Source: Escherichia coli (GTDB lineage Bacteria; Pseudomonadota; Gammaproteobacteria; Enterobacterales; Enterobacteriaceae). From it: a stretch of DNA of 64,000 nt. The stretch lies in the NCBI RefSeq assembly GCF_030013205.1, contig NZ_CP122648.1; one strand, given 5' to 3'. Below the pieces are notes generated by a model, which saw nothing but the letters and a program-made list of their open reading frames with translations, was not told where the DNA came from and made no database searches. The position numbers and the translations under genes are program-made. Of the stretch, positions 1 through 64,000 are shown in pieces (within the stretch, counting starts at the first letter, position 1; the number at the start of each line of letters is the position of its first letter).

Positions 1-306
<306 letters not shown>

Positions 307-314
307 GAGAAAGT

Positions 315-1535
315 ATGACACCAGGCGGACAAGCTCAGATAGGTAATGTTGATCTCGTAAAACAGCTTAACAGCGCGGCGGTTTATCGCCTGATTGACCA
401 GTATGGGCCAATCTCGCGGATTCAGATTGCCGAGCAAAGCCAGCTTGCCCCCGCCAGCGTAACCAAAATTACGCGTCAGCTTATCGAACGCGGGCTGATC
501 AAAGAAGTTGATCAGCAGGCCTCCACCGGGGGCCGCCGCGCTATCTCTATCGTCACCGAAACCCGCAATTTCCACGCAATCGGTGTACGGCTTGGTCGTC
601 ACGACGCCACCATTACTCTGTTCGATCTCAGTAGCAAAGTGCTGGCAGAAGAACATTACCCGCTGCCGGAACGTACCCAGCAGACGCTGGAACATGCCCT
701 GCTGAATGCCATTGCTCAGTTTATTGATAGCTACCAGCGCAAGCTGCGCGAGCTGATTGCCATTTCCGTGATCCTGCCAGGGCTTGTTGACCCGGACAGC
801 GGCAAAATTCATTACATGCCGCATATTCAGGTAGAAAACTGGGGGCTGGTAGAAGCACTGGAAGAGCGTTTTAAAGTGACCTGTTTTGTCGGCCACGATA
901 TCCGTAGTCTGGCGCTGGCAGAGCACTACTTCGGTGCAAGTCAGGATTGCGAAGACTCCATTTTAGTGCGTGTCCATCGCGGGACCGGGGCAGGGATTAT
1001 CTCTAACGGGCGCATTTTTATTGGCCGCAACGGTAACGTCGGTGAAATTGGCCATATTCAGGTCGAACCGCTGGGTGAACGCTGCCACTGCGGCAACTTT
1101 GGCTGCCTGGAAACTATTGCTGCCAACGCTGCTATTGAACAACGGGTGTTGAATCTGTTAAAGCAGGGCTACCAGAGCCGCGTGCCGCTGGACGACTGCA
1201 CCATAAAAACTATCTGCAAAGCTGCGAACAAAGGCGATAGCCTGGCGTCGGAAGTGATTGAGTATGTGGGTCGTCATCTGGGCAAAACCATCGCCATTGC
1301 GATCAACTTATTTAATCCGCAAAAAATTGTTATTGCCGGTGAAATCACCGAAGCCGATAAAGTGCTGCTCCCTGCTATTGAAAGCTGCATTAATACCCAG
1401 GCGCTGAAGGCGTTTCGCACTAATCTTCCGGTGGTACGTTCTGAGTTGGATCACCGCTCGGCAATCGGCGCTTTTGCGCTGGTAAAACGCGCCATGCTCA
1501 ACGGTATTTTGCTCCAGCATTTGCTGGAAAATTAA
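315..1535 (+). CDS. nagC: N-acetylglucosamine repressor NagC (ROK family)
   Basis: 406-aa ORF MTPGGQAQIGNVDLVKQLNS..; ROK-type CHCGNFGCLE zinc motif; position between nagA and nagD. Confidence 0.95.
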   Translation: MTPGGQAQIGNVDLVKQLNSAAVYRLIDQYGPISRIQIAEQSQLAPASVTKITRQLIERGLIKEVDQQASTGGRRAISIVTETRNFHAIGVRLGRHDATITLFDLSSKVLAEEHYPLPERTQQTLEHALLNAIAQFIDSYQRKLRELIAISVILPGLVDPDSGKIHYMPHIQVENWGLVEALEERFKVTCFVGHDIRSLALAEHYFGASQDCEDSILVRVHRGTGAGIISNGRIFIGRNGNVGEIGHIQVEPLGERCHCGNFGCLETIAANAAIEQRVLNLLKQGYQSRVPLDDCTIKTICKAANKGDSLASEVIEYVGRHLGKTIAIAINLFNPQKIVIAGEITEADKVLLPAIESCINTQALKAFRTNLPVVRSELDHRSAIGAFALVKRAMLNGILLQHLLEN

Positions 1536-1582
1536 TGTGCTTTTATAGTGGCGCTTATTGTTGTCAATATTCTGGGTAGTCC

Positions 1583-2335
1583 ATGACCATTAAAAATGTA
1601 ATTTGCGATATCGACGGCGTGCTGATGCACGATAACGTCGCCGTACCGGGTGCAGCGGAATTTTTGCACGGGATTATGGATAAAGGCCTGCCGCTGGTGT
1701 TGCTGACCAACTATCCTTCGCAGACCGGGCAAGATCTGGCGAATCGCTTTGCCACTGCGGGTGTCGATGTGCCGGACAGCGTGTTTTATACCTCCGCGAT
1801 GGCAACCGCCGATTTCCTGCGTCGCCAGGAAGGCAAGAAAGCGTATGTGGTGGGCGAAGGCGCACTGATTCATGAACTGTACAAAGCCGGTTTCACTATT
1901 ACCGATGTGAACCCTGATTTTGTGATTGTTGGCGAAACGCGTTCCTACAACTGGGACATGATGCATAAAGCAGCCTATTTCGTCGCTAACGGTGCACGCT
2001 TTATCGCCACCAACCCGGACACCCACGGGCGCGGTTTTTATCCGGCCTGTGGCGCGCTATGCGCGGGGATCGAAAAAATCTCCGGACGTAAACCGTTCTA
2101 TGTTGGTAAGCCGAGTCCGTGGATCATCCGCGCAGCATTAAACAAAATGCAGGCGCATTCGGAAGAAACGGTGATTGTCGGCGATAACCTGCGTACCGAT
2201 ATTCTGGCGGGCTTCCAGGCCGGTCTGGAGACGATTCTGGTGCTTTCTGGTGTTTCATCGCTCGACGATATCGACAGTATGCCATTCCGCCCCAGCTGGA
2301 TTTACCCATCGGTCGCCGAAATCGACGTTATCTGA
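1583..2335 (+). CDS. nagD: UMP phosphatase NagD/UmpH (HAD superfamily)
   Basis: 250-aa ORF with HAD motif I (CDIDGVLMHD) near the N terminus; follows nagC. Confidence 0.95.
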   Translation: MTIKNVICDIDGVLMHDNVAVPGAAEFLHGIMDKGLPLVLLTNYPSQTGQDLANRFATAGVDVPDSVFYTSAMATADFLRRQEGKKAYVVGEGALIHELYKAGFTITDVNPDFVIVGETRSYNWDMMHKAAYFVANGARFIATNPDTHGRGFYPACGALCAGIEKISGRKPFYVGKPSPWIIRAALNKMQAHSEETVIVGDNLRTDILAGFQAGLETILVLSGVSSLDDIDSMPFRPSWIYPSVAEIDVI

Positions 2336-2591
2336 ATAGCAACCACGCCTCAGGGCGTGGTTTCTTATTTTTACCCATCACTAAAATTCGCCCATTCAAT
2401 AAAACCCGCCAAAAATTATCGATTCATCAATAAATACACCTCCACACCCTACCCTTTTTCATTAATCAGCAATCACCATTACGTTTTTTATTCCCCCCCT
2501 GCCAAATCGCTTGCGCACAGTGCTGCTTTGCGGCATTTTTTTAAACAAGCAAACACAACAAACAACAAATACCAGGTTAACGGAGAAGGTT

Positions 2592-4256
2592 ATGTGTTCA
2601 ATTTTTGGCGTATTCGATATCAAAACAGACGCAGTTGAGCTGCGTAAGAAAGCACTCGAACTGTCACGCCTGATGCGTCATCGTGGCCCGGACTGGTCCG
2701 GTATTTATGCCAGCGATAACGCCATTCTCGCCCACGAACGTCTGTCAATTGTTGACGTTAACGCGGGGGCGCAACCTCTCTACAACCAACAAAAAACTCA
2801 TGTGCTGGCGGTAAACGGTGAAATCTACAACCACCAGGCACTGCGCGCCGAATATGGCGATCGTTATCAGTTCCAGACCGGATCTGACTGCGAAGTGATC
2901 CTCGCGCTGTATCAGGAAAAAGGGCCGGAATTTCTCGACGACTTGCAGGGCATGTTTGCCTTTGCCCTGTACGACAGCGAAAAAGATGCATATCTGATTG
3001 GTCGCGACCATCTGGGGATCATCCCACTGTATATGGGCTATGACGAACACGGTCAGCTGTATGTGGCCTCAGAAATGAAAGCCCTGGTGCCAGTTTGCCG
3101 CACGATTAAAGAGTTCCCGGCGGGGAGCTATTTGTGGAGCCAGGACGGCGAAATCCGTTCTTATTATCACCGCGACTGGTTCGACTTTGATGCAGTGAAA
3201 GATAACGTGACCGACAAAAACGAGCTGCGTCAGGCACTGGAAGATTCCGTTAAAAGCCATCTGATGTCTGATGTGCCTTACGGTGTGCTGCTTTCTGGTG
3301 GTCTGGATTCCTCAATTATTTCCGCGATCACCAAGAAATACGCCGCCCGTCGCGTGGAAGATCAGGAACGTTCTGAAGCCTGGTGGCCGCAGTTACACTC
3401 CTTTGCTGTAGGTCTGCCGGGTTCACCGGATCTGAAAGCAGCCCAGGAAGTGGCAAACCATCTGGGCACTGTGCATCACGAAATTCACTTCACTGTACAG
3501 GAAGGTCTGGACGCCATCCGCGACGTGATTTACCACATCGAAACCTATGATGTGACCACTATTCGCGCTTCAACACCGATGTATTTAATGTCGCGTAAGA
3601 TCAAGGCGATGGGCATTAAAATGGTGCTGTCCGGTGAAGGTTCTGATGAAGTGTTTGGCGGTTATCTTTACTTCCACAAAGCACCGAATGCCAAAGAACT
3701 GCATGAAGAGACGGTGCGTAAACTGCTGGCCCTGCATATGTATGACTGCGCGCGTGCCAACAAAGCGATGTCAGCCTGGGGCGTGGAAGCACGCGTTCCG
3801 TTCCTCGACAAAAAATTCCTTGATGTGGCGATGCGTATTAACCCACAGGATAAAATGTGCGGTAACGGCAAAATGGAAAAACACATCCTGCGTGAATGTT
3901 TTGAAGCGTATCTGCCTGCAAGCGTGGCCTGGCGGCAGAAAGAGCAGTTCTCCGATGGCGTCGGTTACAGTTGGATCGATACCCTGAAAGAAGTGGCGGC
4001 GCAGCAGGTTTCTGATCAACAGCTGGAAACTGCCCACTTCCGCTTCCCGTACAACACGCCGACGTCCAAAGAAGCGTATCTGTACCGGGAGATCTTTGAA
4101 GAACTGTTCCCGCTTCCGAGCGCCGCAGAGTGCGTACCGGGCGGTCCTTCCGTCGCGTGTTCTTCCGCTAAAGCGATCGAATGGGATGAAGCGTTCAAAA
4201 AAATGGACGATCCATCTGGTCGTGCGGTTGGTGTTCACCAGTCGGCATATAAATAA
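2592..4256 (+). CDS. asnB: asparagine synthetase B (glutamine-hydrolysing)
   Basis: 554 aa beginning MCSIFGV (N-terminal Cys of class II amidotransferases), SGGLDSS PP-loop; ATG at 2592 preceded by GGAGAAGG; the longer track ORF from 2511 is an upstream extension. Confidence 0.95.
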   Translation: MCSIFGVFDIKTDAVELRKKALELSRLMRHRGPDWSGIYASDNAILAHERLSIVDVNAGAQPLYNQQKTHVLAVNGEIYNHQALRAEYGDRYQFQTGSDCEVILALYQEKGPEFLDDLQGMFAFALYDSEKDAYLIGRDHLGIIPLYMGYDEHGQLYVASEMKALVPVCRTIKEFPAGSYLWSQDGEIRSYYHRDWFDFDAVKDNVTDKNELRQALEDSVKSHLMSDVPYGVLLSGGLDSSIISAITKKYAARRVEDQERSEAWWPQLHSFAVGLPGSPDLKAAQEVANHLGTVHHEIHFTVQEGLDAIRDVIYHIETYDVTTIRASTPMYLMSRKIKAMGIKMVLSGEGSDEVFGGYLYFHKAPNAKELHEETVRKLLALHMYDCARANKAMSAWGVEARVPFLDKKFLDVAMRINPQDKMCGNGKMEKHILRECFEAYLPASVAWRQKEQFSDGVGYSWIDTLKEVAAQQVSDQQLETAHFRFPYNTPTSKEAYLYREIFEELFPLPSAAECVPGGPSVACSSAKAIEWDEAFKKMDDPSGRAVGVHQSAYK

Positions 4257-4270
4257 GACGTATAATATTG

Positions 4271-4296
4271 CCCCGGAGAAATCCGGGGCAATTTCA
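4271..4296 (+). terminator. probable asnB terminator hairpin
   Basis: CCCCGGA-GAAA-TCCGGGG stem-loop 15 bp after the asnB stop; weak U tract. Confidence 0.45.
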
Positions 4297-4567
4297 GTTA
4301 CTGGGGCGCTTGTTGATTCTGATATGCAGTAAGGAAATGTTCCGGGTTTGCCACATCGCTGTTTGACAACTCATCACTGTAGGCCAGTATTTCATAGATT
4401 AATTTCCCACCACTATTGTTGAATTCCGAATTTCATCCTGTATGACAAAAGAATGGCTGTAGGGTGGGGAAAAAACACAAAGTAAACAATAATTGACGAA
4501 TATAGCGCCATGCTGTTCGCAACCTAACCAAACAGTCACTTTCGAGCAATTTTCCTTGAAAAAGAGG

Positions 4568-4596
4568 TTGACGCTGCAAGGCTCTATACGCATAAT
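4568..4596 (+). promoter_or_regulatory. sigma70-type promoter of the tRNA operon (-35 TTGACG 4568-4573, 17-bp spacer, -10 CATAAT 4591-4596, GC-rich discriminator GCGCCCC)
   Basis: Hexamers and spacing read directly from the sequence, about 40 bp upstream of the first tRNA; GC-rich discriminator is typical of stringently controlled stable-RNA promoters. Confidence 0.5.
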
Positions 4597-4636
4597 GCGC
4601 CCCGCAACGCCGATAAGGTATCGCGAAAAAAAAGAT

Positions 4637-4713
4637 GGCTACGTAGCTCAGTTGGTTAGAGCACATCACTCATAATGATGGGGTCACAGGTTCGAATCCC
4701 GTCGTAGCCACCA
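4637..4713 (+). tRNA. metT: tRNA-Met (anticodon CAU, elongator)
   Basis: 77-nt sequence GGCTACGTAGCTCAGTTGGTTAGAGCACATCACTCATAATGATGGGGTCACAGGTTCGAATCCCGTCGTAGCCACCA with encoded CCA. Confidence 0.95.
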
Positions 4714-4721
4714 TCTTTTTT

Positions 4722-4806
4722 GCGGGAGTGGCGAAATTGGTAGACGCACCAGATTTAGGTTCTGGCGCCGCAAGGTGTGCGAGTTCAAGTCTCGCCTCCC
4801 GCACCA
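4722..4806 (+). tRNA. leuW: tRNA-Leu (anticodon UAG)
   Basis: 85-nt type II tRNA with long variable arm; anticodon loop TTTAGGT; encoded CCA. Confidence 0.95.
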
Positions 4807-4829
4807 TTCACCAGAAAGCGTTGTACGGA

Positions 4830-4904
4830 TGGGGTATCGCCAAGCGGTAAGGCACCGGTTTTTGATACCGGCATTCCCTGGTTCGAATCCAGGTACCCCA
4901 GCCA
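4830..4904 (+). tRNA. glnU: tRNA-Gln (anticodon UUG)
   Basis: 75-nt TGGGGTATCGCCAAGCGGTAAGGCACCGGTTTTTGATACCGG..CCAGCCA; anticodon TTG. Confidence 0.95.
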
Positions 4905-4938
4905 TATTCTTCGAGTAAGCGGTTCACCGCCCGGTTAT

Positions 4939-5013
4939 TGGGGTATCGCCAAGCGGTAAGGCACCGGTTTTTGATACCGGCATTCCCTGGTTCGAATCCA
5001 GGTACCCCAGCCA
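4939..5013 (+). tRNA. glnW: tRNA-Gln (anticodon UUG), identical second copy
   Basis: 75-nt sequence identical to the copy at 4830-4904. Confidence 0.95.
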
Positions 5014-5028
5014 TCGAAGAAACAATCT

Positions 5029-5105
5029 GGCTACGTAGCTCAGTTGGTTAGAGCACATCACTCATAATGATGGGGTCACAGGTTCGAATCCCGTCGTAGC
5101 CACCA
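5029..5105 (+). tRNA. metU: tRNA-Met (anticodon CAU), second copy
   Basis: 77-nt sequence identical to 4637-4713. Confidence 0.95.
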
Positions 5106-5153
5106 AATTCTGAATGTGTCGAATATGTTCGGCAAATTCAAAAACCAATTTGT

Positions 5154-5228
5154 TGGGGTATCGCCAAGCGGTAAGGCACCGGATTCTGATTCCGGCATTC
5201 CGAGGTTCGAATCCTCGTACCCCAGCCA
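5154..5228 (+). tRNA. glnV: tRNA-Gln (anticodon CUG)
   Basis: 75-nt tRNA with anticodon loop GGATTCTGATTCCGG (CTG); encoded CCA. Confidence 0.95.
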
Positions 5229-5232
5229 CATT

Positions 5233-5262
5233 AAAAAAGCTCGCTTCGGCGAGCTTTTTGCT
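5233..5262 (+). terminator. rho-independent terminator of the tRNA operon
   Basis: AAGCTCGC-TTCG-GCGAGCTT hairpin flanked by A run and followed by TTTTTG. Confidence 0.75.
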
Positions 5263-5280
5263 TTTCTGCGTTCATTCAAT

Positions 5281-5352
5281 GTCGAATGCGATGTTGACAC
5301 GTCTTATCCTTCAAAGTCGGATGCGACGCTGACGCGTCTTATCCGACCTACG
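5281..5352. repeat. two tandem REP-like palindromic units (BIME-like)
   Basis: GTCGAATGCGATGTTGACACGTCTTATCC and GTCGGATGCGACGCTGACGCGTCTTATCCGACCTACG resemble the REP consensus GCCGGATGCGGCG..CGCCTTATCCGGCCTAC. Confidence 0.5.
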
Positions 5353-5381
5353 GTTGGCATGCATCCGGCAATGTTGTAAGG

Positions 5382-6557
5382 CTACAACCCTAACGCATAT
5401 TTCAGCGCCTGACGTTTCAACACGCCAGCACGCTCCGCCGCCATCAAACCAAGATTACGCACAAAACGCAGTGGTGGCAGATTATTGCTGAATCCGGCAT
5501 AAAACAGATCCATACCGCTCTGCATAATGAAGTTATCCGCCATGCGCCGCATCTGGTAACGCTTGAGTATCGGATAACTGGCCCACGCTTCGCCATAGCT
5601 GCGAGCGTTGACCAGAACGTCAATCAGGGCATCGACATCACGATAACCAAGATTCACCCCCTGCCCCGCCAGCGGATGGATGGTGTGCGCGGCATCGCCC
5701 ACCAGCGCAAGCCCTGGCTGCACATACTGCAACGCATGGCGACGCGTCAGCGGAAACGCACCAGCGGCAAGCGGTGTCACGTAACCCAGACGCGACGGGA
5801 AATGCTTCACGATTTCCGCCTGGAGCTGTGCCATATTCATATTCTGCAACTGGCGAATGCGCGCCGGAGAGTCATACCACACCAGCGATGCCCAGTTATC
5901 AAACAACGGCAGAAACGCACGCGGTCCGTCTGGGGTAAATTGCTGCCAGGTGCTATCGCCGGGATCGTTCTCGCACTGTACGCTAATCAACATACACGAC
6001 TGCGCATACTGCCAGGCATGAACACCAATTCCCGCCATCTGCCGCACCTGCGAATTTGCGCCGTCGGCACCAATCACCAGCTTCGCGCGGATCGTTTCTC
6101 CACCCTTCAGTTCCAGTTCCTGAAGATCATCATGGCGATGCAGCGCAATCAGCGAGCCTGGCACACGTAACGTTACTTTCGGATGCGCTTCCAGCGCCTG
6201 CCACAGCGCCTGTTGCAGGACAGTGTTTTCCACCATGTAGCCAAGCAACGGTAGCTTAAGTTCAGCGGCGTCAAACACCACATGCGCCGTTTCCCACTCC
6301 CACGTTTCCAGTCTGCGGTAAGGATGGCAACGCATAGCCTGTACTGCATCCCAGACCCCTAACCCTTTAAGCAATGATACCGAAGCCGCACTAATCGCCG
6401 AGATCCGCACGTCCGGCTGGCTGTCAGCGACAAACGGTGCAGGTTGGGCATGTTCGATAACCATTACCGAAAATCCGTGCTGAGCCAGTCCCAGCGCCAG
6501 TGCGCCGCCGACCATTCCTCCGCCGACAATGGCAATTTCCGTTGGTTGATTTGTCAT
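5382..6557 (-). CDS. ubiF: 2-octaprenyl-3-methyl-6-methoxy-1,4-benzoquinol hydroxylase (FAD monooxygenase)
   Basis: 391 aa; N-terminal FAD fingerprint IVGGGMVGGALA; the track ORF is 2 codons longer (start 6563). Confidence 0.9.
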   Translation of the reverse strand: MTNQPTEIAIVGGGMVGGALALGLAQHGFSVMVIEHAQPAPFVADSQPDVRISAISAASVSLLKGLGVWDAVQAMRCHPYRRLETWEWETAHVVFDAAELKLPLLGYMVENTVLQQALWQALEAHPKVTLRVPGSLIALHRHDDLQELELKGGETIRAKLVIGADGANSQVRQMAGIGVHAWQYAQSCMLISVQCENDPGDSTWQQFTPDGPRAFLPLFDNWASLVWYDSPARIRQLQNMNMAQLQAEIVKHFPSRLGYVTPLAAGAFPLTRRHALQYVQPGLALVGDAAHTIHPLAGQGVNLGYRDVDALIDVLVNARSYGEAWASYPILKRYQMRRMADNFIMQSGMDLFYAGFSNNLPPLRFVRNLGLMAAERAGVLKRQALKYALGL

Positions 6558-6702
6558 GGTCAATCATCCTGTTAGCAATATGCTTTAAGTTTACAGGATT
6601 TTTACCCCCAAGGGCTGATAACGCTCATACTGGTCACAACGGCAGCAAAGCATTACACTATGCGCCCTGCATTCCTGGCTACTATTTCGCAAGAGCAAGT
6701 CG

Positions 6703-8127
6703 ATGACCAAAAAACTCCATATTAAAACCTGGGGCTGTCAGATGAACGAGTACGATTCATCGAAGATGGCCGATCTGCTGGATGCCACCCACGGCTATCA
6801 ACTGACCGACGTGGCGGAAGAAGCGGATGTGCTGCTGCTGAACACCTGCTCAATCCGCGAGAAGGCTCAGGAAAAAGTCTTCCATCAGTTGGGTCGCTGG
6901 AAACTGTTAAAAGAGAAGAATCCAGACCTGATTATCGGCGTCGGCGGCTGCGTGGCATCGCAAGAAGGTGAGCACATTCGCCAGCGCGCCCACTATGTCG
7001 ATATTATTTTTGGGCCGCAAACGCTGCACCGTCTGCCGGAGATGATCAACTCCGTGCGCGGCGACCGCAGCCCGGTTGTAGATATCAGCTTCCCGGAAAT
7101 CGAGAAGTTTGACCGTCTGCCGGAACCGCGCGCCGAAGGACCGACCGCGTTTGTCTCCATCATGGAAGGCTGCAATAAATATTGCACCTACTGCGTAGTG
7201 CCTTACACCCGTGGTGAAGAGGTAAGCCGTCCGTCCGACGATATTCTGTTTGAGATCGCCCAGCTTGCGGCTCAGGGCGTGCGTGAAGTTAACCTGCTCG
7301 GTCAGAACGTGAACGCCTGGCGTGGTGAAAACTACGACGGCACCACCGGATCGTTTGCCGATCTGCTGCGTCTGGTTGCTGCGATCGACGGGATCGATCG
7401 TATTCGCTTTACCACCAGCCATCCGATCGAATTCACCGACGATATCATCGAAGTGTACCGCGACACGCCGGAGCTGGTGAGCTTCCTGCATCTGCCGGTA
7501 CAGAGCGGTTCCGATCGCATTCTGAACCTGATGGGACGTACCCATACAGCGCTGGAGTACAAAGCGATCATCCGTAAACTGCGTGCGGCGCGTCCGGATA
7601 TTCAGATCAGTTCTGACTTCATCGTTGGCTTCCCTGGCGAAACCACCGAAGACTTCGAGAAAACGATGAAGCTGATTACCGACGTCAATTTCGACATGAG
7701 CTACAGCTTTATCTTCTCTGCACGTCCGGGTACGCCAGCCGCCGATATGGTTGATGATGTTCCGGAAGAAGAGAAGAAGCAGCGTCTGTATATTCTGCAA
7801 GAACGCATTAATCAGCAAGCGATGGCATGGAGCCGCCGAATGCTCGGCACCACCCAGCGTATTCTGGTAGAAGGTACATCGCGTAAGAGCATCATGGAGC
7901 TTTCCGGTCGCACTGAAAATAACCGCGTGGTTAACTTCGAAGGTACACCGGATATGATCGGTAAATTCGTCGATGTAGAAATTACCGACGTCTACCCGAA
8001 CTCTCTGCGCGGTAAAGTGGTGCGAACTGAAGATGAAATGGGTCTGCGCGTGGCAGAAACACCGGAATCGGTGATTGCCCGTACCCGCAAAGAAAACGAC
8101 CTTGGCGTGGGTTATTATCAGCCGTAA
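6703..8127 (+). CDS. miaB: tRNA-i6A37 methylthiotransferase MiaB (radical SAM)
   Basis: 474 aa; radical-SAM cysteine motif CNKYCTYC. Confidence 0.95.
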
Positions 8128-8279
8128 TTCTCAGGCCCGCCGTTCCGGTGGGCCTTGTTTTTTCTCTCTTTATCCCCATCTTTATCGCAATGCTTGCGCC
8201 TTTTTCCTGTGGCGTGAATAATTTCCTTATAGGCCGGTGAATGTTCAGCTTCCGGCGGCATACAGATAAGAGGAACGGT

Positions 8280-9320
8280 TTGAACATAGACACTCGCGAA
8301 ATCACCCTGGAGCCAGCAGACAACGCGCGTCTGTTGAGCCTGTGCGGCCCGTTTGATGACAACATCAAGCAGCTCGAACGCCGTCTCGGCATCGAGATCA
8401 ATCGCCGCGATAACCACTTTAAACTGACCGGCCGTCCGATTTGCGTCACCGCTGCGGCAGACATTCTGCGTAGCCTGTATGTCGATACTGCCCCGATGCG
8501 TGGTCAGATTCAGGATATCGAACCGGAACAGATCCACCTTGCGATTAAAGAAGCGCGGGTACTGGAGCAAAGCGCGGAGAGCGTGCCGGAGTACGGCAAA
8601 GCGGTCAATATCAAGACCAAACGCGGCGTAATTAAGCCGCGCACGCCAAACCAGGCGCAGTACATTGCCAATATTCTCGACCATGACATCACCTTCGGCG
8701 TTGGCCCGGCGGGTACGGGTAAAACCTACCTGGCAGTGGCTGCGGCAGTTGATGCCCTGGAGCGTCAGGAAATTCGCCGTATTCTCCTGACTCGTCCGGC
8801 GGTAGAAGCCGGTGAGAAACTGGGCTTCCTGCCTGGCGATTTAAGCCAGAAAGTAGATCCGTATCTGCGCCCGCTGTACGACGCGCTGTTTGAAATGCTG
8901 GGCTTTGAGAAAGTCGAGAAACTGATTGAGCGCAACGTTATTGAAGTCGCACCGCTGGCCTATATGCGTGGCCGTACGCTGAACGACGCGTTTATCATTC
9001 TCGATGAAAGCCAGAACACCACCATCGAACAGATGAAGATGTTCCTGACCCGTATCGGTTTTAACTCAAAAGCGGTTATCACCGGCGACGTCACACAGAT
9101 CGACCTGCCGCGTAATACTAAATCAGGCTTACGTCATGCCATCGAAGTGCTGGCCGATGTCGAAGAGATCAGCTTTAACTTCTTCCACAGCGAAGACGTG
9201 GTTCGTCACCCGGTGGTGGCGCGTATCGTTAACGCTTATGAAGCCTGGGAAGAAGCAGAACAAAAACGTAAAGCGGCGCTGGCAACAGAACGCAAGCGCG
9301 AAGAACAGGAACAAAAATGA
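8280..9320 (+). CDS. ybeZ: PhoH-like ATPase YbeZ
   Basis: Walker A GPAGTGKT; probable TTG start at 8280 giving 346 aa beginning (M)[11 protein letters not shown]; the track ORF begins at an upstream ATG (8241). Confidence 0.85.
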
Positions 9321-9784
9321 GTCAGGTGATCCTCGATTTACAACTGGCATGTGAAGATAATTCCGGGTTACCGGAAGAGAGCCAGTTTCAAACATGGCTG
9401 AATGCGGTGATCCCGCAGTTTCAGGAAGAGTCGGAAGTGACTATTCGCGTGGTCGATACCGCCGAAAGCCACAGTCTGAATCTGACCTATCGCGGTAAGG
9501 ATAAGCCGACCAACGTGCTCTCCTTCCCGTTTGAAGTGCCGCCTGGCATGGAAATGTCGCTACTGGGCGATCTGGTTATCTGCCGTCAGGTGGTTGAGAA
9601 GGAAGCTCAGGAGCAAGGCAAACCACTGGAGGCGCACTGGGCGCATATGGTGGTGCACGGCAGTCTGCATTTGTTAGGTTACGATCACATCGAAGATGAC
9701 GAAGCAGAAGAAATGGAAGCCCTCGAAACAGAGATTATGCTTGCTCTGGGCTATGAGGATCCGTACATTGCCGAGAAAGAATAA
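9317..9784 (+). CDS. ybeY: endoribonuclease YbeY (rRNA maturation)
   Basis: 155 aa; zinc-binding [11 protein letters not shown] motif; ATGA overlap with the ybeZ stop. Confidence 0.95.
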
Positions 9785-9873
9785 TTTGCCAGGCATTTGA
9801 CTGGCAGACGTCCCCGCCGTTGGTGATTAACGACGGCGTTTTGATTAACTAACATGAGAACCCATACGACGCC

Positions 9874-10752
9874 ATGAGCGACGACAATTCACACAGTAGT
9901 GACACGATAAGCAACAAGAAGGGATTTTTCTCCCTGTTACTCAGCCAACTTTTCCACGGTGAACCGAAAAACCGTGACGAACTGCTGGCGCTGATCCGTG
10001 ATTCCGGGCAGAACGACCTTATCGACGAAGATACGCGCGATATGCTCGAAGGGGTGATGGACATCGCAGACCAACGCGTCCGCGACATCATGATCCCCCG
10101 CTCCCAGATGATTACCCTGAAACGCAACCAGACGCTGGACGAATGCCTTGATGTCATCATCGAGTCTGCCCACTCACGTTTCCCGGTGATTAGCGAAGAC
10201 AAAGATCACATTGAAGGGATTCTGATGGCGAAAGACTTGCTGCCGTTTATGCGCAGCGATGCTGAAGCCTTCAGCATGGACAAAGTGTTACGTCAGGCAG
10301 TTGTCGTTCCTGAAAGTAAGCGCGTAGACCGGATGCTGAAAGAGTTTCGCTCTCAGCGTTACCACATGGCGATCGTCATTGACGAATTCGGTGGGGTTTC
10401 CGGTCTGGTGACCATTGAAGACATCCTGGAACTGATTGTTGGTGAGATTGAAGACGAGTATGACGAAGAAGATGATATCGACTTCCGTCAGCTGAGTCGT
10501 CATACCTGGACCGTGCGCGCACTGGCTTCCATTGAAGACTTCAACGAAGCGTTCGGCACCCACTTTAGCGATGAAGAGGTTGACACTATCGGTGGTCTGG
10601 TGATGCAGGCATTTGGGCATCTTCCGGCGCGTGGCGAAACCATCGACATCGACGGTTACCAGTTCAAAGTGGCGATGGCCGACAGTCGGCGTATCATTCA
10701 GGTTCATGTCAAAATCCCGGATGACTCACCCCAGCCGAAGCTGGATGAATAA
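9874..10752 (+). CDS. corC: CBS-domain Mg/Co efflux-associated protein CorC (YbeX)
   Basis: 292-aa ORF in the conserved miaB-ybeZ-ybeY-corC-lnt order. Confidence 0.9.
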
Positions 10753-10776
10753 AACCGAAACTGGATAGATAACTAC

Positions 10777-12315
10777 ATGGCTTTTGCCTCATTAATTGAA
10801 CGCCAGCGCATTCGCCTGCTGCTGGCGTTATTATTCGGTGCCTGCGGAACGCTGGCCTTCTCTCCTTACGACGTCTGGCCTGCGGCGATTATTTCGCTGA
10901 TGGGGCTTCAGGCGCTGACCTTTAACCGCCGTCCACTCCAGTCTGCCGCTATTGGCTTTTGCTGGGGATTTGGCCTCTTTGGCAGCGGTATTAACTGGGT
11001 CTATGTCAGCATCGCGACTTTTGGTGGAATGCCTGGCCCGGTTAACATCTTCCTGGTGGTGCTGCTGGCGGCGTATTTGTCGCTGTATACCGGACTGTTT
11101 GCTGGCGTGCTGTCGCGTCTGTGGCCGAAAACCACCTGGCTGCGCGTGGCGATTGCCGCCCCTGCTCTCTGGCAAGTGACCGAGTTTCTGCGCGGTTGGG
11201 TGCTGACCGGCTTCCCGTGGTTACAGTTCGGCTATAGCCAGATTGATGGCCCGTTAAAAGGGCTGGCACCGATAATGGGCGTGGAAGCCATTAACTTCCT
11301 GCTGATGATGGTTAGTGGCCTGCTGGCACTGGCGTTGGTCAAACGCAACTGGCGTCCGCTGGTAGTGGCCGTCGTGCTGTTTGCCCTTCCCTTCCCGCTG
11401 CGTTACATCCAGTGGTTTACCCCGCAACCGGAGAAAACCATTCAGGTTTCGATGGTTCAGGGCGATATTCCGCAATCACTGAAATGGGACGAAGGCCAGC
11501 TTCTTAATACGCTGAAGATTTACTACAACGCAACGGCACCGCTGATGGGCAAATCATCGTTGATTATCTGGCCGGAGTCGGCGATAACCGATCTGGAAAT
11601 TAATCAGCAACCGTTCCTCAAAGCACTGGACGGTGAGTTGCGCGATAAAGGGAGCTCGCTGGTAACCGGGATTGTTGACGCGCGTCTCAATAAGCAGAAC
11701 CGCTACGATACTTACAACACCATCATCACGCTGGGGAAAGGTGCGCCGTACAGCTACGAATCAGCCGATCGCTATAACAAAAACCATCTGGTGCCGTTTG
11801 GCGAGTTTGTCCCGCTGGAGTCGATTCTGCGTCCGTTAGCGCCGTTCTTTGATCTGCCGATGTCGTCGTTCAGCCGTGGGCCATATATCCAGCCACCGCT
11901 GTCGGTAAACGGTATTGAGCTTACTGCGGCTATTTGCTACGAGATCATTCTCGGCGAGCAAGTGCGTGATAACTTCCGCCCGGATACCGACTATCTGCTG
12001 ACTATCTCCAACGATGCGTGGTTTGGTAAGTCTATTGGTCCATGGCAGCACTTCCAGATGGCGCGAATGCGTGCGTTGGAGCTGGCGCGCCCATTGCTGC
12101 GTAGCACCAACAACGGTATTACGGCGGTGATTGGCCCGCAGGGTGAGATTCAGGCGATGATCCCGCAATTCACCCGCGAGGTGTTAACCACTAACGTGAC
12201 GCCGACTACCGGACTTACACCGTACGCACGTACCGGCAACTGGCCTCTGTGGGTGCTGACGGCACTGTTTGGTTTTGCTGCTGTGCTGATGAGCCTGCGT
12301 CAACGACGTAAATAA
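10777..12315 (+). CDS. lnt: apolipoprotein N-acyltransferase
   Basis: 512 aa; N-terminal polytopic membrane region followed by a C-N hydrolase domain. Confidence 0.95.
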
Positions 12316-12327
12316 TCCCTTCTTATC

Positions 12328-12390
12328 GTGCCGGAATACATCCCGTATTTCGGCACGCTCACCGGATGCGGCATCAGTGCGTTATCCGGA
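12328..12390. repeat. hairpin plus REP-like palindrome downstream of lnt
   Basis: GTGCCGGAATACATCCCGTATTTCGGCAC inverted repeat followed by ACCGGATGCGGCATCAGTGCGTTATCCGG. Confidence 0.4.
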
Positions 12391-12644
12391 TAACAAAATC
12401 CCCCTATCCAACTTTGGCACATCTATTGCTTTGTTATACAAGGCAAAGCTTGAACCAGCATCAGTACAACCCGGTTGCACCACAGCAATCCACGGGTAGC
12501 ACCAAAAGAGTGCATTTTAAGAATTTTGCTTCGGAATGGTGCGGCGCAACTCGCAAAAACAAACAATAAAACAGCAATATCTTTACATTTAGCCAAACTA
12601 AATGTTACCTAACAGGCACAACACTGCACAATAAAGTTGCAGAC

Positions 12645-12670
12645 GATAACAACACAAACACTCACAACGG
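12645..12670 (+). promoter_or_regulatory. C/A-rich element in the gltI 5' UTR, candidate GcvB sRNA target site
   Basis: GATAACAACACAAACACTCACAACGG lies about 40 nt upstream of the gltI start codon; gltI is a known GcvB target through a C/A-rich element. Confidence 0.35.
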
Positions 12671-12711
12671 GTATCCATGCGTTCTTAACGCAGAAGATAA
12701 AGGAGTTGGAT

Positions 12712-13620
12712 ATGCAATTACGTAAACCTGCCACAGCAATCCTGGCCCTGGCGCTTTCCGCAGGACTGGCACAGGCAGATGACGCCGCCCCGGCAGCAGG
12801 CAGTACGCTGGACAAAATCGCCAAAAACGGTGTGATTGTCGTCGGTCACCGTGAATCTTCAGTACCTTTCTCTTATTACGACAATCAGCAAAAAGTGGTG
12901 GGTTACTCGCAGGATTACTCCAACGCCATTGTTGAAGCAGTGAAAAAGAAACTCAACAAACCGGACTTGCAGGTGAAACTGATTCCGATCACCTCACAAA
13001 ACCGTATTCCTCTGCTGCAAAACGGCACTTTCGATTTTGAATGTGGTTCCACCACCAATAACGTCGAACGCCAGAAACAGGCGGCTTTCTCTGACACTAT
13101 TTTCGTGGTCGGCACGCGCCTGTTGACCAAAAAGGGGGGCGATATCAAAGATTTTGCCGACCTGAAAGGCAAAGCCGTAGTCGTCACTTCCGGCACTACT
13201 TCTGAAGTTTTGCTCAACAAACTGAATGAAGAGCAAAAAATGAATATGCGCATCATCAGCGCCAAAGATCACGGTGACTCTTTCCGCACCCTGGAAAGCG
13301 GTCGTGCCGTTGCCTTTATGATGGATGATGCTCTGCTGGCTGGTGAACGTGCGAAAGCGAAGAAACCAGACAACTGGGAAATCGTCGGCAAGCCGCAGTC
13401 TCAGGAAGCCTACGGTTGTATGTTGCGTAAAGACGATCCGCAGTTCAAAAAGCTGATGGATGACACCATCGCGCAGGTGCAGACCTCCGGTGAAGCGGAA
13501 AAATGGTTTGATAAATGGTTCAAAAATCCAATTCCGCCGAAAAACCTGAACATGAATTTCGAACTGTCAGACGAAATGAAAGCACTGTTCAAAGAACCGA
13601 ATGACAAGGCACTGAACTAA
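12712..13620 (+). CDS. gltI: glutamate/aspartate ABC transporter periplasmic binding protein
   Basis: 302 aa from the ATG at 12712 (RBS AAGGAG), signal peptide MQLRKPATAILALALSAGLAQA; the track ORF starts upstream at 12637. Confidence 0.95.
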   Translation: MQLRKPATAILALALSAGLAQADDAAPAAGSTLDKIAKNGVIVVGHRESSVPFSYYDNQQKVVGYSQDYSNAIVEAVKKKLNKPDLQVKLIPITSQNRIPLLQNGTFDFECGSTTNNVERQKQAAFSDTIFVVGTRLLTKKGGDIKDFADLKGKAVVVTSGTTSEVLLNKLNEEQKMNMRIISAKDHGDSFRTLESGRAVAFMMDDALLAGERAKAKKPDNWEIVGKPQSQEAYGCMLRKDDPQFKKLMDDTIAQVQTSGEAEKWFDKWFKNPIPPKNLNMNFELSDEMKALFKEPNDKALN

Positions 13621-13777
13621 TTACAAGAACCAGGGGCGGAAATTCCAGCCCTCTCGATTGTTACGTAGCACGGACAGACTATACGCCTGATGGTCGTTCC
13701 CCATCGGGCCTGAAAACCGCAATACGCTGGGTAACAATCTTCGAGGGTAGCAGTTAACGCTGCTACCCTCTTTTTTC
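13621..13777 (+). ncRNA. sroC: SroC sRNA locus (gltI 3' region / gltI-gltJ spacer)
   Basis: Intergenic stretch ending in a strong terminator (GAGGGTAGCAG-TTAAC-GCTGCTACCCTC followed by TTTTTT, 13743-13776); SroC is known to derive from this position; 5' end not determinable from sequence. Confidence 0.5.
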
Positions 13778-13789
13778 TGGAGTAGATTT

Positions 13790-14530
13790 ATGTCTATAGA
13801 CTGGAACTGGGGTATTTTTTTACAACAAGCCCCGTTCGGCAACACCACCTATCTTGGTTGGATCTGGAGTGGTTTTCAGGTGACGATCGCTTTGTCGATC
13901 TGCGCCTGGATTATCGCTTTCCTCGTCGGTTCATTTTTCGGCATTTTACGTACCGTTCCAAACCGTTTTCTCTCCGGTCTGGGTACGTTGTATGTCGAAC
14001 TGTTCCGCAACGTGCCGTTGATTGTGCAATTCTTTACCTGGTATCTGGTGATCCCGGAGCTGTTGCCGGAGAAAATCGGCATGTGGTTTAAGGCCGAGCT
14101 GGATCCCAATATTCAGTTTTTCCTTTCATCCATGCTTTGCCTGGGGCTGTTTACCGCCGCCCGTGTTTGCGAACAGGTACGCGCCGCGATTCAGTCGTTG
14201 CCGCGTGGGCAAAAGAATGCCGCGCTGGCAATGGGGCTGACGCTACCGCAGGCTTATCGCTACGTACTGCTGCCTAATGCTTATCGCGTTATCGTCCCGC
14301 CGATGACTTCCGAGATGATGAACCTGGTGAAAAACTCCGCCATCGCCTCGACTATCGGTCTGGTGGATATGGCAGCGCAGGCCGGTAAATTGCTTGATTA
14401 CTCAGCCCACGCCTGGGAGTCGTTTACCGCCATTACGCTTGCGTATGTGTTGATTAACGCTTTTATCATGCTGGTGATGACGCTGGTTGAACGTAAAGTT
14501 CGCCTGCCTGGCAACATGGGGGGCAAATAA
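13790..14530 (+). CDS. gltJ: glutamate/aspartate ABC transporter permease
   Basis: 246-aa polytopic membrane protein; operon context. Confidence 0.95.
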
Positions 14531-15204
14531 TGTACGAGTTTGACTGGAGTTCCATTGTCCCTTCCCTGCCATATCTGCTCGACGGGCTGGTGATCACGCT
14601 GAAAATCACCGTCACAGCAGTCGTGATTGGTATTTTGTGGGGCACCATGCTGGCGGTGATGCGCTTATCCAGCTTCGCGCCTGTTGCGTGGTTTGCCAAA
14701 GCCTACGTTAACGTGTTCCGCTCGATTCCTTTAGTTATGGTTTTGCTGTGGTTTTACCTGATTGTGCCGGGTTTTCTGCAAAACGTGCTGGGATTATCGC
14801 CAAAAAATGATATCCGTTTAATTTCGGCAATGGTGGCGTTTTCGATGTTTGAAGCGGCCTACTATTCAGAGATTATCCGTGCCGGTATTCAAAGTATTTC
14901 CCGTGGTCAGTCTAGCGCCGCGCTGGCGTTGGGGATGACTCACTGGCAGTCGATGAAACTGATTATTCTGCCGCAGGCTTTCCGCGCGATGGTGCCGCTG
15001 CTGCTCACTCAGGGCATCGTACTGTTCCAGGATACCTCACTGGTGTATGTGTTATCTCTGGCCGATTTCTTCCGTACCGCTTCAACCATTGGTGAGCGTG
15101 ATGGTACGCAGGTCGAGATGATCCTGTTTGCCGGATTTGTTTATTTCGTTATTAGCCTTAGCGCGTCGTTGTTGGTCAGCTACTTGAAAAGAAGGACAGC
15201 TTAA
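14530..15204 (+). CDS. gltK: glutamate/aspartate ABC transporter permease
   Basis: 224-aa membrane protein; start overlaps the gltJ stop by 1 nt. Confidence 0.95.
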
Positions 15205-15929
15205 TGATTACCCTGAAAAATGTTTCAAAATGGTATGGTCACTTTCAGGTGCTGACCGACTGCTCAACCGAAGTGAAAAAAGGCGAAGTGGTGGTGGTTT
15301 GCGGCCCGTCTGGTTCCGGCAAATCAACGCTGATTAAAACCGTCAACGGCCTCGAACCGGTGCAGCAAGGTGAAATTACCGTCGATGGCATCGTGGTTAA
15401 CGATAAGAAAACCGATCTGGCAAAGCTGCGTTCCCGCGTCGGGATGGTGTTCCAGCATTTCGAGTTGTTCCCCCATTTGTCGATTATTGAAAACCTGACC
15501 CTGGCGCAGGTGAAAGTGCTTAAACGCGATAAAGCACCCGCTCGTGAAAAAGCATTGAAATTGCTGGAGCGCGTGGGACTTTCCGCACATGCCAATAAAT
15601 TTCCGGCGCAGCTTTCCGGCGGTCAGCAACAGCGTGTGGCGATCGCTCGCGCATTGTGTATGGATCCTATTGCCATGCTGTTCGACGAACCGACATCGGC
15701 GCTGGATCCGGAGATGATCAACGAAGTGCTGGACGTAATGGTCGAACTGGCGAACGAAGGAATGACCATGATGGTGGTGACCCACGAAATGGGCTTTGCC
15801 CGTAAAGTGGCGAATCGGGTGATCTTTATGGACGAGGGTAAAATTGTCGAAGACTCGCCGAAAGACGCTTTCTTCGATGATCCGAAATCGGACCGCGCAA
15901 AAGACTTCCTCGCGAAAATCCTGCATTAA
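15204..15929 (+). CDS. gltL: glutamate/aspartate ABC transporter ATP-binding protein
   Basis: 241 aa; Walker [10 protein letters not shown] and ABC signature LSGGQQQR. Confidence 0.95.
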
Positions 15930-16046
15930 TCACTCTGGCGCGCATACCCAATTGCGCGCCATCTCACGCTTTATCGTTTCGCCCCTCGTATCTGTTACAT
16001 CCTGGCGTTACCCTTGTCGCAAAGAAGCACACAACAAGGAGCAACA

Positions 16047-16982
16047 ATGGCACTGCCAATTCTGTTAGATTGCGACCCAGGTCATGACGACGCTATCGCA
16101 ATAGTTCTCGCCCTCGCCTCACCAGAGCTTGATGTCAAAGCAATTACGTCTTCCGCCGGAAACCAGACACCAGAAAAAACCTTACGCAATGTTCTGCGTA
16201 TGCTGACCTTGCTTAATCGCACCGATATTCCGGTAGCAGGCGGCGCGGTAAAACCGTTAATGCGTGAGTTGATTATCGCGGACAATGTGCACGGCGAAAG
16301 CGGTCTCGACGGCCCGGCATTACCGGAACCGACGTTCGCACCGCAAAACTGTACGGCGGTAGAGCTGATGGCGAAAACACTACGTGAAAGTGCGGAACCT
16401 GTCACGATTGTTTCTACCGGACCGCAAACTAACGTTGCCTTGCTGCTCAATAGCCACCCGGAACTGCATAGCAAAATTGCCCGTATCGTGATTATGGGCG
16501 GTGCAATGGGGCTTGGTAACTGGACGCCTGCGGCTGAATTTAATATTTACGTTGACCCGGAAGCGGCAGAAATTGTCTTCCAGTCAGGGATCCCGGTGGT
16601 GATGGCCGGTCTGGATGTTACTCACAAAGCACAAATTCACGTTGAGGACACCGAGCGTTTCCGCGCCATTGGCAACCCTGTTTCAACCATTGTTGCCGAA
16701 CTGCTGGATTTCTTCCTCGAATATCATAAAGACGAAAAATGGGGCTTTGTCGGCGCACCGCTGCATGACCCATGCACCATCGCCTGGCTGTTAAAACCGG
16801 AGTTGTTTACCACTGTTGAGCGCTGGGTTGGCGTGGAAACACAAGGGAAATATACCCAGGGTATGACGGTTGTTGATTATTATTATCTGACCGGCAATAA
16901 ACCGAATGCTACTGTAATGGTCGATGTTGATCGTCAGGGCTTTGTTGATTTACTGGCTGATCGTCTGAAATTTTACGCTTAA
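16047..16982 (+). CDS. rihA: pyrimidine-specific ribonucleoside hydrolase RihA
   Basis: 311 aa from [18 protein letters not shown] (nucleoside hydrolase aspartate cluster); the track ORF starts 11 codons upstream. Confidence 0.9.
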
Positions 16983-16988
16983 TCACTC

Positions 16989-17013
16989 GCCGGATGACAT
17001 CACGCCATCCGGC
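16989..17013. other. palindromic hairpin at the convergent rihA/ybeL junction
   Basis: GCCGGATG-N9-CATCCGGC perfect 8-bp inverted repeat in the 44-bp spacer; no U tract. Confidence 0.4.
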
Positions 17014-17026
17014 ACCACTCATTTCA

Positions 17027-17509
17027 TTAAGGCTCGAACGGGCGTCTCTGGAACTGGTCATGACCACATTTCGGGCATAGCGTCAGCACTTCCGGTGTAT
17101 AGATCGGGAGATGGAAGTGACATTTCTCGCAGACCAGATTTCCCAGCCCTACCACTTCTCCGCTGTGATAAACCCCGTGATGATTGAGGTCCTGGAAAAC
17201 TTCGCGCCATTCAAGCTGCGTTTTATCGGTGATGTCTGCCAGCTCCTGCCACAAGCTTTCTTTAATCACCCGCATAAAGACGCTGTCAGACTCTTCTTTC
17301 AGGCTCTCTTCATAGCTCATGGCGAACTCTTCCAGGTCACGTCTGACAGCTCGCGTCAGCTCATCGACTTCGGTTCGCGTTAACTCCCCTGTTTTTATTA
17401 CGCGCTCGCGCGCCTGTTCCACCAGTGCGTCGATATCACGTTCGCCATTGCGCAGGCGTTCGCTCAGTGACGCGACCAGTTCACGGTAATATTGAGCAAC
17501 CTTGTTCAT
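17027..17509 (-). CDS. ybeL: DUF1451 zinc-ribbon protein YbeL
   Basis: 160 aa; C-terminal CEKCHF..CPKCGH zinc-ribbon motif. Confidence 0.9.
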   Translation of the reverse strand: MNKVAQYYRELVASLSERLRNGERDIDALVEQARERVIKTGELTRTEVDELTRAVRRDLEEFAMSYEESLKEESDSVFMRVIKESLWQELADITDKTQLEWREVFQDLNHHGVYHSGEVVGLGNLVCEKCHFHLPIYTPEVLTLCPKCGHDQFQRRPFEP

Positions 17510-17744
17510 CGTTTCATCTCCCGGGTCGTTAACTGACTATAATAATAGACGTTCTTTGTTCCTTGCTTTGCTAATACGCCCACAAACTCTGTAAATTAAT
17601 GTATGAATAATCCGGGCATCATTTCAACGTCGAGTGCGCGAAAGGCTGTTTTGACGCGGACGTTTGGGCTATGCTATGCGGATCTGAAAAACCACCTCAA
17701 ACGCTACTTTTGTAGCCGTAATGAAAACAGGACCACTGGCTGCC

Positions 17745-20327
17745 ATGCAAGAGCAATACCGCCCGGAAGAGATAGAATCCAAAGTACAGCTTCATTGGGA
17801 TGAGAAGCGCACATTTGAAGTAACCGAAGACGAGAGCAAAGAGAAGTATTACTGCCTGTCTATGCTTCCCTATCCTTCTGGTCGACTACACATGGGCCAC
17901 GTACGTAACTACACCATTGGTGACGTGATCGCCCGCTACCAGCGTATGCTGGGCAAAAACGTCCTGCAGCCGATCGGCTGGGACGCGTTTGGTCTGCCTG
18001 CGGAAGGCGCGGCGGTGAAAAACAACACCGCACCGGCACCGTGGACGTACGACAACATCGCGTACATGAAAAACCAGCTCAAAATGCTGGGCTTTGGTTA
18101 TGACTGGAGCCGCGAGCTGGCAACCTGTACACCGGAATACTACCGTTGGGAACAGAAATTCTTCACCGAGCTGTATAAAAAAGGCCTGGTATATAAGAAG
18201 ACTTCTGCAGTCAACTGGTGCCCGAACGACCAGACCGTACTGGCGAACGAACAAGTTATCGACGGCTGCTGCTGGCGCTGCGATACCAAAGTTGAGCGTA
18301 AAGAGATCCCGCAATGGTTTATCAAAATCACTGCTTACGCTGACGAGCTGCTCAACGATCTGGATAAACTGGATCACTGGCCAGACACCGTTAAAACAAT
18401 GCAGCGTAACTGGATCGGTCGTTCCGAAGGCGTGGAAATCACCTTCAACGTTAACGACTATGACAACACGCTGACCGTTTACACTACCCGCCCGGACACC
18501 TTTATGGGTTGTACCTACCTGGCGGTAGCGGCGGGTCATCCGCTGGCGCAGAAAGCGGCGGAAAATAATCCTGAACTGGCGGCCTTTATTGACGAATGCC
18601 GTAACACCAAAGTTGCCGAAGCTGAAATGGCAACGATGGAGAAAAAAGGCGTCGATACTGGCTTTAAAGCGGTTCACCCATTAACGGGCGAAGAAATTCC
18701 CGTTTGGGCAGCAAACTTCGTATTGATGGAGTACGGCACGGGCGCAGTTATGGCGGTTCCGGGTCACGACCAGCGCGACTACGAGTTTGCCTCTAAATAC
18801 GGCCTGAACATCAAACCGGTTATCCTGGCAGCTGACGGCTCTGAGCCAGATCTTTCTCAGCAAGCCCTGACTGAAAAAGGCGTTCTGTTCAACTCTGGCG
18901 AGTTCAACGGTCTTGACCATGAAGCGGCCTTCAACGCTATCGCCGATAAACTGACTGCGATGGGCGTTGGCGAGCGTAAAGTGAACTACCGCCTGCGCGA
19001 CTGGGGTGTTTCCCGTCAACGTTACTGGGGCGCGCCGATTCCGATGGTGACGCTGGAAGACGGTACCGTAATGCCGACCCCGGACGACCAGCTGCCGGTG
19101 ATCCTGCCGGAAGATGTGGTGATGGACGGTATTACCAGCCCGATTAAAGCAGATCCGGAGTGGGCAAAAACTACCGTTAACGGTATGCCAGCGCTGCGTG
19201 AAACCGACACTTTCGACACCTTTATGGAGTCCTCCTGGTACTATGCGCGCTACACTTGCCCGGAGTACAAAGAAGGTATGCTGGATTCCAAAGCGGCTAA
19301 CTACTGGCTGCCGGTGGATATCTACATTGGTGGTATCGAACACGCCATTATGCACCTGCTCTACTTCCGCTTCTTCCACAAACTGATGCGTGATGCAGGC
19401 ATGGTGAACTCTGACGAACCAGCGAAACAGTTACTGTGTCAGGGTATGGTGCTGGCAGATGCCTTCTACTATGTTGGCGAAAACGGCGAACGTAACTGGG
19501 TTTCCCCGGTTGATGCTATCGTTGAACGTGACGAGAAAGGCCGTATCGTGAAAGCGAAAGATGCGGCAGGCCATGAACTGGTTTATACCGGCATGAGCAA
19601 AATGTCCAAGTCGAAGAACAACGGTATCGACCCGCAGGTGATGGTTGAACGTTACGGCGCGGACACCGTTCGTCTGTTTATGATGTTTGCTTCTCCGGCT
19701 GATATGACTCTCGAATGGCAGGAATCCGGCGTGGAAGGGGCTAACCGCTTCCTGAAACGTGTCTGGAAACTGGTGTACGAGCACACAGCAAAAGGTGATG
19801 TTGCGGCACTGAACGTTGATGCACTGACTGAAGATCAGAAAGCGCTGCGTCGCGATGTGCATAAAACTATCGCTAAAGTGACCGATGATATCGGCCGTCG
19901 TCAGACCTTCAACACCGCAATTGCGGCGATTATGGAGCTGATGAACAAACTGGCGAAAGCACCGACCGATGGCGAGCAGGATCGCGCTCTGATGCAGGAA
20001 GCGCTGCTGGCCGTTGTCCGTATGCTTAACCCGTTCACCCCGCACATCTGCTTCACGCTGTGGCAGGAACTGAAAGGCGAAGGCGATATCGACAACGCAC
20101 CGTGGCCGGTTGCTGACGAAAAAGCGATGGTGGAAGACTCCACGCTGGTCGTGGTGCAGGTTAACGGTAAAGTCCGTGCAAAAATCACCGTTCCGGTGGA
20201 CGCAACGGAAGAACAGGTTCGCGAACGTGCTGGCCAGGAACATCTGGTAGCAAAATATCTTGATGGCGTTACCGTGCGTAAAGTGATTTACGTACCAGGT
20301 AAACTCCTCAATCTGGTCGTTGGCTAA
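17745..20327 (+). CDS. leuS: leucyl-tRNA synthetase
   Basis: 860 aa from MQEQYRPEE; HMGH (HIGH-type) and KMSKS class I synthetase motifs; the track ORF starts 8 codons upstream. Confidence 0.95.
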
Positions 20328-20341
20328 GCGCGGGAGGAAGC

Positions 20342-20923
20342 GTGCGATATCTGGCAACATTGTTGTTATCTCTGGCGGTGTTAATCACCGCCGGGTGTGG
20401 CTGGCATCTGCGTGATACCACGCAGGTTCCTTCCACTATGAAGGTCATGATCCTGGACTCAGGCGATCCGAACGGGCCATTAAGCCGTGCGGTGCGTAAC
20501 CAGTTACGTCTGAATGGTGTCGAGTTGCTTGATAAAGAAACCACGCGTAAGGACGTTCCATCCCTGCGTTTGGGTAAAGTGAGCATCGCGAAAGATACCG
20601 CATCGGTATTCCGTAACGGTCAAACAGCAGAGTATCAGATGATCATGACGGTCAATGCGACCGTGTTGATCCCCGGCCGTGACATCTACCCGATTAGCGC
20701 CAAAGTCTTCCGTTCGTTCTTCGATAACCCGCAAATGGCGTTAGCGAAAGATAACGAACAAGACATGATCGTAAAAGAGATGTACGACCGTGCTGCCGAA
20801 CAGCTGATTCGTAAGCTGCCAAGCATCCGTGCTGCGGATATTCGTTCCGACGAAGAACAGACGTCGACCACAACGGATACTCCGGCAACGCCTGCACGCG
20901 TCTCTACCACGCTGGGTAACTGA
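20342..20923 (+). CDS. lptE: LPS assembly lipoprotein LptE
   Basis: 193 aa with GTG start and lipobox LITAGC. Confidence 0.9.
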
Positions 20924-21954
20924 TGATTCGGTTGTACCCGGAACAACTCCGCGCGCAGCTCAATGAAGGGCTGCGCACGGCGTATCTTTTACTTGGTAAC
21001 GATCCTCTGTTATTGCAGGAAAGCCAGGACGCTATTCGTCAGGTAGCTGCGGTACAAGGATTCGAAGAACACCACACTTTTTCCATTGATCCCAACACTG
21101 ACTGGAATGCGATCTTTTCGTTATGCCAGGCCATGAGTCTGTTTGCCAGTCGACAAACGCTATTGCTGTTGTTACCAGAAAACGGACCGAATGCGGCGAT
21201 CAATGAACAACTTCTCACACTCACCGGACTTCTGCATGACGACCTGCTGTTGATCGTCCGCGGTAATAAATTAAGCAAAGCGCAAGAAAATGCCGCCTGG
21301 TTTACTGCTCTTGCGAATCGCAGCGTGCAGGTGACCTGTCAGACACCGGAGCAGGCTCAGCTTCCCCGCTGGGTTGCTGCGCGCGCAAAACAGCTCAACT
21401 TAGAACTGGATGACGCGGCGAATCAGGTGCTCTGCTACTGTTATGAAGGTAACCTGCTGGCGCTGGCTCAGGCACTGGAGCGTTTATCGCTACTCTGGCC
21501 AGACGGCAAACTGACATTACCTCGCGTTGAACAGGCGGTGAATGATGCCGCGCATTTCACCCCTTTTCATTGGGTTGATGCTTTGTTGATGGGAAAAAGT
21601 AAGCGCGCGTTGCATATTCTTCAGCAACTGCGTCTGGAAGGCAGCGAACCGGTTATTTTGTTGCGCACATTACAACGTGAACTGTTGTTACTGGTTAACC
21701 TGAAACGCCAGTCTGCCCATACGCCACTGCGTGCGTTGTTTGATAAGCATCGGGTATGGCAGAACCGCCGGGGCATGATGGGCGAGGCGTTAAATCGCTT
21801 AAGCCAGCCGCAGTTACGTCAGGCCGTGCAACTCCTGACACGAACGGAACTCACCCTCAAACAAGATTACGGTCAGTCAGTGTGGGCAGAGCTGGAAGGG
21901 TTATCTCTTCTGTTGTGCCATAAACCCCTGGCGGACGTATTTATCGACGGTTGA
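20923..21954 (+). CDS. holA: DNA polymerase III delta subunit
   Basis: 343 aa; start overlaps the lptE stop (TGATG); conserved leuS-lptE-holA-nadD order. Confidence 0.95.
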
Positions 21955-21955
21955 T

Positions 21956-22597
21956 ATGAAATCTTTACAGGCTCTGTTTGGCGGCACCTTTGATCCGGTG
22001 CACTATGGACATCTTAAACCCGTGGAAACGCTGGCGAATTTGATTGGTCTGACGCGGGTCACAATCATCCCTAATAATGTTCCTCCGCATCGTCCCCAGC
22101 CGGAAGCGAACAGCGTGCAGCGTAAACACATGCTTGAACTGGCGATTGCCGACAAGCCATTATTTACTCTTGATGAACGCGAGCTAAAGCGCAATGCCCC
22201 CTCTTACACTGCGCAAACACTGAAAGAGTGGCGGCAGGAACAAGGGCCAGACGTGCCGCTGGCGTTTATTATAGGTCAGGATTCACTGCTGACCTTTCCG
22301 ACCTGGTACGAATACGAAACGATACTCGACAATGCACATTTGATCGTCTGTCGGCGTCCAGGTTACCCACTTGAAATGGCGCAACCGCAATACCAGCAAT
22401 GGCTGGAAGATCATTTGACACATAACCCGGAAGATCTTCACCTTCAGCCTGCCGGTAAAATTTATCTGGCTGAAACGCCGTGGTTTAACATCTCGGCGAC
22501 CATCATCCGCGAACGTTTGCAAAACGGTGAATCGTGTGAGGATTTATTGCCGGAACCGGTACTGACTTACATTAACCAACAAGGCTTGTATCGCTGA
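21956..22597 (+). CDS. nadD: nicotinate-nucleotide adenylyltransferase
   Basis: 213 aa; nucleotidyltransferase motif [11 protein letters not shown]. Confidence 0.95.
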
Positions 22598-22620
22598 TAC
22601 CTGTCGTTACGGAGGGCATG

Positions 22621-23232
22621 ATGCGACTGTGGTTAATTCGTCATGGTGAAACGCAAGCGAATATCGATGGTCTGTACAGCGGTCATGCTCCCACACCCCT
22701 GACTGCGCGCGGTATTGAGCAAGCGCAAAATCTGCATACGCTGCTACATGGTGTTTCCTTTGACCTGGTTTTATGCAGTGAACTGGAACGGGCACAGCAT
22801 ACCGCGCGACGGGTTCTCAGTGATCGCCAGCTTCCCGTGCAAATCATCCCTGAACTCAACGAAATGTTTTTTGGCGACTGGGAGATGCGACATCATCGCG
22901 ACCTCATGCAAGAAGATGCCGAAAACTATAGCGCGTGGTGCAATGACTGGCAGCATGCTATCCCCACGAACGGTGAAGGATTTCAGGCATTTTCACAACG
23001 TGTGGAACGGTTTATCGCAAGGCTTAGTGAATTTCAGCACTATCAGAATATTTTAGTCGTCAGCCATCAGGGTGTACTGAGTCTGTTAATCGCCCGTTTA
23101 ATTGGTATGCCTGCCGAAGCTATGTGGCATTTTCGCGTTGACCAGGGGTGTTGGAGCGCCATTGATATCAACCAAAAATTCGCGACGCTACGCGTCCTCA
23201 ATAGCCGTGCCATCGGGGTCGAGAATGCATGA
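22621..23232 (+). CDS. cobC: histidine-phosphatase family protein CobC/PhpB (alpha-ribazole phosphatase-like)
   Basis: 203 aa; RHGETQAN catalytic motif; alternative start one codon upstream (22618). Confidence 0.9.
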   Translation: MRLWLIRHGETQANIDGLYSGHAPTPLTARGIEQAQNLHTLLHGVSFDLVLCSELERAQHTARRVLSDRQLPVQIIPELNEMFFGDWEMRHHRDLMQEDAENYSAWCNDWQHAIPTNGEGFQAFSQRVERFIARLSEFQHYQNILVVSHQGVLSLLIARLIGMPAEAMWHFRVDQGCWSAIDINQKFATLRVLNSRAIGVENA

Positions 23233-23473
23233 CTTTTCTGTTTTTTTACGGGTAAGCCGCAACGACCATTGACAGCCCCGGGCAGGCTGATATTCTCCGC
23301 AGCCAGACTTTTTTCGCCAGACACGACTTTGTAGAAATTGTTTTACAAAAATGGCGATGCAATCTGCGGCGCGGGGTGGGATGATAGCCCACTTTCGAAA
23401 GCCGATTCGGCGACAATTGTCCCGAAATCGCCTCTGGTTCAGGTATACTGACAGACCATTTTTATCTATTTGA

Positions 23474-23809
<336 letters not shown>

Positions 23810-23812
23810 TGC

Positions 23813-24280
23813 GTGAAGCTGCAACTTGTCGCCGTGGGAACGAAAATGCCGGACTGGGTACAAACCGGTTTTACCGAGTACCTGCGTCGTTTTCCGAAAG
23901 ATATGCCCTTCGAGCTGATTGAAATTCCGGCCGGAAAACGCGGCAAGAATGCGGACATCAAGCGCATACTCGACAAAGAGGGTGAGCAGATGTTGGCGGC
24001 CGCAGGCAAAAACCGCATTGTCACCCTCGATATTCCAGGCAAGCCCTGGGATACGCCGCAGTTAGCCGCTGAGCTGGAACGCTGGAAGCTGGATGGTCGC
24101 GACGTCAGTCTACTGATTGGCGGGCCTGAAGGGTTGTCGCCTGCCTGTAAAGCGGCGGCGGAGCAGAGCTGGTCGCTGTCGGCGCTTACCCTCCCCCATC
24201 CGTTGGTTCGCGTGCTGGTCGCAGAGAGTCTGTACCGGGCGTGGAGCATCACCACCAACCATCCTTATCACCGTGAGTGA
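23813..24280 (+). CDS. rlmH: 23S rRNA (pseudouridine1915-N3)-methyltransferase RlmH (YbeA)
   Basis: 155-aa SPOUT-type ORF immediately after rsfS. Confidence 0.9.
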
Positions 24281-24310
24281 TAAGGGAGCTTTGAGTAGAA
24301 AACGCAGCGG

Positions 24311-26212
24311 ATGAAACTACAGAACTCTTTTCGCGACTATACGGCAGAGTCCGCGCTGTTTGTGCGCCGGGCGCTGGTCGCCTTTTTGGGGATTTTGCTG
24401 CTGACCGGCGTGCTTATCGCCAACCTGTATAATCTGCAAATTGTTCGCTTTACCGATTACCAGACCCGCTCTAATGAAAACCGCATTAAACTGGTGCCTA
24501 TCGCGCCCAGCCGCGGCATTATCTACGACCGTAACGGTATCCCTCTGGCACTTAACCGCACTATCTACCAGATAGAGATGATGCCGGAGAAAGTCGATAA
24601 CGTGCAGCAAACGCTGGACGCTTTGCGCAGCGTGGTAGATCTGACCGATGACGATATTGCTGCATTCCGAAAAGAGCGCGCACGTTCACACCGTTTCACC
24701 TCCATTCCGGTGAAAACTAACCTGACCGAAGTACAAGTGGCGCGCTTTGCCGTCAATCAGTACCGTTTTCCGGGTGTTGAAGTTAAAGGCTATAAACGTC
24801 GTTACTATCCTTACGGTTCGGCGTTGACCCACGTCATCGGCTATGTGTCGAAAATCAACGATAAAGACGTCGAACGCCTGAATAATGACGGCAAACTGGC
24901 CAACTATGCGGCAACGCATGATATAGGTAAGCTGGGCATTGAGCGTTACTATGAAGACGTGCTGCACGGTCAGACTGGTTATGAAGAGGTTGAAGTTAAC
25001 AACCGTGGGCGTGTTATCCGCCAGTTAAAAGAAGTACCACCGCAAGCCGGACACGATATTTACCTGACGCTGGATCTCAAACTCCAGCAATATATTGAAA
25101 CGCTGCTGGCGGGTAGCCGCGCAGCTGTGGTAGTCACCGATCCGCGTACAGGTGGGGTGCTGGCGCTGGTTTCCACGCCTAGTTATGACCCAAACCTATT
25201 TGTTGACGGTATCTCCAGCAAAGATTATTCCGCCTTGCTGAACGACCCGAATACACCGCTGGTGAACCGCGCCACACAGGGGGTTTATCCTCCCGCGTCT
25301 ACAGTTAAACCCTATGTGGCGGTTTCGGCATTGAGCGCCGGAGTGATCACGCGCAATACGACGCTGTTTGACCCAGGCTGGTGGCAACTGCCAGGTTCGG
25401 AAAAACGTTATCGTGACTGGAAAAAATGGGGCCACGGGCGTCTGAATGTCACAAGATCGCTGGAAGAATCTGCGGATACCTTCTTCTATCAGGTGGCCTA
25501 CGATATGGGAATCGATCGCCTCTCCGAATGGATGGGTAAATTCGGTTATGGTCATTACACCGGTATCGACCTGGCGGAAGAACGTTCCGGCAACATGCCT
25601 ACCCGCGAATGGAAACAGAAACGCTTTAAAAAACCGTGGTATCAGGGTGACACCATTCCGGTTGGTATCGGTCAGGGTTACTGGACAGCGACCCCAATCC
25701 AGATGAGTAAGGCACTGATGATCCTGATTAATGACGGTATCGTGAAGGTTCCGCATTTGCTGATGAGCACCGCCGAAGACGGCAAACAGGTGCCATGGGT
25801 ACAACCGCATGAACCGCCCGTCGGCGATATTCATTCCGGTTACTGGGAGCTGGCAAAAGACGGTATGTACGGTGTTGCTAACCGCCCTAACGGTACGGCG
25901 CATAAATACTTTGCCAGCGCACCGTACAAAATTGCGGCGAAATCTGGTACAGCTCAGGTCTTCGGTCTGAAAGCGAACGAAACCTATAATGCGCACAAAA
26001 TTGCCGAGCGTTTACGTGACCACAAACTGATGACTGCCTTTGCGCCATACAACAATCCGCAAGTGGCTGTCGCCATGATTCTGGAGAACGGTGGCGCGGG
26101 TCCAGCGGTTGGTACGCTGATGCGCCAGATCCTCGACCACATTATGCTGGGTGATAACAACACCGATCTGCCTGCGGAAAATCCAGCGGTTGCCGCAGCG
26201 GAGGACCATTAA
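24311..26212 (+). CDS. mrdA: peptidoglycan D,D-transpeptidase PBP2
   Basis: 633 aa; N-terminal membrane anchor; SxxK active-site motif STVK. Confidence 0.95.
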
Positions 26213-26214
26213 TC

Positions 26215-27327
26215 ATGACGGATAATCCGAATAAAAAAACATTCTGGGATAAAGTCCATCTCGATCCCACAATGCTGCTGATCTTACTGGCATTGCTGGT
26301 TTACAGCGCCCTGGTTATCTGGAGCGCCAGCGGTCAGGATATTGGCATGATGGAGCGTAAAATCGGCCAAATCGCGATGGGTCTGGTCATCATGGTGGTG
26401 ATGGCGCAAATTCCTCCACGCGTTTATGAAGGCTGGGCCCCCTATCTCTATATCATCTGTATTATTTTGCTGGTGGCAGTAGATGCTTTTGGTGCCATCT
26501 CTAAAGGCGCTCAACGCTGGCTGGACCTCGGTATCGTTCGTTTTCAGCCGTCGGAAATTGCCAAAATAGCCGTACCACTGATGGTAGCGCGCTTTATCAA
26601 CCGCGACGTTTGCCCGCCATCGTTGAAGAACACTGGCATCGCGCTGGTGCTGATATTTATGCCCACGCTGCTGGTGGCTGCACAGCCTGACCTGGGAACA
26701 TCAATCCTCGTTGCGCTTTCCGGTCTGTTTGTACTGTTCCTCTCTGGCCTTAGCTGGCGTCTGATTGGCGTCGCAGTAGTGCTGGTAGCGGCGTTCATTC
26801 CGATTCTGTGGTTCTTCCTGATGCATGATTACCAGCGCCAGCGCGTAATGATGCTCCTGGACCCGGAATCAGACCCACTCGGCGCGGGCTATCACATTAT
26901 TCAGTCTAAAATTGCTATTGGCTCCGGCGGATTACGCGGCAAAGGCTGGCTGCACGGCACTCAGTCACAACTTGAATTTCTCCCCGAACGCCATACCGAC
27001 TTTATCTTCGCGGTACTGGCGGAAGAGCTGGGATTAGTGGGCATTTTGATTCTGCTCGCTCTCTACATTCTGCTGATCATGCGCGGGCTGTGGATAGCCG
27101 CCAGAGCGCAAACCACCTTTGGTCGCGTCATGGCTGGCGGCTTAATGCTGATATTATTCGTTTATGTCTTCGTAAATATTGGTATGGTAAGCGGTATTCT
27201 GCCGGTTGTAGGGGTTCCGCTCCCACTGGTCAGTTATGGAGGATCGGCGCTAATTGTGCTGATGGCTGGGTTCGGGATTGTAATGTCAATCCACACCCAC
27301 AGGAAAATGTTGTCGAAAAGCGTGTAA
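26215..27327 (+). CDS. mrdB: peptidoglycan glycosyltransferase RodA (SEDS family)
   Basis: 370-aa polytopic membrane protein directly after mrdA. Confidence 0.95.
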
Positions 27328-27337
27328 GAGGTGCGCA

Positions 27338-28426
27338 ATGCGTAAGCAGTGGCTCGGGATCTGCATCGCGGCAGGAATGCTCGCGGCATGTACAAGCGAT
27401 GATGGTCAGCAACAGACGGTAAGTGTACCGCAGCCTGCGGTATGTAACGGCCCCATAGTTGAAATTAGCGGGGCGGACCCGCGTTTCGAACCACTGAACG
27501 CGACGGCAAATCAGGATTACCAGCGCGACGGTAAAAGCTACAAAATCGTGCAGGATCCGTCTCGATTTAGCCAGGCGGGACTGGCGGCAATCTATGATGC
27601 CGAACCCGGCAGTAACCTGACGGCCTCTGGCGAAGCATTCGATCCGACACAGTTGACGGCGGCCCATCCAACGCTTCCGATCCCCAGCTACGCCAGAATC
27701 ACTAACCTGGCTAACGGGCGAATGATCGTGGTGCGCATTAATGATCGCGGTCCTTACGGCAACGACCGCGTTATTTCGCTTTCTCGCGCGGCAGCTGACC
27801 GTCTTAACACGTCAAACAACACCAAAGTTCGTATCGATCCGATTATTGTCGCCCAGGATGGTTCGCTTTCTGGTCCTGGTATGGCTTGTACCACAGTTGC
27901 CAAACAGACTTACGCCCTGCCTGCACCTCCCGATTTAAGCGGTGGCGCGGGAACAAGTTCAGTGTCTGGCCCGCAGGGTGACATTCTTCCGGTCAGTAAT
28001 TCGACGCTAAAAAGCGAAGATCCGACCGGCGCGCCGGTAACCAGCAGCGGTTTCCTCGGTGCACCAACGACGTTAGCGCCTGGTGTGCTGGAAGGCAGCG
28101 AACCAACACCTGCGCCACAGCCCGTTGTTACAGCCCCCTCGACAACGCCTGCAACCTCGCCTGCAATGGTGACACCGCAAGCCGCCTCACAAAGCGCCAG
28201 CGGCAACTTTATGGTGCAAGTCGGGGCCGTTAGCGATCAGGCTCGTGCGCAACAGTACCAACAGCAACTGGGACAGAAGTTCGGCGTCCCCGGTCGCGTA
28301 ACTCAAAATGGCGCGGTCTGGCGGATCCAGCTTGGCCCATTCGCCAGCAAAGCCGAAGCCAGTACCTTGCAGCAACGTTTGCAAACCGAAGCCCAATTAC
28401 AGTCATTTATTACCACCGCGCAGTAG
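27338..28426 (+). CDS. rlpA: septal-ring lytic transglycosylase RlpA (lipoprotein)
   Basis: 362 aa; lipobox MLAAC; Pro/Thr/Ala-rich linker; C-terminal SPOR-type region. Confidence 0.9.
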   Translation: MRKQWLGICIAAGMLAACTSDDGQQQTVSVPQPAVCNGPIVEISGADPRFEPLNATANQDYQRDGKSYKIVQDPSRFSQAGLAAIYDAEPGSNLTASGEAFDPTQLTAAHPTLPIPSYARITNLANGRMIVVRINDRGPYGNDRVISLSRAAADRLNTSNNTKVRIDPIIVAQDGSLSGPGMACTTVAKQTYALPAPPDLSGGAGTSSVSGPQGDILPVSNSTLKSEDPTGAPVTSSGFLGAPTTLAPGVLEGSEPTPAPQPVVTAPSTTPATSPAMVTPQAASQSASGNFMVQVGAVSDQARAQQYQQQLGQKFGVPGRVTQNGAVWRIQLGPFASKAEASTLQQRLQTEAQLQSFITTAQ

Positions 28427-28565
28427 CGTAAAGCAGGCATCTGATGTGTCAATTTCTGTAAATGACGTTAACAAAGTCACGCGGAAAGTCAGATGCCTGC
28501 CGGTAGTGCATTTGCTATAGTAGGGCACTTTTTTTAATTCCATCACGGATGTCGTAGTTCAGACC

Positions 28566-29777
28566 ATGAATACCATTTTTTCCGCTCGTATCATGAAGCG
28601 CCTAGCGCTCACCACGGCTCTTTGCACAGCCTTTATCTCTGCTGCACATGCCGATGACCTGAATATCAAAACTATGATCCCGGGTGTACCGCAGATCGAT
28701 GCGGAGTCCTACATCCTGATTGACTATAACTCCGGCAAAGTGCTCGCCGAACAGAACGCAGATGTCCGCCGCGATCCTGCCAGCCTGACCAAAATGATGA
28801 CCAGTTACGTTATCGGCCAGGCAATGAAAGCCGGTAAATTTAAAGAAACTGATTTAGTCACTATCGGCAACGACGCATGGGCCACCGGTAACCCGGTGTT
28901 TAAAGGTTCTTCACTGATGTTCCTCAAACCGGGCATGCAGGTTCCGGTTTCTCAGCTGATCCGCGGTATTAACCTGCAATCGGGTAACGATGCTTGTGTC
29001 GCCATGGCCGATTTTGCCGCTGGTAGCCAGGACGCTTTTGTTGGCTTGATGAACAGCTACGTTAACGCCCTGGGCCTGAAAAATACCCACTTCCAGACGG
29101 TACATGGTCTGGATGCTGATGGTCAGTACAGCTCCGCGCGAGATATGGCGCTGATCGGCCAGGCGTTGATCCGTGACGTACCGAATGAATACTCGATCTA
29201 TAAAGAAAAAGAATTTACGTTTAACGGTATTCGCCAGCTGAACCGTAACGGTCTGTTATGGGATAACAGCCTGAATGTCGACGGCATCAAAACCGGACAC
29301 ACTGACAAAGCAGGTTACAACCTTGTTGCTTCTGCGACTGAAGGCCAGATGCGCTTGATCTCTGCGGTGATGGGCGGACGTACTTTTAAAGGCCGTGAAG
29401 CCGAAAGTAAAAAACTGCTGACCTGGGGCTTCCGTTTCTTCGAAACCGTTAACCCACTGAAAGTAGGTAAAGAGTTCGCCTCTGAACCGGTTTGGTTTGG
29501 TGATTCTGATCGCGCTTCGTTAGGTGTTGATAAAGACGTGTATCTGACCATTCCGCGTGGCCGCATGAAAGATCTGAAAGCCAGCTATGTGCTGAACAGC
29601 AGTGAATTGCATGCGCCGCTGCAAAAGAATCAGGTCGTCGGTACTATCAACTTCCAGCTTGATGGCAAAACGATCGAACAACGCCCGCTGGTTGTGCTGC
29701 AAGAAATCCCGGAAGGCAACTTCTTCGGCAAAATCATTGATTACATTAAATTAATGTTCCATCACTGGTTTGGTTAA
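28566..29777 (+). CDS. dacA: D-alanyl-D-alanine carboxypeptidase PBP5
   Basis: 403 aa; signal peptide; SxxK motif SLTK. Confidence 0.95.
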
Positions 29778-29886
29778 AAATCGAACACTTGAAAGTGTAA
29801 TTTCCGTCCCCATATACTAAGCATCAGTAAAAAACTCCCGCCTTCTGGCGGGAGTTGCTATTTAATTACGTTACGCCGGAGCTGAC

Positions 29887-30150
29887 ATGAAAACCAAACT
29901 TAACGAACTGCTTGAATTCCCTACTCCTTTTACTTACAAAGTTATGGGGCAGGCGTTACCTGAGCTGGTTGATCAGGTGGTTGAAGTGGTACAGCGCCAT
30001 GCGCCAGGTGACTACACCCCAACGGTAAAACCAAGCAGCAAAGGCAACTACCACTCGGTATCTATCACTATCAACGCTACTCATATCGAGCAGGTTGAAA
30101 CACTGTATGAAGAACTGGGCAAAATCGATATTGTCCGCATGGTTCTGTAA
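29887..30150 (+). CDS. ybeD: UPF0250 protein YbeD
   Basis: 87-aa ORF between dacA and lipB, conserved order. Confidence 0.9.
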
Positions 30151-30250
30151 CTCGCTTCTCCGTTACCCGGCTCCTGGTCGGGTAACTCCCCTCTCCTCGC
30201 TGTGATATACTTTTCCCCCACTTTTACTCATTCTCCACGGAGATGCCGTT

Positions 30251-30892
30251 TTGTATCAGGATAAAATTCTTGTCCGCCAGCTCGGTCTTCAGCCTTACGA
30301 GCCAATTTCCCAGGCTATGCATGAATTCACCGATACCCGCGATGATAGTACCCTTGATGAAATCTGGCTGGTCGAGCACTATCCGGTATTCACCCAAGGG
30401 CAGGCAGGAAAAGCGGAGCACATTTTAATGCCGGGTGATATTCCGGTGATTCAGAGCGATCGCGGTGGGCAGGTGACTTATCACGGGCCGGGGCAACAGG
30501 TGATGTATGTGTTGCTTAACCTGAAACGCCGTAAACTCGGTGTGCGTGAACTGGTGACCTTGCTTGAGCAAACAGTGGTGAATACCCTGGCTGAACTGGG
30601 TATAGAAGCGCATCCTCGGGCTGACGCGCCTGGTGTCTATGTCGGGGAAAAGAAAATTTGCTCACTGGGTTTACGTATTCGACGCGGTTGTTCATTCCAC
30701 GGTCTGGCATTAAACGTCAATATGGATCTTTCACCATTTTTACGTATTAATCCTTGTGGGTATGCCGGAATGGAAATGGCTAAAATATCACAATGGAAAC
30801 CCGAAGCGACGACTAATAATATTGCACCGCGTTTACTGGAAAATATTTTAGCGCTACTAAACAATCCTGACTTCGAATATATTACCGCTTAA
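30251..30892 (+). CDS. lipB: octanoyltransferase LipB
   Basis: 213-aa ORF with TTG start. Confidence 0.9.
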
Positions 30893-31151
30893 TTGCATAC
30901 CTCAATGGCCCAATTTACACTGGGTCATTACTCATAATACCTGCTAATGCTTTACATCTCCTTCGCGTTTGTATATTTTCTTTATCACTTGCAGAAATGC
31001 GATGCTACGCCTTGCTCCGTAACTCACCCCATTGATTAACTTATTGAAATAGTTGATTATGGTGAGCAAAAGCGTTCCGTTCCAATTAGACATAAGATTA
31101 TTGTAATTTTTTTAAATATTATTTTTCCATGAATAAAATTGGAGTAAGTGC

Positions 31152-32105
31152 GTGGATAGTAATAATCAAATTGAAACCTGTTTAAGCAGAAAGTCGTCAG
31201 AAGGTAAACCACAAATATTTACAACCTTACGAAATATTGATCTTAACCTTCTGACTATTTTTGAAGCTGTATATGTACATAAAGGGATCGTTAATGCAGC
31301 GAAAGTGCTTAATCTGACACCCTCGGCAATCAGTCAGTCTATTCAGAAACTGCGCGTTATATTCCCTGACCCATTGTTTATTCGCAAAGGCCAGGGTGTC
31401 ACTCCTACCGCATTTGCGATGCATCTACATGAGTATATCAGTCAGGGCCTTGAGTCCATTCTTGGCGCGCTGGATATCGAAGGAAGCTATGATAAGCAAC
31501 GAACGATAACTATTGCGACCACCCCCTCGGTCGGAGCCCTGGTCCTTCCTGTCATCTATCGGGCGATTAAATCTCACTATCCGCAGCTTTTACTGCGCAA
31601 CCCCCCCATCAGCGACGCGGAAAACCAACTCAGTCAGTTTCAAACCGATCTCATCATCGATAACATGTTTTGCACCAATCGTACGGTGCAACATCATGTT
31701 CTGTTCACCGACAATATGGTGTTAATTTGCCGCGAGGGAAATCCACTACTCTCTTTAGAAGATGACAGGGAGACTATCGACAACGCTGCGCATATACTCC
31801 TGTTACCGGAAGGGCAAAATTTCAGCGGTCTGCGGCAGAGAGTTCAAGAGATGTTTCCGGACCGGCAAATCAGTTTCACCAGCTACAACATTTTGACAAT
31901 CGCTGCACTGGTTGCCAACAGTGACATGTTAGCGATTATTCCCAGCCGTTTTTATAACCTGTTTAGCCGTTGCTGGCCGCTGGAAAAACTGCCTTTTCCG
32001 TCCTTAAATGATGAGCAAATAGATTTCTCTATCCACTACAACAAATTCAGCCTGCGTGATCCCATCCTGCACGGGGTAATAGATGTTATCCGTAATGCAT
32101 TTTGA
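31152..32105 (+). CDS. ybeF: LysR-family transcriptional regulator YbeF
   Basis: 317 aa, GTG start; N-terminal HTH LNLLTIFEAVYVHKGIVNAAKVLNLTPSAISQSIQKLR; AT-rich. Confidence 0.85.
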   Translation: MDSNNQIETCLSRKSSEGKPQIFTTLRNIDLNLLTIFEAVYVHKGIVNAAKVLNLTPSAISQSIQKLRVIFPDPLFIRKGQGVTPTAFAMHLHEYISQGLESILGALDIEGSYDKQRTITIATTPSVGALVLPVIYRAIKSHYPQLLLRNPPISDAENQLSQFQTDLIIDNMFCTNRTVQHHVLFTDNMVLICREGNPLLSLEDDRETIDNAAHILLLPEGQNFSGLRQRVQEMFPDRQISFTSYNILTIAALVANSDMLAIIPSRFYNLFSRCWPLEKLPFPSLNDEQIDFSIHYNKFSLRDPILHGVIDVIRNAF

Positions 32106-32313
32106 AAAAGTATTGTTACAGCCAGATCACAGCGAAGAACGAAAAAATGGCACAATCCAACAACAATTTTACATTTTCGCGACCGCTTTGGCTGCTTTCA
32201 GGTCCGTTTCAATGATATACTGCCAGTCGTTAATTCAAAAATAGTTGATAATTACAACAATCTATTGAATTGAAACGCTTTCCTTCGTAATTCGCAACTG
32301 GAACACGCACGCT

Positions 32314-33279
32314 ATGAGTAAACCCATTGTGATGGAACGCGGTGTTAAATACCGCGATGCCGATAAGATGGCCCTTATCCCGGTTAAAAACGTGGCAACA
32401 GAGCGCGAAGCCCTGCTGCGCAAGCCGGAATGGATGAAAATCAAGCTTCCAGCGGACTCTACACGTATCCAGGGCATCAAAGCGGCAATGCGCAAAAATG
32501 GCCTGCATTCTGTCTGCGAGGAAGCCTCCTGCCCTAACCTGGCGGAATGCTTCAACCACGGCACAGCAACGTTTATGATCCTCGGCGCTATTTGTACCCG
32601 CCGTTGTCCGTTCTGTGACGTTGCCCACGGTCGCCCGGTAGCTCCGGATGCCAATGAACCAGTGAAACTGGCGCAGACCATTGCCGATATGGCGCTGCGT
32701 TATGTGGTTATCACCTCCGTTGACCGTGATGACCTGCGCGATGGCGGTGCCCAGCACTTTGCGGATTGCATTACTGCCATTCGGGAAAAAAGCCCGCAAA
32801 TCAAAATTGAAACTCTGGTGCCGGATTTCCGCGGTCGTATGGATCGTGCTCTGGATATTCTAACCGCCACACCACCAGATGTGTTCAACCATAACCTGGA
32901 AAACGTACCGCGTATTTACCGTCAGGTACGGCCTGGTGCAGATTACAACTGGTCGCTGAAGCTGCTGGAACGCTTTAAAGAAGCGCATCCGGAAATCCCG
33001 ACCAAGTCTGGTCTGATGGTGGGTCTGGGTGAAACCAATGAAGAAATTATTGAGGTAATGCGCGACCTGCGCCGTCATGGTGTGACGATGTTAACGCTGG
33101 GGCAATATTTGCAGCCAAGCCGCCATCACCTGCCGGTTCAACGTTACGTTAGCCCGGATGAGTTCGACGAAATGAAAGCCGAAGCGCTGGCGATGGGCTT
33201 TACCCATGCTGCATGCGGTCCGTTTGTCCGCTCGTCTTACCACGCCGATTTGCAGGCGAAAGGGATGGAAGTTAAGTAA
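32314..33279 (+). CDS. lipA: lipoyl synthase (radical SAM)
   Basis: 321 aa; cysteine motifs CPNLAEC and CTRRCPFC. Confidence 0.95.
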
Positions 33280-33310
33280 TCCTGTAATAATTACTTACAT
33301 CTGTCTGATA

Positions 33311-33340
33311 AAAAACCCGCTTTTTGAAGCGGTTTTTTTT
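33311..33340. terminator. bidirectional terminator between lipA and tatE
   Basis: A run, CCGCTT-TTTG-AAGCGG stem-loop, then T run. Confidence 0.65.
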
Positions 33341-33380
33341 GTATCGAACAAGATATTGAGGGAGCGTCCTGCTCGCCACG

Positions 33381-33584
33381 TCACTCTTTATGAGAGAGCT
33401 TTTCAGCCTGAAGATCAACGTCTGCGCCTTTTTTCGCCGCAGCATCGTCATCATTCATCGCCTTCTTGAACCCTTTAATGGCCGCTCCAAGGTCTCCGCC
33501 CAGCGTACGTAACTTCTTAGTCCCAAACAGCAGAACGACCAGCGCCGCAACTACCAGCAGTTTGGTAATACTAATCTCACCCAT
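33381..33584 (-). CDS. tatE: twin-arginine translocase subunit TatE
   Basis: 67 aa [26 protein letters not shown].. (TatA/E family). Confidence 0.9.
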
Positions 33585-33712
33585 AGATACCTTCTTGACA
33601 TATAACCGGCAACAGAACGCGCCTTAAAAACCAGAGAATATTAACGGTCATTCGACGCGCGCACACAATAGCAATCTGTAACAAGGTGAATCAAGCGCCG
33701 AGTAAAAAAACA

Positions 33713-34507
33713 TCATAATAATTGCGGCGGCGCAAAGCGACGGTTGTTTAAGACGGGCAGTTGCGCGCGCACCTGACGCACACGTTCGGGCGTCACTTCC
33801 GCCATAATGAGTGCAGGCATTTCTGACGCTGCCGCAATGGTGACGCCAAAGGGATCTATAATCCGGCTTTGCCCGATATTTTTGTTCCCGCACTCCCCCG
33901 CCGCCACCATATAACAGGTGGTATCCAGCGCACGAGCGGCAAGCAACGTTGACCAGTGATGCTCTTTGAGCGGCCCACGAACCCAGGCGGCAGGAAGTAC
34001 CAGGATTTCAGCTCCCTGTAATGCCTGTGCCAGCGCCAGCTCTGGAAAGCGTAAGTCATAACAGGTCATCAGACCGACCTTCATCCCTTCCACCTCCAGT
34101 AACGGAGCTATTTCATTACCAGCATCAACATGGCGTGATTCCTGAATGGCAAATGCATCATAGAGATGCAGTTTGGCATAACGGGCGACGATGTTTCCTG
34201 CCTGTAGCGCCACCAGCATATTCCATGCGCGCCCCGGCGTTGAAGGAACATGAATCGTCAGAATTGTCGTCATCATGTTACGTTTACTTTCTCGCCGTAA
34301 ACGTCCGAGGAATTCGCCTTCCAGCAGCTGTGCTGATTTAACCGATAGATCTGCATCATGATCATCACGCGCCAACAATGCTTCCGGCAGGACAAACAGC
34401 GAAACGTCGTTTTCCGCCGCCTGCGCCATCAACGAGGCACAAATCTCAGCGTTCTTTTCCCACACAGATGTAACAGCAAACTGTCCTGCAGCAACCAGCA
34501 TTGCCAC
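33713..34507 (-). CDS. ybeM: C-N hydrolase (nitrilase superfamily) YbeM, apparently intact
   Basis: 264-aa uninterrupted ORF with catalytic-cysteine context [12 protein letters not shown]; the true start may be the second Met (34501). Confidence 0.8.
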
Positions 34508-34593
34508 CTCCTGTCAGAGTCGTAAAATTCGCCAACGACGATTATTCGGCGTTACACTTATCACTCATACAAATCAAATAGCAGGATTTTGCA

Positions 34594-34977
34594 GTGTTAC
34601 AACTTCTTTTAGCAGTTTTTATTGGCGGTGGTACGGGAAGCGTGGCGAGATGGCTGTTAAGTATGCGATTTAACCCGCTGCATCAGGCGATTCCGTTGGG
34701 GACGCTGGCTGCAAACCTGATTGGGGCATTCATCATAGGAATGGGATTCGCCTGGTTTAGCAGGATGACGAACATTGATCCAGTGTGGAAAGTATTAATC
34801 ACCACCGGATTTTGTGGCGGTCTAACAACCTTCTCAACATTTTCGGCAGAAGTGGTGTTTTTGTTACAAGAGGGCCGCTTAGGCTGGGCGTTACTGAACG
34901 TTTTCGTCAACCTTTTGGGGTCTTTTGCCATGACCGCACTGGCTTTCTGGCTGTTTTCCGCCTCAACCGCACACTAA
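34594..34977 (+). CDS. crcB: fluoride channel CrcB/FluC
   Basis: 127-aa small four-helix membrane protein. Confidence 0.9.
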
Positions 34978-34982
34978 AGACC

Positions 34983-35011
34983 AAAAAAAACCCGCTGATT
35001 AAGCGGGTTTT
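34983..35011. terminator. bidirectional terminator between crcB and cspE
   Basis: A8 run, CCCGCT-GATTA-AGCGGG hairpin, then TTTTG. Confidence 0.7.
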
Positions 35012-35030
35012 GAATTCTTGCTGACGTATC

Positions 35031-35240
35031 TTACAGAGCGATTACGTTTGCAGCAGAAGGGCCTTTGGCACCGTTAGTGATTTCGAACTCTACGCGCTGA
35101 CCTTCAGCAAGAGTTTTAAAACCATTAGTCTGGATTGCAGAGAAGTGTACAAACACGTCTTTGCTGCCGTCTTCCGGAGTAATGAAACCGAATCCTTTGG
35201 ACTCATTAAACCACTTAACGTTACCTTTAATCTTAGACAT
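35031..35240 (-). CDS. cspE: cold-shock-domain protein CspE
   Basis: 69 aa [20 protein letters not shown]..; the track ORF extends 28 codons upstream. Confidence 0.95.
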
Positions 35241-35414
35241 CAAAATTACCTTTACATGAAAAATAGACACAAATGCTGTGTCGGTTACCAGTACACCAAT
35301 TGTGGTACGCTTTGTCCAGTGCAACTTTACTAAAAAGTGATAAAAGTCGCGTTATTTTTGATGTTAATTATTTTACCCATTGATTTTAAAGAGTTTACTA
35401 AAATTTCATTTGTC

Positions 35415-35975
35415 TCAAAACTGAAAGCGCATCCAGGCAAAGTACACATTGCCATTGTTATAGGTACCCGGAATGTAGGTCATCTGAAAAGTCACTGGAC
35501 CATAACCCACAGAGGCCAATGGCAGTAGAACCGGGAGAGGGATGTAATTCCAGTTATCGCGTGCCGTTACGCCAGCGGTGAATCCCAGTCCTAAATGAAA
35601 ATTTTCATCCGCCAGCGGTCGCCAGGTACTTTCCCATCCGTATCCGGCAATCGGTTCCCATTTGTTCCACGAGTCCTTAAATGCCATGGCATACAGGCCA
35701 TGCCAGTTTCCTTTTTCATCCCAACGCGACTGACCAAAACCGCCACCCCACGGTCGCTCGTTATAGCGATCGGTTTTTTCTTTGTCGTAAGCGAAACGAG
35801 CATGCCAGGTGATGGCAGGAATATATAAATCATAATGTTCAGGCTGTTGCCAGGTTTGTGTAATATTTTCTCCAAACGTTGTCATCCACTCATCTGCGTT
35901 AGCAAAAACTTTACCAACGCTGATTAACTGAATAAAAACAAAGGAAAAGATAGCGACATATTTACTCACGTTCAT
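35415..35975 (-). CDS. pagP: lipid A palmitoyltransferase PagP (outer membrane)
   Basis: 186 aa from [14 protein letters not shown]..; the track ORF is 8 codons longer. Confidence 0.9.
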
Positions 35976-36460
35976 TTGTGACCATAAAACATTTATCAAA
36001 AATCTACTACTAGCATAGCAAAGCTACAATTAACATAACCTTAATAGCCCCAACATAAAGAACAATCTGAATAGCTGCTCTATTTATTTCCGCTTGTTTA
36101 AGTTAAATATTTCCGCGCATCGATTAAAGATGATGTATCGTTTTCTGCGATGGGAATAGTCAAAAAAGAAAAACCAAGTATTTTTTGATGACAAAATGCA
36201 ACCAAGGAAAAATTTCTTTATTTTTTAATTGGATACAAAAATCACCTTAACGAAGAATATAATATATATCGTCAACCCATGCTCATGGCAGATTATTTTC
36301 TGAGCACGCAACCGCAGCTAACACCATTGCTATTAACAAATTTGCATCAATCCGCCATCAATTTACACACATTATTATGTGGTAATTGCCAAACGCTAAA
36401 TATGCGTTTTGTTATCTATGTATAAAAACAGCAACTTCAATGTCTTAATGGCAGTTTTTC

Positions 36461-36474
36461 TTGATTTTAATCAG
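36461..36474. promoter_or_regulatory. FNR-like site TTGAT-TTTA-ATCAG upstream of dcuC
   Basis: 9/10 match to TTGAT-N4-ATCAA, centred about 96 bp upstream of the dcuC ATG; dcuC is known to be anaerobically induced. Confidence 0.4.
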
Positions 36475-36563
36475 CATTCATCGCCAATTTATTGGGCATA
36501 TTTTTTCCTTAAGTTTTAGGAATTTTTTATTATTTACTTTGGGGCCTGGAGACAGGAAAAATT

Positions 36564-37949
36564 ATGCTGACATTCATTGAACTCCTTATTGGGGTTGTGG
36601 TTATTGTGGGTGTAGCTCGCTACATCATTAAAGGGTATTCCGCCACTGGCGTGTTATTTGTCGGTGGCCTGTTATTGCTGATTATCAGTGCCATTATGGG
36701 GCACAAAGTGTTACCGTCCAGCCAGGCTTCAACAGGCTACAGCGCCACGGATATCGTTGAATACGTTAAAATATTGCTAATGAGCCGCGGCGGCGACCTC
36801 GGCATGATGATTATGATGCTGTGTGGCTTTGCCGCTTACATGACCCATATCGGCGCGAATGATATGGTGGTCAAGCTGGCGTCAAAACCATTGCAGTATA
36901 TTAACTCCCCTTACCTGCTGATGATTGCCGCCTATTTTGTCGCCTGTCTGATGTCTCTGGCCGTCTCTTCCGCGACCGGTCTGGGTGTTTTGCTGATGGC
37001 AACCCTGTTTCCGGTGATGGTAAACGTTGGTATCAGCCGTGGTGCAGCTGCTGCTATTTGTGCCTCCCCGGCGGCGATTATTCTCGCACCGACTTCAGGG
37101 GATGTGGTGCTGGCGGCGCAGGCTTCCGAAATGTCGCTGATTGACTTCGCCTTCAAAACGACGCTGCCTATCTCAATTGCTGCAATTATCGGCATGGCGA
37201 TCGCCCACTTCTTCTGGCAACGTTATCTGGATAAAAAAGAGCACATCTCTCATGAAATGTTAGATGTCAGTGAAATCACCACCACTGCTCCTGCGTTTTA
37301 TGCCATTTTGCCGTTCACGCCGATCATCGGAGTGCTGATTTTTGACGGCAAATGGGGTCCGCAATTACACATCATCACTATTCTGGTGATTTGTATGCTG
37401 ATTGCCTCCATTCTGGAGTTCATCCGCAGCTTTAATACCCAGAAAGTTTTCTCTGGTCTGGAAGTGGCTTATCGCGGGATGGCAGATGCGTTTGCTAACG
37501 TGGTGATGCTGCTGGTTGCCGCTGGGGTATTCGCTCAGGGGCTTAGCACCATCGGCTTTATTCAAAGTCTGATTTCTATCGCCACCTCGTTTGGTTCGGC
37601 GAGTATCATCCTGATGCTGGTATTAGTGATCCTGACAATGCTGGCGGCAGTCACGACCGGTTCAGGCAATGCGCCGTTTTATGCGTTTGTTGAGATGATC
37701 CCGAAACTGGCGCACTCTTCCGGCATTAACCCGGCGTATTTGACTATCCCAATGCTGCAGGCGTCAAACCTCGGTCGTACCCTGTCACCCGTTTCTGGCG
37801 TAGTCGTTGCGGTTGCCGGGATGGCGAAAATCTCACCATTTGAAGTCGTAAAACGCACCTCGGTGCCGGTGCTTGTTGGTTTGGTGATTGTTATCGTTGC
37901 TACAGAGCTGATGGTGCCAGGAACGGCAGCCGCGGTCACAGGCAAGTAA
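36564..37949 (+). CDS. dcuC: anaerobic C4-dicarboxylate transporter DcuC
   Basis: 461-aa polytopic membrane protein. Confidence 0.9.
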   Translation: MLTFIELLIGVVVIVGVARYIIKGYSATGVLFVGGLLLLIISAIMGHKVLPSSQASTGYSATDIVEYVKILLMSRGGDLGMMIMMLCGFAAYMTHIGANDMVVKLASKPLQYINSPYLLMIAAYFVACLMSLAVSSATGLGVLLMATLFPVMVNVGISRGAAAAICASPAAIILAPTSGDVVLAAQASEMSLIDFAFKTTLPISIAAIIGMAIAHFFWQRYLDKKEHISHEMLDVSEITTTAPAFYAILPFTPIIGVLIFDGKWGPQLHIITILVICMLIASILEFIRSFNTQKVFSGLEVAYRGMADAFANVVMLLVAAGVFAQGLSTIGFIQSLISIATSFGSASIILMLVLVILTMLAAVTTGSGNAPFYAFVEMIPKLAHSSGINPAYLTIPMLQASNLGRTLSPVSGVVVAVAGMAKISPFEVVKRTSVPVLVGLVIVIVATELMVPGTAAAVTGK

Positions 37950-37957
37950 ATAGTCAT

Positions 37958-37984
37958 GCCGGAGGCAAGTTTCCTCCGGCTTTA
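37958..37984. terminator. hairpin between convergent dcuC and dpiA
   Basis: GCCGGAGG-CAAGTTT-CCTCCGGC perfect 8-bp stem. Confidence 0.5.
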
Positions 37985-37989
37985 TCATG

Positions 37990-38670
37990 TCACCCACTGT
38001 GGTATATGCGTTGCGGTCTGCCAACTTTGCCGTGAACAATTTCAGCAATAATCAGATGGCGGCTGGCGCAATATTCAAGATAACGTCTGGCAGTGGTGCG
38101 GCTGATAGTCAGTGCCTGCGCCACCGTTTCTGCCGTATGTTGCACACCAGGCTCTTTAAACAGTTTTCGCACTGCGTTTAGCGTCAAGGGGTCAATGCCG
38201 GTCGGCAGTTCGTCTTTGGGTTCACCGCGAGCATAGGCATTAAACATCTCATCAATTTGCTTCTGGCTGGCGCTATCAATACTTTCCAGCATATGTTTAC
38301 GCTGGCGGAAACGGGTTAGCGTTTGCCCCAGACGTTCATAGGCAATTGGCTTAATGAGATAATCAAATACACCACAACGTACGGCTTCAGACACCGTTTC
38401 CATATCACTGGCTGCAGTGGTAAACACCACGTCGCCGGGATAATGCGCCTGCACCAGTTCATGCAGTAAATTAATCCCTCTACCGTCAGGAAGATAGTTA
38501 TCGAGCAAGATTAGCCCCGGCTTAAAACGCTCGATCATCATTCGGGCCTGCGCCAGGTTTCCCGCCAGTAATATCTGACTGAATCCGGGAATGTGACGAA
38601 TATATTCCGCATGCATCTCTGCCAGCGGCGTTTCGTCCTCAACGATCAATAGGGTTAATGGAGCTGTCAT
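37990..38670 (-). CDS. dpiA: two-component response regulator DpiA (CitB)
   Basis: 226 aa; receiver domain (LLDNYLPDG) plus C-terminal HTH. Confidence 0.9.
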   Translation of the reverse strand: MTAPLTLLIVEDETPLAEMHAEYIRHIPGFSQILLAGNLAQARMMIERFKPGLILLDNYLPDGRGINLLHELVQAHYPGDVVFTTAASDMETVSEAVRCGVFDYLIKPIAYERLGQTLTRFRQRKHMLESIDSASQKQIDEMFNAYARGEPKDELPTGIDPLTLNAVRKLFKEPGVQHTAETVAQALTISRTTARRYLEYCASRHLIIAEIVHGKVGRPQRIYHSG

Positions 38671-40297
38671 TAGGTTTCACTTTCGGAATATAGATTGAAA
38701 ATAAGGTACCGCAGGGATCATTATCTTCGAGAGTGATAACACCACCGCAGCGCGTTACGTAGCTGGCAATCAAGTACAACCCAATGCCATGTTCACCGGG
38801 CTCGTCAGCACGCGTACTGACACCCTGCTCAAATATTTTGTCTCGTAGAGACTCTGGAACGCCGCAGCCCTGATCGGCGACTTCAATCACCACATCATCG
38901 CCTTCATCGCTGAGGAATAATTCAACGATCTTGTTTCCTTCATCGCTACGTAGGCTGGCTTCGAAGGCGTTATCAAGTAAATTGCCAACAATGGCTGCAA
39001 ACTCGGTGCTGTCCAGTCCTGGCGGCAGTTGCGAAAGCTGACTTCCGGGGACGATGACCATTTTTAGCCCCAGTTCGCGGGCGCGCTGCACTTTACCAAA
39101 AAGCAGCCCCGCCACCTGGCGATCGGCAAACGCCTCGCGCAGGCTATCAATAAGCTGTTGCTGGGCCTGAGACTCCCCCTGCACCATCGCCAACACGCGA
39201 TCATACTCTTTCATCTGCAACAGACCATTGAGCGTCGACATCCAATTGAGATGCTCGTGTCGCAATGTGCGCAGGCTCTCGACGTATTGTTTAATTTGCG
39301 TCAGTTGCGCATTGAGGGTGGATATTTCGTCTTTACTACGAAAGCTGATAATGGCCCCCAGCAAATCATCACCAGAACGAATAGCTTCCCGGTTGGCAAT
39401 AACGCTCAGACCGTTAAAGTTCGCCACCACATCCTGTCGTTTTTCATCAATCTGTTCGGTAAAGAAATCGGCGGGCCTGACCACTTCAGCAATGGGTTTA
39501 CCCAACCATTGCCGTCCGGGGGAGCTCAGCCCCAGCATCTTTCTTGCGTTACGATTGATGGCGGTAATGTAACCGTGCGGATCCACCGCAATGAGCCCTT
39601 CATAAACCGAACTAAACAGCGCCTCTTGCTGACGGACCACGCGTGCGATTTGCTTTGGCTCCATGCCCATCATCTGCCGACGGATATGCGCGGCCAGGAA
39701 CCACGACAGCAACATCAGAATCCCTAACAGCACGACAAACACGCCAGCCATCGGTAATAAAAACTCAGCCCGCCAGCTATCGATTTTACTCACCAGGTAG
39801 CCAATCGACACCACGCCGATGACTTTTCCATCGTCATCAAAGATTGGCGTTTTGGCACGCATCGCCATGCCAATTGACCCTTTCCCGGTGATGAAGTAGC
39901 TCTCCCCTTTCTCCAGCGCGCCCGGTTTGGTGAACTGCATAGGATAACCAATTTTCTCCGGATTAGGATGGTAAAGACGAATCGAGTGCCGATCGCCAAT
40001 CACCACATAATCGAAATCAGTATCTCTTTGTAATTTATCAGCGATGGTCGCCAGCCTCTTGTAGTCACGCGTTTTCACTGCGCTGATGATACTGTCATTA
40101 GAAGCAATAATTTTTGCCTGATTCATTGCCATATCGCGCACATGAAGCGTTAAATAGTCCTCAAAACTGGCCGTAAAATATTGCGCCAGGGCTGCAATGA
40201 CAAATATTGAGAACACCAGAATCAGCAAAAAGATACGCAGCGGAAATGCCAGTCTTTGGAAAAATGCAAACTGTTTATTCTCGTTAAGCTGCAACAT
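38639..40297 (-). CDS. dpiB: sensor histidine kinase DpiB (CitA), citrate-sensing
   Basis: 552 aa from MLQLNENKQ; two TM segments flanking a periplasmic domain; H-box LRHEHLNWMSTL; overlaps dpiA by 32 nt. Confidence 0.9.
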   Translation of the reverse strand: MLQLNENKQFAFFQRLAFPLRIFLLILVFSIFVIAALAQYFTASFEDYLTLHVRDMAMNQAKIIASNDSIISAVKTRDYKRLATIADKLQRDTDFDYVVIGDRHSIRLYHPNPEKIGYPMQFTKPGALEKGESYFITGKGSIGMAMRAKTPIFDDDGKVIGVVSIGYLVSKIDSWRAEFLLPMAGVFVVLLGILMLLSWFLAAHIRRQMMGMEPKQIARVVRQQEALFSSVYEGLIAVDPHGYITAINRNARKMLGLSSPGRQWLGKPIAEVVRPADFFTEQIDEKRQDVVANFNGLSVIANREAIRSGDDLLGAIISFRSKDEISTLNAQLTQIKQYVESLRTLRHEHLNWMSTLNGLLQMKEYDRVLAMVQGESQAQQQLIDSLREAFADRQVAGLLFGKVQRARELGLKMVIVPGSQLSQLPPGLDSTEFAAIVGNLLDNAFEASLRSDEGNKIVELFLSDEGDDVVIEVADQGCGVPESLRDKIFEQGVSTRADEPGEHGIGLYLIASYVTRCGGVITLEDNDPCGTLFSIYIPKVKPNDSSINPIDR

Positions 40298-40676
40298 TGT
40301 TTTCCTTGCGGGTTGTCCCGAGCCTCTTTGACGAATGTAATTAAAATGTTGAATCAAAATACATAGATATTAAATATAATCGTGGCAAATTTTATTCATT
40401 AAATCAATTAAATCACTTAAACCTGCGGGTCATTTCGTAATTACATTAATTAAAAAACTTAAAACCATTAAATAAATAAAAAACCACTAACTCTATGTGA
40501 AATAAATCAAAATTTCACGCTGCAATACTCCTTAGGATGTATAGCGAAAGGAGAAAAAGATATACCTCGATCGCCCCCCTTTCTCCCAAGTGAAAATAAA
40601 AGGTTATCAGTTTGCAACATCGAACAACATTTGTTGCAAATCGATAACAACATGCACCTTCAGGATACTATTTATT

Positions 40677-41735
40677 ATGTTCGGCAATGATATTTTCACC
40701 CGTGTAAAACGTTCAGAAAATAAAAAAATGGCGGAAATCGCCCAATTCCTGCATGAAAATGATTTGAGCGTTGACACCACAGTCGAAGTATTTATTACCG
40801 TAACCCGCGATGAAAAGCTTATCGCGTGCGGTGGAATTGCCGGAAATATTATTAAATGCGTTGCTATCAGTGAATCCGTTCGCGGTGAAGGACTGGCGCT
40901 GACATTAGCCACCGAGCTAATTAACCTCGCCTATGAGCGGCACAGCACGCATCTGTTTATTTATACCAAAACCGAATACGAGGCGCTGTTCCGCCAGTGC
41001 GGTTTTTCCACGCTGACCAGTGTACCCGGCGTGATGGTGCTGATGGAAAACAGCGCCACGCGACTGAAACGCTATGCCGAATCGCTGAAAAAATTTCGTC
41101 ATCCAGGGAACAAGATTGGCTGCATTGTGATGAACGCCAATCCCTTTACGAATGGTCACCGTTATCTGATTCAACAGGCTGCAGCACAGTGCGACTGGTT
41201 GCATCTGTTTTTAGTTAAAGAAGATTCTTCACGCTTTCCCTATGAAGACCGGCTGGATCTGGTGTTAAAAGGCACCGCCGATATTCCACGCCTGACTGTG
41301 CATCGCGGCTCCGAATACATCATCTCCCGCGCTACGTTCCCTTGCTACTTCATTAAAGAACAGAGCGTCATTAACCATTGTTACACCGAAATTGATCTGA
41401 AGATTTTCCGTCAGTACCTCGCTCCCGCGCTGGGTGTAACTCACCGCTTTGTCGGTACTGAACCCTTTTGTCGCGTTACCGCCCAGTACAACCAGGATAT
41501 GCGCTACTGGCTGGAAACGCCGACTATCTCCGCACCGCCCATCGAACTGGTTGAAATTGAGCGGCTGCGTTACCAGGAGATGCCGATATCCGCTTCCCGG
41601 GTACGTCAACTGCTGGCGAAAAACGATCTCACGGCTATCGCGCCGCTGGTCCCTGCAGTCACGCTGCATTATTTGCAGAACCTGCTTGAGCACTCCCGCC
41701 AGGACGCGGCAGCTCGTCAAAAGACCCCCGCATGA
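40677..41735 (+). CDS. citC: [citrate (pro-3S)-lyase] ligase
   Basis: 352 aa from MFGNDIFTRV; the track ORF starts 29 codons upstream. Confidence 0.9.
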   Translation: MFGNDIFTRVKRSENKKMAEIAQFLHENDLSVDTTVEVFITVTRDEKLIACGGIAGNIIKCVAISESVRGEGLALTLATELINLAYERHSTHLFIYTKTEYEALFRQCGFSTLTSVPGVMVLMENSATRLKRYAESLKKFRHPGNKIGCIVMNANPFTNGHRYLIQQAAAQCDWLHLFLVKEDSSRFPYEDRLDLVLKGTADIPRLTVHRGSEYIISRATFPCYFIKEQSVINHCYTEIDLKIFRQYLAPALGVTHRFVGTEPFCRVTAQYNQDMRYWLETPTISAPPIELVEIERLRYQEMPISASRVRQLLAKNDLTAIAPLVPAVTLHYLQNLLEHSRQDAAARQKTPA

Positions 41736-41749
41736 GAAACAGGTGAAAA

Positions 41750-42046
41750 ATGAAAATAAACCAGCCCGCCGTTGCAGGCACCCTTGAGTCTGGGGATGTG
41801 ATGATACGCATCGCCCCACTCGATACGCAGGATATCGACCTGCAAATCAACAGCAGCGTTGAGAAACAGTTTGGCGATGCAATTCGCACCACCATTCTGG
41901 ACGTTCTCGCCCGCTACAACGTGCGCGGCGTACAGCTGAATGTCGATGATAAAGGCGCACTGGACTGCATTTTACGTGCACGACTGGAAGCCCTGCTGGC
42001 ACGCGCCAGCGGTATCCCGGCTCTGCCATGGGAGGATTGCCAATGA
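41750..42046 (+). CDS. citD: citrate lyase acyl carrier protein (gamma subunit)
   Basis: 98-aa ORF, operon position. Confidence 0.9.
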
Positions 42047-42951
42047 TTTCCGCTTCGCTGCAACAACGTAAAACTCGCACCCGCCGCAGCATGTTGTTTG
42101 TGCCTGGTGCCAATGCCGCGATGGTCAGCAACTCCTTCATCTACCCGGCTGATGCCCTGATGTTTGACCTCGAAGACTCCGTGGCATTGCGTGAAAAAGA
42201 TACCGCCCGCCGCATGGTTTACCACGCGCTGCAACATCCGCTGTATCGCGATATTGAAACCATTGTGCGTGTAAACGCGCTGGATTCCGAATGGGGTGTT
42301 AACGACCTGGAAGCCGTCGTTCGCGGTGGTGCGGACGTTGTGCGTCTGCCGAAAACCGATACCGCTCAGGATGTTCTGGATATCGAAAAAGAGATCCTGC
42401 GTATCGAAAAAGCCTGTGGTCGTGAACCCGGCAGTACCGGCTTGCTGGCGGCGATTGAATCTCCGCTGGGCATTACCCGCGCAGTGGAAATCGCTCACGC
42501 TTCCGAGCGTTTGATCGGTATCGCCCTCGGTGCAGAAGACTATGTGCGCAACCTGCGTACAGAACGCTCCCCGGAAGGAACTGAACTGCTGTTCGCTCGC
42601 TGCTCCATTTTGCAGGCCGCGCGCTCTGCGGGTATTCAGGCGTTCGATACCGTCTATTCCGACGCTAACAACGAAGCCGGATTCCTGCAAGAAGCCGCCC
42701 ACATCAAACAGCTGGGCTTTGACGGCAAATCGCTGATCAACCCGCGTCAGATTGATCTGCTGCACAACCTCTACGCACCGACCCAGAAAGAAGTGGATCA
42801 CGCCCGCCGCGTCGTAGAAGCCGCTGAAGCCGCCGCTCGCGAAGGCCTCGGCGTAGTTTCCCTGAACGGCAAGATGGTGGACGGTCCGGTTATCGATCGC
42901 GCCCGTCTGGTGCTCTCCCGCGCAGAACTTTCCGGCATCGGCGAAGAATAA
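42043..42951 (+). CDS. citE: citrate lyase beta subunit (citryl-CoA lyase)
   Basis: 302 aa from [10 protein letters not shown]; ATGA overlap with citD. Confidence 0.9.
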
Positions 42952-42961
42952 GGCAATCAAA

Positions 42962-44494
42962 ATGACGCAGAAAATTGAACAATCTCAACGACAAGAACGG
43001 GTAGCGGCCTGGAATCGTCGCGCTGAATGCGATCTTGCCACTTTCCAAAACTCACCAAAGCAAACCTACCAGGCTGAAAAAGCGCGCGATCGCAAACTGT
43101 GCGCCAACCTGGAAGAAGCGATTCGTCGCTCGGGTTTACAGGACGGCATGACGGTTTCCTTCCATCACGCTTTCCGTGGCGGTGACCTGACCGTCAATAT
43201 GGTGATGGACGTCATCGCGAAGATGGGCTTTAAAAACCTGACCCTGGCCTCCAGCTCCCTGAGTGATTGCCATGCGCCGCTGGTAGAACACATTCGCCAG
43301 GGCGTGGTTACCCGCATTTATACCTCTGGCCTGCGCGGTCCACTGGCGGAAGAAATCTCCCGTGGTCTGCTGGCGGAACCGGTGCAAATCCACTCTCACG
43401 GCGGACGTGTGCATCTGGTACAGAGCGGCGAACTGAATATAGACGTGGCTTTCCTCGGCGTCCCGTCCTGTGATGAATTCGGTAATGCCAACGGCTACAC
43501 CGGTAAAGCCTGCTGCGGCTCCCTCGGCTATGCAATGGTTGATGCCGACAACGCGAAACAGGTTGTGATGCTCACTGAAGAACTGCTGCCTTATCCTCAT
43601 AATCCGGCAAGCATTGAGCAAGATCAGGTTGATCTGATCGTCAAAGTTGATCGCGTTGGCGATGCCGCGAAAATCGGCGCTGGCGCGACCCGTATGACCA
43701 CTAACCCGCGCGAACTGCTTATTGCCCGTAGCGCTGCGGATGTGATTGTCAACTCAGGCTACTTTAAAGAAGGTTTCTCCATGCAGACCGGCACCGGCGG
43801 CGCATCGCTGGCGGTAACCCGTTTCCTGGAAGACAAAATGCGTAGCCGCGATATTCGCGCCGACTTCGCCCTTGGCGGTATTACTGCAACGATGGTTGAT
43901 CTGCACGAAAAAGGTCTGATCCGCAAACTGCTGGATGTACAGAGCTTTGACAGCCACGCTGCACAATCGCTGGCCCGTAACCCCAATCACATCGAAATCA
44001 GCGCCAACCAGTACGCTAACTGGGGTTCAAAAGGCGCATCGGTTGATCGTCTCGACGTGGTGGTACTGAGCGCGCTGGAAATTGACACCCAGTTCAACGT
44101 TAACGTGCTGACCGGCTCTGACGGCGTACTGCGTGGTGCTTCCGGTGGTCACTGCGATACCGCGATTGCCTCTGCGCTTTCCATCATCGTCGCGCCGCTG
44201 GTACGCGGCCGTATTCCGACTCTGGTGGATAACGTGCTGACCTGCATCACCCCGGGCTCCAGTGTCGATATTCTGGTCACAGACCACGGTATCGCAGTTA
44301 ACCCGGCACGTCCGGAACTGGCAGAACGTCTGCAGGAAGCGGGGATCAAAGTGGTTTCTATTGAGTGGCTGCGTGAACGTGCGCGTCTGCTGACCGGTGA
44401 ACCACAGCCGATTGAATTCACCGACCGCGTCGTTGCTGTTGTGCGTTACCGCGATGGCTCGGTGATCGATGTTGTGCATCAGGTGAAGGAATAA
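42962..44494 (+). CDS. citF: citrate lyase alpha subunit
   Basis: 510-aa ORF. Confidence 0.95.
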   Translation: MTQKIEQSQRQERVAAWNRRAECDLATFQNSPKQTYQAEKARDRKLCANLEEAIRRSGLQDGMTVSFHHAFRGGDLTVNMVMDVIAKMGFKNLTLASSSLSDCHAPLVEHIRQGVVTRIYTSGLRGPLAEEISRGLLAEPVQIHSHGGRVHLVQSGELNIDVAFLGVPSCDEFGNANGYTGKACCGSLGYAMVDADNAKQVVMLTEELLPYPHNPASIEQDQVDLIVKVDRVGDAAKIGAGATRMTTNPRELLIARSAADVIVNSGYFKEGFSMQTGTGGASLAVTRFLEDKMRSRDIRADFALGGITATMVDLHEKGLIRKLLDVQSFDSHAAQSLARNPNHIEISANQYANWGSKGASVDRLDVVVLSALEIDTQFNVNVLTGSDGVLRGASGGHCDTAIASALSIIVAPLVRGRIPTLVDNVLTCITPGSSVDILVTDHGIAVNPARPELAERLQEAGIKVVSIEWLRERARLLTGEPQPIEFTDRVVAVVRYRDGSVIDVVHQVKE

Positions 44495-44497
44495 GCC

Positions 44498-45902
<1,405 letters not shown>

Positions 45903-45951
45903 TAATTTAAGCACTTGATAAAATTGGAATATTAATTGTCGGAGAACCCGT

Positions 45952-47415
45952 ATGTCTTTAGCAAAAGATAATATATGGAAATTATTGGCGCCCTTGGTGG
46001 TGATGGGTGTCATGTTTCTTATCCCTGTACCTGACGGTATGCCGCCGCAGGCGTGGCATTACTTTGCAGTGTTTGTGGCAATGATTGTCGGCATGATCCT
46101 CGAGCCAATTCCGGCAACAGCGATCAGTTTTATTGCGGTTACTATTTGCGTTATTGGCAGTAATTACCTGCTCTTTGATGCCAAAGAATTAGCTGACCCA
46201 GCGTTTAATGCGCAAAAACAGGCGCTGAAATGGGGTCTGGCTGGTTTTTCCAGCACCACGGTATGGCTGGTATTTGGCGCATTTATTTTTGCATTAGGGT
46301 ATGAAGTTTCCGGGTTAGGCCGTCGTATTGCCCTTTTCCTGGTGAAATTCATGGGCAAACGCACGCTGACGTTGGGTTATGCGATTGTCATTATCGACAT
46401 TCTGCTGGCACCGTTTACACCGTCCAACACCGCGCGTACCGGGGGTACGGTTTTTCCGGTCATTAAAAACCTGCCGCCGCTGTTTAAATCATTCCCGAAC
46501 GATCCGTCCGCGCGTCGTATTGGCGGCTATTTGATGTGGATGATGGTCATTAGTACCAGTCTGAGTTCGTCCATGTTTGTCACCGGTGCGGCACCAAACG
46601 TGCTGGGTCTGGAGTTCGTCAGCAAAATTGCCGGTATCCAGATTAGCTGGTTGCAGTGGTTCCTCTGCTTCCTGCCGGTTGGGGTTATCTTGCTTATCAT
46701 TGCGCCGTGGCTTTCCTACGTGCTGTACAAACCGGAAATCACACACAGTGAAGAAGTGGCAACCTGGGCGGGTGATGAACTAAAAACCATGGGTGCGCTG
46801 ACACGCAGAGAGTGGACGCTGATTGGTCTTGTATTGCTCAGCTTAGGTTTGTGGGTATTTGGCAGTGAAGTCATTAATGCTACTGCGGTAGGTCTGCTGG
46901 CAGTTTCGCTAATGCTGGCCCTGCACGTTGTGCCGTGGAAAGACATTACCCGCTATAACAGCGCATGGAACACACTGGTCAACCTGGCAACTCTGGTTGT
47001 GATGGCTAATGGCCTGACTCGTTCTGGTTTTATTGACTGGTTCGCCGGTACCATGAGTACGCACCTGGAAGGATTCTCACCAAACGCAACGGTGATTGTA
47101 CTGGTTCTGGTGTTCTACTTTGCACACTACCTGTTTGCTAGCCTGTCTGCGCACACCGCAACCATGCTGCCGGTTATTCTGGCCGTCGGTAAAGGTATTC
47201 CGGGCGTACCAATGGAACAACTGTGTATTCTGCTGGTGCTGTCTATCGGTATCATGGGCTGTCTGACGCCGTATGCAACCGGTCCTGGGGTGATTATTTA
47301 CGGCTGTGGCTATGTGAAATCAAAAGATTACTGGCGACTTGGTGCAATCTTCGGGGTGATTTACATCTCTATGCTGCTGTTGGTTGGCTGGCCGATTCTC
47401 GCCATGTGGAACTAA
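45952..47415 (+). CDS. citT: citrate:succinate antiporter
   Basis: 487-aa polytopic membrane transporter. Confidence 0.95.
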   Translation: MSLAKDNIWKLLAPLVVMGVMFLIPVPDGMPPQAWHYFAVFVAMIVGMILEPIPATAISFIAVTICVIGSNYLLFDAKELADPAFNAQKQALKWGLAGFSSTTVWLVFGAFIFALGYEVSGLGRRIALFLVKFMGKRTLTLGYAIVIIDILLAPFTPSNTARTGGTVFPVIKNLPPLFKSFPNDPSARRIGGYLMWMMVISTSLSSSMFVTGAAPNVLGLEFVSKIAGIQISWLQWFLCFLPVGVILLIIAPWLSYVLYKPEITHSEEVATWAGDELKTMGALTRREWTLIGLVLLSLGLWVFGSEVINATAVGLLAVSLMLALHVVPWKDITRYNSAWNTLVNLATLVVMANGLTRSGFIDWFAGTMSTHLEGFSPNATVIVLVLVFYFAHYLFASLSAHTATMLPVILAVGKGIPGVPMEQLCILLVLSIGIMGCLTPYATGPGVIIYGCGYVKSKDYWRLGAIFGVIYISMLLLVGWPILAMWN

Positions 47416-47446
47416 TACGTTCGCCAAACGCTGAATAAATCATCAC

Positions 47447-47480
47447 GCCCGCCAGGTAAGCCCACCTGGCGGGCTTTTTT
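47447..47480 (+). terminator. rho-independent terminator of citT
   Basis: GCCCGCCAGGT-AAGCCC-ACCTGGCGGGC followed by TTTTTT. Confidence 0.8.
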
Positions 47481-47528
47481 ATGATTTAATAGATAGTATT
47501 CAGTGTATGTATGAGTTCCACACCCATT

Positions 47529-48335
47529 ATGAAAGCATTCTGGCGTAACGCCGCGTTGCTCGCGGTTTCTCTGCTTCCCTTCTCTTCTGCCAACGCCGTA
47601 GCGTTGCAGGCAAAACAGTATGGCGATTTTGATCGCTATGTCCTGGCCCTCTCATGGCAAACCGGATTTTGCCAGAGTCAACACGATCGAAATCGTAACG
47701 AACGAGATGAATGTCGCCTGCAAACCGAAACGACCAACAAAGCTGATTTTCTGACCGTACATGGTCTGTGGCCAGGATTGCCTAAATCGGTTGCTGCCCG
47801 TGGTGTTGATGAACGCCGCTGGATGCGCTTCGGTTGCGCTACTCGCCCAATCCCGAATCTACCAGAAGCGCGCGCCAGCCGAATGTGTTCATCGCCGGAA
47901 ACCGGGTTATCGCTGGAAACGGCAGCTAAACTAAGTGAAGTCATGCCAGGAGCTGGCGGACGTTCCTGCCTGGAACGCTACGAATATGCCAAACACGGTG
48001 CCTGCTTTGGTTTTGATCCAGACGCATACTTCGGCACGATGGTACGCCTGAATCAAGAAATTAAAGAGAGCGAAGCCGGAAAATTCCTTGCGGATAACTA
48101 CGGTAACACAGTGAGCCGCCGTGACTTTGATGCCGCCTTTGCCAAAAGCTGGGGAAAAGAGAACGTGAAAGCAGTTAAGCTAACGTGCCAGGGTAACCCT
48201 GCGTATTTGACTGAAATTCAGATCTCGATCAAAGCTGACGCCATCAACGCTCCGCTTTCTGCCAACTCATTCTTGCCACAACCACACCCAGGCAACTGTG
48301 GCAAAACCTTTGTGATTGATAAAGCAGGTTATTAA
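47529..48335 (+). CDS. rna: periplasmic ribonuclease I (RNase T2 family)
   Basis: 268 aa from MKAFWRNAALLAVSLLPFSSANA (signal peptide); HGLWP active-site motif. Confidence 0.95.
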   Translation: MKAFWRNAALLAVSLLPFSSANAVALQAKQYGDFDRYVLALSWQTGFCQSQHDRNRNERDECRLQTETTNKADFLTVHGLWPGLPKSVAARGVDERRWMRFGCATRPIPNLPEARASRMCSSPETGLSLETAAKLSEVMPGAGGRSCLERYEYAKHGACFGFDPDAYFGTMVRLNQEIKESEAGKFLADNYGNTVSRRDFDAAFAKSWGKENVKAVKLTCQGNPAYLTEIQISIKADAINAPLSANSFLPQPHPGNCGKTFVIDKAGY

Positions 48336-48481
48336 TCCTCTGATTTACAAAACACGCTAATTCGTCTTCCATAAACCATGACGATTAAGATTTATACATA
48401 ATGCGCTACATTGAGGAATTCCCTGAATGTGACGCAAATCACTTCAAAGAGTGAGCAACAGTCAGTATCATCATGTGAGTT

Positions 48482-48517
48482 AAACCCTCGCCGCCTGACG
48501 GTGAGGGTTTTCTTTTG
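48482..48517 (+). terminator. rho-independent terminator of rna
   Basis: AACCCTCGCCG-CCTGA-CGGTGAGGGTT followed by TTCTTTTG. Confidence 0.7.
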
Positions 48518-48564
48518 GGTATGTTTATCTGCGACACTCGCAGTACCGACGACATGGAGTAAAA

Positions 48565-48975
48565 ATGTCCAGACCAACTATCATCATTAACGACCTGGAT
48601 GCCGAACGCATCGATATTCTGCTGGAGCAACCCGCCTATGCTGGTTTGCCAATCGCCGACGCGTTAAACGCAGAGTTGGATCGCGCCCAAATGTGTTCGC
48701 CAGAAGAGATGCCACACGACGTGGTGACAATGAACAGCCGGGTTAAATTCCGCAATCTTAGCGATGGCGAAGTGCGTGTGCGCACGCTGGTGTATCCGGC
48801 AAAAATGACCGACAGCAATACTCAGCTTTCCGTTATGGCTCCGGTAGGTGCTGCACTGCTGGGGCTGCGCGTTGGCGATTCCATTCACTGGGAACTTCCG
48901 GGCGGCGTTGCAACCCACCTTGAAGTGCTGGAACTCGAATACCAGCCAGAAGCTGCTGGCGACTACCTGCTTTAA
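48565..48975 (+). CDS. rnk: regulator of nucleoside diphosphate kinase Rnk (GreA/B-like)
   Basis: 136-aa [32 protein letters not shown].. Confidence 0.9.
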
Positions 48976-49009
48976 TCCCATCTGCACAAGCGATAACTCG
49001 CTTTGCCCA

Positions 49010-49033
49010 GAGGATGCACTCGCATCCTCTTTT
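49010..49033 (+). terminator. rho-independent terminator of rnk
   Basis: GAGGATGC-ACTC-GCATCCTC followed by TTTT. Confidence 0.7.
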
Positions 49034-49117
49034 CGCTCAAATATCAACCAGATTTATCATTTTGCTCTTAAGCGCAGCATTCTAATCTGAACTGGTTATT
49101 CATCTGCGGAACCTCAT

Positions 49118-49207
49118 ATGAGCGAAGCTCTCGGTATCACTGCATTTTATATATTCATAGCCGCGATTATTGTTGCTGCAGTGCTATACCTTGAACAACG
49201 CTGGTAG
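49118..49207 (+). CDS. candidate 29-aa single-pass membrane peptide (MSEALGITAFYIFIAAIIVAAVLYLEQRW)
   Basis: Short ORF below the track cutoff, translated by hand; one hydrophobic helix; weak RBS; no homology evidence. Confidence 0.2.
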   Translation: MSEALGITAFYIFIAAIIVAAVLYLEQRW

Positions 49208-49330
49208 CGCCTGGTTTTATTTATTTTCCAGCTCAATAGCAAATTCAGATCAAATCAGCCTCGCAAATCATAGATTCATAACCAATAATGTGCTGTTATG
49301 TATACATGCAAAAACAAGGAGAGAATGCTT

Positions 49331-49759
49331 ATGTACAAGACAATCATCATGCCAGTGGATGTTTTCGAAATGGAATTGAGCGACAAAGCTGTTCGCCACG
49401 CTGAATTCCTCGCCCAGGATGACGGAGTTATTCATCTACTTCACGTACTACCCGGGTCAGCCAGCCTGAGCCTGCACCGTTTTGCCGCTGATGTGCGTCG
49501 TTTTGAAGAGCATCTGCAACATGAAGCAGAAGAACGTCTGCAAACGATGGTCAGCCACTTCACCATCGATCCTTCCCGCATTAAGCAACATGTCCGTTTT
49601 GGTAGCGTGCGGGATGAAGTCAATGAGTTGGCAGAAGAACTGGGGGCTGATGTTGTAGTTATCGGTTCGCGCAACCCTTCGATTTCGACCCATCTGTTAG
49701 GTTCTAACGCCTCGAGCGTGATCCGCCACGCCAATCTGCCGGTGCTGGTTGTGCGTTAA
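49331..49759 (+). CDS. uspG: universal stress protein UspG (YbdQ)
   Basis: 142 aa from [19 protein letters not shown].. with RBS AAGGAGAG; the track ORF starts 11 codons upstream. Confidence 0.9.
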
Positions 49760-49829
49760 TTGCCAGAATAAATATCCCGCCCTGCCCGGAGCCATCCCGG
49801 CGGGGCTTTTTATTGCCATAATAAATATC

Positions 49830-50535
49830 CTCCGGCATAGCCGGAGGTTTTTCAAATGCGCCTATAAGGCTCTCTTACCAGCCGCGCCCTAACAGGCGCA
49901 CACGATCTGACATTTGCATCCAACTTCGTTACTTACGGCCCGTAAACGGGCTGCCCGGATAGGGAATCGATAACTGCTCTCCCATTTTATCCTCTTCAAG
50001 CTGGTGCTTTATGTAATCCTGTATCTTCGCCGTGTTCTTACCCACTGTATCGACGTAGTACCCTCTGCACCAGAACTCCCTGTTCCTGTATTTGAATTTC
50101 AAATCACCAAACTGCTCGTAAAGCATCAGACTGCTTTTCCCTTTCAGATATCCCATAAACCCGGATACGCTCATTTTGGGCGGGATCTCCACAAGCATAT
50201 GGATATGATCTGCACAGCATTCAGCTTCCAGAATCCGTACGCTTTTCCACTCACACAGCTTTCTCAAAATACTGCCTATTGCTCTACGCTTCTCTCTGTA
50301 GAACACCTGTCTTCGGTATTTTGGCGCAAAAACTATGTGATATTTACAGTTCCATCGGGTGTGCGCTAAGCTCTTTTCGTTCCCCATTGGGACCCCCTTT
50401 TGATTTCTTGTTTGACACTTGCAGTTGCCAGACCGCAAGGTGTTTTAACAAATCAAAAGGGGTTTTAATAACTGGCTCAAAGCTGAAAGCTTTCCGGAAC
50501 CCCCAGCCTAGCTGGGGGTTTTCTGTGCACAAAAA
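49830..50535 (-). mobile_element. IS200-family insertion sequence (boundaries approximate, +/- about 30 bp)
   Basis: Contains a 152-aa Y1 (HUH) transposase gene; upstream of it the characteristic perfect hairpin CCCCCAGC-CTA-GCTGGGGG (50500-50518) and a second stem-loop (CCCCTTTTGATTTG..CAAATCAAAAGGGG) occluding the RBS; size about 0.7 kb as expected for IS200. Confidence 0.8.
49929..50387 (-). CDS. tnpA: IS200 transposase TnpA (Y1/HUH)
   Basis: MGNEKSLAHTRWNCKYHIVFAPKYRR..ADHIHMLVEIPPK.. with HUH motif HIH; near-identical to the IS200 TnpA I recall from Salmonella; the track ORF starts 17 codons upstream. Confidence 0.9.
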   Translation of the reverse strand: MGNEKSLAHTRWNCKYHIVFAPKYRRQVFYREKRRAIGSILRKLCEWKSVRILEAECCADHIHMLVEIPPKMSVSGFMGYLKGKSSLMLYEQFGDLKFKYRNREFWCRGYYVDTVGKNTAKIQDYIKHQLEEDKMGEQLSIPYPGSPFTGRK

Positions 50536-50560
50536 AGCCGCCAGGTTTGACCCCGGCGGC
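50531..50560 (-). terminator. rho-independent terminator of ahpF
   Basis: On the minus strand GCCGCCGGGG-TCAAA-CCTGGCGGC followed by TTTTTT, 30 bp after the ahpF stop. Confidence 0.7.
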
Positions 50561-50590
50561 TAAGCAATTGCAGGTGAATCTTACTTCTTC

Positions 50591-52156
50591 TTATGCTGTT
50601 TTGGTGCGAATCAGGTAGTCAAAAGCACTCAGAGAGGCTTTGGCACCTTCGCCAGTGGCGATGATGATCTGCTTGTACGGAACCGTTGTACAGTCACCCG
50701 CTGCGAACACGCCTTTCACGTTGGTTTCGCATTTCGCATCAATGATAATCTCGCCCATGCGGTTACGTTCGACTGCGCCTTCGAGCCAGTTGGTGTTCGG
50801 CAGCAGACCAATCTGCACGAAAATACCGGCCAGTTCGATGTTGTGAATATCGCCGCTGACACGATCGCGATATTCCAGACCTACGACTTTGCTACCGTCG
50901 CCTTTCACTTCCGTGGTTTGCGCATTCAGAATAATGTCGACGTTTTTCAGGCTGCGCAGTTTGTCCTGCAGAACCTGGTCGGCTTTCATTTCTGGCGCAA
51001 ATTCCAGCAGCGTTACGTGCTCAACGATACCCGCCAGGTCAATTGCCGCTTCCACGCCGGAGTTACCGCCGCCGATAACCGCTACGCGTTTACCTTTAAA
51101 CAGCGGGCCGTCGCAGTGCGGGCAGTAGGTCACGCCTTTGGTGCGATACTGATCTTCGCCCGGAACGTTCATGTTGCGCCATTTTGCACCGGTCGCCACG
51201 ATAATGCTGCGTGCTTTCAGTACCGCGCCAGAAGCTGTTTCAATCTGATGCAGGCCACCTTCAACCGCTGCCGGGATCAGTTTGCTGGCGCTCTGGCTGT
51301 CGATCACATCAACGTCGTATTCATCAACGTGAACTTTCAGCGCACCTGCCAGTTTCTGGCCTTCGGTCTTCGGTACAGAAATGTAGTTTTCGATATCAAC
51401 GGTATCGAGGATCTGACCACCAAAACGTTCGCCCATCAAACCAGTACGGATACCTTTACGTGCGGAGTAAATTGCTGCCGCTGCACCCGCCGGGCCGGAA
51501 CCGACGATTAATACGTCATAAGCATCACGCTTGTTCAGCTCTTCTGCCGCACGTTTTTCCGCGCCAGTATCAATTTTGGCGACGATTTCAGTCAACGTCA
51601 TGCGACCCTGACCAAACTCTTTCCCGTTTACGAACACTGCCGGAACGCCCATCACGTTGCGATCGGTGATTTCGTTCTGGAAGGTGCCGCCGTCAATTGC
51701 AGTGTGCTTGATGCGCGGGTTCAGTACGCTCATCAGGTTCAGCGCCTGCACCACATCCGGGCAGTTGTGGCAAGAGAGCGAGTAATAGGTTTCGAATTCA
51801 AAATCACCGTCAATATGGCGAATCTGCTCCAGCAGAGACTGCGCTTCTTTCGACGGATGACCACCTGTCCACAGCAACGCCAGTACCAGCGAGGTAAACT
51901 CGTGGCCCAGCGGGGAGCCTGCAAAACGTGGCCCCTGGTTGGAACCTGGCTTGGTGATCAGGAAAGACGGCTTACGCACTGGCAAGCTGTTATCTTCTTT
52001 AAAGGTGACTTTGTCTGACAGTTCTGCGATTTCAGCCAACAGTTCCTTGATTTCTGCCGATTTAGCGCTGTCATCCAGCGTGGCAATTAACTCAACAGGC
52101 TTGGTCAATTTCTCAAGGTAAGCCTTGAGTTGAGTTTTCATATTTGTGTCGAGCAT
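50591..52156 (-). CDS. ahpF: alkyl hydroperoxide reductase subunit F
   Basis: 521 aa from [16 protein letters not shown]; redox CxxC pairs CHNCPDV and CPHCDG; FAD/NAD Rossmann motifs. Confidence 0.95.
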
Positions 52157-52326
52157 GTTTATCTCCTGGGCTTTAAACATCATCATGCAAGCGGCCTCTG
52201 CGGCTACCTGGATGCAGCTTGCATCATGGTGCGGGGAAGAAAATCGGGTGCCGCAGCACCCGAAGAATTAGGTGAATTTCCGAAGTATTTCGCGCCGGAG
52301 TTGGTAGCGCGAAAGACGAAGGAAAT

Positions 52327-52890
52327 TTAGATTTTACCAACCAGGTCCAGAGACGGAGCCAGAGTTGCTTCACCTTCTTTCCATTTAGCCGGGCAAACTT
52401 CACCTGGGTGAGAAGCTACGTACTGTGCTGCTTTGATTTTACGCAGCAGGTCAGACGCGTCACGGCCAATGCCTTCAGCGGTAACTTCGATTGCCTGGAT
52501 GATACCCTGCGGGTCAACAACGAAGGTCGCACGGTCAGCCAGACCTTCATCTTCACGCATGTTGTCGAAGTTACGGGTCAGGGCGCCAGTCGGGTCGCCG
52601 ATCATCGCATATTTGATTTTAGCGATGGTTTCAGAGCTGCTGTGCCATGCTTTGTGGGTGAAGTGAGTATCGGTAGATACTGCGTATACGTCTACGCCCA
52701 GTTTCTGCAGTTCTTCGTAGTGGTCAGCAACGTCACCCAGTTCGGTCGGGCATACGAAAGTAAAGTCAGCCGGGTAGAAGAAGAAGACGCTCCAGCGGCC
52801 TTCGGTATCTTTTTCGGTGATTTCGATGAATTCGCCGTTTTTGAATGCCTGGTTTTTAAAAGGTTTAATTTTGGTGTTAATCAAGGACAT
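52327..52890 (-). CDS. ahpC: alkyl hydroperoxide reductase subunit C (peroxiredoxin)
   Basis: 187 aa; peroxidatic Cys motif FTFVCPTE. Confidence 0.95.
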
Positions 52891-53261
52891 CTATACTTCC
52901 TCCGTGTTTTCGATGAGATGTAAGGTAACCAATTTTTGCCGATTCGGCTAATGCGTTTCCATTATCAAATCGATAAGTTTTACCTTACAACCTTCGTAAG
53001 ACAACTTTGTGAACTTTGCACCGCCAGCGGCGATAAAAAGTAAAATGGCCCCCTTTCCAGGTGACCGTGTAATCTGAACTACCCTTTGGTATCTTCAGCG
53101 CCTGCCTGCAGGCTGAGGTGTTGCCCTTACAAATGCAACAACGACATGGATTACAACACCCTCATAAACAAAGGGCAATCACCTGATCTAAGCTCTTACC
53201 TATGGCAGTGATAGGTTATGCCTTTTACCCGACTTTTGCACTGACTGAAAAGGACAAATTA

Positions 53262-54008
53262 ATGTTAAAAAAGATACTTTTACTGGCTCTGCTTCCTGCA
53301 ATCGCCTTCGCAGAGGAACTTCCTGCCCCAGTAAAAGCGATTGAAAAACAGGGCATTACAATCATCAAAACGTTCGATGCTCCCGGAGGAATGAAAGGTT
53401 ATCTCGGAAAGTATCAGGATATGGGCGTCACCATCTACCTGACTCCAGATGGTAAGCACGCTATCTCCGGTTACATGTACAACGAGAAAGGTGAAAACCT
53501 GAGTAACACACTTATCGAAAAAGAAATTTACGCACCAGCCGGACGCGAAATGTGGCAACGGATGGAACAATCCCACTGGCTCCTCGACGGTAAAAAAGAC
53601 GCGCCGGTCATTGTTTACGTCTTCGCCGATCCGTTCTGCCCATATTGTAAACAGTTCTGGCAGCAGGCGCGCCCGTGGGTAGATTCTGGCAAAGTGCAAT
53701 TAAGAACATTGTTGGTTGGGGTTATCAAGCCAGAAAGCCCGGCGACAGCAGCGGCAATTCTTGCCGCCAAAGATCCCGCAAAAACCTGGCAAGAATATGA
53801 AGCCTCTGGTGGCAAGCTTAAGCTAAACGTGCCTGCAAACGTAAGTACAGAGCAAATGAAAGTGTTAAGCGACAACGAGAAACTCATGGACGATCTGGGG
53901 GCAAATGTCACACCAGCTATCTACTACATGAGTAAGGAAAATACACTGCAACAGGCCGTGGGGTTGCCCGATCAGAAAACGCTTAATATCATTATGGGGA
54001 ATAAATAA
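53262..54008 (+). CDS. dsbG: periplasmic thiol:disulfide isomerase DsbG
   Basis: 248 aa from [17 protein letters not shown] (signal peptide); CPYC active site; the track ORF starts 20 codons upstream. Confidence 0.9.
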
Positions 54009-54215
54009 AAGATAATTCATGGATGGTTGAAATATATCCCTGTTTTTCAACCATCCTAAAAAAGCATGAATTGCTCGCTCTGCCCTAAGTGGCTGTGCTA
54101 TTTTAGAAAAACTTAATTCTGAGTTAAGCAAAAAAACATAATACAAATAAATACAACAGCAACATTATTGAACAAATGAATGATTTATAGAAGAGATAAT
54201 ATAACGGAGTATGTT

Positions 54216-55118
54216 ATGGCGAATCTTTATGACCTAAAAAAATTTGATCTGAATTTACTGGTCATATTTGAGTGCATTTATCAACACCTCAGCATTAGCA
54301 AAGCAGCAGAATCATTATATATAACGCCCTCTGCTGTTAGTCAGTCGTTACAACGTTTACGTGCGCAATTTAATGACCCGTTATTCATTCGCTCAGGGAA
54401 AGGTATCGCGCCGACTACGACAGGGTTAAATCTGCATCATCATCTTGAGAAAAATCTCAGAGGCCTTGAACAAACGATCAATATTGTTAATAAGTCTGAG
54501 CTAAAGAAAAATTTTATTATCTACGGTCCTCAGCTTATTTCTTGTACTAATAACAACATGCTAATCCGCTGTCTTAGACAAGATACTTCAATCGATATAG
54601 AATGCCATGACATACTGCTTTCAGCTGAAAATGCCGAAGAACTGTTGGTTCAACGCAAAACTGACCTGGCAATTACACTACAACCAGTAATTAGCCGCTC
54701 TGTCATCTGCATGCCGTTACATACTATTCGCAATTCTCTTATATGTAGCAACAAACATCCTCGTATTACCGATACCAGTAACTATGAACAAATTATCGCC
54801 GAAGAATTCACCTTGTTGATATCTAAATCAGCAGGGATTGACGAAATTCAAATGGACATAGATGAACGTTTTATGAACCGTAAAGTTTCATTTCGCAGTT
54901 CTTCTTTGTTGACGATAATTAATAGTATTTCTGTTACTGACTTATTGGGCATTGTGCCCACCGAACTGTACGATTTACATCGTGATTTTTTGAAGTTACA
55001 AGAGATAAAACTGGAACAACCACTTCCTGCGGTTAAACTTTATATTTCCTATAACAAGGCTTCGTTGAACAACCTTGTCTTCTCACGATTCATAGATCGT
55101 TTAAATGATAGCTTCTGA
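54216..55118 (+). CDS. ybdO: LysR-family transcriptional regulator YbdO
   Basis: 300 aa from MANLYDLKKFDLNLLVIFECIY.. (HTH ..ITPSAVSQSLQRLR..); strongly AT-rich; the track ORF starts 12 codons upstream. Confidence 0.85.
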   Translation: MANLYDLKKFDLNLLVIFECIYQHLSISKAAESLYITPSAVSQSLQRLRAQFNDPLFIRSGKGIAPTTTGLNLHHHLEKNLRGLEQTINIVNKSELKKNFIIYGPQLISCTNNNMLIRCLRQDTSIDIECHDILLSAENAEELLVQRKTDLAITLQPVISRSVICMPLHTIRNSLICSNKHPRITDTSNYEQIIAEEFTLLISKSAGIDEIQMDIDERFMNRKVSFRSSSLLTIINSISVTDLLGIVPTELYDLHRDFLKLQEIKLEQPLPAVKLYISYNKASLNNLVFSRFIDRLNDSF

Positions 55119-55264
55119 TTTAATACCACTGATAAATGTTATATTACGCATCAATTGATTCATTGTGTGAATATAAAATAATGTGCTCTATCTTGCTTCG
55201 TTTACCCTATAATTAGCGGATTCATCTCACGAGTCACCCCGTAACGTTCAGAGAGCGTTTTCAG

Positions 55265-56485
55265 ATGTCTATTTATAAAATCCCGCTTCCACTGAATATT
55301 CTGGAAGCTGCAAAAGAACGTATTACCTGGACACTTAACACCCTACCCCGCGTCTGCGTTTCTTTTTCGGGTGGTAAAGATTCCGGATTAATGCTGCATC
55401 TGACCGCCGAACTTGCCCGACAAATGGGCAAAAAAATTTGTGTTTTATTTATCGACTGGGAAGCTCAGTTCTCTTGCACCATTAACTATGTTCAGTCCCT
55501 GCGCGAGTTGTACACCGATGTCATCGAAGAGTTTTACTGGGTTGCACTCCCGCTTACAACGCAAAATTCCCTATCACAATACCAACCCGAATGGCAGTGC
55601 TGGGAACCTGATGTCGAATGGGTACGTCAGCCTCCGCAAGATGCGATAACCGATCCTGACTTTTTCTCCTTTTACCAGCCAGGCATGACCTTCGAACAAT
55701 TTGTGCGTGAGTTTGCCGAATGGTTTTCACAAAAACGTCCGGCGGCGATGATGATCGGCATCCGTGCGGATGAGTCCTACAACCGTTTTGTCGCCATCGC
55801 CAGTTTAAATAAACAACGTTTTGCCGATGATAAGCCCTGGACCACTGCCGCACCAGGCGGTCATAGCTGGTACATTTACCCCATCTACGACTGGAAAGTC
55901 GCTGATATCTGGACCTGGTATGCAAATCATCAAAGTCTCTGCAACCCACTGTATAACCTAATGTATCAGGCAGGCGTTCCTCTGCGTCATATGCGAATTT
56001 GCGAACCTTTTGGCCCGGAGCAACGACAAGGATTATGGCTCTATCACGTTATCGAACCGGATCGCTGGGCTGCTATGTGCGCACGAGTCAGCGGGGTAAA
56101 AAGTGGCGGCATTTACGCCGGACATGACAACCATTTTTATGGTCATCGGAAAATCCTCAAGCCCGAACATTTAGACTGGCAGGAGTATGCATTATTGCTA
56201 CTCAACAGCATGCCGGAGAAAACAGCTGAGCATTATCGCAATAAAATCGCCATTTATTTGCACTGGTATCAGAAAAAAGGCATCGAGGTTCCACAAACCC
56301 AGCAAGGGGACATTGGCGCGAAAGATATCCCCTCCTGGCGGCGAATATGCAAAGTTTTACTCAATAACGATTACTGGTGTCGGGCATTATCATTTAGCCC
56401 GACCAAAGCGAAGAACTATCAGCGTTATAACGAACGAATAAAAGGAAAACGTCAGGAATGGGGGATACTATGCAACAACGATTAA
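55265..56485 (+). CDS. ybdN: PAPS-reductase-like PP-loop ATP-pyrophosphatase family protein YbdN (IbrA homologue)
   Basis: 406 aa; PP-loop motif VSFSGGKDSGLM near the N terminus. Confidence 0.85.
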   Translation: MSIYKIPLPLNILEAAKERITWTLNTLPRVCVSFSGGKDSGLMLHLTAELARQMGKKICVLFIDWEAQFSCTINYVQSLRELYTDVIEEFYWVALPLTTQNSLSQYQPEWQCWEPDVEWVRQPPQDAITDPDFFSFYQPGMTFEQFVREFAEWFSQKRPAAMMIGIRADESYNRFVAIASLNKQRFADDKPWTTAAPGGHSWYIYPIYDWKVADIWTWYANHQSLCNPLYNLMYQAGVPLRHMRICEPFGPEQRQGLWLYHVIEPDRWAAMCARVSGVKSGGIYAGHDNHFYGHRKILKPEHLDWQEYALLLLNSMPEKTAEHYRNKIAIYLHWYQKKGIEVPQTQQGDIGAKDIPSWRRICKVLLNNDYWCRALSFSPTKAKNYQRYNERIKGKRQEWGILCNND

Positions 56486-57087
56486 CGCAGGATTTAACCC
56501 AATTTCTCGCCAGCTTGCCGGAAGACGATCGCATCAAAGCGATTAATGAAATCCGCATGGCGATCCATAAGGTCAGTCCTTTTCGTGAAGAGCCGGTGCA
56601 TTGTGTTTTGTGGGTGAAAAATAGCCAGCTCGTGCCGAATGATTACAATCCCAATAATGTGGCACCACCAGAGAAGAAACTGCTGCAAAAATCCATTGAA
56701 ATAGATGGCTTTACGCAACCCATTGTGGTCACGCATACAGATAAAAATGCTCTGGAAATTGTTGATGGTTTTCACCGCCATGAAATAGGTAAAGGCTTAT
56801 CATCGTTAAAATTACGCTTAAAAGGTTATTTGCCAGTAACCTGTCTGGAAGGTACACGTAATCAACGCATCGCCGCGACTATTCGTCATAACCGCGCCCG
56901 TGGTCGCCATCAAATCACTGCCATGTCCGAAATTGTTCGTGAACTCAGCCAGTTGGGATGGGACGATCATAAAATCGGCAAAGAGCTGGGAATGGACAGC
57001 GACGAGGTGCTGCGCCTGAAACAAATTAACGGCCTGCAAGAACTGTTTGCCGACCGTCAATTTTCCCGCGCATGGACGGTTAAATAA
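56458..57087 (+). CDS. ybdM: ParB/sulfiredoxin-like domain protein YbdM (IbrB homologue)
   Basis: 209 aa; DGFHRHE motif of the ParB/Srx (DGQHR-like) fold; overlaps ybdN by 28 nt. Confidence 0.8.
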   Translation: MGDTMQQRLTQDLTQFLASLPEDDRIKAINEIRMAIHKVSPFREEPVHCVLWVKNSQLVPNDYNPNNVAPPEKKLLQKSIEIDGFTQPIVVTHTDKNALEIVDGFHRHEIGKGLSSLKLRLKGYLPVTCLEGTRNQRIAATIRHNRARGRHQITAMSEIVRELSQLGWDDHKIGKELGMDSDEVLRLKQINGLQELFADRQFSRAWTVK

Positions 57088-58248
57088 CTACAGCTGGCGC
57101 AGGCGTTCAGCGGCTGCCAGCAACGTCGATTCCTTCTTGGCAAAACAGAGACGAATCAGTTTATGGGGGAAGGGATCGGCGCAAAACACCGACAGCGGAA
57201 TCGCCGCTACACCGTGCTCCCGCGTCAGCCACTGGCAAAACTCAACATCATCCAGCGTAGACACGGCGCTGTAATTCACCAGCAAAAAGTATGTACCTTC
57301 GCACGGTAAAATCTCCAGCCGGCTTTCACTTAAGGCATTCACCAGAATATCGCGTTTTTGGCGATAAAAGTCCGGTAACGCAAGATAATGCTCAGGTTCT
57401 GCACGTAGCATATCCGCAAGTGCCAGCTGTGCCGGGGTATTCACCGAAAAGGTCAGATACTGGTGTACCTTGCGAATTTCAGCGCTGATGGGCGCTGGCG
57501 CAACGCAATAACCCACTTTCCAGCCGGTCATATGATAGGTCTTGCCAAATGAAGAAACTGCCACCGCCCGCTCACGCAGCTGCGGATGCGCCAGCACGCT
57601 GGCATGGCCCTGTTGTGAAAAGTTGATGTGCTCGTAAACTTCATCGCTAATGACAAAAATCTCGTGCCCGGCAATTGCCTGCCACAAAGCGGCGAAATCA
57701 GCCTGCTGCCAGACAGTTGCACTGGGGTTATGCGGGGTGTTGAGGATCACCTGTCGGGTGCGCTCGCTTAACAATGCGGCAAATTCCTGCCAGTCCACGC
57801 GAAAATGCGGTGGTTGCAGTGCAATACGTTTCACTATTCCCCCCGAAAGCGCGATGGCGGGCGCGTAACTGTCATAGCTGGGATCAAAGCAGATCACTTC
57901 ATCACCATTGCGCACCAATGCGGTAATCGCTGCATATAACGCTTCCGTCGCCCCTGCCGTTACGGTGATATCACTATCGGCATCCGGTTGATAGCCATAC
58001 AGACGTTCCGTTTTCTGAGCAATCGCCTCGCGCAAGGCCTGCACGCCAGTCATAGGCGCGTATTGGTTTGCCCCCTGGTCAACATGGTACGCCAGCCGCT
58101 CCTGCAAATAGCGCGGACCATCAAAATCAGGAAAGCCTTGCGACAGGTTAATCGCCTGGTGTTGCTGCGCCAACGCGCTCATCTGGGTGAAAATAGTGGT
58201 GCCAAGTTGTGGAAGTTTGCTTTGTGGAATCAGAGGGTTATTTGTCAT
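57088..58248 (-). CDS. ybdL: methionine aminotransferase YbdL (PLP-dependent)
   Basis: 386 aa; PLP-lysine context SSFGKTYHMTGWKVGY; its stop codon abuts the ybdM stop. Confidence 0.9.
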   Translation of the reverse strand: MTNNPLIPQSKLPQLGTTIFTQMSALAQQHQAINLSQGFPDFDGPRYLQERLAYHVDQGANQYAPMTGVQALREAIAQKTERLYGYQPDADSDITVTAGATEALYAAITALVRNGDEVICFDPSYDSYAPAIALSGGIVKRIALQPPHFRVDWQEFAALLSERTRQVILNTPHNPSATVWQQADFAALWQAIAGHEIFVISDEVYEHINFSQQGHASVLAHPQLRERAVAVSSFGKTYHMTGWKVGYCVAPAPISAEIRKVHQYLTFSVNTPAQLALADMLRAEPEHYLALPDFYRQKRDILVNALSESRLEILPCEGTYFLLVNYSAVSTLDDVEFCQWLTREHGVAAIPLSVFCADPFPHKLIRLCFAKKESTLLAAAERLRQL

Positions 58249-58355
58249 TTTTTATTGTGCCTGACGAAGTTGTGTTGAAGGCACTATAACACGATGCTAG
58301 TATTTGGCAATCAAGACGTTTAGATGTCTAAATAAAACAATAAGGACAACACAAC

Positions 58356-59444
58356 ATGCCTCACAATCCTATCCGCGTGGTCGTAGGCCCGGCTAACTAC
58401 TTTTCACATCCAGGAAGTTTCAATCACCTGCACGATTTTTTCACTGATGAACAACTTTCTCGCGCGGTGTGGATCTACGGCGAACGCGCCATTGCTGCGG
58501 CGCAAACAAAACTTCCGCCAGCGTTTGAACTGCCAGGGGCAAAGCATTTTTTGTTTCGCGGTCATTGCAGCGAAAGCGGTGTACAACAACTGGCGGCTGA
58601 CTCCGGTGACGATCGCAGCGTGGTGATTGGCGTCGGCGGCGGCGCACTGCTCGACACCGCAAAAGCCCTCGCCCGCCGTCTCGGTCTGCCGTTTGTTGCC
58701 GTTCCGACGATAGCCGCTACCTGCGCCGCCTGGACACCGCTCTCCGTCTGGTATAACGATGCCGGACAGGCGCTGCATTTTGAGATTTTCGACGACGCCA
58801 ATTTTATGGTGCTGGTGGAACCAGAGATTATCCTCAATGCGCCGCAACAATATCTGCTGGCGGGGATCGGTGACACGCTGGCGAAATGGTATGAAGCGGT
58901 GGTGCTGGCTCCGCAACCAGAAACGTTGCCGCTAACCGTGCGGCTGGGGATCAATAATGCGCAGGCCATTCGCGACGTCTTGTTAAACAGTAGCGAACAG
59001 GCGCTTGCCGATCAGCAAAATCACCAGTTAACGCAATCATTTTGCGATGTGGTGGATGCCATTATTGCTGGTGGTGGGATGGTCGGTGGTCTGGGCGATC
59101 GTTTTACGCGTGTGGCGGCGGCCCATGCCGTGCATAACGGTCTGACCGTTTTGCCGCAAACCGAGAAGTTTCTCCACGGCACCAAAGTCGCCTACGGAAT
59201 TCTGGTGCAAAGCGCCTTGCTGGGTCAGGATGATGTGCTGGCGCAATTAACTGGAGCGTATCAGCGTTTTCATCTGCCGACTACGCTGGCGGAGCTGGAA
59301 GTGGATATCAATAATCAGGCGGAGATCGACAAAGTGATTGCCCACACCTTGCGTCCGGTGGAATCCATTCATTACCTGCCAGTCACGCTGACACCAGATA
59401 CGTTGCGTGCAGCGTTCGAAAAAGTGGAATCGTTTAAAGCCTGA
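58356..59444 (+). CDS. ybdH: glycerol-dehydrogenase-like (iron-ADH family) oxidoreductase YbdH
   Basis: 362 aa; GVGGGALLDTAK nucleotide-binding motif. Confidence 0.9.
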   Translation: MPHNPIRVVVGPANYFSHPGSFNHLHDFFTDEQLSRAVWIYGERAIAAAQTKLPPAFELPGAKHFLFRGHCSESGVQQLAADSGDDRSVVIGVGGGALLDTAKALARRLGLPFVAVPTIAATCAAWTPLSVWYNDAGQALHFEIFDDANFMVLVEPEIILNAPQQYLLAGIGDTLAKWYEAVVLAPQPETLPLTVRLGINNAQAIRDVLLNSSEQALADQQNHQLTQSFCDVVDAIIAGGGMVGGLGDRFTRVAAAHAVHNGLTVLPQTEKFLHGTKVAYGILVQSALLGQDDVLAQLTGAYQRFHLPTTLAELEVDINNQAEIDKVIAHTLRPVESIHYLPVTLTPDTLRAAFEKVESFKA

Positions 59445-59453
59445 CGTACATAT

Positions 59454-59651
59454 TTAGCAGCAGCGCGCGCCGCCTTTTCCACCGTAGCGCGCGTCCTGCC
59501 GCTCACGGAAAAACTCCTCGTAGGTCATCGGCGTTTGATCGGGATGGTTAACCCGCATATGTTCGACATAGTTGTCGTAATCAGGCATACCAATCATCAG
59601 TTTCGCCGCCTGACCTAAATATTTTCCGGCTTTTGCCAGTGAATCAAACAT
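59454..59651 (-). CDS. ybdD: small DUF466 protein YbdD (co-transcribed with cstA)
   Basis: 65 aa [65 protein letters not shown]; the track ORF is 1 codon longer. Confidence 0.85.
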
Positions 59652-59716
59652 CAATACCTCCGGTAAACAGGTTGCTGAGAGAGTGCATTAATAGCTATCA
59701 ACGCACTTGGTCAGTC

Positions 59717-59786
59717 CCCTCGCCCCATCGGGGAGAGGGTTAGGGTGAGGGGGAACTCTCGGAGCCATGCCAACATTCCCCCTCAC
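59717..59786. repeat. compound palindromic element in the cstA-ybdD spacer
   Basis: Two adjacent inverted repeats: CCCCTCGCCCC-ATC-GGGGAGAGGG (59717-59739) and GTGAGGGGGAA-N20-TTCCCCCTCAC (59745-59786). Confidence 0.5.
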
Positions 59787-59793
59787 TCTGACT

Positions 59794-61899
59794 TTAGTGC
59801 GCGCCTTTCGCCTGCGCCACGATCTCCTCGACATTTTCCGGCATCGGCTCATATGGCGTTTCTTTCGCCGTTGGCTTCGGCTCTTTCAATGCCGCAAGTG
59901 CCGTCTTAATCGAGAACAGTGCCAGAACCACCACGACCACCATAAAGAAGATGGTTAACCCGGCATCCAGACGGTTGTTGAACACCAGTTGCGCCAGCTG
60001 TGACTCAGTATACTGCGATGGAATATTGCCGCTGTCGATCATTGCCTGGAACTTGTTAGCAATCGCCAGGAAGCCGACTTTCGCATCCGGGCTAAACGCT
60101 TTCTGCCAGCCTGCGGTCAGGGTACAAATCAGCAGCCAGGCCGTTGGTACCAGCGCCACCCAGGCGTAACGTTGACGTTTCATTTTGAACAACACTACGG
60201 CACAGAGCATCAGCGCCATCCCTGCCAGCATCTGGTTGGCAATACCAAACAGCGGCCACAGAGTGTTAATACCGCCCAGCGGATCGACCACTCCCTGATG
60301 GAGGAAGTAGCCCCACGCCAGTACGCACAGCGCCGTTGCCAGCAGGTTAGCAGGCAGTGAATCGGTCCGTTTCAGGCCCGGAGACACCACGCCCAGCAGA
60401 TCCTGCAACATAAAGCGCGCAGCACGCGTACCTGCATCCACCGCCGTCAGAATAAACAGTGCTTCAAACAAAATGGCGAAGTGATACCAGAACGCCACAT
60501 CCATCATGCCGCCCAGCGCGCCGTGCAGAATGTAGGCCATCCCCACCGCCAGCGTCGGCGCACCGCCCGCACGGGAAATGATCGACTGTTCACCCACTTC
60601 GCTGGCAATCTGGTTGAGCGTATCTGGTGTAATGCTAAATCCCCAGCTACTCACCACTTGCGCTGCAGAAGCGACCACATCCGCCGTACCTGCCGGAGCC
60701 AGCACCGCCATCGGGCTGTTCATAGCGAAGTACACACCCGGATCGATGATACAGGCGGAAACCAGCGCCATAATCGCTACGAAGGATTCCATTAACATCC
60801 CGCCGTAGCCGATAAAACACGCCTGCCCTTCGTTCGCCAGCATCTTCGGCGTGGTACCGGAAGAGATCAGCGCATGGAAGCCAGACACCGCGCCACAAGC
60901 GATGGTGATAAACAGGAACGGGAACAGGTTACCGGTCCATACCGGGCCAGTGCCATCGACAAATTTAGTTAGCGCAGGCATGGTCAGCGTCGGGCGCATA
61001 ATCAAAATGCCTACCGCCAGACCGACGATGGTCCCGATTTTCAGGAAGGTTGAGAGGTAGTCGCGCGGGGCCAGCAACAGCCACACCGGCAGCACCGCCG
61101 CCACAAAACCGTAACCCACCAGCATCCAGGTCAGCTGCACGCCGGTAAAGTCAAAGTACGGTGCCCAGGTCGGACTTTCTGCCACCCAGCCGCCAGAGAT
61201 AATGGCGAAAATCAGGAACACCAGGCCGATGACCGACACTTCGCCAATACGCCCCGGACGCAGATAGCGCAGGTAGATCCCCATAAACAGCGCCAGCGGA
61301 ATAGTGAACGCAACGGTATACGTTCCCCACGGGCTATGAGTCAGGGCTTTCACCACGATCATCGCCAGCACGGCAAGGATAATGACCATGATCATAAAGC
61401 AGGCCACCAGCGCTATCACCCCGGCGGTTGGCCCCATCTCTTCTTTGACCAGCTCACCCAGCGAGCGACCATCGCGGCGCGTAGAAACAAACAGCACCAT
61501 GAAATCCTGCACCGCACCGGCGAGAACCACCCCGGCGAGCAGCCAGATCATCCCCGGCAGGTAGCCCATTTGCGCTGCCAGCACCGGCCCAACCAGCGGA
61601 CCTGCTCCGGCAATGGCCGCAAAATGGTGACCGAACAGCACTTTCTTGTCCGTCGGCACATAGTCCAGCCCGTCGTTATGGCGCACCGCTGGCGTCATAC
61701 GCGTCGGGTCAACCGCCAGCACATTTTTGGCGATATACAGACCATAAAAACGGTAAGCGATCAGATAGATACAGACCGACGCCACCACAATCCACAGCGC
61801 GTTGATCTGTTCCCCACGATTTAAAGCAATATATCCCAGAGCAAATGCTCCCATTACAGAGAGCACTGTCCAGACGAGGTATTTCCCTGATTTGTTCAT
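59794..61899 (-). CDS. cstA: carbon starvation protein A (peptide/pyruvate transporter)
   Basis: 701-aa polytopic membrane protein. Confidence 0.95.
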   Translation of the reverse strand: MNKSGKYLVWTVLSVMGAFALGYIALNRGEQINALWIVVASVCIYLIAYRFYGLYIAKNVLAVDPTRMTPAVRHNDGLDYVPTDKKVLFGHHFAAIAGAGPLVGPVLAAQMGYLPGMIWLLAGVVLAGAVQDFMVLFVSTRRDGRSLGELVKEEMGPTAGVIALVACFMIMVIILAVLAMIVVKALTHSPWGTYTVAFTIPLALFMGIYLRYLRPGRIGEVSVIGLVFLIFAIISGGWVAESPTWAPYFDFTGVQLTWMLVGYGFVAAVLPVWLLLAPRDYLSTFLKIGTIVGLAVGILIMRPTLTMPALTKFVDGTGPVWTGNLFPFLFITIACGAVSGFHALISSGTTPKMLANEGQACFIGYGGMLMESFVAIMALVSACIIDPGVYFAMNSPMAVLAPAGTADVVASAAQVVSSWGFSITPDTLNQIASEVGEQSIISRAGGAPTLAVGMAYILHGALGGMMDVAFWYHFAILFEALFILTAVDAGTRAARFMLQDLLGVVSPGLKRTDSLPANLLATALCVLAWGYFLHQGVVDPLGGINTLWPLFGIANQMLAGMALMLCAVVLFKMKRQRYAWVALVPTAWLLICTLTAGWQKAFSPDAKVGFLAIANKFQAMIDSGNIPSQYTESQLAQLVFNNRLDAGLTIFFMVVVVVLALFSIKTALAALKEPKPTAKETPYEPMPENVEEIVAQAKGAH

Positions 61900-62079
61900 A
61901 GTTGTTATCCGTGTGCGTGTCCATAGAGATGTTACATTTTGTTTCTATAACATCTTTGTGCAATTTAACAACACAGCAACTATGTAAATCCGAGTTGAAA
62001 CCAATATTTAACTTAACAATGTTAACTCGATCACTCCGTTAACCGAGTTTTCCTGCAATCTCATATAATTCTGTCGGGT

Positions 62080-62493
62080 TCATCCCAAAACTGCCGTACC
62101 CAGCCGACAAGTGCAGCAACGCCGCCCCTGTTCATCGAAAACGACGATTTCCCAGCTCTGATTTTGCCGCCCAAGATGCAACGGCTGGCAGACGCCGCGT
62201 ACCTTGCCTTCAGACACCGGGCGATGATGGGTGGCGTTAAGTTCCGTGCCCACCACACACTGTCCGTCGCAGGTCATCATAAATCCGGCCATCGATCCCA
62301 GCGTTTCCGCCAGCGCCGCCGACGCGCCGCCATGCAGCAGGCCAAACGGCTGATGAGTACGGGTATCAACCGGCATTTCGGCTTCCAGCACATCATCGTC
62401 CAGACGGGTGTAAACGATTCCCAGATGCGCCACCATTGTGTTATCGCTGGTGGCGTTCAGCTCGTCGAGCGTTAAATGGCGTTTCCAGATCAT
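62080..62493 (-). CDS. entH: proofreading hotdog-fold thioesterase EntH (YbdB)
   Basis: 137-aa ORF directly downstream of entA. Confidence 0.9.
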
Positions 62494-62495
62494 GC

Positions 62496-63242
62496 TTATG
62501 CCCCCAGCGTTGAGCCGCCATCGACCACAATATCCTGTAGGGTGATATGGCTGGCGAGATCAGAGGCGAGGAACAAAATCGTATTGGCGATCTCCTGTGG
62601 ACGGGCGATTTTCCCCAGCGGAATGCCGAGTTTAAACTGCTCGCCAAAGCCGCGAATACGCTGCTCTTCGGCGTCATCGCTCACCCACAGCGTGCGTTGC
62701 ATATCGGTGTCGGTGGAACCCGGCGAAACCACATTACAGCGCACGCCGCTACCCGCCAGTTCCAGCCCAACGCTCAACGCCAGGCTTTTCAGCGCCGCTT
62801 TCGACGCGCCATAAGCACTCATACCAATGCGCGGCGTGTGTGCGGCGTCGGACGCAACAGTAACAATCGCCCCGCCCCGCTGACGGCGAAACTGGTTCAT
62901 GGTCTGCTGGAACAGGTTAAACGCACCACCGACATTGACCGCAAAAGTCTGCTGCCAGTCCTCCTTACTGAGCTGATCGGTCGCGCCCATGCGCAAAATT
63001 CCCGCCGCATTGACCAGCACGTCCAGTCGCTCCGTTTCAGCTAACAGTCGCTGACATACCTGCGCCACCTGCGCAGCATCGGCAACATCCATCACTTCGG
63101 TCGCAAAGGGATATTGCTCCTGAGCGAACGCTTGATCAAAACCAGTGACTTTCGCTCCCGCCTCAACAAACGCCAGCGCCGTGGCGTAGCCGATACCTTT
63201 CCCTGCGCCAGTTACCCAGACATTTTTACCGCTGAAATCCAT
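62496..63242 (-). CDS. entA: 2,3-dihydro-2,3-dihydroxybenzoate dehydrogenase
   Basis: 248 aa from [20 protein letters not shown] (SDR Rossmann motif); the track ORF is 10 codons longer. Confidence 0.95.
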
Positions 63243-64000
63243 TATTTCACCTCGCGGGAAAGTAGCTTCCACCAGGCGTCGATGGTCGGGTTTTTCGCCA
63301 GCATGACAAAGTCGATATCGCCATGCACTTTGCGCCAGCGCGCCGCCAGCGCCATCATGCGCACCGAATCCAGACCGTAGTCGATCAGGTTGTCGTCATC
63401 GAACGGTTCATCGGACTCGTCCAGCAACGGCAGGATCACCTCACGCAGCGCCGCTTTGCTGGCGGGGATAGGTGCTGGCAGTAATTCTTCGGTCATCACC
63501 ACCCGGCCAGAACGTCCGGCCACATATTTCAGCGACATCAAATGCTCGTCACGGCTGAAATCGGCCAGCGCATCTGCCACCATAAACGGTTTAATATCGC
63601 GCATAAATGCGTCGGTTGCGGTGGTCATACAGCCAATGTGGGCATATACCCCGGTAATAATCAGCTGGTTACGTCCACTCTCTTTCAGCATTTGCTCCAG
63701 CGGGGAACGATGAAACGCGCTGTAGCGCCACTTCACCAGCACCGTGTCGTCGGCATCTGGCGTCAGGCTATCCACCACCTTTTGCTGTTCCGGCGAACGG
63801 GTCAGGCCAGGCCCCCACATATCATTCAACAGCGCCCGATCTTCATCGCTCTGCTCTTTCGGCTGGGCGGTGTAATAAACCGGGATATTGTGCTGTTTGC
63901 AGTAGTCGCGTAGTGCCGCAATATTCGCGATCACCTGCTCCATCATCGGGCAGTTCTCGCCCCAGAAGCTGACAAAATAGTCCTGCATATCATGGATTAA
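63242..64000 (-). CDS. entB: isochorismatase / aryl carrier protein EntB, C-terminal part (5' end beyond window)
   Basis: Open to the window edge; ..MQDYFVSFWGENCPMMEQVIANIAALRDY.. and C-terminal ArCP (..DYGLDSVRMMALAARWRK..); stop overlaps the entA start by 1 nt. Confidence 0.9.
   Translation of the reverse strand, partial: LIHDMQDYFVSFWGENCPMMEQVIANIAALRDYCKQHNIPVYYTAQPKEQSDEDRALLNDMWGPGLTRSPEQQKVVDSLTPDADDTVLVKWRYSAFHRSPLEQMLKESGRNQLIITGVYAHIGCMTTATDAFMRDIKPFMVADALADFSRDEHLMSLKYVAGRSGRVVMTEELLPAPIPASKAALREVILPLLDESDEPFDDDNLIDYGLDSVRMMALAARWRKVHGDIDFVMLAKNPTIDAWWKLLSREVK

Follow-up and report, generated by a model that had tools for sequence, protein, structure and literature searches.

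Intact ybeM in a non-K-12 Escherichia coli chromosome: a predicted deaminated glutathione amidase gene that carries a single-base deletion in K-12

The ybeM locus, its translation start and regulatory signals

The window, by which we mean the whole 64,000-nucleotide stretch of Escherichia coli DNA analyzed here, carries ybeM within the local order lipA (+), tatE (-), ybeM (-), crcB (+), cspE (-), pagP (-), which is the reverse complement of the K-12 map. The order lipA-tatE-ybeM-crcB-cspE-pagP is the same in K-12, BL21 and strain 118UI and, together with the identity of 261/262 residues to the BL21 protein, identifies the gene as orthologous. The listing of open reading frames gives an uninterrupted maximal frame at 33713..34507 on the minus strand, with 264 codons when read from a GTG. 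This region comprises the following features.

33713..34501, minus strand: ybeM coding sequence of 262 aa, from ATG at 34501 to a TAA stop ending at 33713; predicted Nit1-type deaminated glutathione amidase (C-N hydrolase family)
34502..34507, minus strand: two extra in-frame codons, GTG GCA, which extend the maximal frame to 264 codons; the GTG overlaps AGGAGG without a spacer, and RefSeq uses the ATG
34507..34512, minus strand: Shine-Dalgarno-like AGGAGG read from the sequence, upstream of the ATG and 5 nt away from it
34151..34161, minus strand: ATGATGCATTT, candidate NsrR half-site with one mismatch to the consensus; gene nt 341-351

On the gene strand, the sequence 5' of ybeM reads ...ACAGGAGGTGGCAATGCTG. 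The GTG at 34507 shares its first G with the 3' end of AGGAGG, i.e. the spacing between the two is zero. In genomes with an identical gene, RefSeq/PGAP annotates a CDS of 789 nt and 262 aa that begins with the ATG (WP_001305561.1). Since the GTG is fused to the Shine-Dalgarno-like sequence, the ATG lies 5 nt downstream of that sequence and RefSeq uses the ATG, the likely start is ATG 34501, and the GTG was ruled out as the true start. The real gene thus most likely covers 33713-34501, with 262 codons inside the 264-codon maximal frame, and the codons GTG GCA are probably untranslated. The first-pass annotation had described ybeM as an intact frame of 264 codons. The frame is indeed uninterrupted and matches both Pfam and NCBIfam models, as detailed below, the figure of 264 being that of the maximal frame.

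A consensus scan of the gene strand upstream of ybeM found no sigma-70 promoter, and at the gene's 3' end the same scan detected only a weak terminator-like hairpin. No RNA family was found in or beside ybeM by an Rfam scan. The 5' region and gene of cspE, beside crcB, match the Rfam cspA thermoregulator (119 bits, 34983-35341, minus strand), as expected for a cspA-family paralogue.

In the uropathogenic strain CFT073, ybeM is transcribed and regulated, and an NsrR ChIP-seq peak was reported 345 nt into the gene (PMC5320621). The half-site listed above coincides with this peak, and the two may be linked. A search with the half-site pattern returned 2 matches versus 2.1 expected, which is not above chance when taken alone. 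In strain UTI89, out-of-frame pieces of ybeM (112, 87 and 29 bp) over-expressed from pBAD24 led to filamentation, and the full open reading frame led to none; the 29-bp fragment was reported to encode MFLQRRGAH (PMC6206680). The same peptide is also present in the frameshifted reading frame of K-12 ybeM.

Family assignment and predicted activity of YbeM

The encoded protein matches Pfam PF00795 (CN_hydrolase) with E=4.3e-41 and 141.4 bits, against a gathering threshold of 23.2, over residues 5-247 and positions 2-255 of the 256 in the profile. The NCBIfam model for deaminated glutathione (dGSH) amidase, NF033621, is covered from position 2 to 260 of 260 and scores 451.5 bits; the cut-off of 355 is exceeded by about 96 bits, which places the protein within this family. 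Given these two matches, the open reading frame is not a chance one. The best relatives among solved structures are of the Nit1 type, namely NitFhit of Caenorhabditis elegans (1ems, E=1.7e-29) and yeast Nit2 (4h5u, E=1.1e-26), and the Nit2-type structure 2w1v was also matched, with E=4.4e-22. In the alignment with 1ems, residues E40, K110 and C147 of YbeM fall on E54, K127 and C169, which reportedly form the catalytic triad in the NitFhit structure of Pace et al. 2000. The three codons are located as follows.

34382..34384, minus strand: Glu40, putative catalytic glutamate in an LPE motif, aligned with Glu54 of 1ems
34172..34174, minus strand: Lys110, putative catalytic lysine in AKLHLYD, aligned with Lys127 of 1ems
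34061..34063, minus strand: Cys147 (TGT), putative catalytic nucleophile, aligned with Cys169 of 1ems

The frame had previously been described as that of a C-N hydrolase, with a motif in a catalytic-cysteine context. This motif covers residues 143-154 in the 262-aa numbering, its cysteine is C147, and both the Pfam match and the alignment with C169 of 1ems agree with the assignment.

By analogy with the superfamily, Glu40 would act as the general base and Cys147 would attack the amide carbonyl of deaminated glutathione, with Lys110 stabilizing the tetrahedral intermediate or oxyanion. The resulting thioester intermediate would then be hydrolysed, giving 2-oxoglutarate and cysteinylglycine. The hydrolysis of dGSH to 2-oxoglutarate and Cys-Gly is numbered EC 3.5.1.128. 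Deaminated glutathione is itself a side-product of transaminases acting on glutathione, and the YbeM reaction would be one of metabolite repair.

The closest named system is the YbeM protein of BL21(DE3) (WP_000959109.1, 'deaminated glutathione amidase', NF033621), also of 262 aa, encoded at a locus ordered crcB / ybeM / tatE / lipA and sharing the whole catalytic triad. The one residue that differs is at position 124, which is H in the window and R in both BL21 and K-12. At the nucleotide level the two genes differ at 10 positions, and the codons concerned comprise 9 synonymous changes and 1 non-synonymous change. The window protein is identical to WP_001305561.1, the protein annotated for strains 118UI, K_EC180 and 631; the H124 allele is widespread. 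The earlier statement that this genome carries the functional allele is therefore a reasonable prediction, the frame being intact and its product one residue (H124R) away from the BL21(DE3) enzyme. The 2017 PNAS study of Nit1 and dGSH by Peracchi et al. reportedly includes the experimental characterization of YbeM from an E. coli B strain, and the B-strain protein is presumably covered in UniProt as well.

Eukaryotic Nit1 proteins (mammalian Nit1, the yeast NIT2 product and the Nit domain of NitFhit) share with YbeM the fold family, the Glu-Lys-Cys triad and the assigned reaction. PMC5714238, with reference to Peracchi et al. 2017, treats Nit1 and its yeast orthologue Nit2 as amidases that act on dGSH, and dGSH as a transaminase side-product. 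YbeM differs from these proteins by its distant sequence and by being a stand-alone enzyme, with neither a Fhit fusion nor a mitochondrial targeting sequence. E. coli YafV and mammalian Nit2, which are omega-amidases, share with YbeM the CN_hydrolase superfamily and its catalytic chemistry but belong to a different subfamily.

This kinship raises the question of whether the intact frame encodes an enzyme with another substrate, i.e. an omega-amidase of the Nit2/YafV type acting on 2-oxoglutaramate, a nitrilase, or some other aliphatic amidase. All these enzymes have in common the CN_hydrolase fold and a Glu-Lys-Cys triad, and weak matches to the corresponding models do occur, as does the match to 2w1v. 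However, all the other amidase, nitrilase and omega-amidase models remain far under their own curated cut-offs. The YafV/Nit2 omega-amidase model (NF007757, PRK10438) reaches 61.5 bits where 249 would be needed, so that YbeM is not a member of this group; the true nitrilase model (NF040852) gives 61.5 bits against 500, and the aliphatic amidase model 23.6 bits against 427. The margin by which the dGSH amidase model is passed and the Nit1 type of the best structures also speak against another substrate, as does the presence in E. coli of a separate gene for the omega-amidase role, yafV, whose product is named '2-oxoglutaramate amidase' (PMC8711792). We consider a different substrate improbable. 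Deaminated glutathione is the substrate predicted for YbeM by the curated model and by the near-identity to the BL21(DE3) protein.

The K-12 deletion and its distribution among E. coli genomes

The annotation of K-12 MG1655 lists ybeM (b4581) as a pseudogene of 788 nt (NC_000913.3 658031-658818), and PGAP independently tags the K-12 copy as 'frameshifted' (CP032667). When the window CDS was aligned globally with the K-12 sequence, 12 substitutions and one 1-nt gap appeared, corresponding to 98.5% identity aside from the indel (789 nt). The gap defines the K-12 lesion.

34302, minus strand: G present here but lost by deletion from K-12 MG1655 and related strains, from the alignment with NC_000913.3; CDS nt 200, in codon 67 (CGT), read as C on the plus strand

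In NC_000913.3 the lesion lies around 658,230, and the deletion turns GGACGTTTAC into GGACTTTAC. Frame 0 of the K-12 gene consequently encodes a product of 75 aa, made of 66 native and 9 aberrant residues, with the remainder of the protein in another frame. Because it ends at 75 aa, the K-12 product lacks Lys110 and Cys147. The K-12 locus is orthologous and shares the gene order, and when its frame is restored the protein shows V33A, V37A and H124R. The window keeps the G at 34302 and reads through, and hence does not carry the K-12 allele. That ybeM is disrupted in K-12 MG1655 had been stated in the first-pass annotation, with an alignment to the K-12 region proposed as a check. The pseudogene annotation, the 'frameshifted' tag and the single deleted G all bear this out: in the alignment K-12 ybeM is not full-length without a frameshift, and the lesion falls at CDS nt 200. 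The pseudogene status of the K-12 copy and the family assignment are already known in public annotation.

Among complete E. coli genomes, the 1-kb ybeM region was found in 5,424 of 5,426. A 61-mer representing the intact form across the lesion site has a 100% match in 3,625 of 5,424 complete genomes, and a 60-mer representing the K-12 deletion has one in 860 of 5,423 (~16%). The other roughly 940 genomes have SNPs near the site and match neither probe exactly. About five-sixths of complete E. coli genomes are thus without the K-12 deletion, and exact matches to the intact site account for two-thirds. Matches to the region of 1004 bp rather than 1001 bp were considered as a possible in-frame variant of ybeM, but the 3-bp difference falls between ybeM and crcB, and these genomes encode the identical protein.

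The 860 carriers of the deletion include many K-12 derivatives (several independent MG1655 assemblies, along with C600, DH5alpha and J53) as well as clinical, animal and food isolates with genomes of 4.7-5.0 Mb. In the chicken isolate ECCHD184 (4.78 Mb), ybeM is annotated as 'frameshifted', and with only 2 of 788 nt different from K-12 the two alleles are indicated to be identical by descent. The river-water strain W5-6 was rejected as an example of a natural carrier, its 4.64-Mb genome looking like that of K-12 itself, and ECCHD184 was used instead. The non-laboratory carriers and the near-identity of the ECCHD184 allele mark the lesion as a natural polymorphism inherited within a sublineage, and not as an error in the reference sequence. 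Intact ybeM is present in strains as distant as BL21(DE3), O157:H7, UTI89, CFT073 and the swine type described below. It is the usual, majority state in E. coli and is probably also the ancestral one. An intact ybeM taken alone therefore says only that a strain is not of the K-12 sublineage. A different ybeM frameshift was observed in the bovine strain UTAK-4 (NZ_CP157156.1, 730-1519 of the extracted locus), in which the CDS has 790 nt (+1) and is annotated as 'frameshifted'; the gene was either lost separately there or the assembly is in error.

An alternative reading is that intact ybeM can be dispensed with and is on its way to being lost, as a cryptic gene whose frame is open only by chance. 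In the K-12 sublineage (about 16% of sequenced complete genomes) ybeM has been lost without obvious harm, UTAK-4 possibly represents an independent loss, and the consensus scan revealed no promoter. On the other hand, the gene is intact across the distant strains just named, it is transcribed and regulated in CFT073 (PMC5320621), and the 9 synonymous versus 1 non-synonymous codon differences from BL21 point to constraint, an excess that is consistent with purifying selection. We regard drift as slightly less probable still than a different substrate. As for the K-12 'pseudogene' being an artefact of sequencing or annotation with no real allelic difference behind it, single-base indels are the commonest assembly error and the UTAK-4 frameshift could be one, but the idea is effectively refuted by the deletion standing at 100% identity in 860 independent complete assemblies, several of them of MG1655 and others of clinical and animal isolates, and by the 'frameshifted' PGAP annotation of both CP032667 and ECCHD184, the latter only 2/788 nt away from K-12.

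More speculatively, the loss of ybeM may be no neutral accident, the loss of dGSH repair being tolerated or even favoured in some niches, because a successful sublineage (860 genomes, clinical ones included) has the deletion fixed and a second frameshift exists in UTAK-4. The intact frame might in turn have a second, regulatory role connecting nitrosative stress with the repair of glutathione damage, since it contains the candidate NsrR-type site at 34151-34161 under the published ChIP peak. We would give this pair of ideas little credence at present.

Lineage of the chromosome and meaning of the intact allele

The whole window was compared by BLAST with positions 622,000-712,000 of K-12. Over the DNA that is shared, identity to K-12 is 96.7-98.5%, save at 52307-59686, where it is 93.5%. 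Four differences in content or insertion sites stand out.

12608-12612: empty IS5D site; K-12 has the insertion between gltI and lnt, and there is none here
16989-17026: place of the missing block ybeQ-ybeR-djlB-ybeT-ybeU-djlC-hscC (K-12 675,501-683,471), where rihA is followed almost directly by ybeL
49036-49313: place of the missing ybdR (putative Zn-dependent alcohol dehydrogenase; K-12 642,088-643,326), between rnk/yldA and uspG; missing in 118UI too
49826-50530: IS200C-type insertion of about 0.7 kb between uspG and ahpF, with a tnpA open reading frame at 49929-50438 on the minus strand; not in K-12 or 118UI

The IS200 element contains an Rfam STnc490 match at 50397-50520 on the minus strand. 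In swine O139:H1/ETEC genomes an IS200C is annotated at the same site, and each record has about 19-33 matching places, which apparently represent further IS200 copies. The junction left by the missing hscC block is also found elsewhere: rihA and ybeL are contiguous over at least 80% of the query in about 1,016 of 5,424 genomes, which suggests that these genomes may likewise be devoid of the block. Both junction-spanning queries are 100% identical to the swine isolates K_EC180, O139:H1 W13-16 and P15-25 and to several 'ETEC' strains. Strain 118UI, in contrast, is 100% identical over the 1-kb ybeM region, yet it keeps ybeQ-ybeR-djlB-ybeT and is without the IS200, and was therefore set aside as the source genome.

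An IS200 copy and the lack of the hscC block had been noted previously and taken as signs of a non-K-12 lineage. Both are there, the former at about 49826-50530 and the latter as the absence of K-12 675,501-683,471 at 16989-17026. Along with the lack of IS5D and ybdR, the 93.5-98.5% identity to K-12 and the swine-type junctions at 100% identity, they support the attribution; these differences from K-12 and the perfect junction matches to swine genomes show that the non-K-12 inference was correct.

Two further observations concern the rest of the window. The segment at 52307-59686 has 24 gap positions relative to K-12, and its flanks are about 97-98% identical. In K-12 terms it runs roughly from upstream of ahpC through dsbG, citR, ybdN, ybdM, ybdL, hcxA and ybdD, and it may have been acquired by recombination with a divergent lineage. 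In the tRNA cluster at 4637-5225, downstream of ubiF, Rfam finds six tRNAs; K-12 annotates seven (metT-leuW-glnU-glnW-metU-glnV-glnX), and, judging by the BLAST tiling, one tRNA-Gln copy appears to be missing from the cluster in the window.

Taken as a whole, the reading frame is very probably the intact chromosomal ybeM of a non-K-12 E. coli, encoding a cytoplasmic amidase of 262 aa from the Nit1 branch, a gene that K-12 and a related sublineage have lost through the deletion of a single G. To what was already annotated, this analysis adds the exact lesion, its population frequency (~16% of complete genomes), a corrected start and the match with a swine O139:H1/ETEC-type chromosome. The window should be annotated as encoding a 262-aa deaminated glutathione amidase, predicted to be functional, with its start at 34501. 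The lost G is a handy single-base marker for the K-12-related sublineage. Beyond the fact that K-12 is an atypical reference for ybeM, the finding is mostly bookkeeping. Since K-12 is atypical in this respect, dGSH repair in E. coli should be studied either in non-K-12 strains or with the allele repaired.

Follow-up and report, generated by a model that had tools for sequence, protein, structure and literature searches.

Class II FNR promoters, among them dmsA, narG, nirB and the model promoter FF-41.5, carry a TTGAT-N4-ATCA(A) inverted repeat over the -35 region, 22 nt from a weak -10 hexamer, with an FNR box centred near -41.5 being the canonical class II activating position. The same arrangement is predicted upstream of dcuC in the 64,000-nt stretch of Escherichia coli DNA analysed here, hereafter the window. 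Both the control of dcuC by FNR and the exact site are already in the K-12 literature, such that the result at this promoter is mainly confirmatory. The ChIP study of this site, by Myers et al. in 2013, came after the original dcuC expression paper, that of Zientz et al. from 1999.

In MG1655, Myers et al. (2013, PLoS Genet 9:e1003565, PMC3688515) counted dcuC as one of the operons that FNR activates directly, located a ChIP peak at 655,298, and predicted an FNR site of 12.38 bits, CTGATTAAAATCAA, on the plus strand at 655281, again with a ChIP-seq peak (Table S6). A peak at 655340 was detected by both ChIP-seq and ChIP-chip (Table S5), the dcuC peak was retained in an hns/stpA mutant (Table S7), and dcuC was scored as 'Activated' by RNA-seq of the wild type against fnr (Table S8), with an aerobic to anaerobic ratio of 0.05, equivalent to expression about 20-fold higher anaerobically (Table S12). 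The accompanying remark, 'TSS not in peak region', means that the dcuC start in their compendium lay elsewhere. These occupancy and expression data are published MG1655 data, rather than data from the strain of the window. Given that dcuC is 4.1-fold lower in an arcA mutant (Park et al. 2013), probably through an indirect effect, and that YeiE binds downstream of the dcuC promoter and represses it (Gao et al. 2018), FNR is not the sole input to this gene.

The divergently transcribed pagP is repressed by H-NS, derepressed in an hns mutant, and activated by SlyA and RcsB, with three SlyA-like sites reported at the gene (Chalabaev 2014). Its closest described relative is the pagP promoter of Salmonella (PhoP architecture IV, Zwir et al. 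2012), where footprinting located the box TGTTTA-N5-TGTTAA, at a distance of 23 nt from the -10 element. In Shigella flexneri, phosphorylated PhoP shifts the fragment upstream of pagP in EMSA, and pagP expression is reduced in a phoPQ mutant; a Shigella screen for PhoP boxes with at most two mismatches missed pagP.

The pagP-dcuC intergenic region

The two genes and the spacer between them are located in the window as follows:

35415-35975, minus strand: pagP coding sequence (lipid A palmitoyltransferase), with the start codon as the complement of 35973-35975
35976-36563, no strand: divergent pagP-dcuC intergenic region, 588 bp, GC about 0.30-0.36
36564-37949, plus strand: dcuC coding sequence (anaerobic C4-dicarboxylate transporter), with its ATG at 36564

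The gene order across this part of the window is tatE, a ybeM-type amidase gene, crcB, cspE and pagP, followed by the spacer and then dcuC, dpiA and dpiB; both this order and the length of the spacer are shared with MG1655 and strain K_EC180. The spacer is 100% identical to that of K_EC180 and differs from that of K-12 MG1655 at 29 of 588 positions (approximately 95% identity), and it is present in its entirety in 5375 of the 5426 complete E. coli genomes. An earlier note on this DNA, made by a model from the sequence alone, had described a 588-bp AT-rich divergent spacer, and was exact in its coordinates, with a GC content of 0.295-0.36 in 200-bp windows across the spacer, whereas the genes on either side are at about 0.5. 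Its further description of the spacer as unusually long is correct relative to most relatives, with lengths of approximately 285-310 bp in Klebsiella, Raoultella and Trabulsiella, approximately 390 bp in Salmonella arizonae, 410-465 bp in Citrobacter and 558-588 bp in Escherichia, but some Enterobacter reach approximately 900 bp, so the statement holds in relative terms only. In one urinary isolate, E. coli MINF_8D (NZ_LR890606.1, locus L083, 3001-4250), an IS1 element lies approximately 150-200 bp from the pagP start, dcuC, dpiA and dpiB are deleted, and citC directly follows pagP.

Divergence from MG1655 was compared between segments of the spacer, using the four-fold degenerate sites of dcuC, pagP and dpiA as the neutral reference:

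Four-fold degenerate sites of dcuC, pagP and dpiA (reference): 32 differences in 450 sites, 7.1%
35976-36129, pagP-proximal segment: 3 differences in 154 bp, 1.9%, p = 0.016 against four-fold sites
36130-36400, no strand, Escherichia-specific AT-rich central spacer without detectable sequence constraint: 25 differences in 271 bp, 9.2%, p = 0.32 against four-fold sites
36401-36563, plus strand, dcuC-proximal segment, the constrained dcuC control region from about -110 to the ATG: 1 difference in 163 bp, 0.6%, p = 8e-4 against four-fold sites

The spacer is very probably composed of two compact promoters that face apart, the one at dcuC being a class II FNR promoter, with unconstrained AT-rich DNA between them, rather than forming a dense regulatory platform. 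Scanning the spacer for the sigma-70 consensus returned 0 promoter-like sites, against 3.9 expected in shuffled sequences, as is to be expected of activator-dependent promoters; hence both of the -10 assignments made below are based on conservation and ChIP. Loose consensus scans of the spacer for NarL, IHF, CRP, RcsB, Fis and H-NS were empty or non-specific, and a search for repeats within it found one weak 15-nt direct pair, and one 19-nt inverted pair that is 79% complementary and separated by 461 nt, both of which were judged to be chance.

The FNR site and promoter of dcuC

The elements assigned to the dcuC promoter are, in order:

36461-36474, plus strand: FNR box TTGATTTTAATCAG (TTGAT-TTTA-ATCAG), 9/10 match to TTGAT-N4-ATCAA, centre 36467.5, comprising TTGAT (36461-36465), TTTA (36466-36469) and ATCAG (36470-36474)
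36497-36502, plus strand: predicted dcuC -10 element CATATT, at a fixed offset and with near-maximal information content
36509-36512, plus strand: predicted dcuC transcription start, placed from the -10 element, with a 5'UTR of approximately 55 nt extending to 36563
36554-36557, plus strand: dcuC Shine-Dalgarno sequence AGGA, with the ACAGGrGAA block before the ATG conserved across genera

The bare motif is not in itself informative: with at most one mismatch, the FNR consensus occurs 5 times in the 64-kb window, where 2.8 +/- 1.9 would be expected and at least 5 arise in 17 of 100 shuffled sequences, such that a 9/10 match is no rarer than chance over this length. Within the spacer, TTGATTTTAATCAG is the only match to the consensus with at most two mismatches. 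The significance of the box comes instead from its position, its conservation and its published occupancy.

The box is identical in MG1655, and as the window matches MG1655 over all of 36393-36513, data from K-12 can be transferred to it. Taking the FNR site as the tie point, position x of U00096.2 corresponds to position 691755 - x of the window. The published site CTGATTAAAATCAA is the reverse complement of TTGATTTTAATCAG, and the FNR peaks at 655298 and 655340 fall at 36457 and 36415 of the window. The same study gives anaerobic sigma70 ChIP-seq peaks at 655235 and 655742 of U00096.2 (PMC3688515), which convert to 36520 and 36013; hence, in the part of its peak table considered here, there is one peak per predicted promoter, and none among the peaks listed lies between them.

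Conservation was evaluated at 80 DcuC loci, with one genome per species of Enterobacteriaceae, drawn from Escherichia, Salmonella, Citrobacter, Enterobacter, Klebsiella, Raoultella, Lelliottia, Leclercia, Buttiauxella, Pluralibacter, Kosakonia, Trabulsiella, Mangrovibacter and other genera. The strict pattern TTGAT-N4-(A/G)TCA(G/T) was found upstream of dcuC in 78 of these species. The remaining two are S. arizonae, where the box is GTGATTTTAATCAG and the left half-site GTGAT, and Citrobacter amalonaticus S646 (L045), where box and -10 element are intact, with an insertion of approximately 235 bp between the -10 element and the ribosome-binding site. Across 78 unique anchored sequences, the TTGAT and TCA positions hold approximately 2 bits, while the inner spacer (approximately 0.6 bits) and flanks hold approximately 0-0.7 bits, with the four inner nucleotides varying between species as TTTA, TTCA, TTGC, TTCC, GCTC and others. 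Such near-invariant half-sites around a free spacer are the pattern expected of an inverted repeat contacted by a protein.

The distance from the box to the promoter is also conserved. A conserved block, TTnnTTnGGCAyATT, contains the -10 element (36491-36502), and in the same 78 sequences its GGCAyATT portion consistently occupies +34 to +41, counted from the T that opens the box, without indels; the gap between the box and CAYATT is 22 nt in the 60 anchored sequences listed, except for a few outliers such as L030 and L037. A start at 36509-36512, where the nearest purines are 36511-36512, would put the centre of the box at -41.5 to -44.5. The 163-bp dcuC promoter segment is present in 5378 of the 5426 complete E. 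coli genomes, at no less than 95% identity in all of them. Hence the motif is a real FNR binding site placed for the anaerobic activation of dcuC, as already published in K-12; what is new here is the occurrence of the box across 80 species and the fixed geometry between the box and the -10 element.

The earlier note had identified TTGAT-TTTA-ATCAG as a 9/10 FNR match about 96 bp before the dcuC start, which it considered consistent with the anaerobic induction of the gene. This was exact as to sequence and position, with the centre of the box 96.5 bp upstream of the ATG, and the same 14-mer is the published site of an FNR-activated gene (Myers 2013). The proposal also held when considered for conservation, with the box upstream of dcuC in 80 of 80 species, and for distance, with the box 22 nt from a conserved predicted -10 element, which would place it at about -41.5, and the nearby anaerobic sigma70 peak, from that part of the published table, 11 bp from the predicted start.

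As an alternative, AT-rich DNA could have produced the motif as a near-match by chance, or the motif could be a site for the related regulator CRP, with the anaerobic induction of dcuC arising elsewhere or indirectly. This reading draws on the lack of enrichment of such matches in the window, on a base composition that favours FNR-like sequences, and on the CRP-like GTGAT half-site of S. arizonae. Yet chance would not hold half-sites near-invariant in 78 unique orthologous sequences, at a fixed spacing from the -10 element, while their neighbours vary freely, nor would it account for ChIP-seq and ChIP-chip peaks on the site and FNR-dependent expression of the gene (Myers 2013). The half-sites are TTGAT and ATCA, rather than the TGTGA and TCACA that CRP recognises; the closest resemblance to a CRP site within the spacer, with three mismatches, lies away from the FNR box. 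This alternative is therefore exceedingly improbable, and can be regarded as largely refuted.

Activation by FNR is instead likely to follow the class II scheme, in so far as the geometry of the predicted start is a guide. The anaerobic [4Fe-4S] FNR dimer would bind TTGATTTTAATCAG approximately 41.5 bp upstream of the predicted start, overlapping the -35 region, and would recruit sigma70 RNA polymerase to a promoter with a weak -10 element (CATATT) and no usable -35 element; class II activation of this kind would then produce the anaerobic induction of dcuC. A geometry conserved across about 80 species would supply the class II assignment that was left open by the ChIP study of Myers et al.

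Several further observations concern this side of the spacer. The non-consensus last base of the box (36474, ATCAG) is conserved across genera as G, rarely T, with the consensus A absent from this position in all 80 boxes listed; this conserved G may tune affinity. A partly conserved A-tract block at 36421-36434, about -75 to -90 and 30-45 bp upstream of the FNR box, has the sequence ATAAAAACAGCAAC in E. coli, TGAAAAAATAACA in Salmonella and Citrobacter, and GCAAAAATA in Enterobacter and Lelliottia, and could be an UP-like element or the site of a second factor. The insertion in C. amalonaticus S646, at approximately 2215-2450 of its locus, lengthens the dcuC 5'UTR, and a repeat search found no internal repeats in it; its start (ATACTCGTCATACTTCAAGTTGC...) may resemble an ERIC element.

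The pagP promoter and its anaerobic induction

On the opposite strand, two elements are assigned to pagP:

36012-36020, minus strand: predicted pagP extended -10 element TGcTATGCT, with TATGCT at 36017-36012, the upstream TG at 36020-36019 and a start predicted near 36005
36030-36046, minus strand: phased direct-repeat hexamers TATTAA-GGTTA-TGTTAA (TATTAAGGTTATGTTAA), 12 nt upstream of the pagP -10 element

Read along the minus strand, the order is TATTAA-GGTTA-TGTTAA-TTGTAGCTT-TGc-TATGCT-N7-(predicted start)-ATG. The TATGCT hexamer aligns with the S1-mapped -10 element of Salmonella pagP, TATTAT (Zwir 2012), the TGn and TAnnnT positions are retained in most genera, and the second of the listed sigma70 peaks (window 36013) falls on it. 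In the aerobic Cappable-seq data for MG1655, no pagP-sense start is listed within 655000-655899 of U00096.2.

The hexamers are conserved across genera as TGTTAAG-N4-yATTmA. Compared with the PhoP box, (T/G)GTTTA-N5-(T/G)GTTTA, TATTAAGGTTATGTTAA has three mismatches and is among the best matches, which agrees with pagP having been missed by the Shigella screen at two mismatches or fewer; compared with an ArcA-type direct repeat, TGTTAA-N5-TGTTA, it has one mismatch and is the best match found. They probably constitute a response-regulator element of the PhoP type that is also ArcA-like, although which exact hexamers are used is judged from these similarities. The 75 bp or so nearest to pagP would contain a conserved promoter of the extended -10 kind, together with phased hexamers of the TGTTAA type for the OmpR-family regulator PhoP. 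The earlier note had suggested that the remaining approximately 450 bp might hold sites for pagP: this stands for the first 75 bp or so adjoining the gene, but not for the central 270 bp or so, which lack sequence constraint. No ungapped match to the SlyA consensus TTAGCAAGCTAA with three or fewer mismatches occurs in the spacer, and the three SlyA-like sites of Chalabaev (2014) were not reproduced; visual inspection does show a palindrome of the SlyA type, expanded by one base, in TAGCAAAGCTA at 36016-36026.

Expression of pagP (crcA) also rises anaerobically, by 3.4-fold, with the sigma70 peak over its -10 element growing in occupancy from 37 to 366 (Myers 2013, PMC3688515), and it is 2.8-fold lower in an arcA mutant, alongside many gad, hde and app genes (Park et al. 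2013). These increases could be read as bidirectional action of the one FNR site, driving pagP as well as dcuC. However, the centre of the box is approximately 460 bp from the predicted pagP start, which is far outside any known geometry of FNR activation, and the FNR-dependent operons tabulated by Myers et al. include dcuC, with pagP/crcA absent; furthermore, RcsB and GadE are known inputs to pagP. As pagP falls together with many acid-resistance and GadE-regulon genes in the arcA mutant, the route appears to be FNR-independent and probably indirect, and bidirectional action of the FNR site is extremely unlikely.

In a more speculative reading, the hexamers at 36030-36046 on the minus strand would serve as a dual PhoP/ArcA site. 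If true, this would explain the FNR-independent 3.4-fold induction, the 10-fold rise in sigma70 and the 2.8-fold drop in the arcA mutant, and would place lipid A palmitoylation under direct redox control. Park et al. (2013) predicted an ArcA site scoring 15 bits or more in the spacer, but no ArcA ChIP peak was seen in the spacer or at the pagP hexamers. Dual use of the hexamers is improbable, and an indirect route via GadE, RcsB or H-NS is more likely than direct action of ArcA at pagP.

The central spacer

Between the two promoters, the DNA appears to evolve as an unconstrained sequence at the neutral rate. Of the 5426 complete E. coli genomes, 1372 gave a megablast match to the central 271 bp, the majority of them at 80-95% identity, with at least 99% identity in 285 genomes, 95-99% in 17, 90-95% in 383 and 80-90% in 687. 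No seed was found in about 4000 E. coli genomes, and the flanking promoters were at least 95% identical everywhere; a 271-bp control segment from the dcuC coding sequence was found in 5411 of the 5426. Other genera either lack the central segment or have a sequence there that cannot be aligned with it. Within E. coli, it takes the form of discrete, deeply diverged haplotypes. Diversifying selection was ruled out as a cause of the central diversity, as divergence equals the rate at four-fold sites.

Two candidate elements in the centre were considered and rejected. A 48-codon ORF (36279-36425) has 7 non-synonymous and 2 synonymous changes relative to MG1655, is frameshifted in ESM1.4 and is without a Shine-Dalgarno sequence, and a terminator-like hairpin (36391-36409) has its stem broken, with no compensating changes, in MG1655, MOD1-EC7003 and E. 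whittamii.

The presence of this ORF and hairpin could nevertheless suggest that the central 270 bp or so are functional, whether as the gene of a small RNA or small protein that has escaped annotation, or as a sequence-specific insulator or regulatory platform, as could the greater length of the spacer in Escherichia than in most relatives, the position of the centre within H-NS-enriched DNA, and the recurrence of IS5 insertions in the spacer under kanamycin selection (Hoeksema et al. 2018). Neither the ORF nor the hairpin is conserved, however, and the central divergence of 9.2% does not differ significantly from the neutral 7.1% (p = 0.32) in a segment that other genera lack or carry in unalignable form. 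An Rfam scan of 34900-37000 in E-value mode gave no match in 35976-36563 at E <= 1, the sigma70 peaks listed include none between the two promoter peaks, the aerobic Cappable-seq data list no pagP-sense start for the spacer, and the spacer has served as the published insertion site of a cat-Mu SGS cassette. Hence a functional central segment is very improbable, and, as far as conservation can reveal, this DNA appears to have no detectable sequence-specific role.

The H-NS ChIP-chip regions of Myers et al. (2013, PMC3688515; Table S3) map to 35472-36171 and 36197-37165 of the window; Table S6 of the same study gives nucleoid-protein enrichment as 'None' at the dcuC FNR site, whereas the Table S3 regions span it. 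By the Table S3 regions, the whole region lies in H-NS-bound DNA, which fits the published repression of pagP by H-NS and its relief by SlyA and RcsB. A composition-dependent, sequence-independent role of the central spacer as a substrate for H-NS is plausible, and the length of the spacer probably represents neutrally evolving, H-NS-bound filler that was gained or expanded in Escherichia. This dissection of the spacer is useful for annotation, and for those using it as an insertion site.

Neighbouring genes

The only real Rfam match near the spacer is on the cspE mRNA, where the cspA thermoregulator family (RF01766) covers the whole cspE transcript region (34983-35341, minus strand) with a score of 119 bits, against a gathering threshold of 78, and E = 1.7e-31. 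In the published Cappable-seq data, the strongest local start (score 431) is at 656590 (+) of U00096.2, approximately 35165 in the window, and only weak starts (656393 and 656438) are found upstream of cspE. By converted coordinates, the 656590 start falls approximately 75 nt inside the cspE coding sequence, and the signal may be an internal or processed 5' end, or reflect a coordinate issue. The ybeM-type ORF for a deaminated glutathione amidase (33713-34507, minus strand) is intact in the window, where it starts with GTG and encodes 264 aa; it is also a CDS in K_EC180, a pseudogene in MG1655 (ybeM, b4581), and frameshifted in MINF_8D.

Comparison with known systems

The dcuC promoter resembles the class II FNR promoters in its anaerobic, FNR-dependent activation and in the occupancy of its site by FNR in vivo, both of which are likewise published for dcuC. 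It differs in its downstream half-site, which is ATCAG with a conserved G rather than ATCAA, and in having a start that is predicted from the conserved -10 element. Relative to its direct counterpart in MG1655 (Myers et al. 2013), the same 14-mer is found in the orthologous position, with no difference at the FNR site; the window nevertheless represents another E. coli lineage, with a central spacer that is approximately 9% different.

At pagP, the orthologous -10 element, the phased hexamers of the TGTTAAG type and the short 5'UTR are shared with the Salmonella promoter of PhoP architecture IV. In E. coli, however, the upstream hexamer corresponding to the footprinted Salmonella box has the degenerate sequence TATGTT, while the repeat that matches best is 12 nt from the -10 element, closer to it by one helical turn. 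Hence the PhoP box used at E. coli pagP may have shifted relative to that of Salmonella.

The spacer as a whole is similar to the divergent regions at hlyE, bgl and flhDC, which are silenced by H-NS and relieved by SlyA, RcsB or IS5. It shares their GC content of approximately 0.3 and their enrichment for H-NS, and the derepression in an hns mutant, the dependence on SlyA and the recurrent insertion of IS5 that characterise this class are matched at pagP or in the spacer. Yet, unlike the genes of that class, dcuC is still activated by FNR in the wild type, and its FNR peak is unchanged in an hns/stpA mutant; hence silencing on the dcuC side is at most partial.

Follow-up and report, generated by a model that had tools for sequence, protein, structure and literature searches.

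The short rnk-uspG interval of an Escherichia coli genome holds yldA and very probably represents one of two old haplotypes, the one without ybdR

In the 64-kb window, by which we mean the whole stretch of E. coli DNA analysed here, rnk and uspG are separated by 355 bp (48976-49330, between the rnk stop at 48975 and the uspG start at 49331), and the coordinates given for this spacer in an earlier note on the sequence proved exact. The rnk-uspG stretch is 100% identical to that of RefSeq E. coli strain K_EC180 and carries the same gene calls; the RefSeq annotation of K_EC180 at this locus reads rna, rnk, yldA, uspG, IS200C transposase and ahpF. The interval thus annotated contains the rnk terminator, the known gene yldA and a uspG upstream region of the W type (Table 1). 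In K-12 the arrangement is longer. The earlier note had placed ybdR between rnk and uspG on the K-12 map, and rightly so: strain BW25113 has the order rnk, yldA, ybdR, uspG, with a yldA of 90 nt and a ybdR of 1239 bp that lies on the opposite strand, 3 nt past the yldA stop codon. The absence of ybdR reported for the present genome also stands within the window, as a tblastn search with K-12 YbdR returned no match anywhere in the 64 kb.

Table 1. Features of the rnk-uspG region, in coordinates of the 64-kb window
Feature	Position	Strand	Basis
rnk coding sequence (regulator of nucleoside diphosphate kinase), left flank	48565..48975	+	ORF list; annotated rnk in K_EC180; 99.5% nucleotide identity to K-12
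rnk intrinsic terminator: hairpins at 48984-49006 and at 49009-49031, then a U tract	48984..49035	+	RNA fold
Haplotype-specific block, W type	49037..49311	.	Global alignment to K-12; genome counts
Weak Shine-Dalgarno-like GGAA, function inferred	49108..49111	+	GG(G)A at the matching place in other genera
yldA, W allele, 29-aa single-pass small membrane protein	49118..49207	+	RefSeq; NF041476; hydropathy; conservation
yldA-uspG spacer, W-allele uspG upstream region	49208..49330	+	Alignment of ~90 proximal nt; fold
uspG coding sequence, right flank	49331..49759	+	ORF list; annotated in K_EC180; 97.7% identical to K-12

Several features lie just outside the interval. Upstream of rnk, the Rfam family rnk_leader (RF01771) matches 48411-48519 on the plus strand with 125 bits, and a terminator-like hairpin is found within that region at 48482-48510. 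On the other side, a 711-bp copy of IS200C occupies 49820-50530, between the uspG and ahpF terminators, and is absent from K-12 and from ATCC 25922; its tnpA runs from 49929 to 50387 on the minus strand, and a match to the Hfq-binding RNA STnc490 in Rfam (146 bits) covers 50397-50520, also on the minus strand.

The fold of the rnk terminator has a free energy of -24.2 kcal/mol (z = -5.95), which none of 200 shuffled sequences equalled in stability, and the stretch GAGGATGC..GCATCCTCTTT does not vary among 18 spacers representing 6 genera, even if a consensus terminator scan did not list it. Folding gave no terminator or stable hairpin 3′ of yldA (z = +0.35) and no unusual structure in the yldA 5′ region (z = -0.27). 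A consensus scan of 48976-49330 found no sigma-70 promoter for yldA or uspG, and an Rfam search of the spacer at E <= 1 returned no family, only a chance-level snoZ223 hit of 23 bits against a threshold of 45 bits. The Shine-Dalgarno sequence of uspG, AGGAG, is located at 49317-49321, and the uspG start lies 123 nt past yldA on the same strand. The ~90 nt proximal to uspG align across all genera considered and come in two flavours, W and K.

The small open reading frame of the spacer encodes MSEALGITAFYIFIAAIIVAAVLYLEQRW and has no in-frame start further upstream. It had been put forward as a plausible single-helix membrane peptide, which conservation, hydropathy and the RefSeq annotation all bear out; what the note missed is that it is already RefSeq yldA and is found in K-12 too, between rnk and ybdR. 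The gene is therefore known and named, not new. RefSeq calls it "small membrane protein YldA" in 14/14 of the full-length short-form rows sampled. With the NCBIfam equivalog model NF041476 (curated cut-off 45 bits) the W allele scores 59 bits (E = 3.2e-16, profile positions 1-29 of 29) and is thus a member; K-12 YldA, at 57.9 bits, is above the cut-off as well. With the Pfam model PF23689 (YldA-like) the W allele reaches 22.9 bits (E = 9e-5), just under the threshold of 27 bits, and we place it in the YldA family despite this miss because of the equivalog match and synteny. Residues 5-23 make up the best 19-aa hydropathy window (mean Kyte-Doolittle 2.67). The acidic N-terminus and basic C-terminus suggest, by the positive-inside rule, a predicted N-out/C-in orientation. 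Annotated lengths of yldA in RefSeq are inconsistent, mostly 90 nt but 189 nt in strain D5 (locus L003, 4450-4638) and 141 nt in strain HH97 (locus L086, 2577-2717), and in some K-type genomes the frame is labelled "hypothetical protein".

Size says nothing in favour of such a frame, as dozens of ORFs of ~29 codons appear in the ORF list of the 64-kb window and lengths of this order are common by chance; we judge it real because it is conserved over 36 loci. The family was gathered from 80 rnk loci of species-representative genomes. In 36/36 of the loci with the gene, from about ten genera and with 33 distinct sequences, YldA has exactly 29 codons with the frame intact at the same position; Escherichia, Citrobacter, Enterobacter, Lelliottia, Leclercia, Pseudenterobacter, Phytobacter and Kosakonia are among the genera listed. 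Wherever the gene occurs among the loci listed, it sits directly 3′ of the rnk terminator on the rnk strand. Residues M1, E3, A21, V22, L25 and E26 are invariant over the 36 loci and all are present in the window ORF, together with the C-terminal AVLYLE motif of the family.

One could still hold that the 29-codon frame is a chance ORF, or that its annotation has merely been carried along by similarity, and that the spacer serves regulation alone, as rnk terminator and uspG promoter. The ribosome-binding site is indeed weak, as the earlier note had it, with only GGAA lying 6 nt ahead of the yldA ATG; the spacer contains no promoter match; and VanOrsdel et al. 2018 caution that the annotation of short genes is unreliable (PMC6001520). 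We regard this reading as having next to no probability, given that length, frame, start and stop are kept in 36 loci and that variation follows the codon, with an entropy of 0.68/0.50/1.23 bits at the three positions, highest at the third. The mean pN/pS is 0.37, and the window and E. albertii proteins match at 29/29 residues despite a pS of 0.30. Besides the equivalog match, the K-12 orthologue (MAEAFYILIGFLIMAAIIVMAVLYLENHS) was detected as a protein by chromosomal SPA tag and immunoblot (VanOrsdel et al. 2018, PMC6001520, Table 1 therein). That detection concerns the K-12 allele, whereas the W allele is known from its evolutionary pattern and hydropathy; on this comparative evidence we take the W allele of yldA to be a translated gene under purifying selection.

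The two alleles are alike in length (29 aa), strand, location directly downstream of the rnk terminator, the invariant residues and AVLYLE, and they are otherwise far apart. In a global alignment, identity to K-12 is about 98.4-99.4% up to 49036, near-identity ending with the rnk terminator, and then collapses; the alignment resumes at the uspG ribosome-binding site, ~49312-49324. About 285 bp of the window (49037 to ~49311) stand against ~1,620 bp in K-12, where the counterpart consists of a K-type yldA, ybdR and the ybdR-uspG intergenic region. Between the rnk terminator and the end of yldA identity is 58%, and it is 58% again over the 90 nt that precede uspG; rnk and uspG themselves stand at 99.5% and 97.7%. 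At the protein level 15/29 residues of YldA are identical (52%), with a pS of 0.75, that is, with synonymous sites near saturation, and the window allele falls below the PF23689 threshold. So sharp a drop within a single species, from 99% to 58% identity, demands recombination between old lineages and not divergence in place.

Both forms are widespread. In counts over 5,426 complete E. coli genomes, which carry sampling bias (for example ST131), the short spacer was found in 1,817 with its 294-bp core in the window as query, and the K-12 block (yldA, ybdR and intergenic sequence, 1,628 bp) in 3,605; the rnk-uspG stretch was contiguous in 1,816, and any match to the rnk-uspG query, taken as presence of rnk, was obtained in 5,422. 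Since 1,817 and 3,605 add up to 5,422, all the genomes with rnk, the W and K forms are mutually exclusive. The short form occurs in ATCC 25922 and ST131, the long form in K-12, O157:H7 and O104:H4. The presence/absence polymorphism of ybdR that the earlier note had proposed to check against K-12 and other E. coli genomes is thus substantiated. In the literature searched, the titles and abstracts of papers that mention ybdR contained no account of it, and no paper combined the gene with phylogroup. Public annotation already shows both the gene and the polymorphism. Relocation of ybdR elsewhere in the genome was considered and rejected: the K-12 block matches 0 W-type genomes (3,605 + 1,817 = 5,422), and nothing was found in the window.

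The same note had pictured the short gap as a deletion of ybdR with a junction that could be located. No junction was found, and the block is a different allele, at ~58% identity between flanks of 97.7-99.5%. A recent simple deletion between yldA and uspG in a K-12-like ancestor, with its junction in the spacer, would account for the lack here of a gene that two thirds of E. coli genomes possess, and real deletions do occur at this locus, rare as they are. Strain HH97 (locus L086, 2577-2921) is a true ybdR deletion with a K-type yldA, a 192-bp frameshifted ybdR remnant and a K-12-type uspG. Strain HS-02 (locus L087, 2424-2701) is of the W type with part of yldA lost, leaving a rnk-uspG gap of 278 bp and no annotated yldA. 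HH97, as a positive control, shows what a recent event leaves behind, namely K-12-type flanks at the junction and a ybdR remnant, and the window has neither: no remnant appears in the spacer by K-12 alignment, nor in the 64-kb window by tblastn. A recent deletion would also leave K-12-like sequence on both sides, yet yldA and the uspG upstream region are other alleles, and a spacer of 353-356 bp recurs in E. albertii and two other Escherichia lineages. We consider such a deletion highly improbable. Very probably, the short gap is one of two old, mutually exclusive E. coli haplotypes, the one without ybdR.

Variation is not confined to the spacer. Half of the differences between the window and K-12 in uspG (5/10) fall within its first 36 nt, adjoining the W block. 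Between K-12 (locus L001, 6101-6529) and ATCC 25922 (locus L084, 4768-5196) uspG is 92.5% identical, where citG, citT, rna, rnk and ahpF are 96.8-99.3% identical, and the differences between the window and ATCC 25922 cluster in nt 276-406 of the gene. uspG is unusually diverse within E. coli, which suggests a recombination mosaic that reaches beyond the spacer.

Compared with the window, ATCC 25922 has 99.3% identity in rnk, 98.6% in the spacer and 93.9% in uspG; the corresponding values are 97.6%, 93.0% and 93.0% for Escherichia sp. MOD1-EC7003, 95.6%, 94.6% and 92.8% for SCPM-O-B-8794 (the representative of a separate species cluster), and 93.7%, 88.2% and 87.4% for E. albertii. The spacer thus diverges in step with its flanks across Escherichia, which fits vertical descent within the genus.

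Beyond Escherichia, the rnk-uspG interval exists in four states in the Enterobacteriaceae loci listed (L004-L083). Neither gene is present in Kluyvera, most Kosakonia and the C. freundii complex, with rnk-uspG gaps of 150-210 bp. Loci with yldA only, from several genera, have gaps mostly of 355-370 bp, reaching 517 bp at most in three loci. Those with ybdR only, in Salmonella and E. cloacae, measure ~1,520-1,630 bp, and those with both genes, in K-12, C. sedlakii and many Enterobacter, ~1,650-1,790 bp. No yldA was detectable in Salmonella, though ybdR is present there. The yldA-only spacers of Citrobacter, Enterobacter, Lelliottia, Phytobacter and Kosakonia sp. S29 can be aligned over their full extent, and three of their elements do not vary between genera: the stem of the rnk terminator, the ORF and the uspG Shine-Dalgarno sequence. 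When a tree is built from the yldA region, the window falls together with the remaining Escherichia short forms and one Citrobacter subgroup (R56, NCU1, Awk 4, S646), none of which has ybdR; the companions of K-12 are C. amalonaticus AUH, a Citrobacter MAG, C. sedlakii and C. koseri. The same tree has ybdR+ and ybdR- loci of Enterobacter and Lelliottia interspersed on one yldA backbone.

The history of ybdR itself can be read in more than one way. K-12 ybdR, a gene of the zinc-dependent alcohol dehydrogenase family that fills the interval in the other haplotype as well as in Salmonella, C. sedlakii and many Enterobacter, is 80.5-81% identical to that of Salmonella, 79.8% to that of C. sedlakii and 75-78% to those of Enterobacter, and rnk, uspG and ahpF are about as far apart. 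As the ybdR distances approximate core-gene distances, long vertical residence fits as well as import from an unsampled relative. A recent import of K-12 ybdR from one of the sampled genera was rejected, the nearest ybdR being only ~81% identical, the same as core genes. The literature that mentions ybdR includes work on Rcs envelope stress (a LolCDE inhibitor, Salmonella RcsB variants, O157 rcsB disruption), and ybdR may be Rcs-regulated.

As to direction, parsimony leads us to lean towards the short form having come first in Escherichia, because all three non-coli lineages listed, ATCC 25922 and ST131 are of the W type; the outgroup loci listed are without E. fergusonii. ATCC 25922 and ST131 belong to phylogroup B2. 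Within Escherichia the W block has descended with divergence at the level of species, and other genera have counterparts of it. With the short form first, the K-12 form, comprising K-type yldA, ybdR and the K-type uspG upstream region, would have entered E. coli by homologous recombination. The opposite course, which we think rather unlikely, starts from rnk-yldA-ybdR-uspG as the ancestral order of Escherichia, Salmonella, Citrobacter and Enterobacter, the W type being an ancient loss or import that preceded the split of the Escherichia species, with both types co-existing in E. coli since. It gains from ybdR identities that mirror the species tree and agree with the values for rnk, uspG and ahpF, from the occurrence of ybdR in Leclercia, Silvania and Intestinirhabdus besides Salmonella, C. 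sedlakii and many Enterobacter, and from the interspersed loci of Enterobacter and Lelliottia, by which loss or gain must be frequent. It sits poorly with the W type of 3/3 non-coli Escherichia lineages sampled, as well as of ATCC 25922 and ST131, and with the near-constant size of ybdR-less spacers from genus to genus (355-370 bp), an outcome hardly to be expected of independent deletions; the more distant Kluyvera, most Kosakonia, Yokenella and Trabulsiella also do without ybdR.

YldA resembles another small protein. YoaI is a 34-aa E. coli membrane protein that binds and activates the sensor kinase EnvZ (Vellappan et al., PMC11429745); its invariant residues are Ser26, Val27 and Glu31, the last of which lies in the cytoplasmic tail and is needed for EnvZ binding (PMC11429745). 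Against the YoaI model NCBIfam NF041475 (cut-off 45 bits), window YldA scores 30 bits (E = 4e-7) and K-12 YldA 22.5 bits, both below the cut-off. An hhalign comparison of the YldA alignment with YoaI gave a probability of 91.7% over 27 columns with 37% identity. In the reverse direction the YldA HMM scores YoaI (locus L085, 8079-8183) at 18.9 bits, a value that 0/5,000 fully shuffled YoaI sequences (maximum 12.7) and 0/5,000 sequences shuffled in the helix core only (maximum 16.4) reached; the resemblance thus goes beyond amino-acid composition. For eight further small hydrophobic proteins of K-12 the score is about 0. The hhalign offset of 5 places YoaI S26/V27/E31 on YldA A21/V22/E26 (Ser to Ala), three of the six YldA invariants. 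YldA shares with YoaI an N-terminus that is acidic, a single helix and a short, basic tail at the C-terminus; unlike YoaI, it has an N-terminus five residues shorter, is encoded at another locus and scores below the NF041475 cut-off. YldA is probably a remote paralogue of YoaI and not a member of its family, a relationship judged from 27 aligned residues of a hydrophobic peptide. The literature searched contained neither a statement of YldA-YoaI homology nor interaction data for YldA. By analogy with YoaI, we speculate that YldA, oriented N-out/C-in, may bind a second membrane protein by means of its helix and of Glu26, which is juxtamembrane and invariant.

The haplotypes also differ in what follows yldA. 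The K-12 gene runs head-on to ybdR, their stop codons lying 3 nt apart, and the two appear as an "excludon" in a list of convergent overlapping transcripts (PMC12288877). The window yldA, in contrast, is followed 123 nt on by the co-oriented uspG, and because there is no terminator after yldA we propose that in the W haplotype yldA transcripts would run on into uspG. Taken to its full extent, the idea is that the rnk-uspG interval would be a long-lived multi-state recombination locus (none, yldA, ybdR or both) with E. coli alleles as far apart as genera, that YldA would be a YoaI paralogue using a small-residue-Val...Glu motif on a sensor kinase or other membrane protein, and that the haplotypes would wire yldA differently, co-transcribed with the stress gene uspG in one and convergent with ybdR in the other. 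As a whole this is speculative and we hold it improbable, but if it were true, a third of E. coli strains would regulate uspG and yldA unlike the laboratory strain.

Taken alone, the short gap carries little weight: yldA already has a name and an annotation, and ybdR belongs to the ordinary accessory genes. How deeply the alleles of the polymorphism have diverged, and the link to YoaI, add modestly to this. The similarity of YldA to YoaI offers a testable idea for a small protein without known function. Pangenome tools would score "gene loss" where allelic replacement occurred. For the biology of E. coli, K-12 is unrepresentative here: about one third of complete genomes have a YldA only 52% identical to its own, another uspG upstream region and no ybdR, and results obtained in K-12 on yldA, ybdR or the regulation of uspG may not transfer to W-type strains.

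Follow-up and report, generated by a model that had tools for sequence, protein, structure and literature searches.

The direct repeat and twin hairpins downstream of uspG in Escherichia coli are most probably explained by an IS200C end lying beside the native uspG terminator

Results

The uspG-ahpF region and its twin hairpins

The DNA analysed, referred to here as the window, is a stretch of 64,000 nucleotides of Escherichia coli, and a genome search found the region discussed below to be 100% identical to E. coli strain K_EC180; the gene names used are those of the RefSeq annotation of that identical record. According to this annotation and the open reading frames, uspG, the tnpA gene of IS200C and ahpF follow one another at the site on the plus, minus and minus strands, respectively. 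The uspG gene, encoding universal stress protein G, occupies positions 49331-49759 of the plus strand (Pfam Usp, 103 bits), tnpA encodes a Y1 (HUH) transposase of 152 amino acids at 49929-50387 of the minus strand (Pfam Y1_Tnp and RefSeq), and ahpF extends from 50591, also on the minus strand. The further genes annotated by RefSeq in the region are rna, rnk and yldA. The uspG and ahpF genes are convergent and their terminators face each other.

The stretch immediately downstream of uspG (49757-49852) is composed of TAA, TTGCCAGAATAAATATCC, a first hairpin, CTTTTTA, TTGCCATAATAAATATCC, a second hairpin (CCTCCGGC-ATA-GCCGGAGG) and TTTTT. It can be read as two units, the first with TTGCCAGAATAAATATCC at 49760-49777, a hairpin at 49779-49806 (GCCCTGCC...GGCGGGGC) and a run of five T at 49807-49811, and the second with TTGCCATAATAAATATCC at 49813-49830, a hairpin at 49829-49847 and five T at 49848-49852. 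Hairpin 1 has a predicted fold energy of -22.5 kcal/mol (z = -2.96 against shuffled sequences) and hairpin 2 of -15.5 kcal/mol (z = -4.05), an equally good fold for the latter being obtained in 0 of 200 shuffles. At its full extent the direct repeat is 22 nt long, 49756-49777 against 49809-49830, with 20 of 22 positions identical and a spacing of 53 nt; in the 18-bp form in which it was originally described, 17 of 18 positions agree. The window sequence, the folds and the repeat scan thus bear out the description in the first-pass annotation of twin hairpins accompanied by a direct repeat downstream of uspG.

We also asked how unusual such a repeat is. A pair with 20 of 22 or more identical positions not more than 100 nt apart occurs a single time in the 64-kb window, and no comparable repeat (at least 20/22, at most 100 nt apart) was found in 30 windows simulated with a Markov-1 model. 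Exact matches to the 11-mer AATAAATATCC in the window are confined to the two repeat copies; with up to one mismatch allowed, 0.94 occurrences are expected over both strands of 64 kb, from which, by our own arithmetic, the naive chance of a match within the 53-nt neighbourhood is roughly 4e-4. The in-register TTGCCA heptamer lowers this naive chance further. Taken naively, the repeat exceeds chance.

Borders and ends of the IS200C element

The tnpA gene lies within an IS200C insertion sequence of 711 bp at 49820-50530, on the minus strand, delimited by empty-site comparison and named after its transposase, for which RefSeq gives the product name 'IS200/IS605-like element IS200C family' transposase. 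The top strand of the element is the minus strand of the window, with the left end at 50530 and the right end at 49820. The Pfam profile Y1_Tnp (PF01797) matches TnpA with 130.7 bits (E = 3.8e-38) over profile positions 2-121 of 121, and the translation shows HIH and YY motifs.

The ends were set by comparison alone, with empty sites and with other copies, and carry an ambiguity of 0-2 A. Most E. coli genomes have no insertion between uspG and ahpF. The empty sites of HKUOPY1 and TL20 lack window positions 49820-50530, and their native spacer reads ...TAATTGCCAGAATAAGTATCC-(uspG hairpin)-GCTTTTTAATGCCAT^AAAAAAGCCGCCAGGTTTGACCCCGGCGGCT..., where ^ marks the insertion point; the reading across the junction is ...CTTTTTATTGCCAT^AAAAAAGCC. 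A synthetic empty site of 440 nt, made by deleting the 711 bp of 49820-50530 from the window in silico, is identical at 440 of 440 positions, in a single alignment, to XJ6.1 and JNEC-KY178, and the XJ6.1 sequence, read directly, agrees with it. These comparisons show the boundaries of the element and the empty site directly. In its own orientation the element starts with GTGCACAGAAAACCCCCAGCTAGGCTGGGGGTT... and ends with ...GAAAAACCTCCGGCTATGCCGGAGGATATTTATT; it has no terminal inverted repeats, the ends GTGCAC... and ...ATATTTATT bearing no inverted-repeat relation to each other, and comparison with the empty sites reveals no target duplication.

The window segment to which other E. coli copies of IS200C align starts at 49820, or at 49815 for a few of them, and stops at 50536-50544. 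Left ends of IS200C number about 16,000 places in the E. coli collection. The right end was further defined with 120 metagenome contigs that contain the right-end 33-mer and provide 93 different right-end junctions. No base is conserved upstream of AATAAATATCC in these junctions, except for a bias towards A at position -1 (53/93, 57%), and the end of the element at AATAAATATCC is therefore confirmed. A right end reaching 5 nt into GCCAT, as some BLAST alignments would have it, is unsupported, with no such conservation in the 93 right-end flanks.

Both ends carry a subterminal hairpin. The right-end hairpin, detected by folding and by the terminator scan, occupies 49829-49847 with five T to 49852 and is terminator-like on both strands; on the top strand of the element the order is GAAAAA, hairpin, ATATTTATT and then the element end, so that the hairpin lies 9 nt from it. 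At the left end, Rfam identifies the IS200 regulatory region with the tnpA 5'UTR stem-loop and art200 (STnc490) at 50397-50520 of the minus strand, with 146.4 bits for STnc490 against a gathering score of 56. Here the hairpin (50498-50520, AACCCCCAGC-CTA-GCTGGGGGTT) is a perfect 10-bp palindrome that corresponds to nt 11-33 of IS200C. The left-end and right-end hairpin regions are 78% identical in direct orientation. With a Y1 transposase, seamless ends, hairpins at both ends, a target at the left end and a left end of IS200 type, the element belongs to the IS200 group. On the twin-hairpin region itself, the Rfam candidates Ysr202 (24 bits against a gathering score of 315) and anti-hemB (20 bits against 49.5) were rejected as far under threshold.

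Assignment of the hairpins and of the repeat halves

Which hairpin is chromosomal and which belongs to the element had been left undecided by eye; the empty sites and the IS copies now allow both to be assigned. On this comparison, hairpin 1 is chromosomal and forms the native intrinsic terminator of uspG (49779-49811 of the plus strand, hairpin at 49779-49806 and five T at 49807-49811), its terminator activity, like that of every hairpin described here, being predicted. The hairpin is found in all empty sites, and a hairpin GCCCTGCC..GGCAGGGC followed by a T-run is present downstream of uspG in Escherichia spp. including E. albertii, in Salmonella enterica subsp. arizonae and in Citrobacter. 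It is thus a GC-rich stem-loop with a T-tract, located past a stop codon, from which it starts at a distance of 20 nt, and conserved across genera. The A-rich leader that precedes it is 83% complementary to the T-tract, which gives the whole the look of a bidirectional terminator. It was absent from the output of a simple terminator scan, probably because of the internal loop in the stem: the uspG hairpin consists of 8 bp, an internal loop, 3 bp and a 4-nt loop, whereas the IS200C hairpins have perfect stems of 8-10 bp and a 3-nt loop. Hairpin 2, on the same sequence comparison, is the right-end subterminal hairpin of IS200C.

The two repeat copies differ in origin in a similar way. Copy 1, TTAATTGCCAGAATAAATATCC (49756-49777, plus strand), is wholly chromosomal, being made up of the uspG stop codon and the A-rich terminator leader, and is present in empty sites. 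Copy 2, TTTATTGCCATAATAAATATCC (49809-49830, plus strand), is composite, as the empty sites, the IS copies and the 93 junctions show: its first half, TTTATTGCCAT (49809-49819), comes from the chromosome and its second half, AATAAATATCC (49820-49830), from the right-end tip of IS200C. The TTGCCAT in copy 2 is accordingly chromosomal. In empty sites, unit 1 is succeeded by TTGCCAT or ATGCCAT, with the ahpF terminator immediately after that; a second unit of the type CCTCCGGCATAGCCGGAGG past the uspG terminator was not present in the empty sites compared, where only unit 1 is seen. The comparison with empty sites had been named beforehand as the test of whether both units are simply native to the region, and they are not. 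The suggestion that the structure is tied to the IS200 border, on the other hand, holds, hairpin 2 and AATAAATATCC being the right end of IS200C.

The ahpF terminator is the target

The left end of the element adjoins the intrinsic terminator of ahpF (50531-50561, minus strand), which was recognised by folding, in the terminator scan and in the empty sites and consists of a hairpin at 50536-50561 and six T ending at 50531. Its fold energy is -21.8 kcal/mol (z = -4.32), and it is intact in empty sites, where the T-tracts of the uspG and ahpF terminators are 8 nt apart, separated by the spacer ATTGCCAT. Nothing intervenes between the last of these T and the IS left end on its 3' side, the junction on the top strand of the element reading AGCCGCCGGGGTCAAACCTGGCGGC-TTTTTT|GTGCAC.... 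The same arrangement is seen elsewhere: all 20 unique IS200C left-end flanks from metagenomes, representing independent insertions, show a GC hairpin whose T-tract runs precisely up to the left end of the element. These flanks terminate in TTTTT (14 flanks) or in TTATT, TTCTT and TGATT (two each), and the right end of IS200C itself finishes with TTATT. This terminator-targeting pattern, directly observed here, is at least partly known already, since a strong excess of terminator-like sequences directly upstream of IS200/IS605 elements has been reported (bioRxiv 10.1101/2025.07.22.666184). The idea that IS200/IS605-type elements insert next to structured DNA therefore stands for one side of this insertion, where the T-tract of the ahpF terminator meets the left end (50531), and falls for the other, the uspG hairpin beside the right end not being the target.

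The computed folds show one pairing at each end of the element: AGAAAA, immediately 5' of the left-end hairpin, is paired to the T-run, and the right-end hairpin is bracketed by UGAA and UUUA paired to each other. These predicted pairings would match the layout expected from the IS608 guide and cleavage-site model. In the IS200/IS605 family, the active (top) strand and the target lie on the lagging-strand template. The GC skew of the window plus strand is negative near the site (-0.056 to -0.068 between 48 and 64 kb), but across all 64 kb it is weak and mixed (-0.022). The local value would be compatible with a minus strand that serves as lagging-strand template, the replication origin lying outside the window.

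Haplotypes and recurrence of insertion at the site

The leader of the uspG terminator matches the IS tip at 7 of 11 positions in E. albertii (AGAATCTGTATCG), at 10 of 11 in most E. coli (AATAAGTATCC) and at 11 of 11 here (AATAAATATCC). In these sequences, the leader drifts like ordinary spacer DNA, the match to the IS tip having been reached stepwise. The exact 75-nt chromosomal haplotype of the window (49745-49819) is carried by 492 E. coli genomes, including 042 and PCN033, nearly all of which have no IS at the site.

The element is present between uspG and ahpF in 28 genomes of several haplotypes, namely 18 pig-associated strains (99.9-100% identity), two FDAARGOS strains (99.4%), five further strains (98.1-98.6%) and three Z142 isolates (96.4%) with a different TnpA protein. 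Three junction registers were observed: GCCAT|IS|AAAAAA (0+6 A) in the window, E100341 and others, GCCATA|IS|AAAAAA (1+6 A) in E300010 and Z142-2, and GCCATAA|IS|AAAAA (2+5 A) in XJ5.2. In E300010, IS200C lies in the same A/T run next to a quite different uspG leader (TAGATAAAAGTATTTATGTCGCCC), and there is therefore no repeat there; IS200C is also found at the site with the AATAAGTATCC/AATGCC alleles, in E100341 and XJ5.2. Comparison of these sequences indicates several independent insertions into the T-run of the ahpF terminator, although some register differences may be caused by slippage in the A-run after insertion, and the registers and haplotypes together suggest repeated natural transposition. 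A single clonal insertion is ruled out by the several haplotypes, the three registers (0+6, 1+6 and 2+5 A) and the divergent IS variant.

We also examined the 100 nt next to the right end of 90 IS200C insertion sites for a same-strand 11-mer resembling the right-end tip at up to one mismatch. Only one site, the present one, has such a match and the other 89 have none, which rules out a right-end mimic as a general trait of insertion sites. As for the uspG-ahpF segment itself, the median number of places per genome is one and the maximum two.

Discussion

Origin of the repeat

It is highly likely, in our view, that the structure consists of an IS200C end beside the native uspG terminator and that the repeat is a chance look-alike formed at the insertion junction. 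IS200C sits in the stretch of 20-odd bp that separates the convergent terminators of uspG and ahpF. Elements of the IS200/IS605 family encode a Y1 HUH transposase and move by single-strand 'peel-and-paste' transposition. Integration would have occurred directly 3' of the six T of the ahpF terminator, on the strand that has the ahpF message sequence, with no target bases duplicated, leaving the left end next to the ahpF terminator and the right end 8 nt past the uspG T-tract. Hairpin 2 would be the expected binding site of the transposase, and the A-rich GAAAAA on its 5' side and the T-rich ATATTTATT on its 3' side, on the top strand, may serve as guide and cleavage sequence by analogy with IS608. 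Because of this A-rich 5' side and T-rich 3' cleavage end, the right end presents itself on the window plus strand as an A-tract, a GC hairpin and a T-tract, which is the same layout as that of the uspG terminator. The repeat would then have arisen when chromosomal TTGCCAT was joined to the IS tip AATAAATATCC, which by chance matches the leader TTGCCAG-AATAAATATCC of this haplotype. The coincidence is less surprising given the architecture shared by the IS right end and the uspG terminator. Since the naive probability is low, about 4e-4 for the 11-mer alone, a small residual probability is kept for a functional link in which the resemblance contributed to insertion or retention of the IS.

One form of such a link would be that the uspG terminator and its leader (hairpin and GATATTTATT, minus strand) either derive from or imitate a right end of IS200 type, which attracts IS200C or serves the transposase as a surrogate for mobilising the 53-bp flank. 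The leader does match the right-end tip at 11 of 11 positions and abuts a hairpin just as the true tip does, the heptamer that follows, CTGGCAA, resembles the ATGGCAA that flanks the true right end, and IS200C occupies the site recurrently. For the recurrent use, however, the ahpF terminator on the left-end side is explanation enough, in keeping with the 20 of 20 flanks, and IS200C has entered the same T-run next to the unrelated leader of E300010 and in AATAAGTATCC haplotypes. The hairpin is moreover an old uspG terminator common to Salmonella and Citrobacter, differing in shape from the IS200C hairpins by its internal loop and 4-nt loop, and the leader match came about by stepwise substitutions. 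Neither the 89 other insertion sites, none of which has a mimic, nor the one or two places per genome taken by the uspG-ahpF segment give any hint of attraction or mobilisation, and we regard a relic or mimic as improbable. Slightly more doubtful still is the proposal that the uspG terminator and leader, which on the IS top strand read hairpin-GATATTTATT and lie 53 nt past the true right end, form a working surrogate right end, or a mimic that favours capture or retention of the IS. If a surrogate right end did operate, IS200C could occasionally excise together with the uspG terminator and carry a host terminator to new sites.

The first-pass annotation had also offered a local tandem duplication, which would mean that a 53-bp unit of leader and terminator past uspG was copied in place, with later divergence of the second hairpin. 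Such an event would account for the 20/22 repeat, the 53-nt spacing and the presence of a GC hairpin and T-run after each copy, but the empty sites have a single unit, unit 2 is half chromosome and half IS200C, IS200C copies at more than 90 unrelated loci share its hairpin and 11 of the 22 bases of the repeat, and the two hairpins cannot be aligned; duplication is therefore abandoned as hardly conceivable. Equally implausible is gene conversion or templated mutation between the copies after insertion (G to A at 49772 and A to T at 49813), for although both changes from the commonest E. coli allele improve the repeat, from 18/22 to 20/22 identical positions, the haplotype with both variants is that of the 492 genomes that nearly all lack the IS, ATTGC also occurs in other Escherichia lineages and in E100341 an IS at that very position coexists with unconverted G and A alleles.

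Consequences for the locus

Both host terminators are intact in the filled site, hairpin and T-tract unchanged, so for annotation purposes uspG and ahpF keep their own terminators. Any read-through from uspG would meet the IS right-end hairpin, terminator-like on both strands. Two terminators, that of ahpF and the one in the IS left end, would shield tnpA, an arrangement that would fit the low expression for which IS200 is known (PMC4513863).

An IS end adjoining a host terminator is an already known and ordinary kind of feature, and the finding itself is of little consequence. It does fix the exact borders of one IS200C copy and settle which hairpin is host and which is element, and it illustrates that an eye-catching repeat can arise simply by an IS tip being joined to host sequence that looks like it. 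Perhaps more useful is a by-product of the analysis, namely that 20 of 20 left ends lie on terminator-like T-tracts and that the ahpF terminator has been hit repeatedly in E. coli.

Comparison with known systems

The closest relative among the systems compared is the IS200 of Salmonella. The two elements are alike in their length of about 707-711 bp, a single tnpA gene (Y1_Tnp), the lack of inverted repeats and of a target duplication, and a region with the 5'UTR stem-loop and art200/STnc490. Both have a perfect palindrome at the left end, at nt 11-33 of IS200C here and at nt 12-34 of Salmonella IS200, where it is reported as a terminator (PMC4513863). There is no essential difference between them, the present element being 711 bp long instead of 707 bp and adding one more copy, at the uspG-ahpF spacer.

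In IS608 of Helicobacter pylori, TnpA binds hairpins at both ends, the right end is cleaved 10 nt 3' of its hairpin, and guide bases situated 5' of each hairpin recognise the sites of cleavage (PMC3201880). IS200C shares with it the subterminal hairpins at both ends on one strand and insertion on the 3' side of a short target that remains outside the left end, and the distance between right-end hairpin and cleavage site is similar, about 10 nt in IS608 and 9 nt in IS200C. A short stretch 5' of each hairpin that is complementary to the cleavage sequence is present in IS608 and, judging from the folds, probably also in IS200C. The two differ in the target, which is TTAC in IS608 and a T-run (TTTTT, loosely TTNTT) after a hairpin in IS200C, and in the distance from left-end cleavage site to hairpin, 19 nt against 12 nt; the palindromes are imperfect in IS608 and perfect in IS200C, which also has no tnpB.

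The locus further resembles convergent and bidirectional intrinsic terminators, in that the uspG and ahpF terminators face each other and the uspG leader is complementary to its own T-tract, but the second hairpin downstream of uspG is an IS end of the same layout and no host terminator. Finally, group IIC introns integrate just downstream of the stem-loops of Rho-independent terminators (PMC7923331), and the left-end flanks of IS200C show the same preference. The likeness is limited to the choice of site, as the introns move by a retrohoming ribozyme whereas IS200C relies on an HUH transposase.

Target preference and probable recurrent insertion of IS200C

Inspection of the sequence directly joined to the left end of IS200C revealed a GC-rich, terminator-like hairpin followed by a T-tract in all 20 independent insertions with a readable left-end flank. 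The pattern is seen at the ahpF terminator in the window (50531-50561) and in copies from metagenome contigs (L007, L011, L025, L027, L034, L035, L039, L044, L046, L053, L058, L061, L063, L064, L071, L073, L077, L107 and L117). The flank terminates in TTTTT in 14 of the 20 insertions and in TTATT, TTCTT or TGATT in all the others, TTATT being also the terminus of the right end of IS200C itself.

Among 5426 E. coli genomes, 28 have IS200C inserted at the T-run of the ahpF terminator (window 49815-49820 and 50531-50536; sites in other genomes, L157-L162). The filled T-runs belong to several haplotypes, display three junction registers and include one divergent IS200C variant, of 96.4% identity and with a different TnpA protein, and together these suggest that the ahpF T-run is a hot spot at which IS200C has inserted repeatedly and independently.

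Structure of IS200C and of the surrounding locus

The right-end region of IS200C contains an extra inverted repeat (49857-49900) in the stretch that separates the right-end hairpin from the stop codon of tnpA. Its 13-nt arms, TGCGCCTATAAGG and CCTAACAGGCGCA, are 85% complementary and 18 nt apart. Between the same end motifs, some copies (L046, L063 and L077) measure 704, 708 or 709 bp as compared with 711 bp, owing to small internal indels.

Upstream of uspG, the rnk-uspG gap in the window lineage is only ~350 bp (48976-49330) and holds the small gene yldA; in other E. coli, such as strain HKUOPY1, ybdR, encoding a zinc-dependent alcohol dehydrogenase, lies upstream of uspG. Within the ecoli_genomes collection, the uspG-ahpF spacer has matches at two places on plasmids, and ~10 genomes carry two copies of the uspG-ahpF segment.

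Similarity of the right end to Ysr202

The right-end tip and hairpin of IS200C (49810-49852) gave a weak, sub-threshold Rfam match to the Yersinia sRNA Ysr202, a family whose gathering score is 315. The match, at 24 bits, probably reflects an IS1541/IS200-derived portion of the Ysr202 family.

Follow-up and report, generated by a model that had tools for sequence, protein, structure and literature searches.

Judged from its sequence, the spacer between the convergent genes uspG and ahpF in this Escherichia coli DNA almost certainly holds an intact copy of IS200C, probably still mobile, lying on the minus strand at 49820-50530 directly against the intrinsic terminator of ahpF. Positions refer to the window, the whole 64,000-nucleotide stretch that was analysed. 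IS200C is the E. coli form of IS200 and falls within the IS200/IS605 family. An earlier note on this DNA, made from the letters alone, had already placed an IS200-family insertion between the two genes, and RefSeq indeed names an identical protein at the same locus an IS200C transposase. The copy itself is thus already known: it is annotated, and it occupies a landing site typical of its kind. The parts of the element and the two host terminators that flank it are as follows.

49820-50530, minus strand: complete IS200C element, 711 bp, whose top strand is the minus strand of the window and runs GTGCACAGAAAA...GGATATTTATT
49929-50387, minus strand: tnpA, encoding the 152-aa Y1/HUH transposase; 459 nt with the stop codon, identified by Pfam, NCBIfam and its catalytic residues
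50498-50520, minus strand: left-end perfect palindrome with a 10-bp stem and a 3-nt loop, seen in the fold, as an inverted repeat and as positions 1-23 of Rfam STnc490
50519-50522, minus strand: A-tract (element nt 9-12) just 5' of the left-end hairpin, a putative target-reading guide by analogy with IS608
50394-50462, minus strand: 5'UTR stem-loop, in which the Shine-Dalgarno region AAAAGGGG pairs with CCCCTTTT
50397-50520, minus strand: Rfam RF01405 STnc490, the IS200 5'UTR / art200 antisense RNA region, from a covariance-model match
49829-49847, minus strand: right-end hairpin with an 8-bp stem and a 3-nt loop, from the DNA fold and a terminator scan
49820-49828, minus strand: right-end tail ATATTTATT, up to the right cleavage point; invariant or nearly so in IS200C-type copies and followed by unrelated sequence
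50531-50561, minus strand: ahpF intrinsic terminator, the target, a host feature left intact; 10-bp stem at 50536-50561 and T6 at 50531-50536, from K-12, the terminator scan and the fold
49777-49812, plus strand: native uspG terminator, a host feature left untouched and present in K-12

The limits of the element come from the comparison with the uninterrupted uspG-ahpF spacer of K-12 that the earlier note had suggested as a check, and this comparison defines the insertion point and a single 711-bp block. The spacer measures 831 bp in the window (49760-50590) against 120 bp in K-12 MG1655, and relative to that empty site the insert is exactly 711 bp. The limits first given for the element, 49830-50535, therefore have to be replaced by those of the K-12 empty site, being 10 bp short at one end and 5 bp long at the other. 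At the right end, 27 distinct downstream flanks diverge right after ...TATTTATT, and unrelated sequence starts right behind ...GGATATTTATT in these 27 distinct copies. Alignment over the full 1-711 was obtained both with IS1541A/B of Yersinia pestis, at 87.5% identity, and with an E. coli plasmid copy, which is 100% identical to the window element. An element reaching past 49820 or 50530 was considered and rejected: copies elsewhere did align for 30 bp beyond the left end and about 15 bp beyond the right end, and these over-long alignments at other loci proved to be different, look-alike terminators and T-runs. Within the 711-bp insert tnpA is the sole family-matched open reading frame, and there is no tnpB. 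Terminal inverted repeats are absent, and the subterminal hairpins of the left and right ends differ from each other and are unrelated in sequence.

One detail of the ends can be read in two ways. The junction runs T6, then the element ending in TT, then ATGG, and the empty K-12 site has T6. With TT at the end of the flank and again at the end of the element, the sequence would fit either 711 bp without duplication or 709 bp with a 2-bp TT duplication, and the same TT end ambiguity has been recorded for Salmonella IS200 (PMC1360685). The absence of target duplication is the option favoured by the family's known mechanism.

The minus-strand gene that the earlier note had taken to encode a 152-aa Y1/HUH transposase does so by domain, family and residue alike. 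TnpA is recognised by Pfam Y1_Tnp with E=3.8e-38 and scores 147.7 bits with the NCBIfam equivalog transpos_IS200, whose cut-off is 55, and its catalytic residues are present as an HUH motif (HIH) at residues 61-63 and Tyr125. In Ellis et al. 2015 (PMC4513863), changing this tyrosine (Y125F) gives the catalytically dead enzyme. Among solved structures, the nearest are those of Sulfolobus IS200-like transposases (2ec2, 4e-23) and of IS608 TnpA (2a6m, 4e-19). The protein is identical to WP_000526135.1, annotated by RefSeq/PGAP as an IS200C family transposase at the same locus of matching genomes.

The structured parts of the element are equally well preserved. The left-end palindrome occurs once in the window against 0.01 occurrences expected by chance, and its core, CCCCCAGC-CTA-GCTGGGGG, lies at 50500-50518, exactly where a perfect hairpin had been described from the letters; the stem extends further, to the 10 bp listed above. 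Ellis et al. 2015 (PMC4513863) describe this palindrome in IS200 as a terminator against transcription entering from outside. The stem-loop that had been proposed to sequester the ribosome-binding site of tnpA is also upheld. Its arms, at 50394-50409 and 50447-50462, form an inverted repeat with 94% complementarity, the RNA folds at -40.4 kcal/mol (z = -3.9), the Rfam structure line concurs, and the STnc490 model is matched over its full length (1-124) with 146.4 bits against a gathering score of 56 (E=2.5e-31). The other Rfam matches nearby, to snoZ223, anti-hemB and Actino-pnp, are weak and lie under their thresholds. The published map of IS200 has the terminator at nt 12-34, the stem-loop at nt 69-138 and art200 opposite the 5'UTR (PMC4513863), and the window element agrees with this map in having its palindrome at nt 11-33 and its stem-loop at nt 69-137. 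At the other end, the right-end hairpin with its T-rich tails is terminator-like on both strands in the terminator scan and is conserved among the right ends of other copies. This hairpin corrects the earlier placement of the element between the ahpF terminator and hairpins on the uspG side: the ahpF side stands, and the hairpin at 49829-49847 belongs to the element as its own right end.

Could such a copy nevertheless be a dead relic, or a Y1 enzyme domesticated by the host, such as a REP-associated RAYT, instead of a mobile insertion sequence? The observation that would make one ask is that transposition of IS200 has very seldom been observed (PMC4513863). We regard this reading as very improbable indeed. 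The open reading frame is intact with its catalytic residues, the left and right ends are both complete, and many other copies encode the identical protein. Close relatives carry the element in 19-33 places, and nearly all E. coli have an empty uspG-ahpF site. As for a RAYT in particular, the NCBIfam model REP_Tyr_transpos gives 32.2 bits, below its cut-off of 80, and the flanks consist of two gene terminators without REP sequences.

The insertion site can be described to the nucleotide. The ahpF sense strand of K-12, which is empty at this locus, reads ...GCCGCCGGGGTCAAACCTGGCGGC-TTTTTT-ATGGCA, and in the window this hairpin and T6 are followed by the element and only then by ATGGCA. The element begins directly behind the sixth T of the ahpF terminator and has the orientation of ahpF. 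To our knowledge, the K-12 genome is without any IS200 copy. The expectation that the insertion disrupts no gene holds, in that no gene is interrupted and both the ahpF and the uspG terminators are unbroken relative to K-12. Two features of the uspG side deserve a remark of their own. A direct repeat of 22 nt with 20/22 positions identical (49756-49777 and 49809-49830) spans the right-end junction of the element, and GGATATTTATT is found twice in the window against 0.06 occurrences expected by chance. The native sequence just past the uspG stop codon (TTAATTGCCAGAATAAATATCC plus hairpin) likewise resembles a flank joined to an IS200 right end. A relic of an IS200 right end or a MITE was considered as the source of the native uspG terminator unit and rejected, given that it occurs as a single copy in 4818 E. 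coli genomes and that half of the 22-nt repeat is ordinary flank similarity; the likeness may well be due to chance.

The position directly after an intrinsic terminator is the usual landing site of IS200-type elements. Metagenome contigs were scanned for the left-end palindrome and 98 distinct left-end flanks were collected, a sample that was drawn with one exact 22-nt left-end pattern and covers close IS200 relatives only. A hairpin with its 3' foot 2-12 nt before the junction was found in 85 of these flanks, and 84 of the 98 have at least 5 T among their last 6 nt. TT stands at the junction in 82/98; the other 16 end in TG (13), CT, AT or GT, and the TG endings reflect a left-end variant 1 nt longer than the fixed 12-nt offset used. 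Over the last 40 nt of the flanks the mean folding energy is -18.2 kcal/mol, compared with -6.3 for shuffled sequences and -6.8 for right-end flanks. As a control, runs of at least 5 T in the window were given the same hairpin test; 24% pass, with a mean energy of -6.3. The same arrangement of hairpin and T-tract precedes E. coli copies behind phoR, behind an ldr gene and on a plasmid, and the IS1541B copy on Y. pestis pMT1 lies right behind a hairpin and T7 and ends in GGATATTTATT. Because 13/98 flanks have no clear hairpin, the hairpin is not strictly required. The association between terminators and IS200 is not new, and only its mechanism would be. Odaert et al. reportedly proposed terminator-like stem-loops as hot spots for IS1541 in 1998. 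More recently, terminator-like sequences were described immediately upstream of insertion sequences, most strongly in IS200/IS605 (2025-26 preprint, 10.1101/2025.07.22.666184). A Yersinia IS1541 copy between pheL and pheA, and so behind the pheL attenuator terminator (PMC3082878), is a further example of the rule, one in which attenuation control may be disabled.

A simpler account of this association would have IS200 integrate after any run of T, the link with terminators arising from selection for harmless sites and not from recognition of the hairpin. What is invariant at the junction is the TT, and some flanks, as noted, lack a detectable hairpin; in the IS608 model, moreover, the target is read solely by base pairing with the guide. 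The published Salmonella target is three T residues in AT-rich DNA (PMC1360685), which also suits this account. Set against these points is the frequency of hairpins, 87% at IS200 left ends versus 24% at ordinary runs of at least 5 T. The element is also always in the orientation of the terminator and exactly abuts the end of the T-tract, whereas selection for neutral sites alone would scatter insertions over intergenic DNA in both orientations. This exact abutment and fixed orientation argue for mechanistic targeting over the mere survival of harmless insertions, and we consider integration behind just any T-run unlikely as the full explanation.

How, then, might a terminator be targeted? Elements of the IS200/IS605 family are moved as single-stranded DNA ('peel and paste') by one Y1/HUH tyrosine transposase that works via subterminal hairpins instead of inverted repeats. 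In IS608, a tetranucleotide 'guide' beside the left-end hairpin reads a short sequence 5' of the left cleavage site. The window element went into the ahpF sense strand directly 3' of the terminator's T6 tract, and this T-tract would have been read by the left-end A-tract (nt 9-12) as in IS608. By this analogy it is likely that the A-tract is the guide and the T-tract its target. Across left-end variants, GAAAA (element nt 8-12) varies least among the first 12 nt; the A-tract is invariant in the metagenome sample, and so shows no covariation with the target. The right end of the element (A-tract, hairpin, ATATTTATT, cut) resembles the form of the target (hairpin, T-tract, cut). It is conceivable, though we would stop short of calling it probable, that IS200-type transposases actively recognise intrinsic terminators in single-stranded DNA, the hairpin and T-tract mimicking the element's own right end while the A-tract guide reads the T-tract. 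If that is true, every terminator is a potential safe harbour, and some, like that of ahpF, receive insertions again and again in separate lineages.

Replication might be what exposes the single-stranded target, or else pausing of RNA polymerase at the terminator. The ahpF sense strand is the forward strand of K-12 at 640 kb, which we take from the K-12 map to be the lagging-strand template of its replichore. The lagging-strand template is the strand preferred by characterised members of the family, and the GC skew of the window weakly agrees with this assignment. For a terminating RNA polymerase, the ahpF sense strand is at the same time the non-template strand, so the locus cannot separate the two sources of single-stranded DNA. 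Once in place, the element would expose ahpCF transcription to two terminators in series, that of ahpF and the left-end palindrome, and the ribosome-binding site of tnpA would be buried in the 5'UTR stem-loop, with art200 antisense RNA presumably encoded by the same region. We infer that two terminators and a buried ribosome-binding site fit the known near-dormancy of IS200, an element that has been described as almost dormant (PMC4513863). The locus is a clear example of the rule that IS200-type elements land behind intrinsic terminators in the same direction, which would keep host genes and transposase quiet.

The distribution of the element bears on whether the insertion can serve as a strain marker, as the earlier note had supposed. 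Sequence internal to IS200 was found at a coverage of at least 80% in 2070/5426 complete E. coli genomes, in up to 35 places and with a median of 1, and the uspG-side junction was found in 28 of the same 5426. Over 64 kb, the window and strain K_EC180 (swine, Korea) are 99.996% identical, and the K_EC180 genome has about 19 IS200 places. The PGAP annotation of K_EC180 also agrees with the earlier remark that the element is the only mobile DNA in the window, in that the matching region shows no further annotated transposase, integrase or phage gene.

A single ancestral insertion inherited by all 28 carriers would make the junction a clean lineage marker, and its rarity is in keeping with that, as is the fact that about 20 of the 28 are near-identical pig ETEC/O139:H1-type genomes with exactly the same junction. 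The remaining evidence makes a single origin distinctly improbable. The carriers show three junction registers, T6|IS|ATGG, T6|IS|T-ATGG and T5|IS|TT-ATGG. In XJ5.2, AST205, E300010 and E100341 the element differs from that of the window at 0/711 positions, whereas flanks of about 730 bp differ at 14-24 positions. In three Z142 genomes (including Z142-2), by contrast, the IS200 at the same site differs at 29/711 positions (4.1%). Repeated independent insertion into the ahpF terminator is the simplest reading that these sequences suggest, and would make the site a recurrent hot spot, although homopolymer length errors, gene conversion between IS copies and recombination could mimic part of the pattern. 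Of the strain-marker proposal, then, the rarity of the junction stands and its uniqueness does not, the junction appearing to have arisen more than once. The uspG-ahpF junction, rare and seemingly of several origins, is unfit as a lone lineage marker. The copy number of about 19 or more in this lineage, far above that of most E. coli, may help to type pig ETEC/edema-disease strains. For the window itself the insertion matters little; it is a harmless and already annotated IS200C copy.

Among known systems, IS200 of Salmonella enterica (Lam & Roth 1983) and IS200C share with the window element a length of about 0.7 kb, a single 152-aa TnpA and the lack of inverted repeats, along with the left-end terminator palindrome, the Shine-Dalgarno stem-loop, the art200/STnc490 region and the right-end hairpin. 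The Salmonella element is quoted at 707 bp (PMC4513863) against 711 bp here, and differs in nothing of substance. IS1541A/B of Y. pestis, which align over the whole 711 bp as described above, belong to another species and isoform and are about 12% diverged. IS608 of Helicobacter pylori and ISDra2 of Deinococcus radiodurans resemble the window element in their homologous TnpA (2a6m at 4e-19, 2xm3 at 2e-16), their subterminal hairpins, their lack of inverted repeats and their insertion 3' of a short specific sequence. Unlike the window element, which has tnpA only and goes to a T-tract after a hairpin, they carry tnpB as well, and their targets are TTAC or TTGAT. Homing to the 3' side of intrinsic-terminator stem-loops is likewise known from bacterial class C group II introns. 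The likeness to them is functional only, a parallel 'safe site' strategy, and their mechanism, that of a retroelement and ribozyme, is unrelated.

The window departs from K-12 in several other places. Next to the locus, the window (48976-49330) lacks ybdR, a gene that K-12 has between rnk and uspG; K-12 homology upstream of uspG ends at 49313, and the rnk-uspG gap measures 355 bp, whereas that of K-12 is about 1.55 kb long. A small gene, yldA, is annotated by PGAP at 49118-49207. On the other side, in the ahpC-ahpF spacer (window 52295-52306), about 86 bp of K-12 remain unaligned to the window, probably a small repeat (REP-type) that is missing from the window strain. The metT-type tRNA cluster at 4637-5228 has six genes (Met, Leu, Gln-UUG, Gln-UUG, Met, Gln-CUG). 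The K-12 cluster presumably has seven, including a second Gln-CUG. Finally, cobC (22618-23232) is an intact 204-aa open reading frame in the window and is annotated as frameshifted in K_EC180. The sole indel between the window and K_EC180 is one base at window position 22965, and the K_EC180 frameshift may be a homopolymer error in the assembly of that genome.

Follow-up and report, generated by a model that had tools for sequence, protein, structure and literature searches.

The citR–ybdN–ybdM locus of Escherichia coli is already known and annotated, and the question that it raises concerns the chemistry of the ybdN–ybdM pair, whose products are two of the E. coli core proteins for which no activity is yet known. 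In the stretch of 64,000 nucleotides that was analysed (the window), the locus is on the plus strand, and re-reading of the sequence confirmed the coordinates, the gene overlap, the SGGKDSG and DGFHRHE motifs and the AT-rich ybdO that the first-pass annotation had described. The ybdO gene (also named citR) covers positions 54216 to 55118, its annotated start at 54216 being located inside a longer open reading frame (54180–55118). It is followed by ybdN (55265–56485, 406 amino acids) and ybdM (56458–57087, 209 amino acids), which share 28 nt (56458–56485), an arrangement suggestive of translational coupling. The ybdNM genes form a core chromosomal operon with dsbG on one side and ybdL on the other, and the locus is present in 5422 of 5426 complete E. 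coli genomes, in agreement with its earlier description as conserved and previously annotated (as citR, ybdN and ybdM). Both ybdN and ybdM are functional, because their dN/dS values within E. coli are 0.01 to 0.05, corresponding to strong purifying selection. An Rfam search gave no match within the locus. No biochemical activity of YbdN or YbdM is reported in the searchable literature, as had been presumed, and one 2022 paper terms YbdM "completely uncharacterized".

YbdN is predicted to be an IbrA-like PP-loop enzyme. Its Pfam PAPS_reduct domain (residues 30–234, 1.2e-13; nt 55352–55966) is followed by DUF3440 (residues 237–344, 5.1e-23, and 352–383; nt 55973–56413), which is uniformly basic across the family, and there are also matches to the Pfam PP-loop model ATP_bind_3 (8e-4) and to phrog_2302 (4.5e-77). 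In the SGGKDSG sequence of the PP-loop (residues 35–41, nt 55367–55387), Gly37, Lys38 and Ser40 are invariant among 50 homologues, Ser35, Gly36 and Asp39 are conserved in at least 90% of them, and the PAPS-reductase-family motifs are all kept in this set. The SGGxDS signature and the alpha/beta ATP-PPase fold of the PP-loop ATP pyrophosphatases are both present, and the profile search and the comparison with solved structures bear out the proposed placement in the PP-loop/PAPS-reductase superfamily. The nearest solved relatives are CysD, the PAPS domain of FAD synthase (an FMN adenylyltransferase) and the CysH/APS reductases, with CysD ranking first in the profile comparison with solved structures (4.7e-10). 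A Trp-rich insertion is also seen in YbdN. No conserved cysteine is found in the alignments of the YbdN and YbdM families; the best cysteine column of the YbdN family has 43 of 50 sequences, and the E. coli protein has Ala94 at that position. The RefSeq product name, PAPS reductase CysH, was rejected, as YbdN scores 35.5 bits against 254 for TIGR02057 and 34.3 bits against 154 for NF002537, and its family has no invariant cysteine. CysH catalysis requires the C-terminal cysteine of the ECGLH motif. A pair that modifies tRNA or rRNA and thereby changes the translation of particular genes, in the manner of TilS, MnmA, ThiI, TtcA or TtuA, is quite improbable, as these enzymes are more distant from YbdN than the CysD/FADS/CysH group, conserved cysteines for sulfur transfer are absent, the ParB/Srx partner and the SNF2-like helicase (see below) are DNA-type companions, and the phage neighbours are DNA-metabolism genes.

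YbdM is an IbrB-like protein with the ParB/Srx fold that had been assigned to it, as shown by the Pfam ParB_N match (residues 54–109, 3e-4) and by fold comparison; the core of this fold is encoded by nt 56593–56847. The protein matches phrog_2159 (1.6e-67), and its RefSeq product name is 'IbrB-like'. The alignment of 52 homologues has the motifs YNPN, DGFHR and TIRHNRARGxH, the last being TIRHNRARGRH in YbdM (nt 56878–56910). In DGFHRHE (residues 103–109, nt 56764–56784), which includes the phosphate-binding G-x-x-R motif of the ParB/Srx proteins, Asp103, Gly104 and Arg107 are invariant, and His106 is conserved in at least 90% of the sequences. This segment is aligned opposite the GERRxRA box of Noc/ParB (AGERRWR in Noc, 7ol9), such that the canonical ParB CTP-clamp box is absent from the YbdM family, with DGFHRHE in its place. 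A helix-turn-helix-like segment (LGMDxDEvLRLKQ; nt 56965–57021) is found near the C terminus, and the family ends about 20 residues past it, the C-terminal dimerisation domain being absent. At E<=1e-3, YbdM matches a single NCBIfam model, Noc (21 bits), and its conserved core is mildly acidic (median pI 6.25). The NTP specificity of ParB/Srx-type folds is predicted by neither sequence nor AlphaFold3 (PMC12704722).

The combination of a PAPS-reductase-like PP-loop ATP pyrophosphatase with a ParB/Srx protein having a D-G-x-H-R motif is shared with DndC/DndB (and SspD, BrxP), and this had led to the proposal of a minimal Dnd-like or defence-like module. Apart from the two common superfamilies, such a phosphorothioation or anti-phage role is favoured by weak local matches only: YbdN scores 22.3 bits with the DndC model TIGR03183, for which the cut-off is 290.4, and has sub-threshold local matches in PADLOC to DndC (21.9 bits, 1.9e-5) and BrxP (18.5 bits, 1.2e-4). 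The DndB/DGQHR models have no match to YbdM at E<=1e-3, so that the profile searches recovered the expected PAPS_reduct and ParB domains but not the Dnd-type ones. Unlike in the Dnd systems, the gene order is reversed, DUF3440 is present, a conserved cysteine dyad or cluster is absent and there is no restriction partner. The dndA, dndD, dndE, sspB and sspC genes are absent from the window, and DndA/DndD/DndE, SspB/SspC, restriction or other defence families do not recur in the 80 genome and 80 viral loci described below, and no recurrent nuclease or effector neighbour is seen in the genome loci. Moreover, many phages carry the family, and the E. coli operon is core and repressed. A Dnd/Ssp-like or defence reading is thus unsupported, because there is no conserved cysteine and the DndC, DndB, CysH and PADLOC models are unmatched; membership in these systems is largely refuted and now very improbable. 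The pair is distinct from Dnd, CysH and the known defence systems, and of the earlier modification-module proposal the nucleic-acid-directed part survives, unproven, as the best reading.

The neighbourhoods of the pair were compared in 160 loci, using our own ORF calling and clustering. The bacterial set consists of 80 loci from a one-genome-per-species scan, picked by the YbdN pattern alone, and the 80 viral loci were found by an alignment search, a single-sequence scan of viral contigs having given just one close locus. A YbdM homologue is found in 79 of the 80 genome loci, which is far above chance, and it is located immediately downstream of the YbdN homologue in 77 of these 79, with overlapping or abutting reading frames. 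Both genes are present in 70 of the 80 viral loci, and in phage records the two proteins are distributed almost alike (224 versus 226 records), with nearly identical genus counts. The overlap of 28 nt is likewise seen in the Citrobacter, Pseudocitrobacter and Superficieibacter orthologues, and in other phyla the gap is mostly about -20 to +15 nt. Across bacterial phyla, in one lineage of archaeal viruses and in phages by the hundred, the pair is inseparable, as anticipated when the two genes were described as coupled. Five long proteins considered as IbrA–IbrB fusions (P0123, P0176, P0190, P0257 and P0235) were discarded, their extensions being unrelated or frameshift tails.

In 16 of the bacterial loci and 22 of the viral ones, the gene directly 5' of the pair encodes an SNF2-like helicase. 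The phage copies are found within DNA-metabolism modules or beside the terminase, where a methyltransferase or an SNF2-like helicase often accompanies them, and the recurring viral neighbours are the large terminase, DNA methyltransferase, helicase, primase, SSB, RecE-like exonuclease and Sak4. Many bacterial copies are located amid housekeeping genes, with no DNA-related neighbour. The survey thus agrees with the expected non-random pairing and with an association with phages, but not with an enrichment for defence genes. No donor-supplying enzyme (desulfurase or amidotransferase) recurs beside the pair in the 160 loci. A role in small-terminase or packaging recognition was rejected, as phage Laroye encodes a separate TerS and in bacteria the pair is away from terminases. 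The 142-residue product of a gene upstream of ibrA in Bacteroidales has no Pfam or PHROG match, and its tentative assignment as a GNAT was given up.

It is possible that YbdM/IbrB acts without covalent chemistry, as a VirB- or KorB-like anti-silencer or activator that binds DNA in an NTP-dependent manner and, at silent prophage genes or late genes, either displaces H-NS or brings in RNA polymerase, with YbdN/IbrA as a nucleotide-processing cofactor. VirB is a CTP-dependent ParB-like anti-silencer, and late-gene activators are usually encoded just upstream of the phage terminase, the position at which the pair is found in several phages. The proposed homology to IbrA/IbrB is confirmed, as YbdN and YbdM are 59% and 57% identical, respectively, to a paralogue from an E. 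coli island, and both pairs consist of a PAPS_reduct and DUF3440 protein followed by an adjacent, co-oriented, overlapping gene for an IbrB-like ParB protein. According to Sandt et al. (2002), as cited in later papers, IbrAB activates the expression of silent eib genes, which concerns the ECOR-9 paralogue only and is the sole phenotype known for the family; by the title of that paper, ibrAB of ECOR-9 is on its own genetic island and not, as had been supposed, in the eib prophages. The islands that hold the E. coli paralogues also encode PapB/PapI/PerC regulators and surface factors, and in STEC the expression of ibrB goes together with that of a neighbouring PerC-family regulator, which would also suit a transcriptional role. 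Unlike ibrAB, which is found in accessory islands and on plasmids near PerC or fimbrial regulators, ybdNM is core and controlled by CitR and H-NS. A non-covalent role is nevertheless rather unlikely: different from VirB, KorB and Noc, YbdM has DGFHR in place of GERRxRA, has no C-terminal dimerisation domain and is never found without the PP-loop partner. Such a role leaves the conserved ATP-pyrophosphatase site, the basic DUF3440 and the frequent SNF2 helicase unexplained, and the pair is carried by virulent phages too.

The control of the operon provides further information on its possible function. YbdO is a LysR regulator, as proposed (Pfam HTH_1, 1.8e-18; LysR_substrate, 2.9e-10), and belongs to the CitR family NF047710 (452.9 bits, cut-off 400). 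The G+C content is 37.4% for ybdO (16 of 60 nt at 54481–54540), 47.3% for ybdN and 46.3% for ybdM, compared with 51% for the whole window and 53–57% for ybdL, ybdH and cstA. The dsbG–ybdO intergenic region (54009–54215, 30.0% G+C), with the ybdO promoter and the upstream H-NS-dependent element, is 80–87% identical to the common E. coli allele, and the ybdO–ybdN intergenic region (55119–55264, 35.6% G+C), the probable ybdNM promoter/operator, has 68–84% identity among E. coli alleles. The consensus scan for sigma-70 sites gave no match above chance in the former region, and a promoter-like match in the latter (55155–55182) is at chance level. A hairpin 3' of dsbG is the only above-chance result of the promoter, terminator and repeat scans around ybdO and ybdN. 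The two regulatory steps that had been surmised are both known from published work: H-NS silences ybdO, whose transcription start is mapped 107 nt 5' of the start codon and whose H-NS-dependent URE is at -250 to -176 (PMC4720273), and CitR (YbdO) represses ybdNM, as shown by ChIP-exo and RNA-seq (PMC9068703). In the citR deletion, ybdN is up by log2 5.5, and the whole CysB regulon is up by log2 1.7–3.2 with no CitR ChIP peak at its genes (PMC9068703).

This induction is consistent with a pair that acts on a small molecule, in which YbdN would be CysD-like or a (P)APS user, YbdM would take the place of the GTPase CysN in driving or gating the reaction as an NTPase, and a metabolite or signal would be formed instead of a mark on nucleic acid. 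The catalytic domain of YbdN shares the intact PP-loop of CysD and FMN adenylyltransferase, and CysD likewise relies on a partner NTPase, with which it forms a heterodimer (1zun). SerK, SbnI and sulfiredoxin show that a ParB fold can serve as a small-molecule or protein kinase, and some of the pair-bearing operons contain an inserted small gene for a GNAT or cupin protein. However, the cys induction is a correlation from one data set, which shows a change of the flagellar regulon too (PMC9068703), and linkage to cys genes is seen in 0 of the 160 loci. YbdN is partnered not by an EF-Tu-like GTPase, as in CysD–CysN, but by a protein that combines the ParB fold and a helix-turn-helix-like segment, and YbdN differs from CysD and FAD synthase by the extra basic DUF3440, by the Trp-rich insertion and by the lack of cys or flavin gene linkage. 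The SNF2 partner and the placement in phage replication and packaging regions also point elsewhere, and a small-molecule role is therefore considered distinctly unlikely. If the substrate is a sulfur or nucleotide metabolite after all, this would correct the widespread 'PAPS reductase' annotation of auxiliary metabolic genes in phage genomics.

The reading that we prefer, though tentatively and at somewhat less than even probability, is that the products of ybdNM form a DNA-directed adenylating module of two subunits, by which DNA or targets bound to it are altered. YbdN and YbdM would be the two subunits of one IbrA/IbrB-family machine, in which YbdM binds DNA and an NTP and targets or activates YbdN, and YbdN, using ATP (with AMP and PPi as products), adenylates an oxygen atom either of DNA or of a target bound to DNA. 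The resulting covalent change would not depend on a protein persulfide or an Fe-S cluster, and it may change how otherwise silent, AT-rich or late genes are transcribed. In phages, the genome would be marked around packaging time; in E. coli, the operon is held off by CitR, with citR itself silenced by H-NS. A precedent is provided by the ParB-like ATPase DpdB, which partners and powers the DNA-modifying DpdA and is needed by it, and SNF2-type helicases are present in Dpd clusters. Unlike YbdN, DpdA is a tRNA-guanine-transglycosylase homologue with no PP-loop, and Dpd is a restriction-modification-like defence island. The SNF2-like helicase partner, the viral DNA-module neighbours and the basic DUF3440 were counted in favour of the DNA-directed module; the acidic YbdM core, the lack of a recurrent donor enzyme and the bacterial copies amid housekeeping genes were counted against it, together with the cys-regulon induction in the citR mutant, which a small-molecule sulfur substrate would explain equally well.

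If the substrate is DNA, a new modification chemistry would be involved, and the phenotype described as 'co-activator of prophage gene expression' would be accounted for. A bolder and doubtful extension is that IbrA/IbrB-type pairs are a widespread, unrecognised DNA or nucleoid-protein modification machine, in which a ParB-fold NTPase loads a CysD-like adenylyltransferase that places a cysteine-independent mark, used by phages around packaging or for the late-gene switch and by Enterobacteria to lift H-NS silencing; the E. coli core genome would then encode a new epigenetic chemistry. K-12 offers a direct way to test either kind of substrate, as deletion of citR derepresses the operon. An AF2 model of a fused YbdN–linker–YbdM chain, itself only moderately confident (pTM 0.61), is no more than suggestive of a complex; in this model strands are gained at residues 5–11 of YbdN and at the conserved C-terminal EFSxAW tail of YbdM.

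The ybdO-ybdN-ybdM locus is a known core E. coli locus, in which, on the plus strand, ybdO (annotated start 54216, within ORF 54180-55118) is followed by ybdN (55265-56485, 406 aa) and ybdM (56458-57087, 209 aa). The ybdN and ybdM reading frames share 28 nt in the six-frame ORF list, and the SGGKDSG and DGFHRHE motifs are at residues 35-41 of YbdN and 103-109 of YbdM, respectively. The 60 nt at 54481-54540 contain 16 G+C. The G+C content is 37.4% in ybdO, 30.0% and 35.6% in the spacers on either side, 47.3% in ybdN and 46.3% in ybdM, as compared with 51% for the window. The coordinates, overlap, motifs and AT-rich ybdO of the first-pass annotation are confirmed by the ORF list, direct reading and G+C counts, and its description of the locus as conserved and already annotated also holds: the same 3.3 kb, with neighbours ahpF, ahpC, dsbG, ybdL, ybdH/hcxA, ybdD and cstA, is found in 5422 of 5426 complete E. 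coli genomes, with the genes annotated as citR, 'phosphoadenosine phosphosulfate reductase' (ybdN) and 'IbrB-like domain-containing protein' (ybdM). The locus, family name, regulator and silencing are already described; the first-pass annotation is accurate, and there is a real knowledge gap at ybdNM. The convergent stop codons of ybdM (end 57087) and ybdL (end 57088) abut at 57085-57090, leaving no room for a terminator, and ybdL-ybdM is included in a list of convergent excludons (PMC12288877).

A first addition to these descriptions is that the two genes are coupled almost without exception across domains of life. When one genome from each of 100,044 species is scanned with the YbdN PP-loop pattern alone, 80 loci are obtained, spanning Proteobacteria, Verrucomicrobia, Firmicutes, Bacteroidetes, Tenericutes and one Heimdallarchaeote. 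A YbdM homologue is present in 79 of these, the contig of the remaining locus stopping at the stop codon of ibrA (ibrA and ibrB are the YbdN- and YbdM-family genes of other genomes), and in 77 it is directly downstream on the same strand, mostly overlapping or at most about 15 nt away. Among 50,697 phage records, YbdN is matched in 224 and YbdM in 226 (by genus, YbdN/YbdM: Flavobacterium 90/90, Mycobacterium 60/60, Streptococcus 21/21, Arthrobacter 12/12, Bacillus 8/8), and both genes occur in 70 of 80 IMG/VR loci, in a more variable order than in the genome loci. The pair is one unit, and the coupling proposed earlier is borne out by the genome loci and the near-identical phage distribution. 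A fusion model, in which 21 paired orthologues are joined by a Gly-Ser linker, has a pTM of 0.61 and new beta-strands at YbdN 5-11 and in the YbdM C-terminal tail; it is compatible with a docked YbdN-YbdM complex, but no more than suggestive. A LysR gene is beside the pair in 9 of the 80 loci, only in Escherichia, Citrobacter, Pseudocitrobacter and Superficieibacter, and is a lineage-specific regulator outside the YbdNM machine. Genes of the locus are occasionally inactivated, ybdM being broken into two ORFs in E. albertii NBRC 107761.

YbdN matches PAPS_reduct (30-234), DUF3440 (237-383) and, weakly, a PP-loop family, which, with SGGKDSG intact, is in agreement with its earlier placement in the PP-loop/PAPS-reductase superfamily; its NCBIfam scores are far under the cut-offs for CysH, CysD, DndC and TilS. 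Matches at E<=1e-3 in a library of 1.84 billion proteins are limited to 1686 cluster representatives. When 50 homologues from this library (26-49% identity) are aligned, G37, K38, S40, D64, E66, W113, W119, S171, D214 and Y230 are invariant and S35, G36, D39, R121, R167, E170, R174 and D209 nearly so. Since YbdN keeps an intact PP-loop, like the members that use ATP, it would be expected, from established knowledge of the superfamily, to run ATP-to-AMP+PPi chemistry. Also added here are the identification of CysD and FMN adenylyltransferase as the closest relatives of solved structure, and the finding that no cysteine is conserved among the 50 homologues, the top cysteine column reaching 43 of 50 with Ala94 as the E. 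coli residue. With no conserved cysteine, a thiol mechanism of the CysH type is disfavoured, as is an Fe-S or persulfide mechanism like that of DndC or TtuA, so that 'PAPS reductase', the RefSeq product name, probably misnames YbdN. Throughout the family the DUF3440 half is basic (median pI 9.3, net charge +8) and the catalytic half neutral. An RNA-modifying pair is a quite improbable alternative.

The YbdM family shows unusually high conservation (40-50% identity across E. coli, Firmicutes and Bacteroidetes), with the invariant motifs YNPN, D-G-F-H-R and T-I-R-H-N-R-A-R-G-x-H, and a C-terminal part in which an LGMDxDEvLRLKQ helix-turn-helix-like segment precedes a conserved EFSxxW tail. The ParB/Srx fold assigned earlier is upheld, but YbdM is not a canonical CTP clamp, because DGFHR replaces GERRWRA, which Noc has at this alignment position, and the C-terminal dimerisation domain is absent. 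For this fold neither sequence nor AlphaFold3 predicts NTP specificity (2025 PNAS survey).

The best-supported reading, which we hold tentatively, is a YbdM-guided adenylation of DNA or a DNA-bound target by YbdN. YbdM would bind NTP and DNA and position or activate YbdN, which would use ATP to adenylate an oxygen on the DNA or DNA-bound target; silent genes would be transcribed differently as a result of this covalent change, which in phages would mark DNA near packaging. That an NTPase partner can drive such an enzyme has precedents in two heteromers, CysD-CysN and DpdA-DpdB.

Clustering of all neighbour genes adds an SNF2-like helicase as a recurring partner of the pair. This gene (about 400-420 aa; phrog_62; SNF2-rel_dom 1.5e-8) immediately precedes ibrA in 16 of 65 non-enteric genome loci (L028-L031, L036-L038, L043, L045, L054, L056, L058, L059, L066, L076 and L090) and 22 of 80 viral loci, and is also found in Lactobacillus phage AQ113 and Flavobacterium FCOV phages, with further positions at L002:2833-3999, L005:3240-4448 and, in a viral locus, L146:1538-2794. 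Helicase, ibrA and ibrB form a three-gene cassette; enterobacterial ybdNM is without the helicase. Viral neighbours include the large terminase (12 loci, about 1.5 kb downstream), a DNA methyltransferase (8 loci), a second helicase, primase, SSB, RecE-like exonuclease, Sak4 and amidoligase; the actinophage order is ParB-like, IbrA, IbrB, (methyltransferase), terminase, and in phages of lactic acid bacteria the pair comes after the lysin. Many bacterial copies sit amid housekeeping genes such as pgi, mutL, lpxK and clpC. No recurrent restriction, Dnd or other defence family is found among the clustered neighbours, and PADLOC models give only sub-threshold local matches to the pair; therefore, the pair goes with genes for phage DNA metabolism and packaging rather than with defence islands. 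The Dnd-like or defence module proposed initially, which the PP-loop and ParB/Srx folds had suggested, is not supported and most improbable: its defining features were looked for and not found, a score at the DndC cut-off and a conserved cysteine included. In some operons a small gene sits between ibrA and ibrB or beside them (L094:2438-2872, L006:5308-5697, L041:1125-2225), either a GNAT acetyltransferase between the two or a cupin resembling ectoine synthase ahead of ibrB. A 142-aa protein for which no annotation is obtainable is upstream of ibrA in 12 Bacteroidales loci (e.g. L077:7583-8008). All three of these small proteins may be tailoring enzymes.

Possible H-NS silencing, suggested initially, agrees with published repression of ybdO by H-NS, acting via upstream and downstream elements (Higashi et al. 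2016, PMC4720273). A wholly non-covalent VirB/KorB-like anti-silencer is a somewhat unlikely alternative, which has the intact PP-loop of YbdN against it. The proposed control by YbdO is likewise substantiated by a CitR ChIP-exo peak upstream of citR-ybdNM and by the rise of ybdN (log2 5.5) and ybdM (log2 2.5) on citR deletion (Rodionova et al. 2022, PMC9068703). In this deletion the entire CysB regulon rises by log2 1.7-3.2 (cysAWU, cysDNC, cysHIJ, tcyP, yeeE; PMC9068703 Table 1), on which the authors are silent, and its genes are without a confirmed CitR peak. This unexplained link to the cys regulon is added here; derepressed YbdNM may drain a sulfur intermediate, the link being only a correlation. 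A small-molecule sulfur or nucleotide enzyme would fit it, and is unlikely beside the phage packaging context. YbdM protein is 29-fold higher in cells with a blaCTX-M-15 plasmid, and overexpressed YbdM lowers the growth rate by 10%.

Another addition is the strong purifying selection on ybdN and ybdM within E. coli (dN/dS 0.01-0.05; dS 0.2-0.44). The ybdO alleles are deeply split, that of the window and the common allele having 80% nt and 88% aa identity (dS about 2, dN/dS 0.03); identity falls to 68-86% over ybdO and both spacers (54000-55400), with flanks at 96-100%. Of 5426 genomes, just 18 match the 3.3-kb query at 99% identity or more, and the 80-90% band holds 3549. With dS saturated and purifying selection strong, the pattern resembles old allele classes or introgression rather than relaxed constraint; ybdO is among the top-50 substitution rates (Higashi et al. 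2016, PMC4720273). In strain mussel_type_A_ST536, citR is frameshifted (L009:6218-7121). E. coli ET120 belongs to the few genomes that lack the locus: here ISKpn26 (IS5-like) cuts ybdO after about 100 nt (L008:6218-7587), and a deletion reaching just short of entF has removed ybdNM, ybdL, cstA, entCEBAH and fep genes, which normally occupy the ybdO-entF stretch.

YbdN and YbdM have paralogues in an ibrAB-like pair, with protein identities of 59% and 57%, respectively. When the Citrobacter paralogue serves as query in a distant DNA search, E. coli gives 8088 places in 5420 genomes, 118 on plasmids, a count that includes ybdNM itself at about one place per genome. Two such pairs in E. coli accessory islands (L091:8983-10832; L092:8929-10784) were inspected: one lies beside a cluster of fimbrial and surface-polysaccharide genes that includes PapB/PapI regulators, the other in an island next to a PerC-family regulator, with IS elements, remnants of integrases and a TerB-N/ATPase/DEAD-helicase trio. 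In STEC on epithelial cells, ibrB and perC are induced together, and, according to papers citing Sandt 2002, Eib expression is enhanced by IbrAB.

Compared with strain mussel_type_A_ST536, the window differs at 49037-49312 and 49826-50527: it is without about 1.6 kb (yldA, ybdR) between rnk and uspG, and is about 700 bases longer in the uspG-ahpF interval, where a minus-strand ORF lies at 49929-50438. The enterobacterial sRNA STnc70 is matched in the ahpC-dsbG intergenic region (53035-53128, minus strand; Rfam 44.1 bits, gathering score 40).
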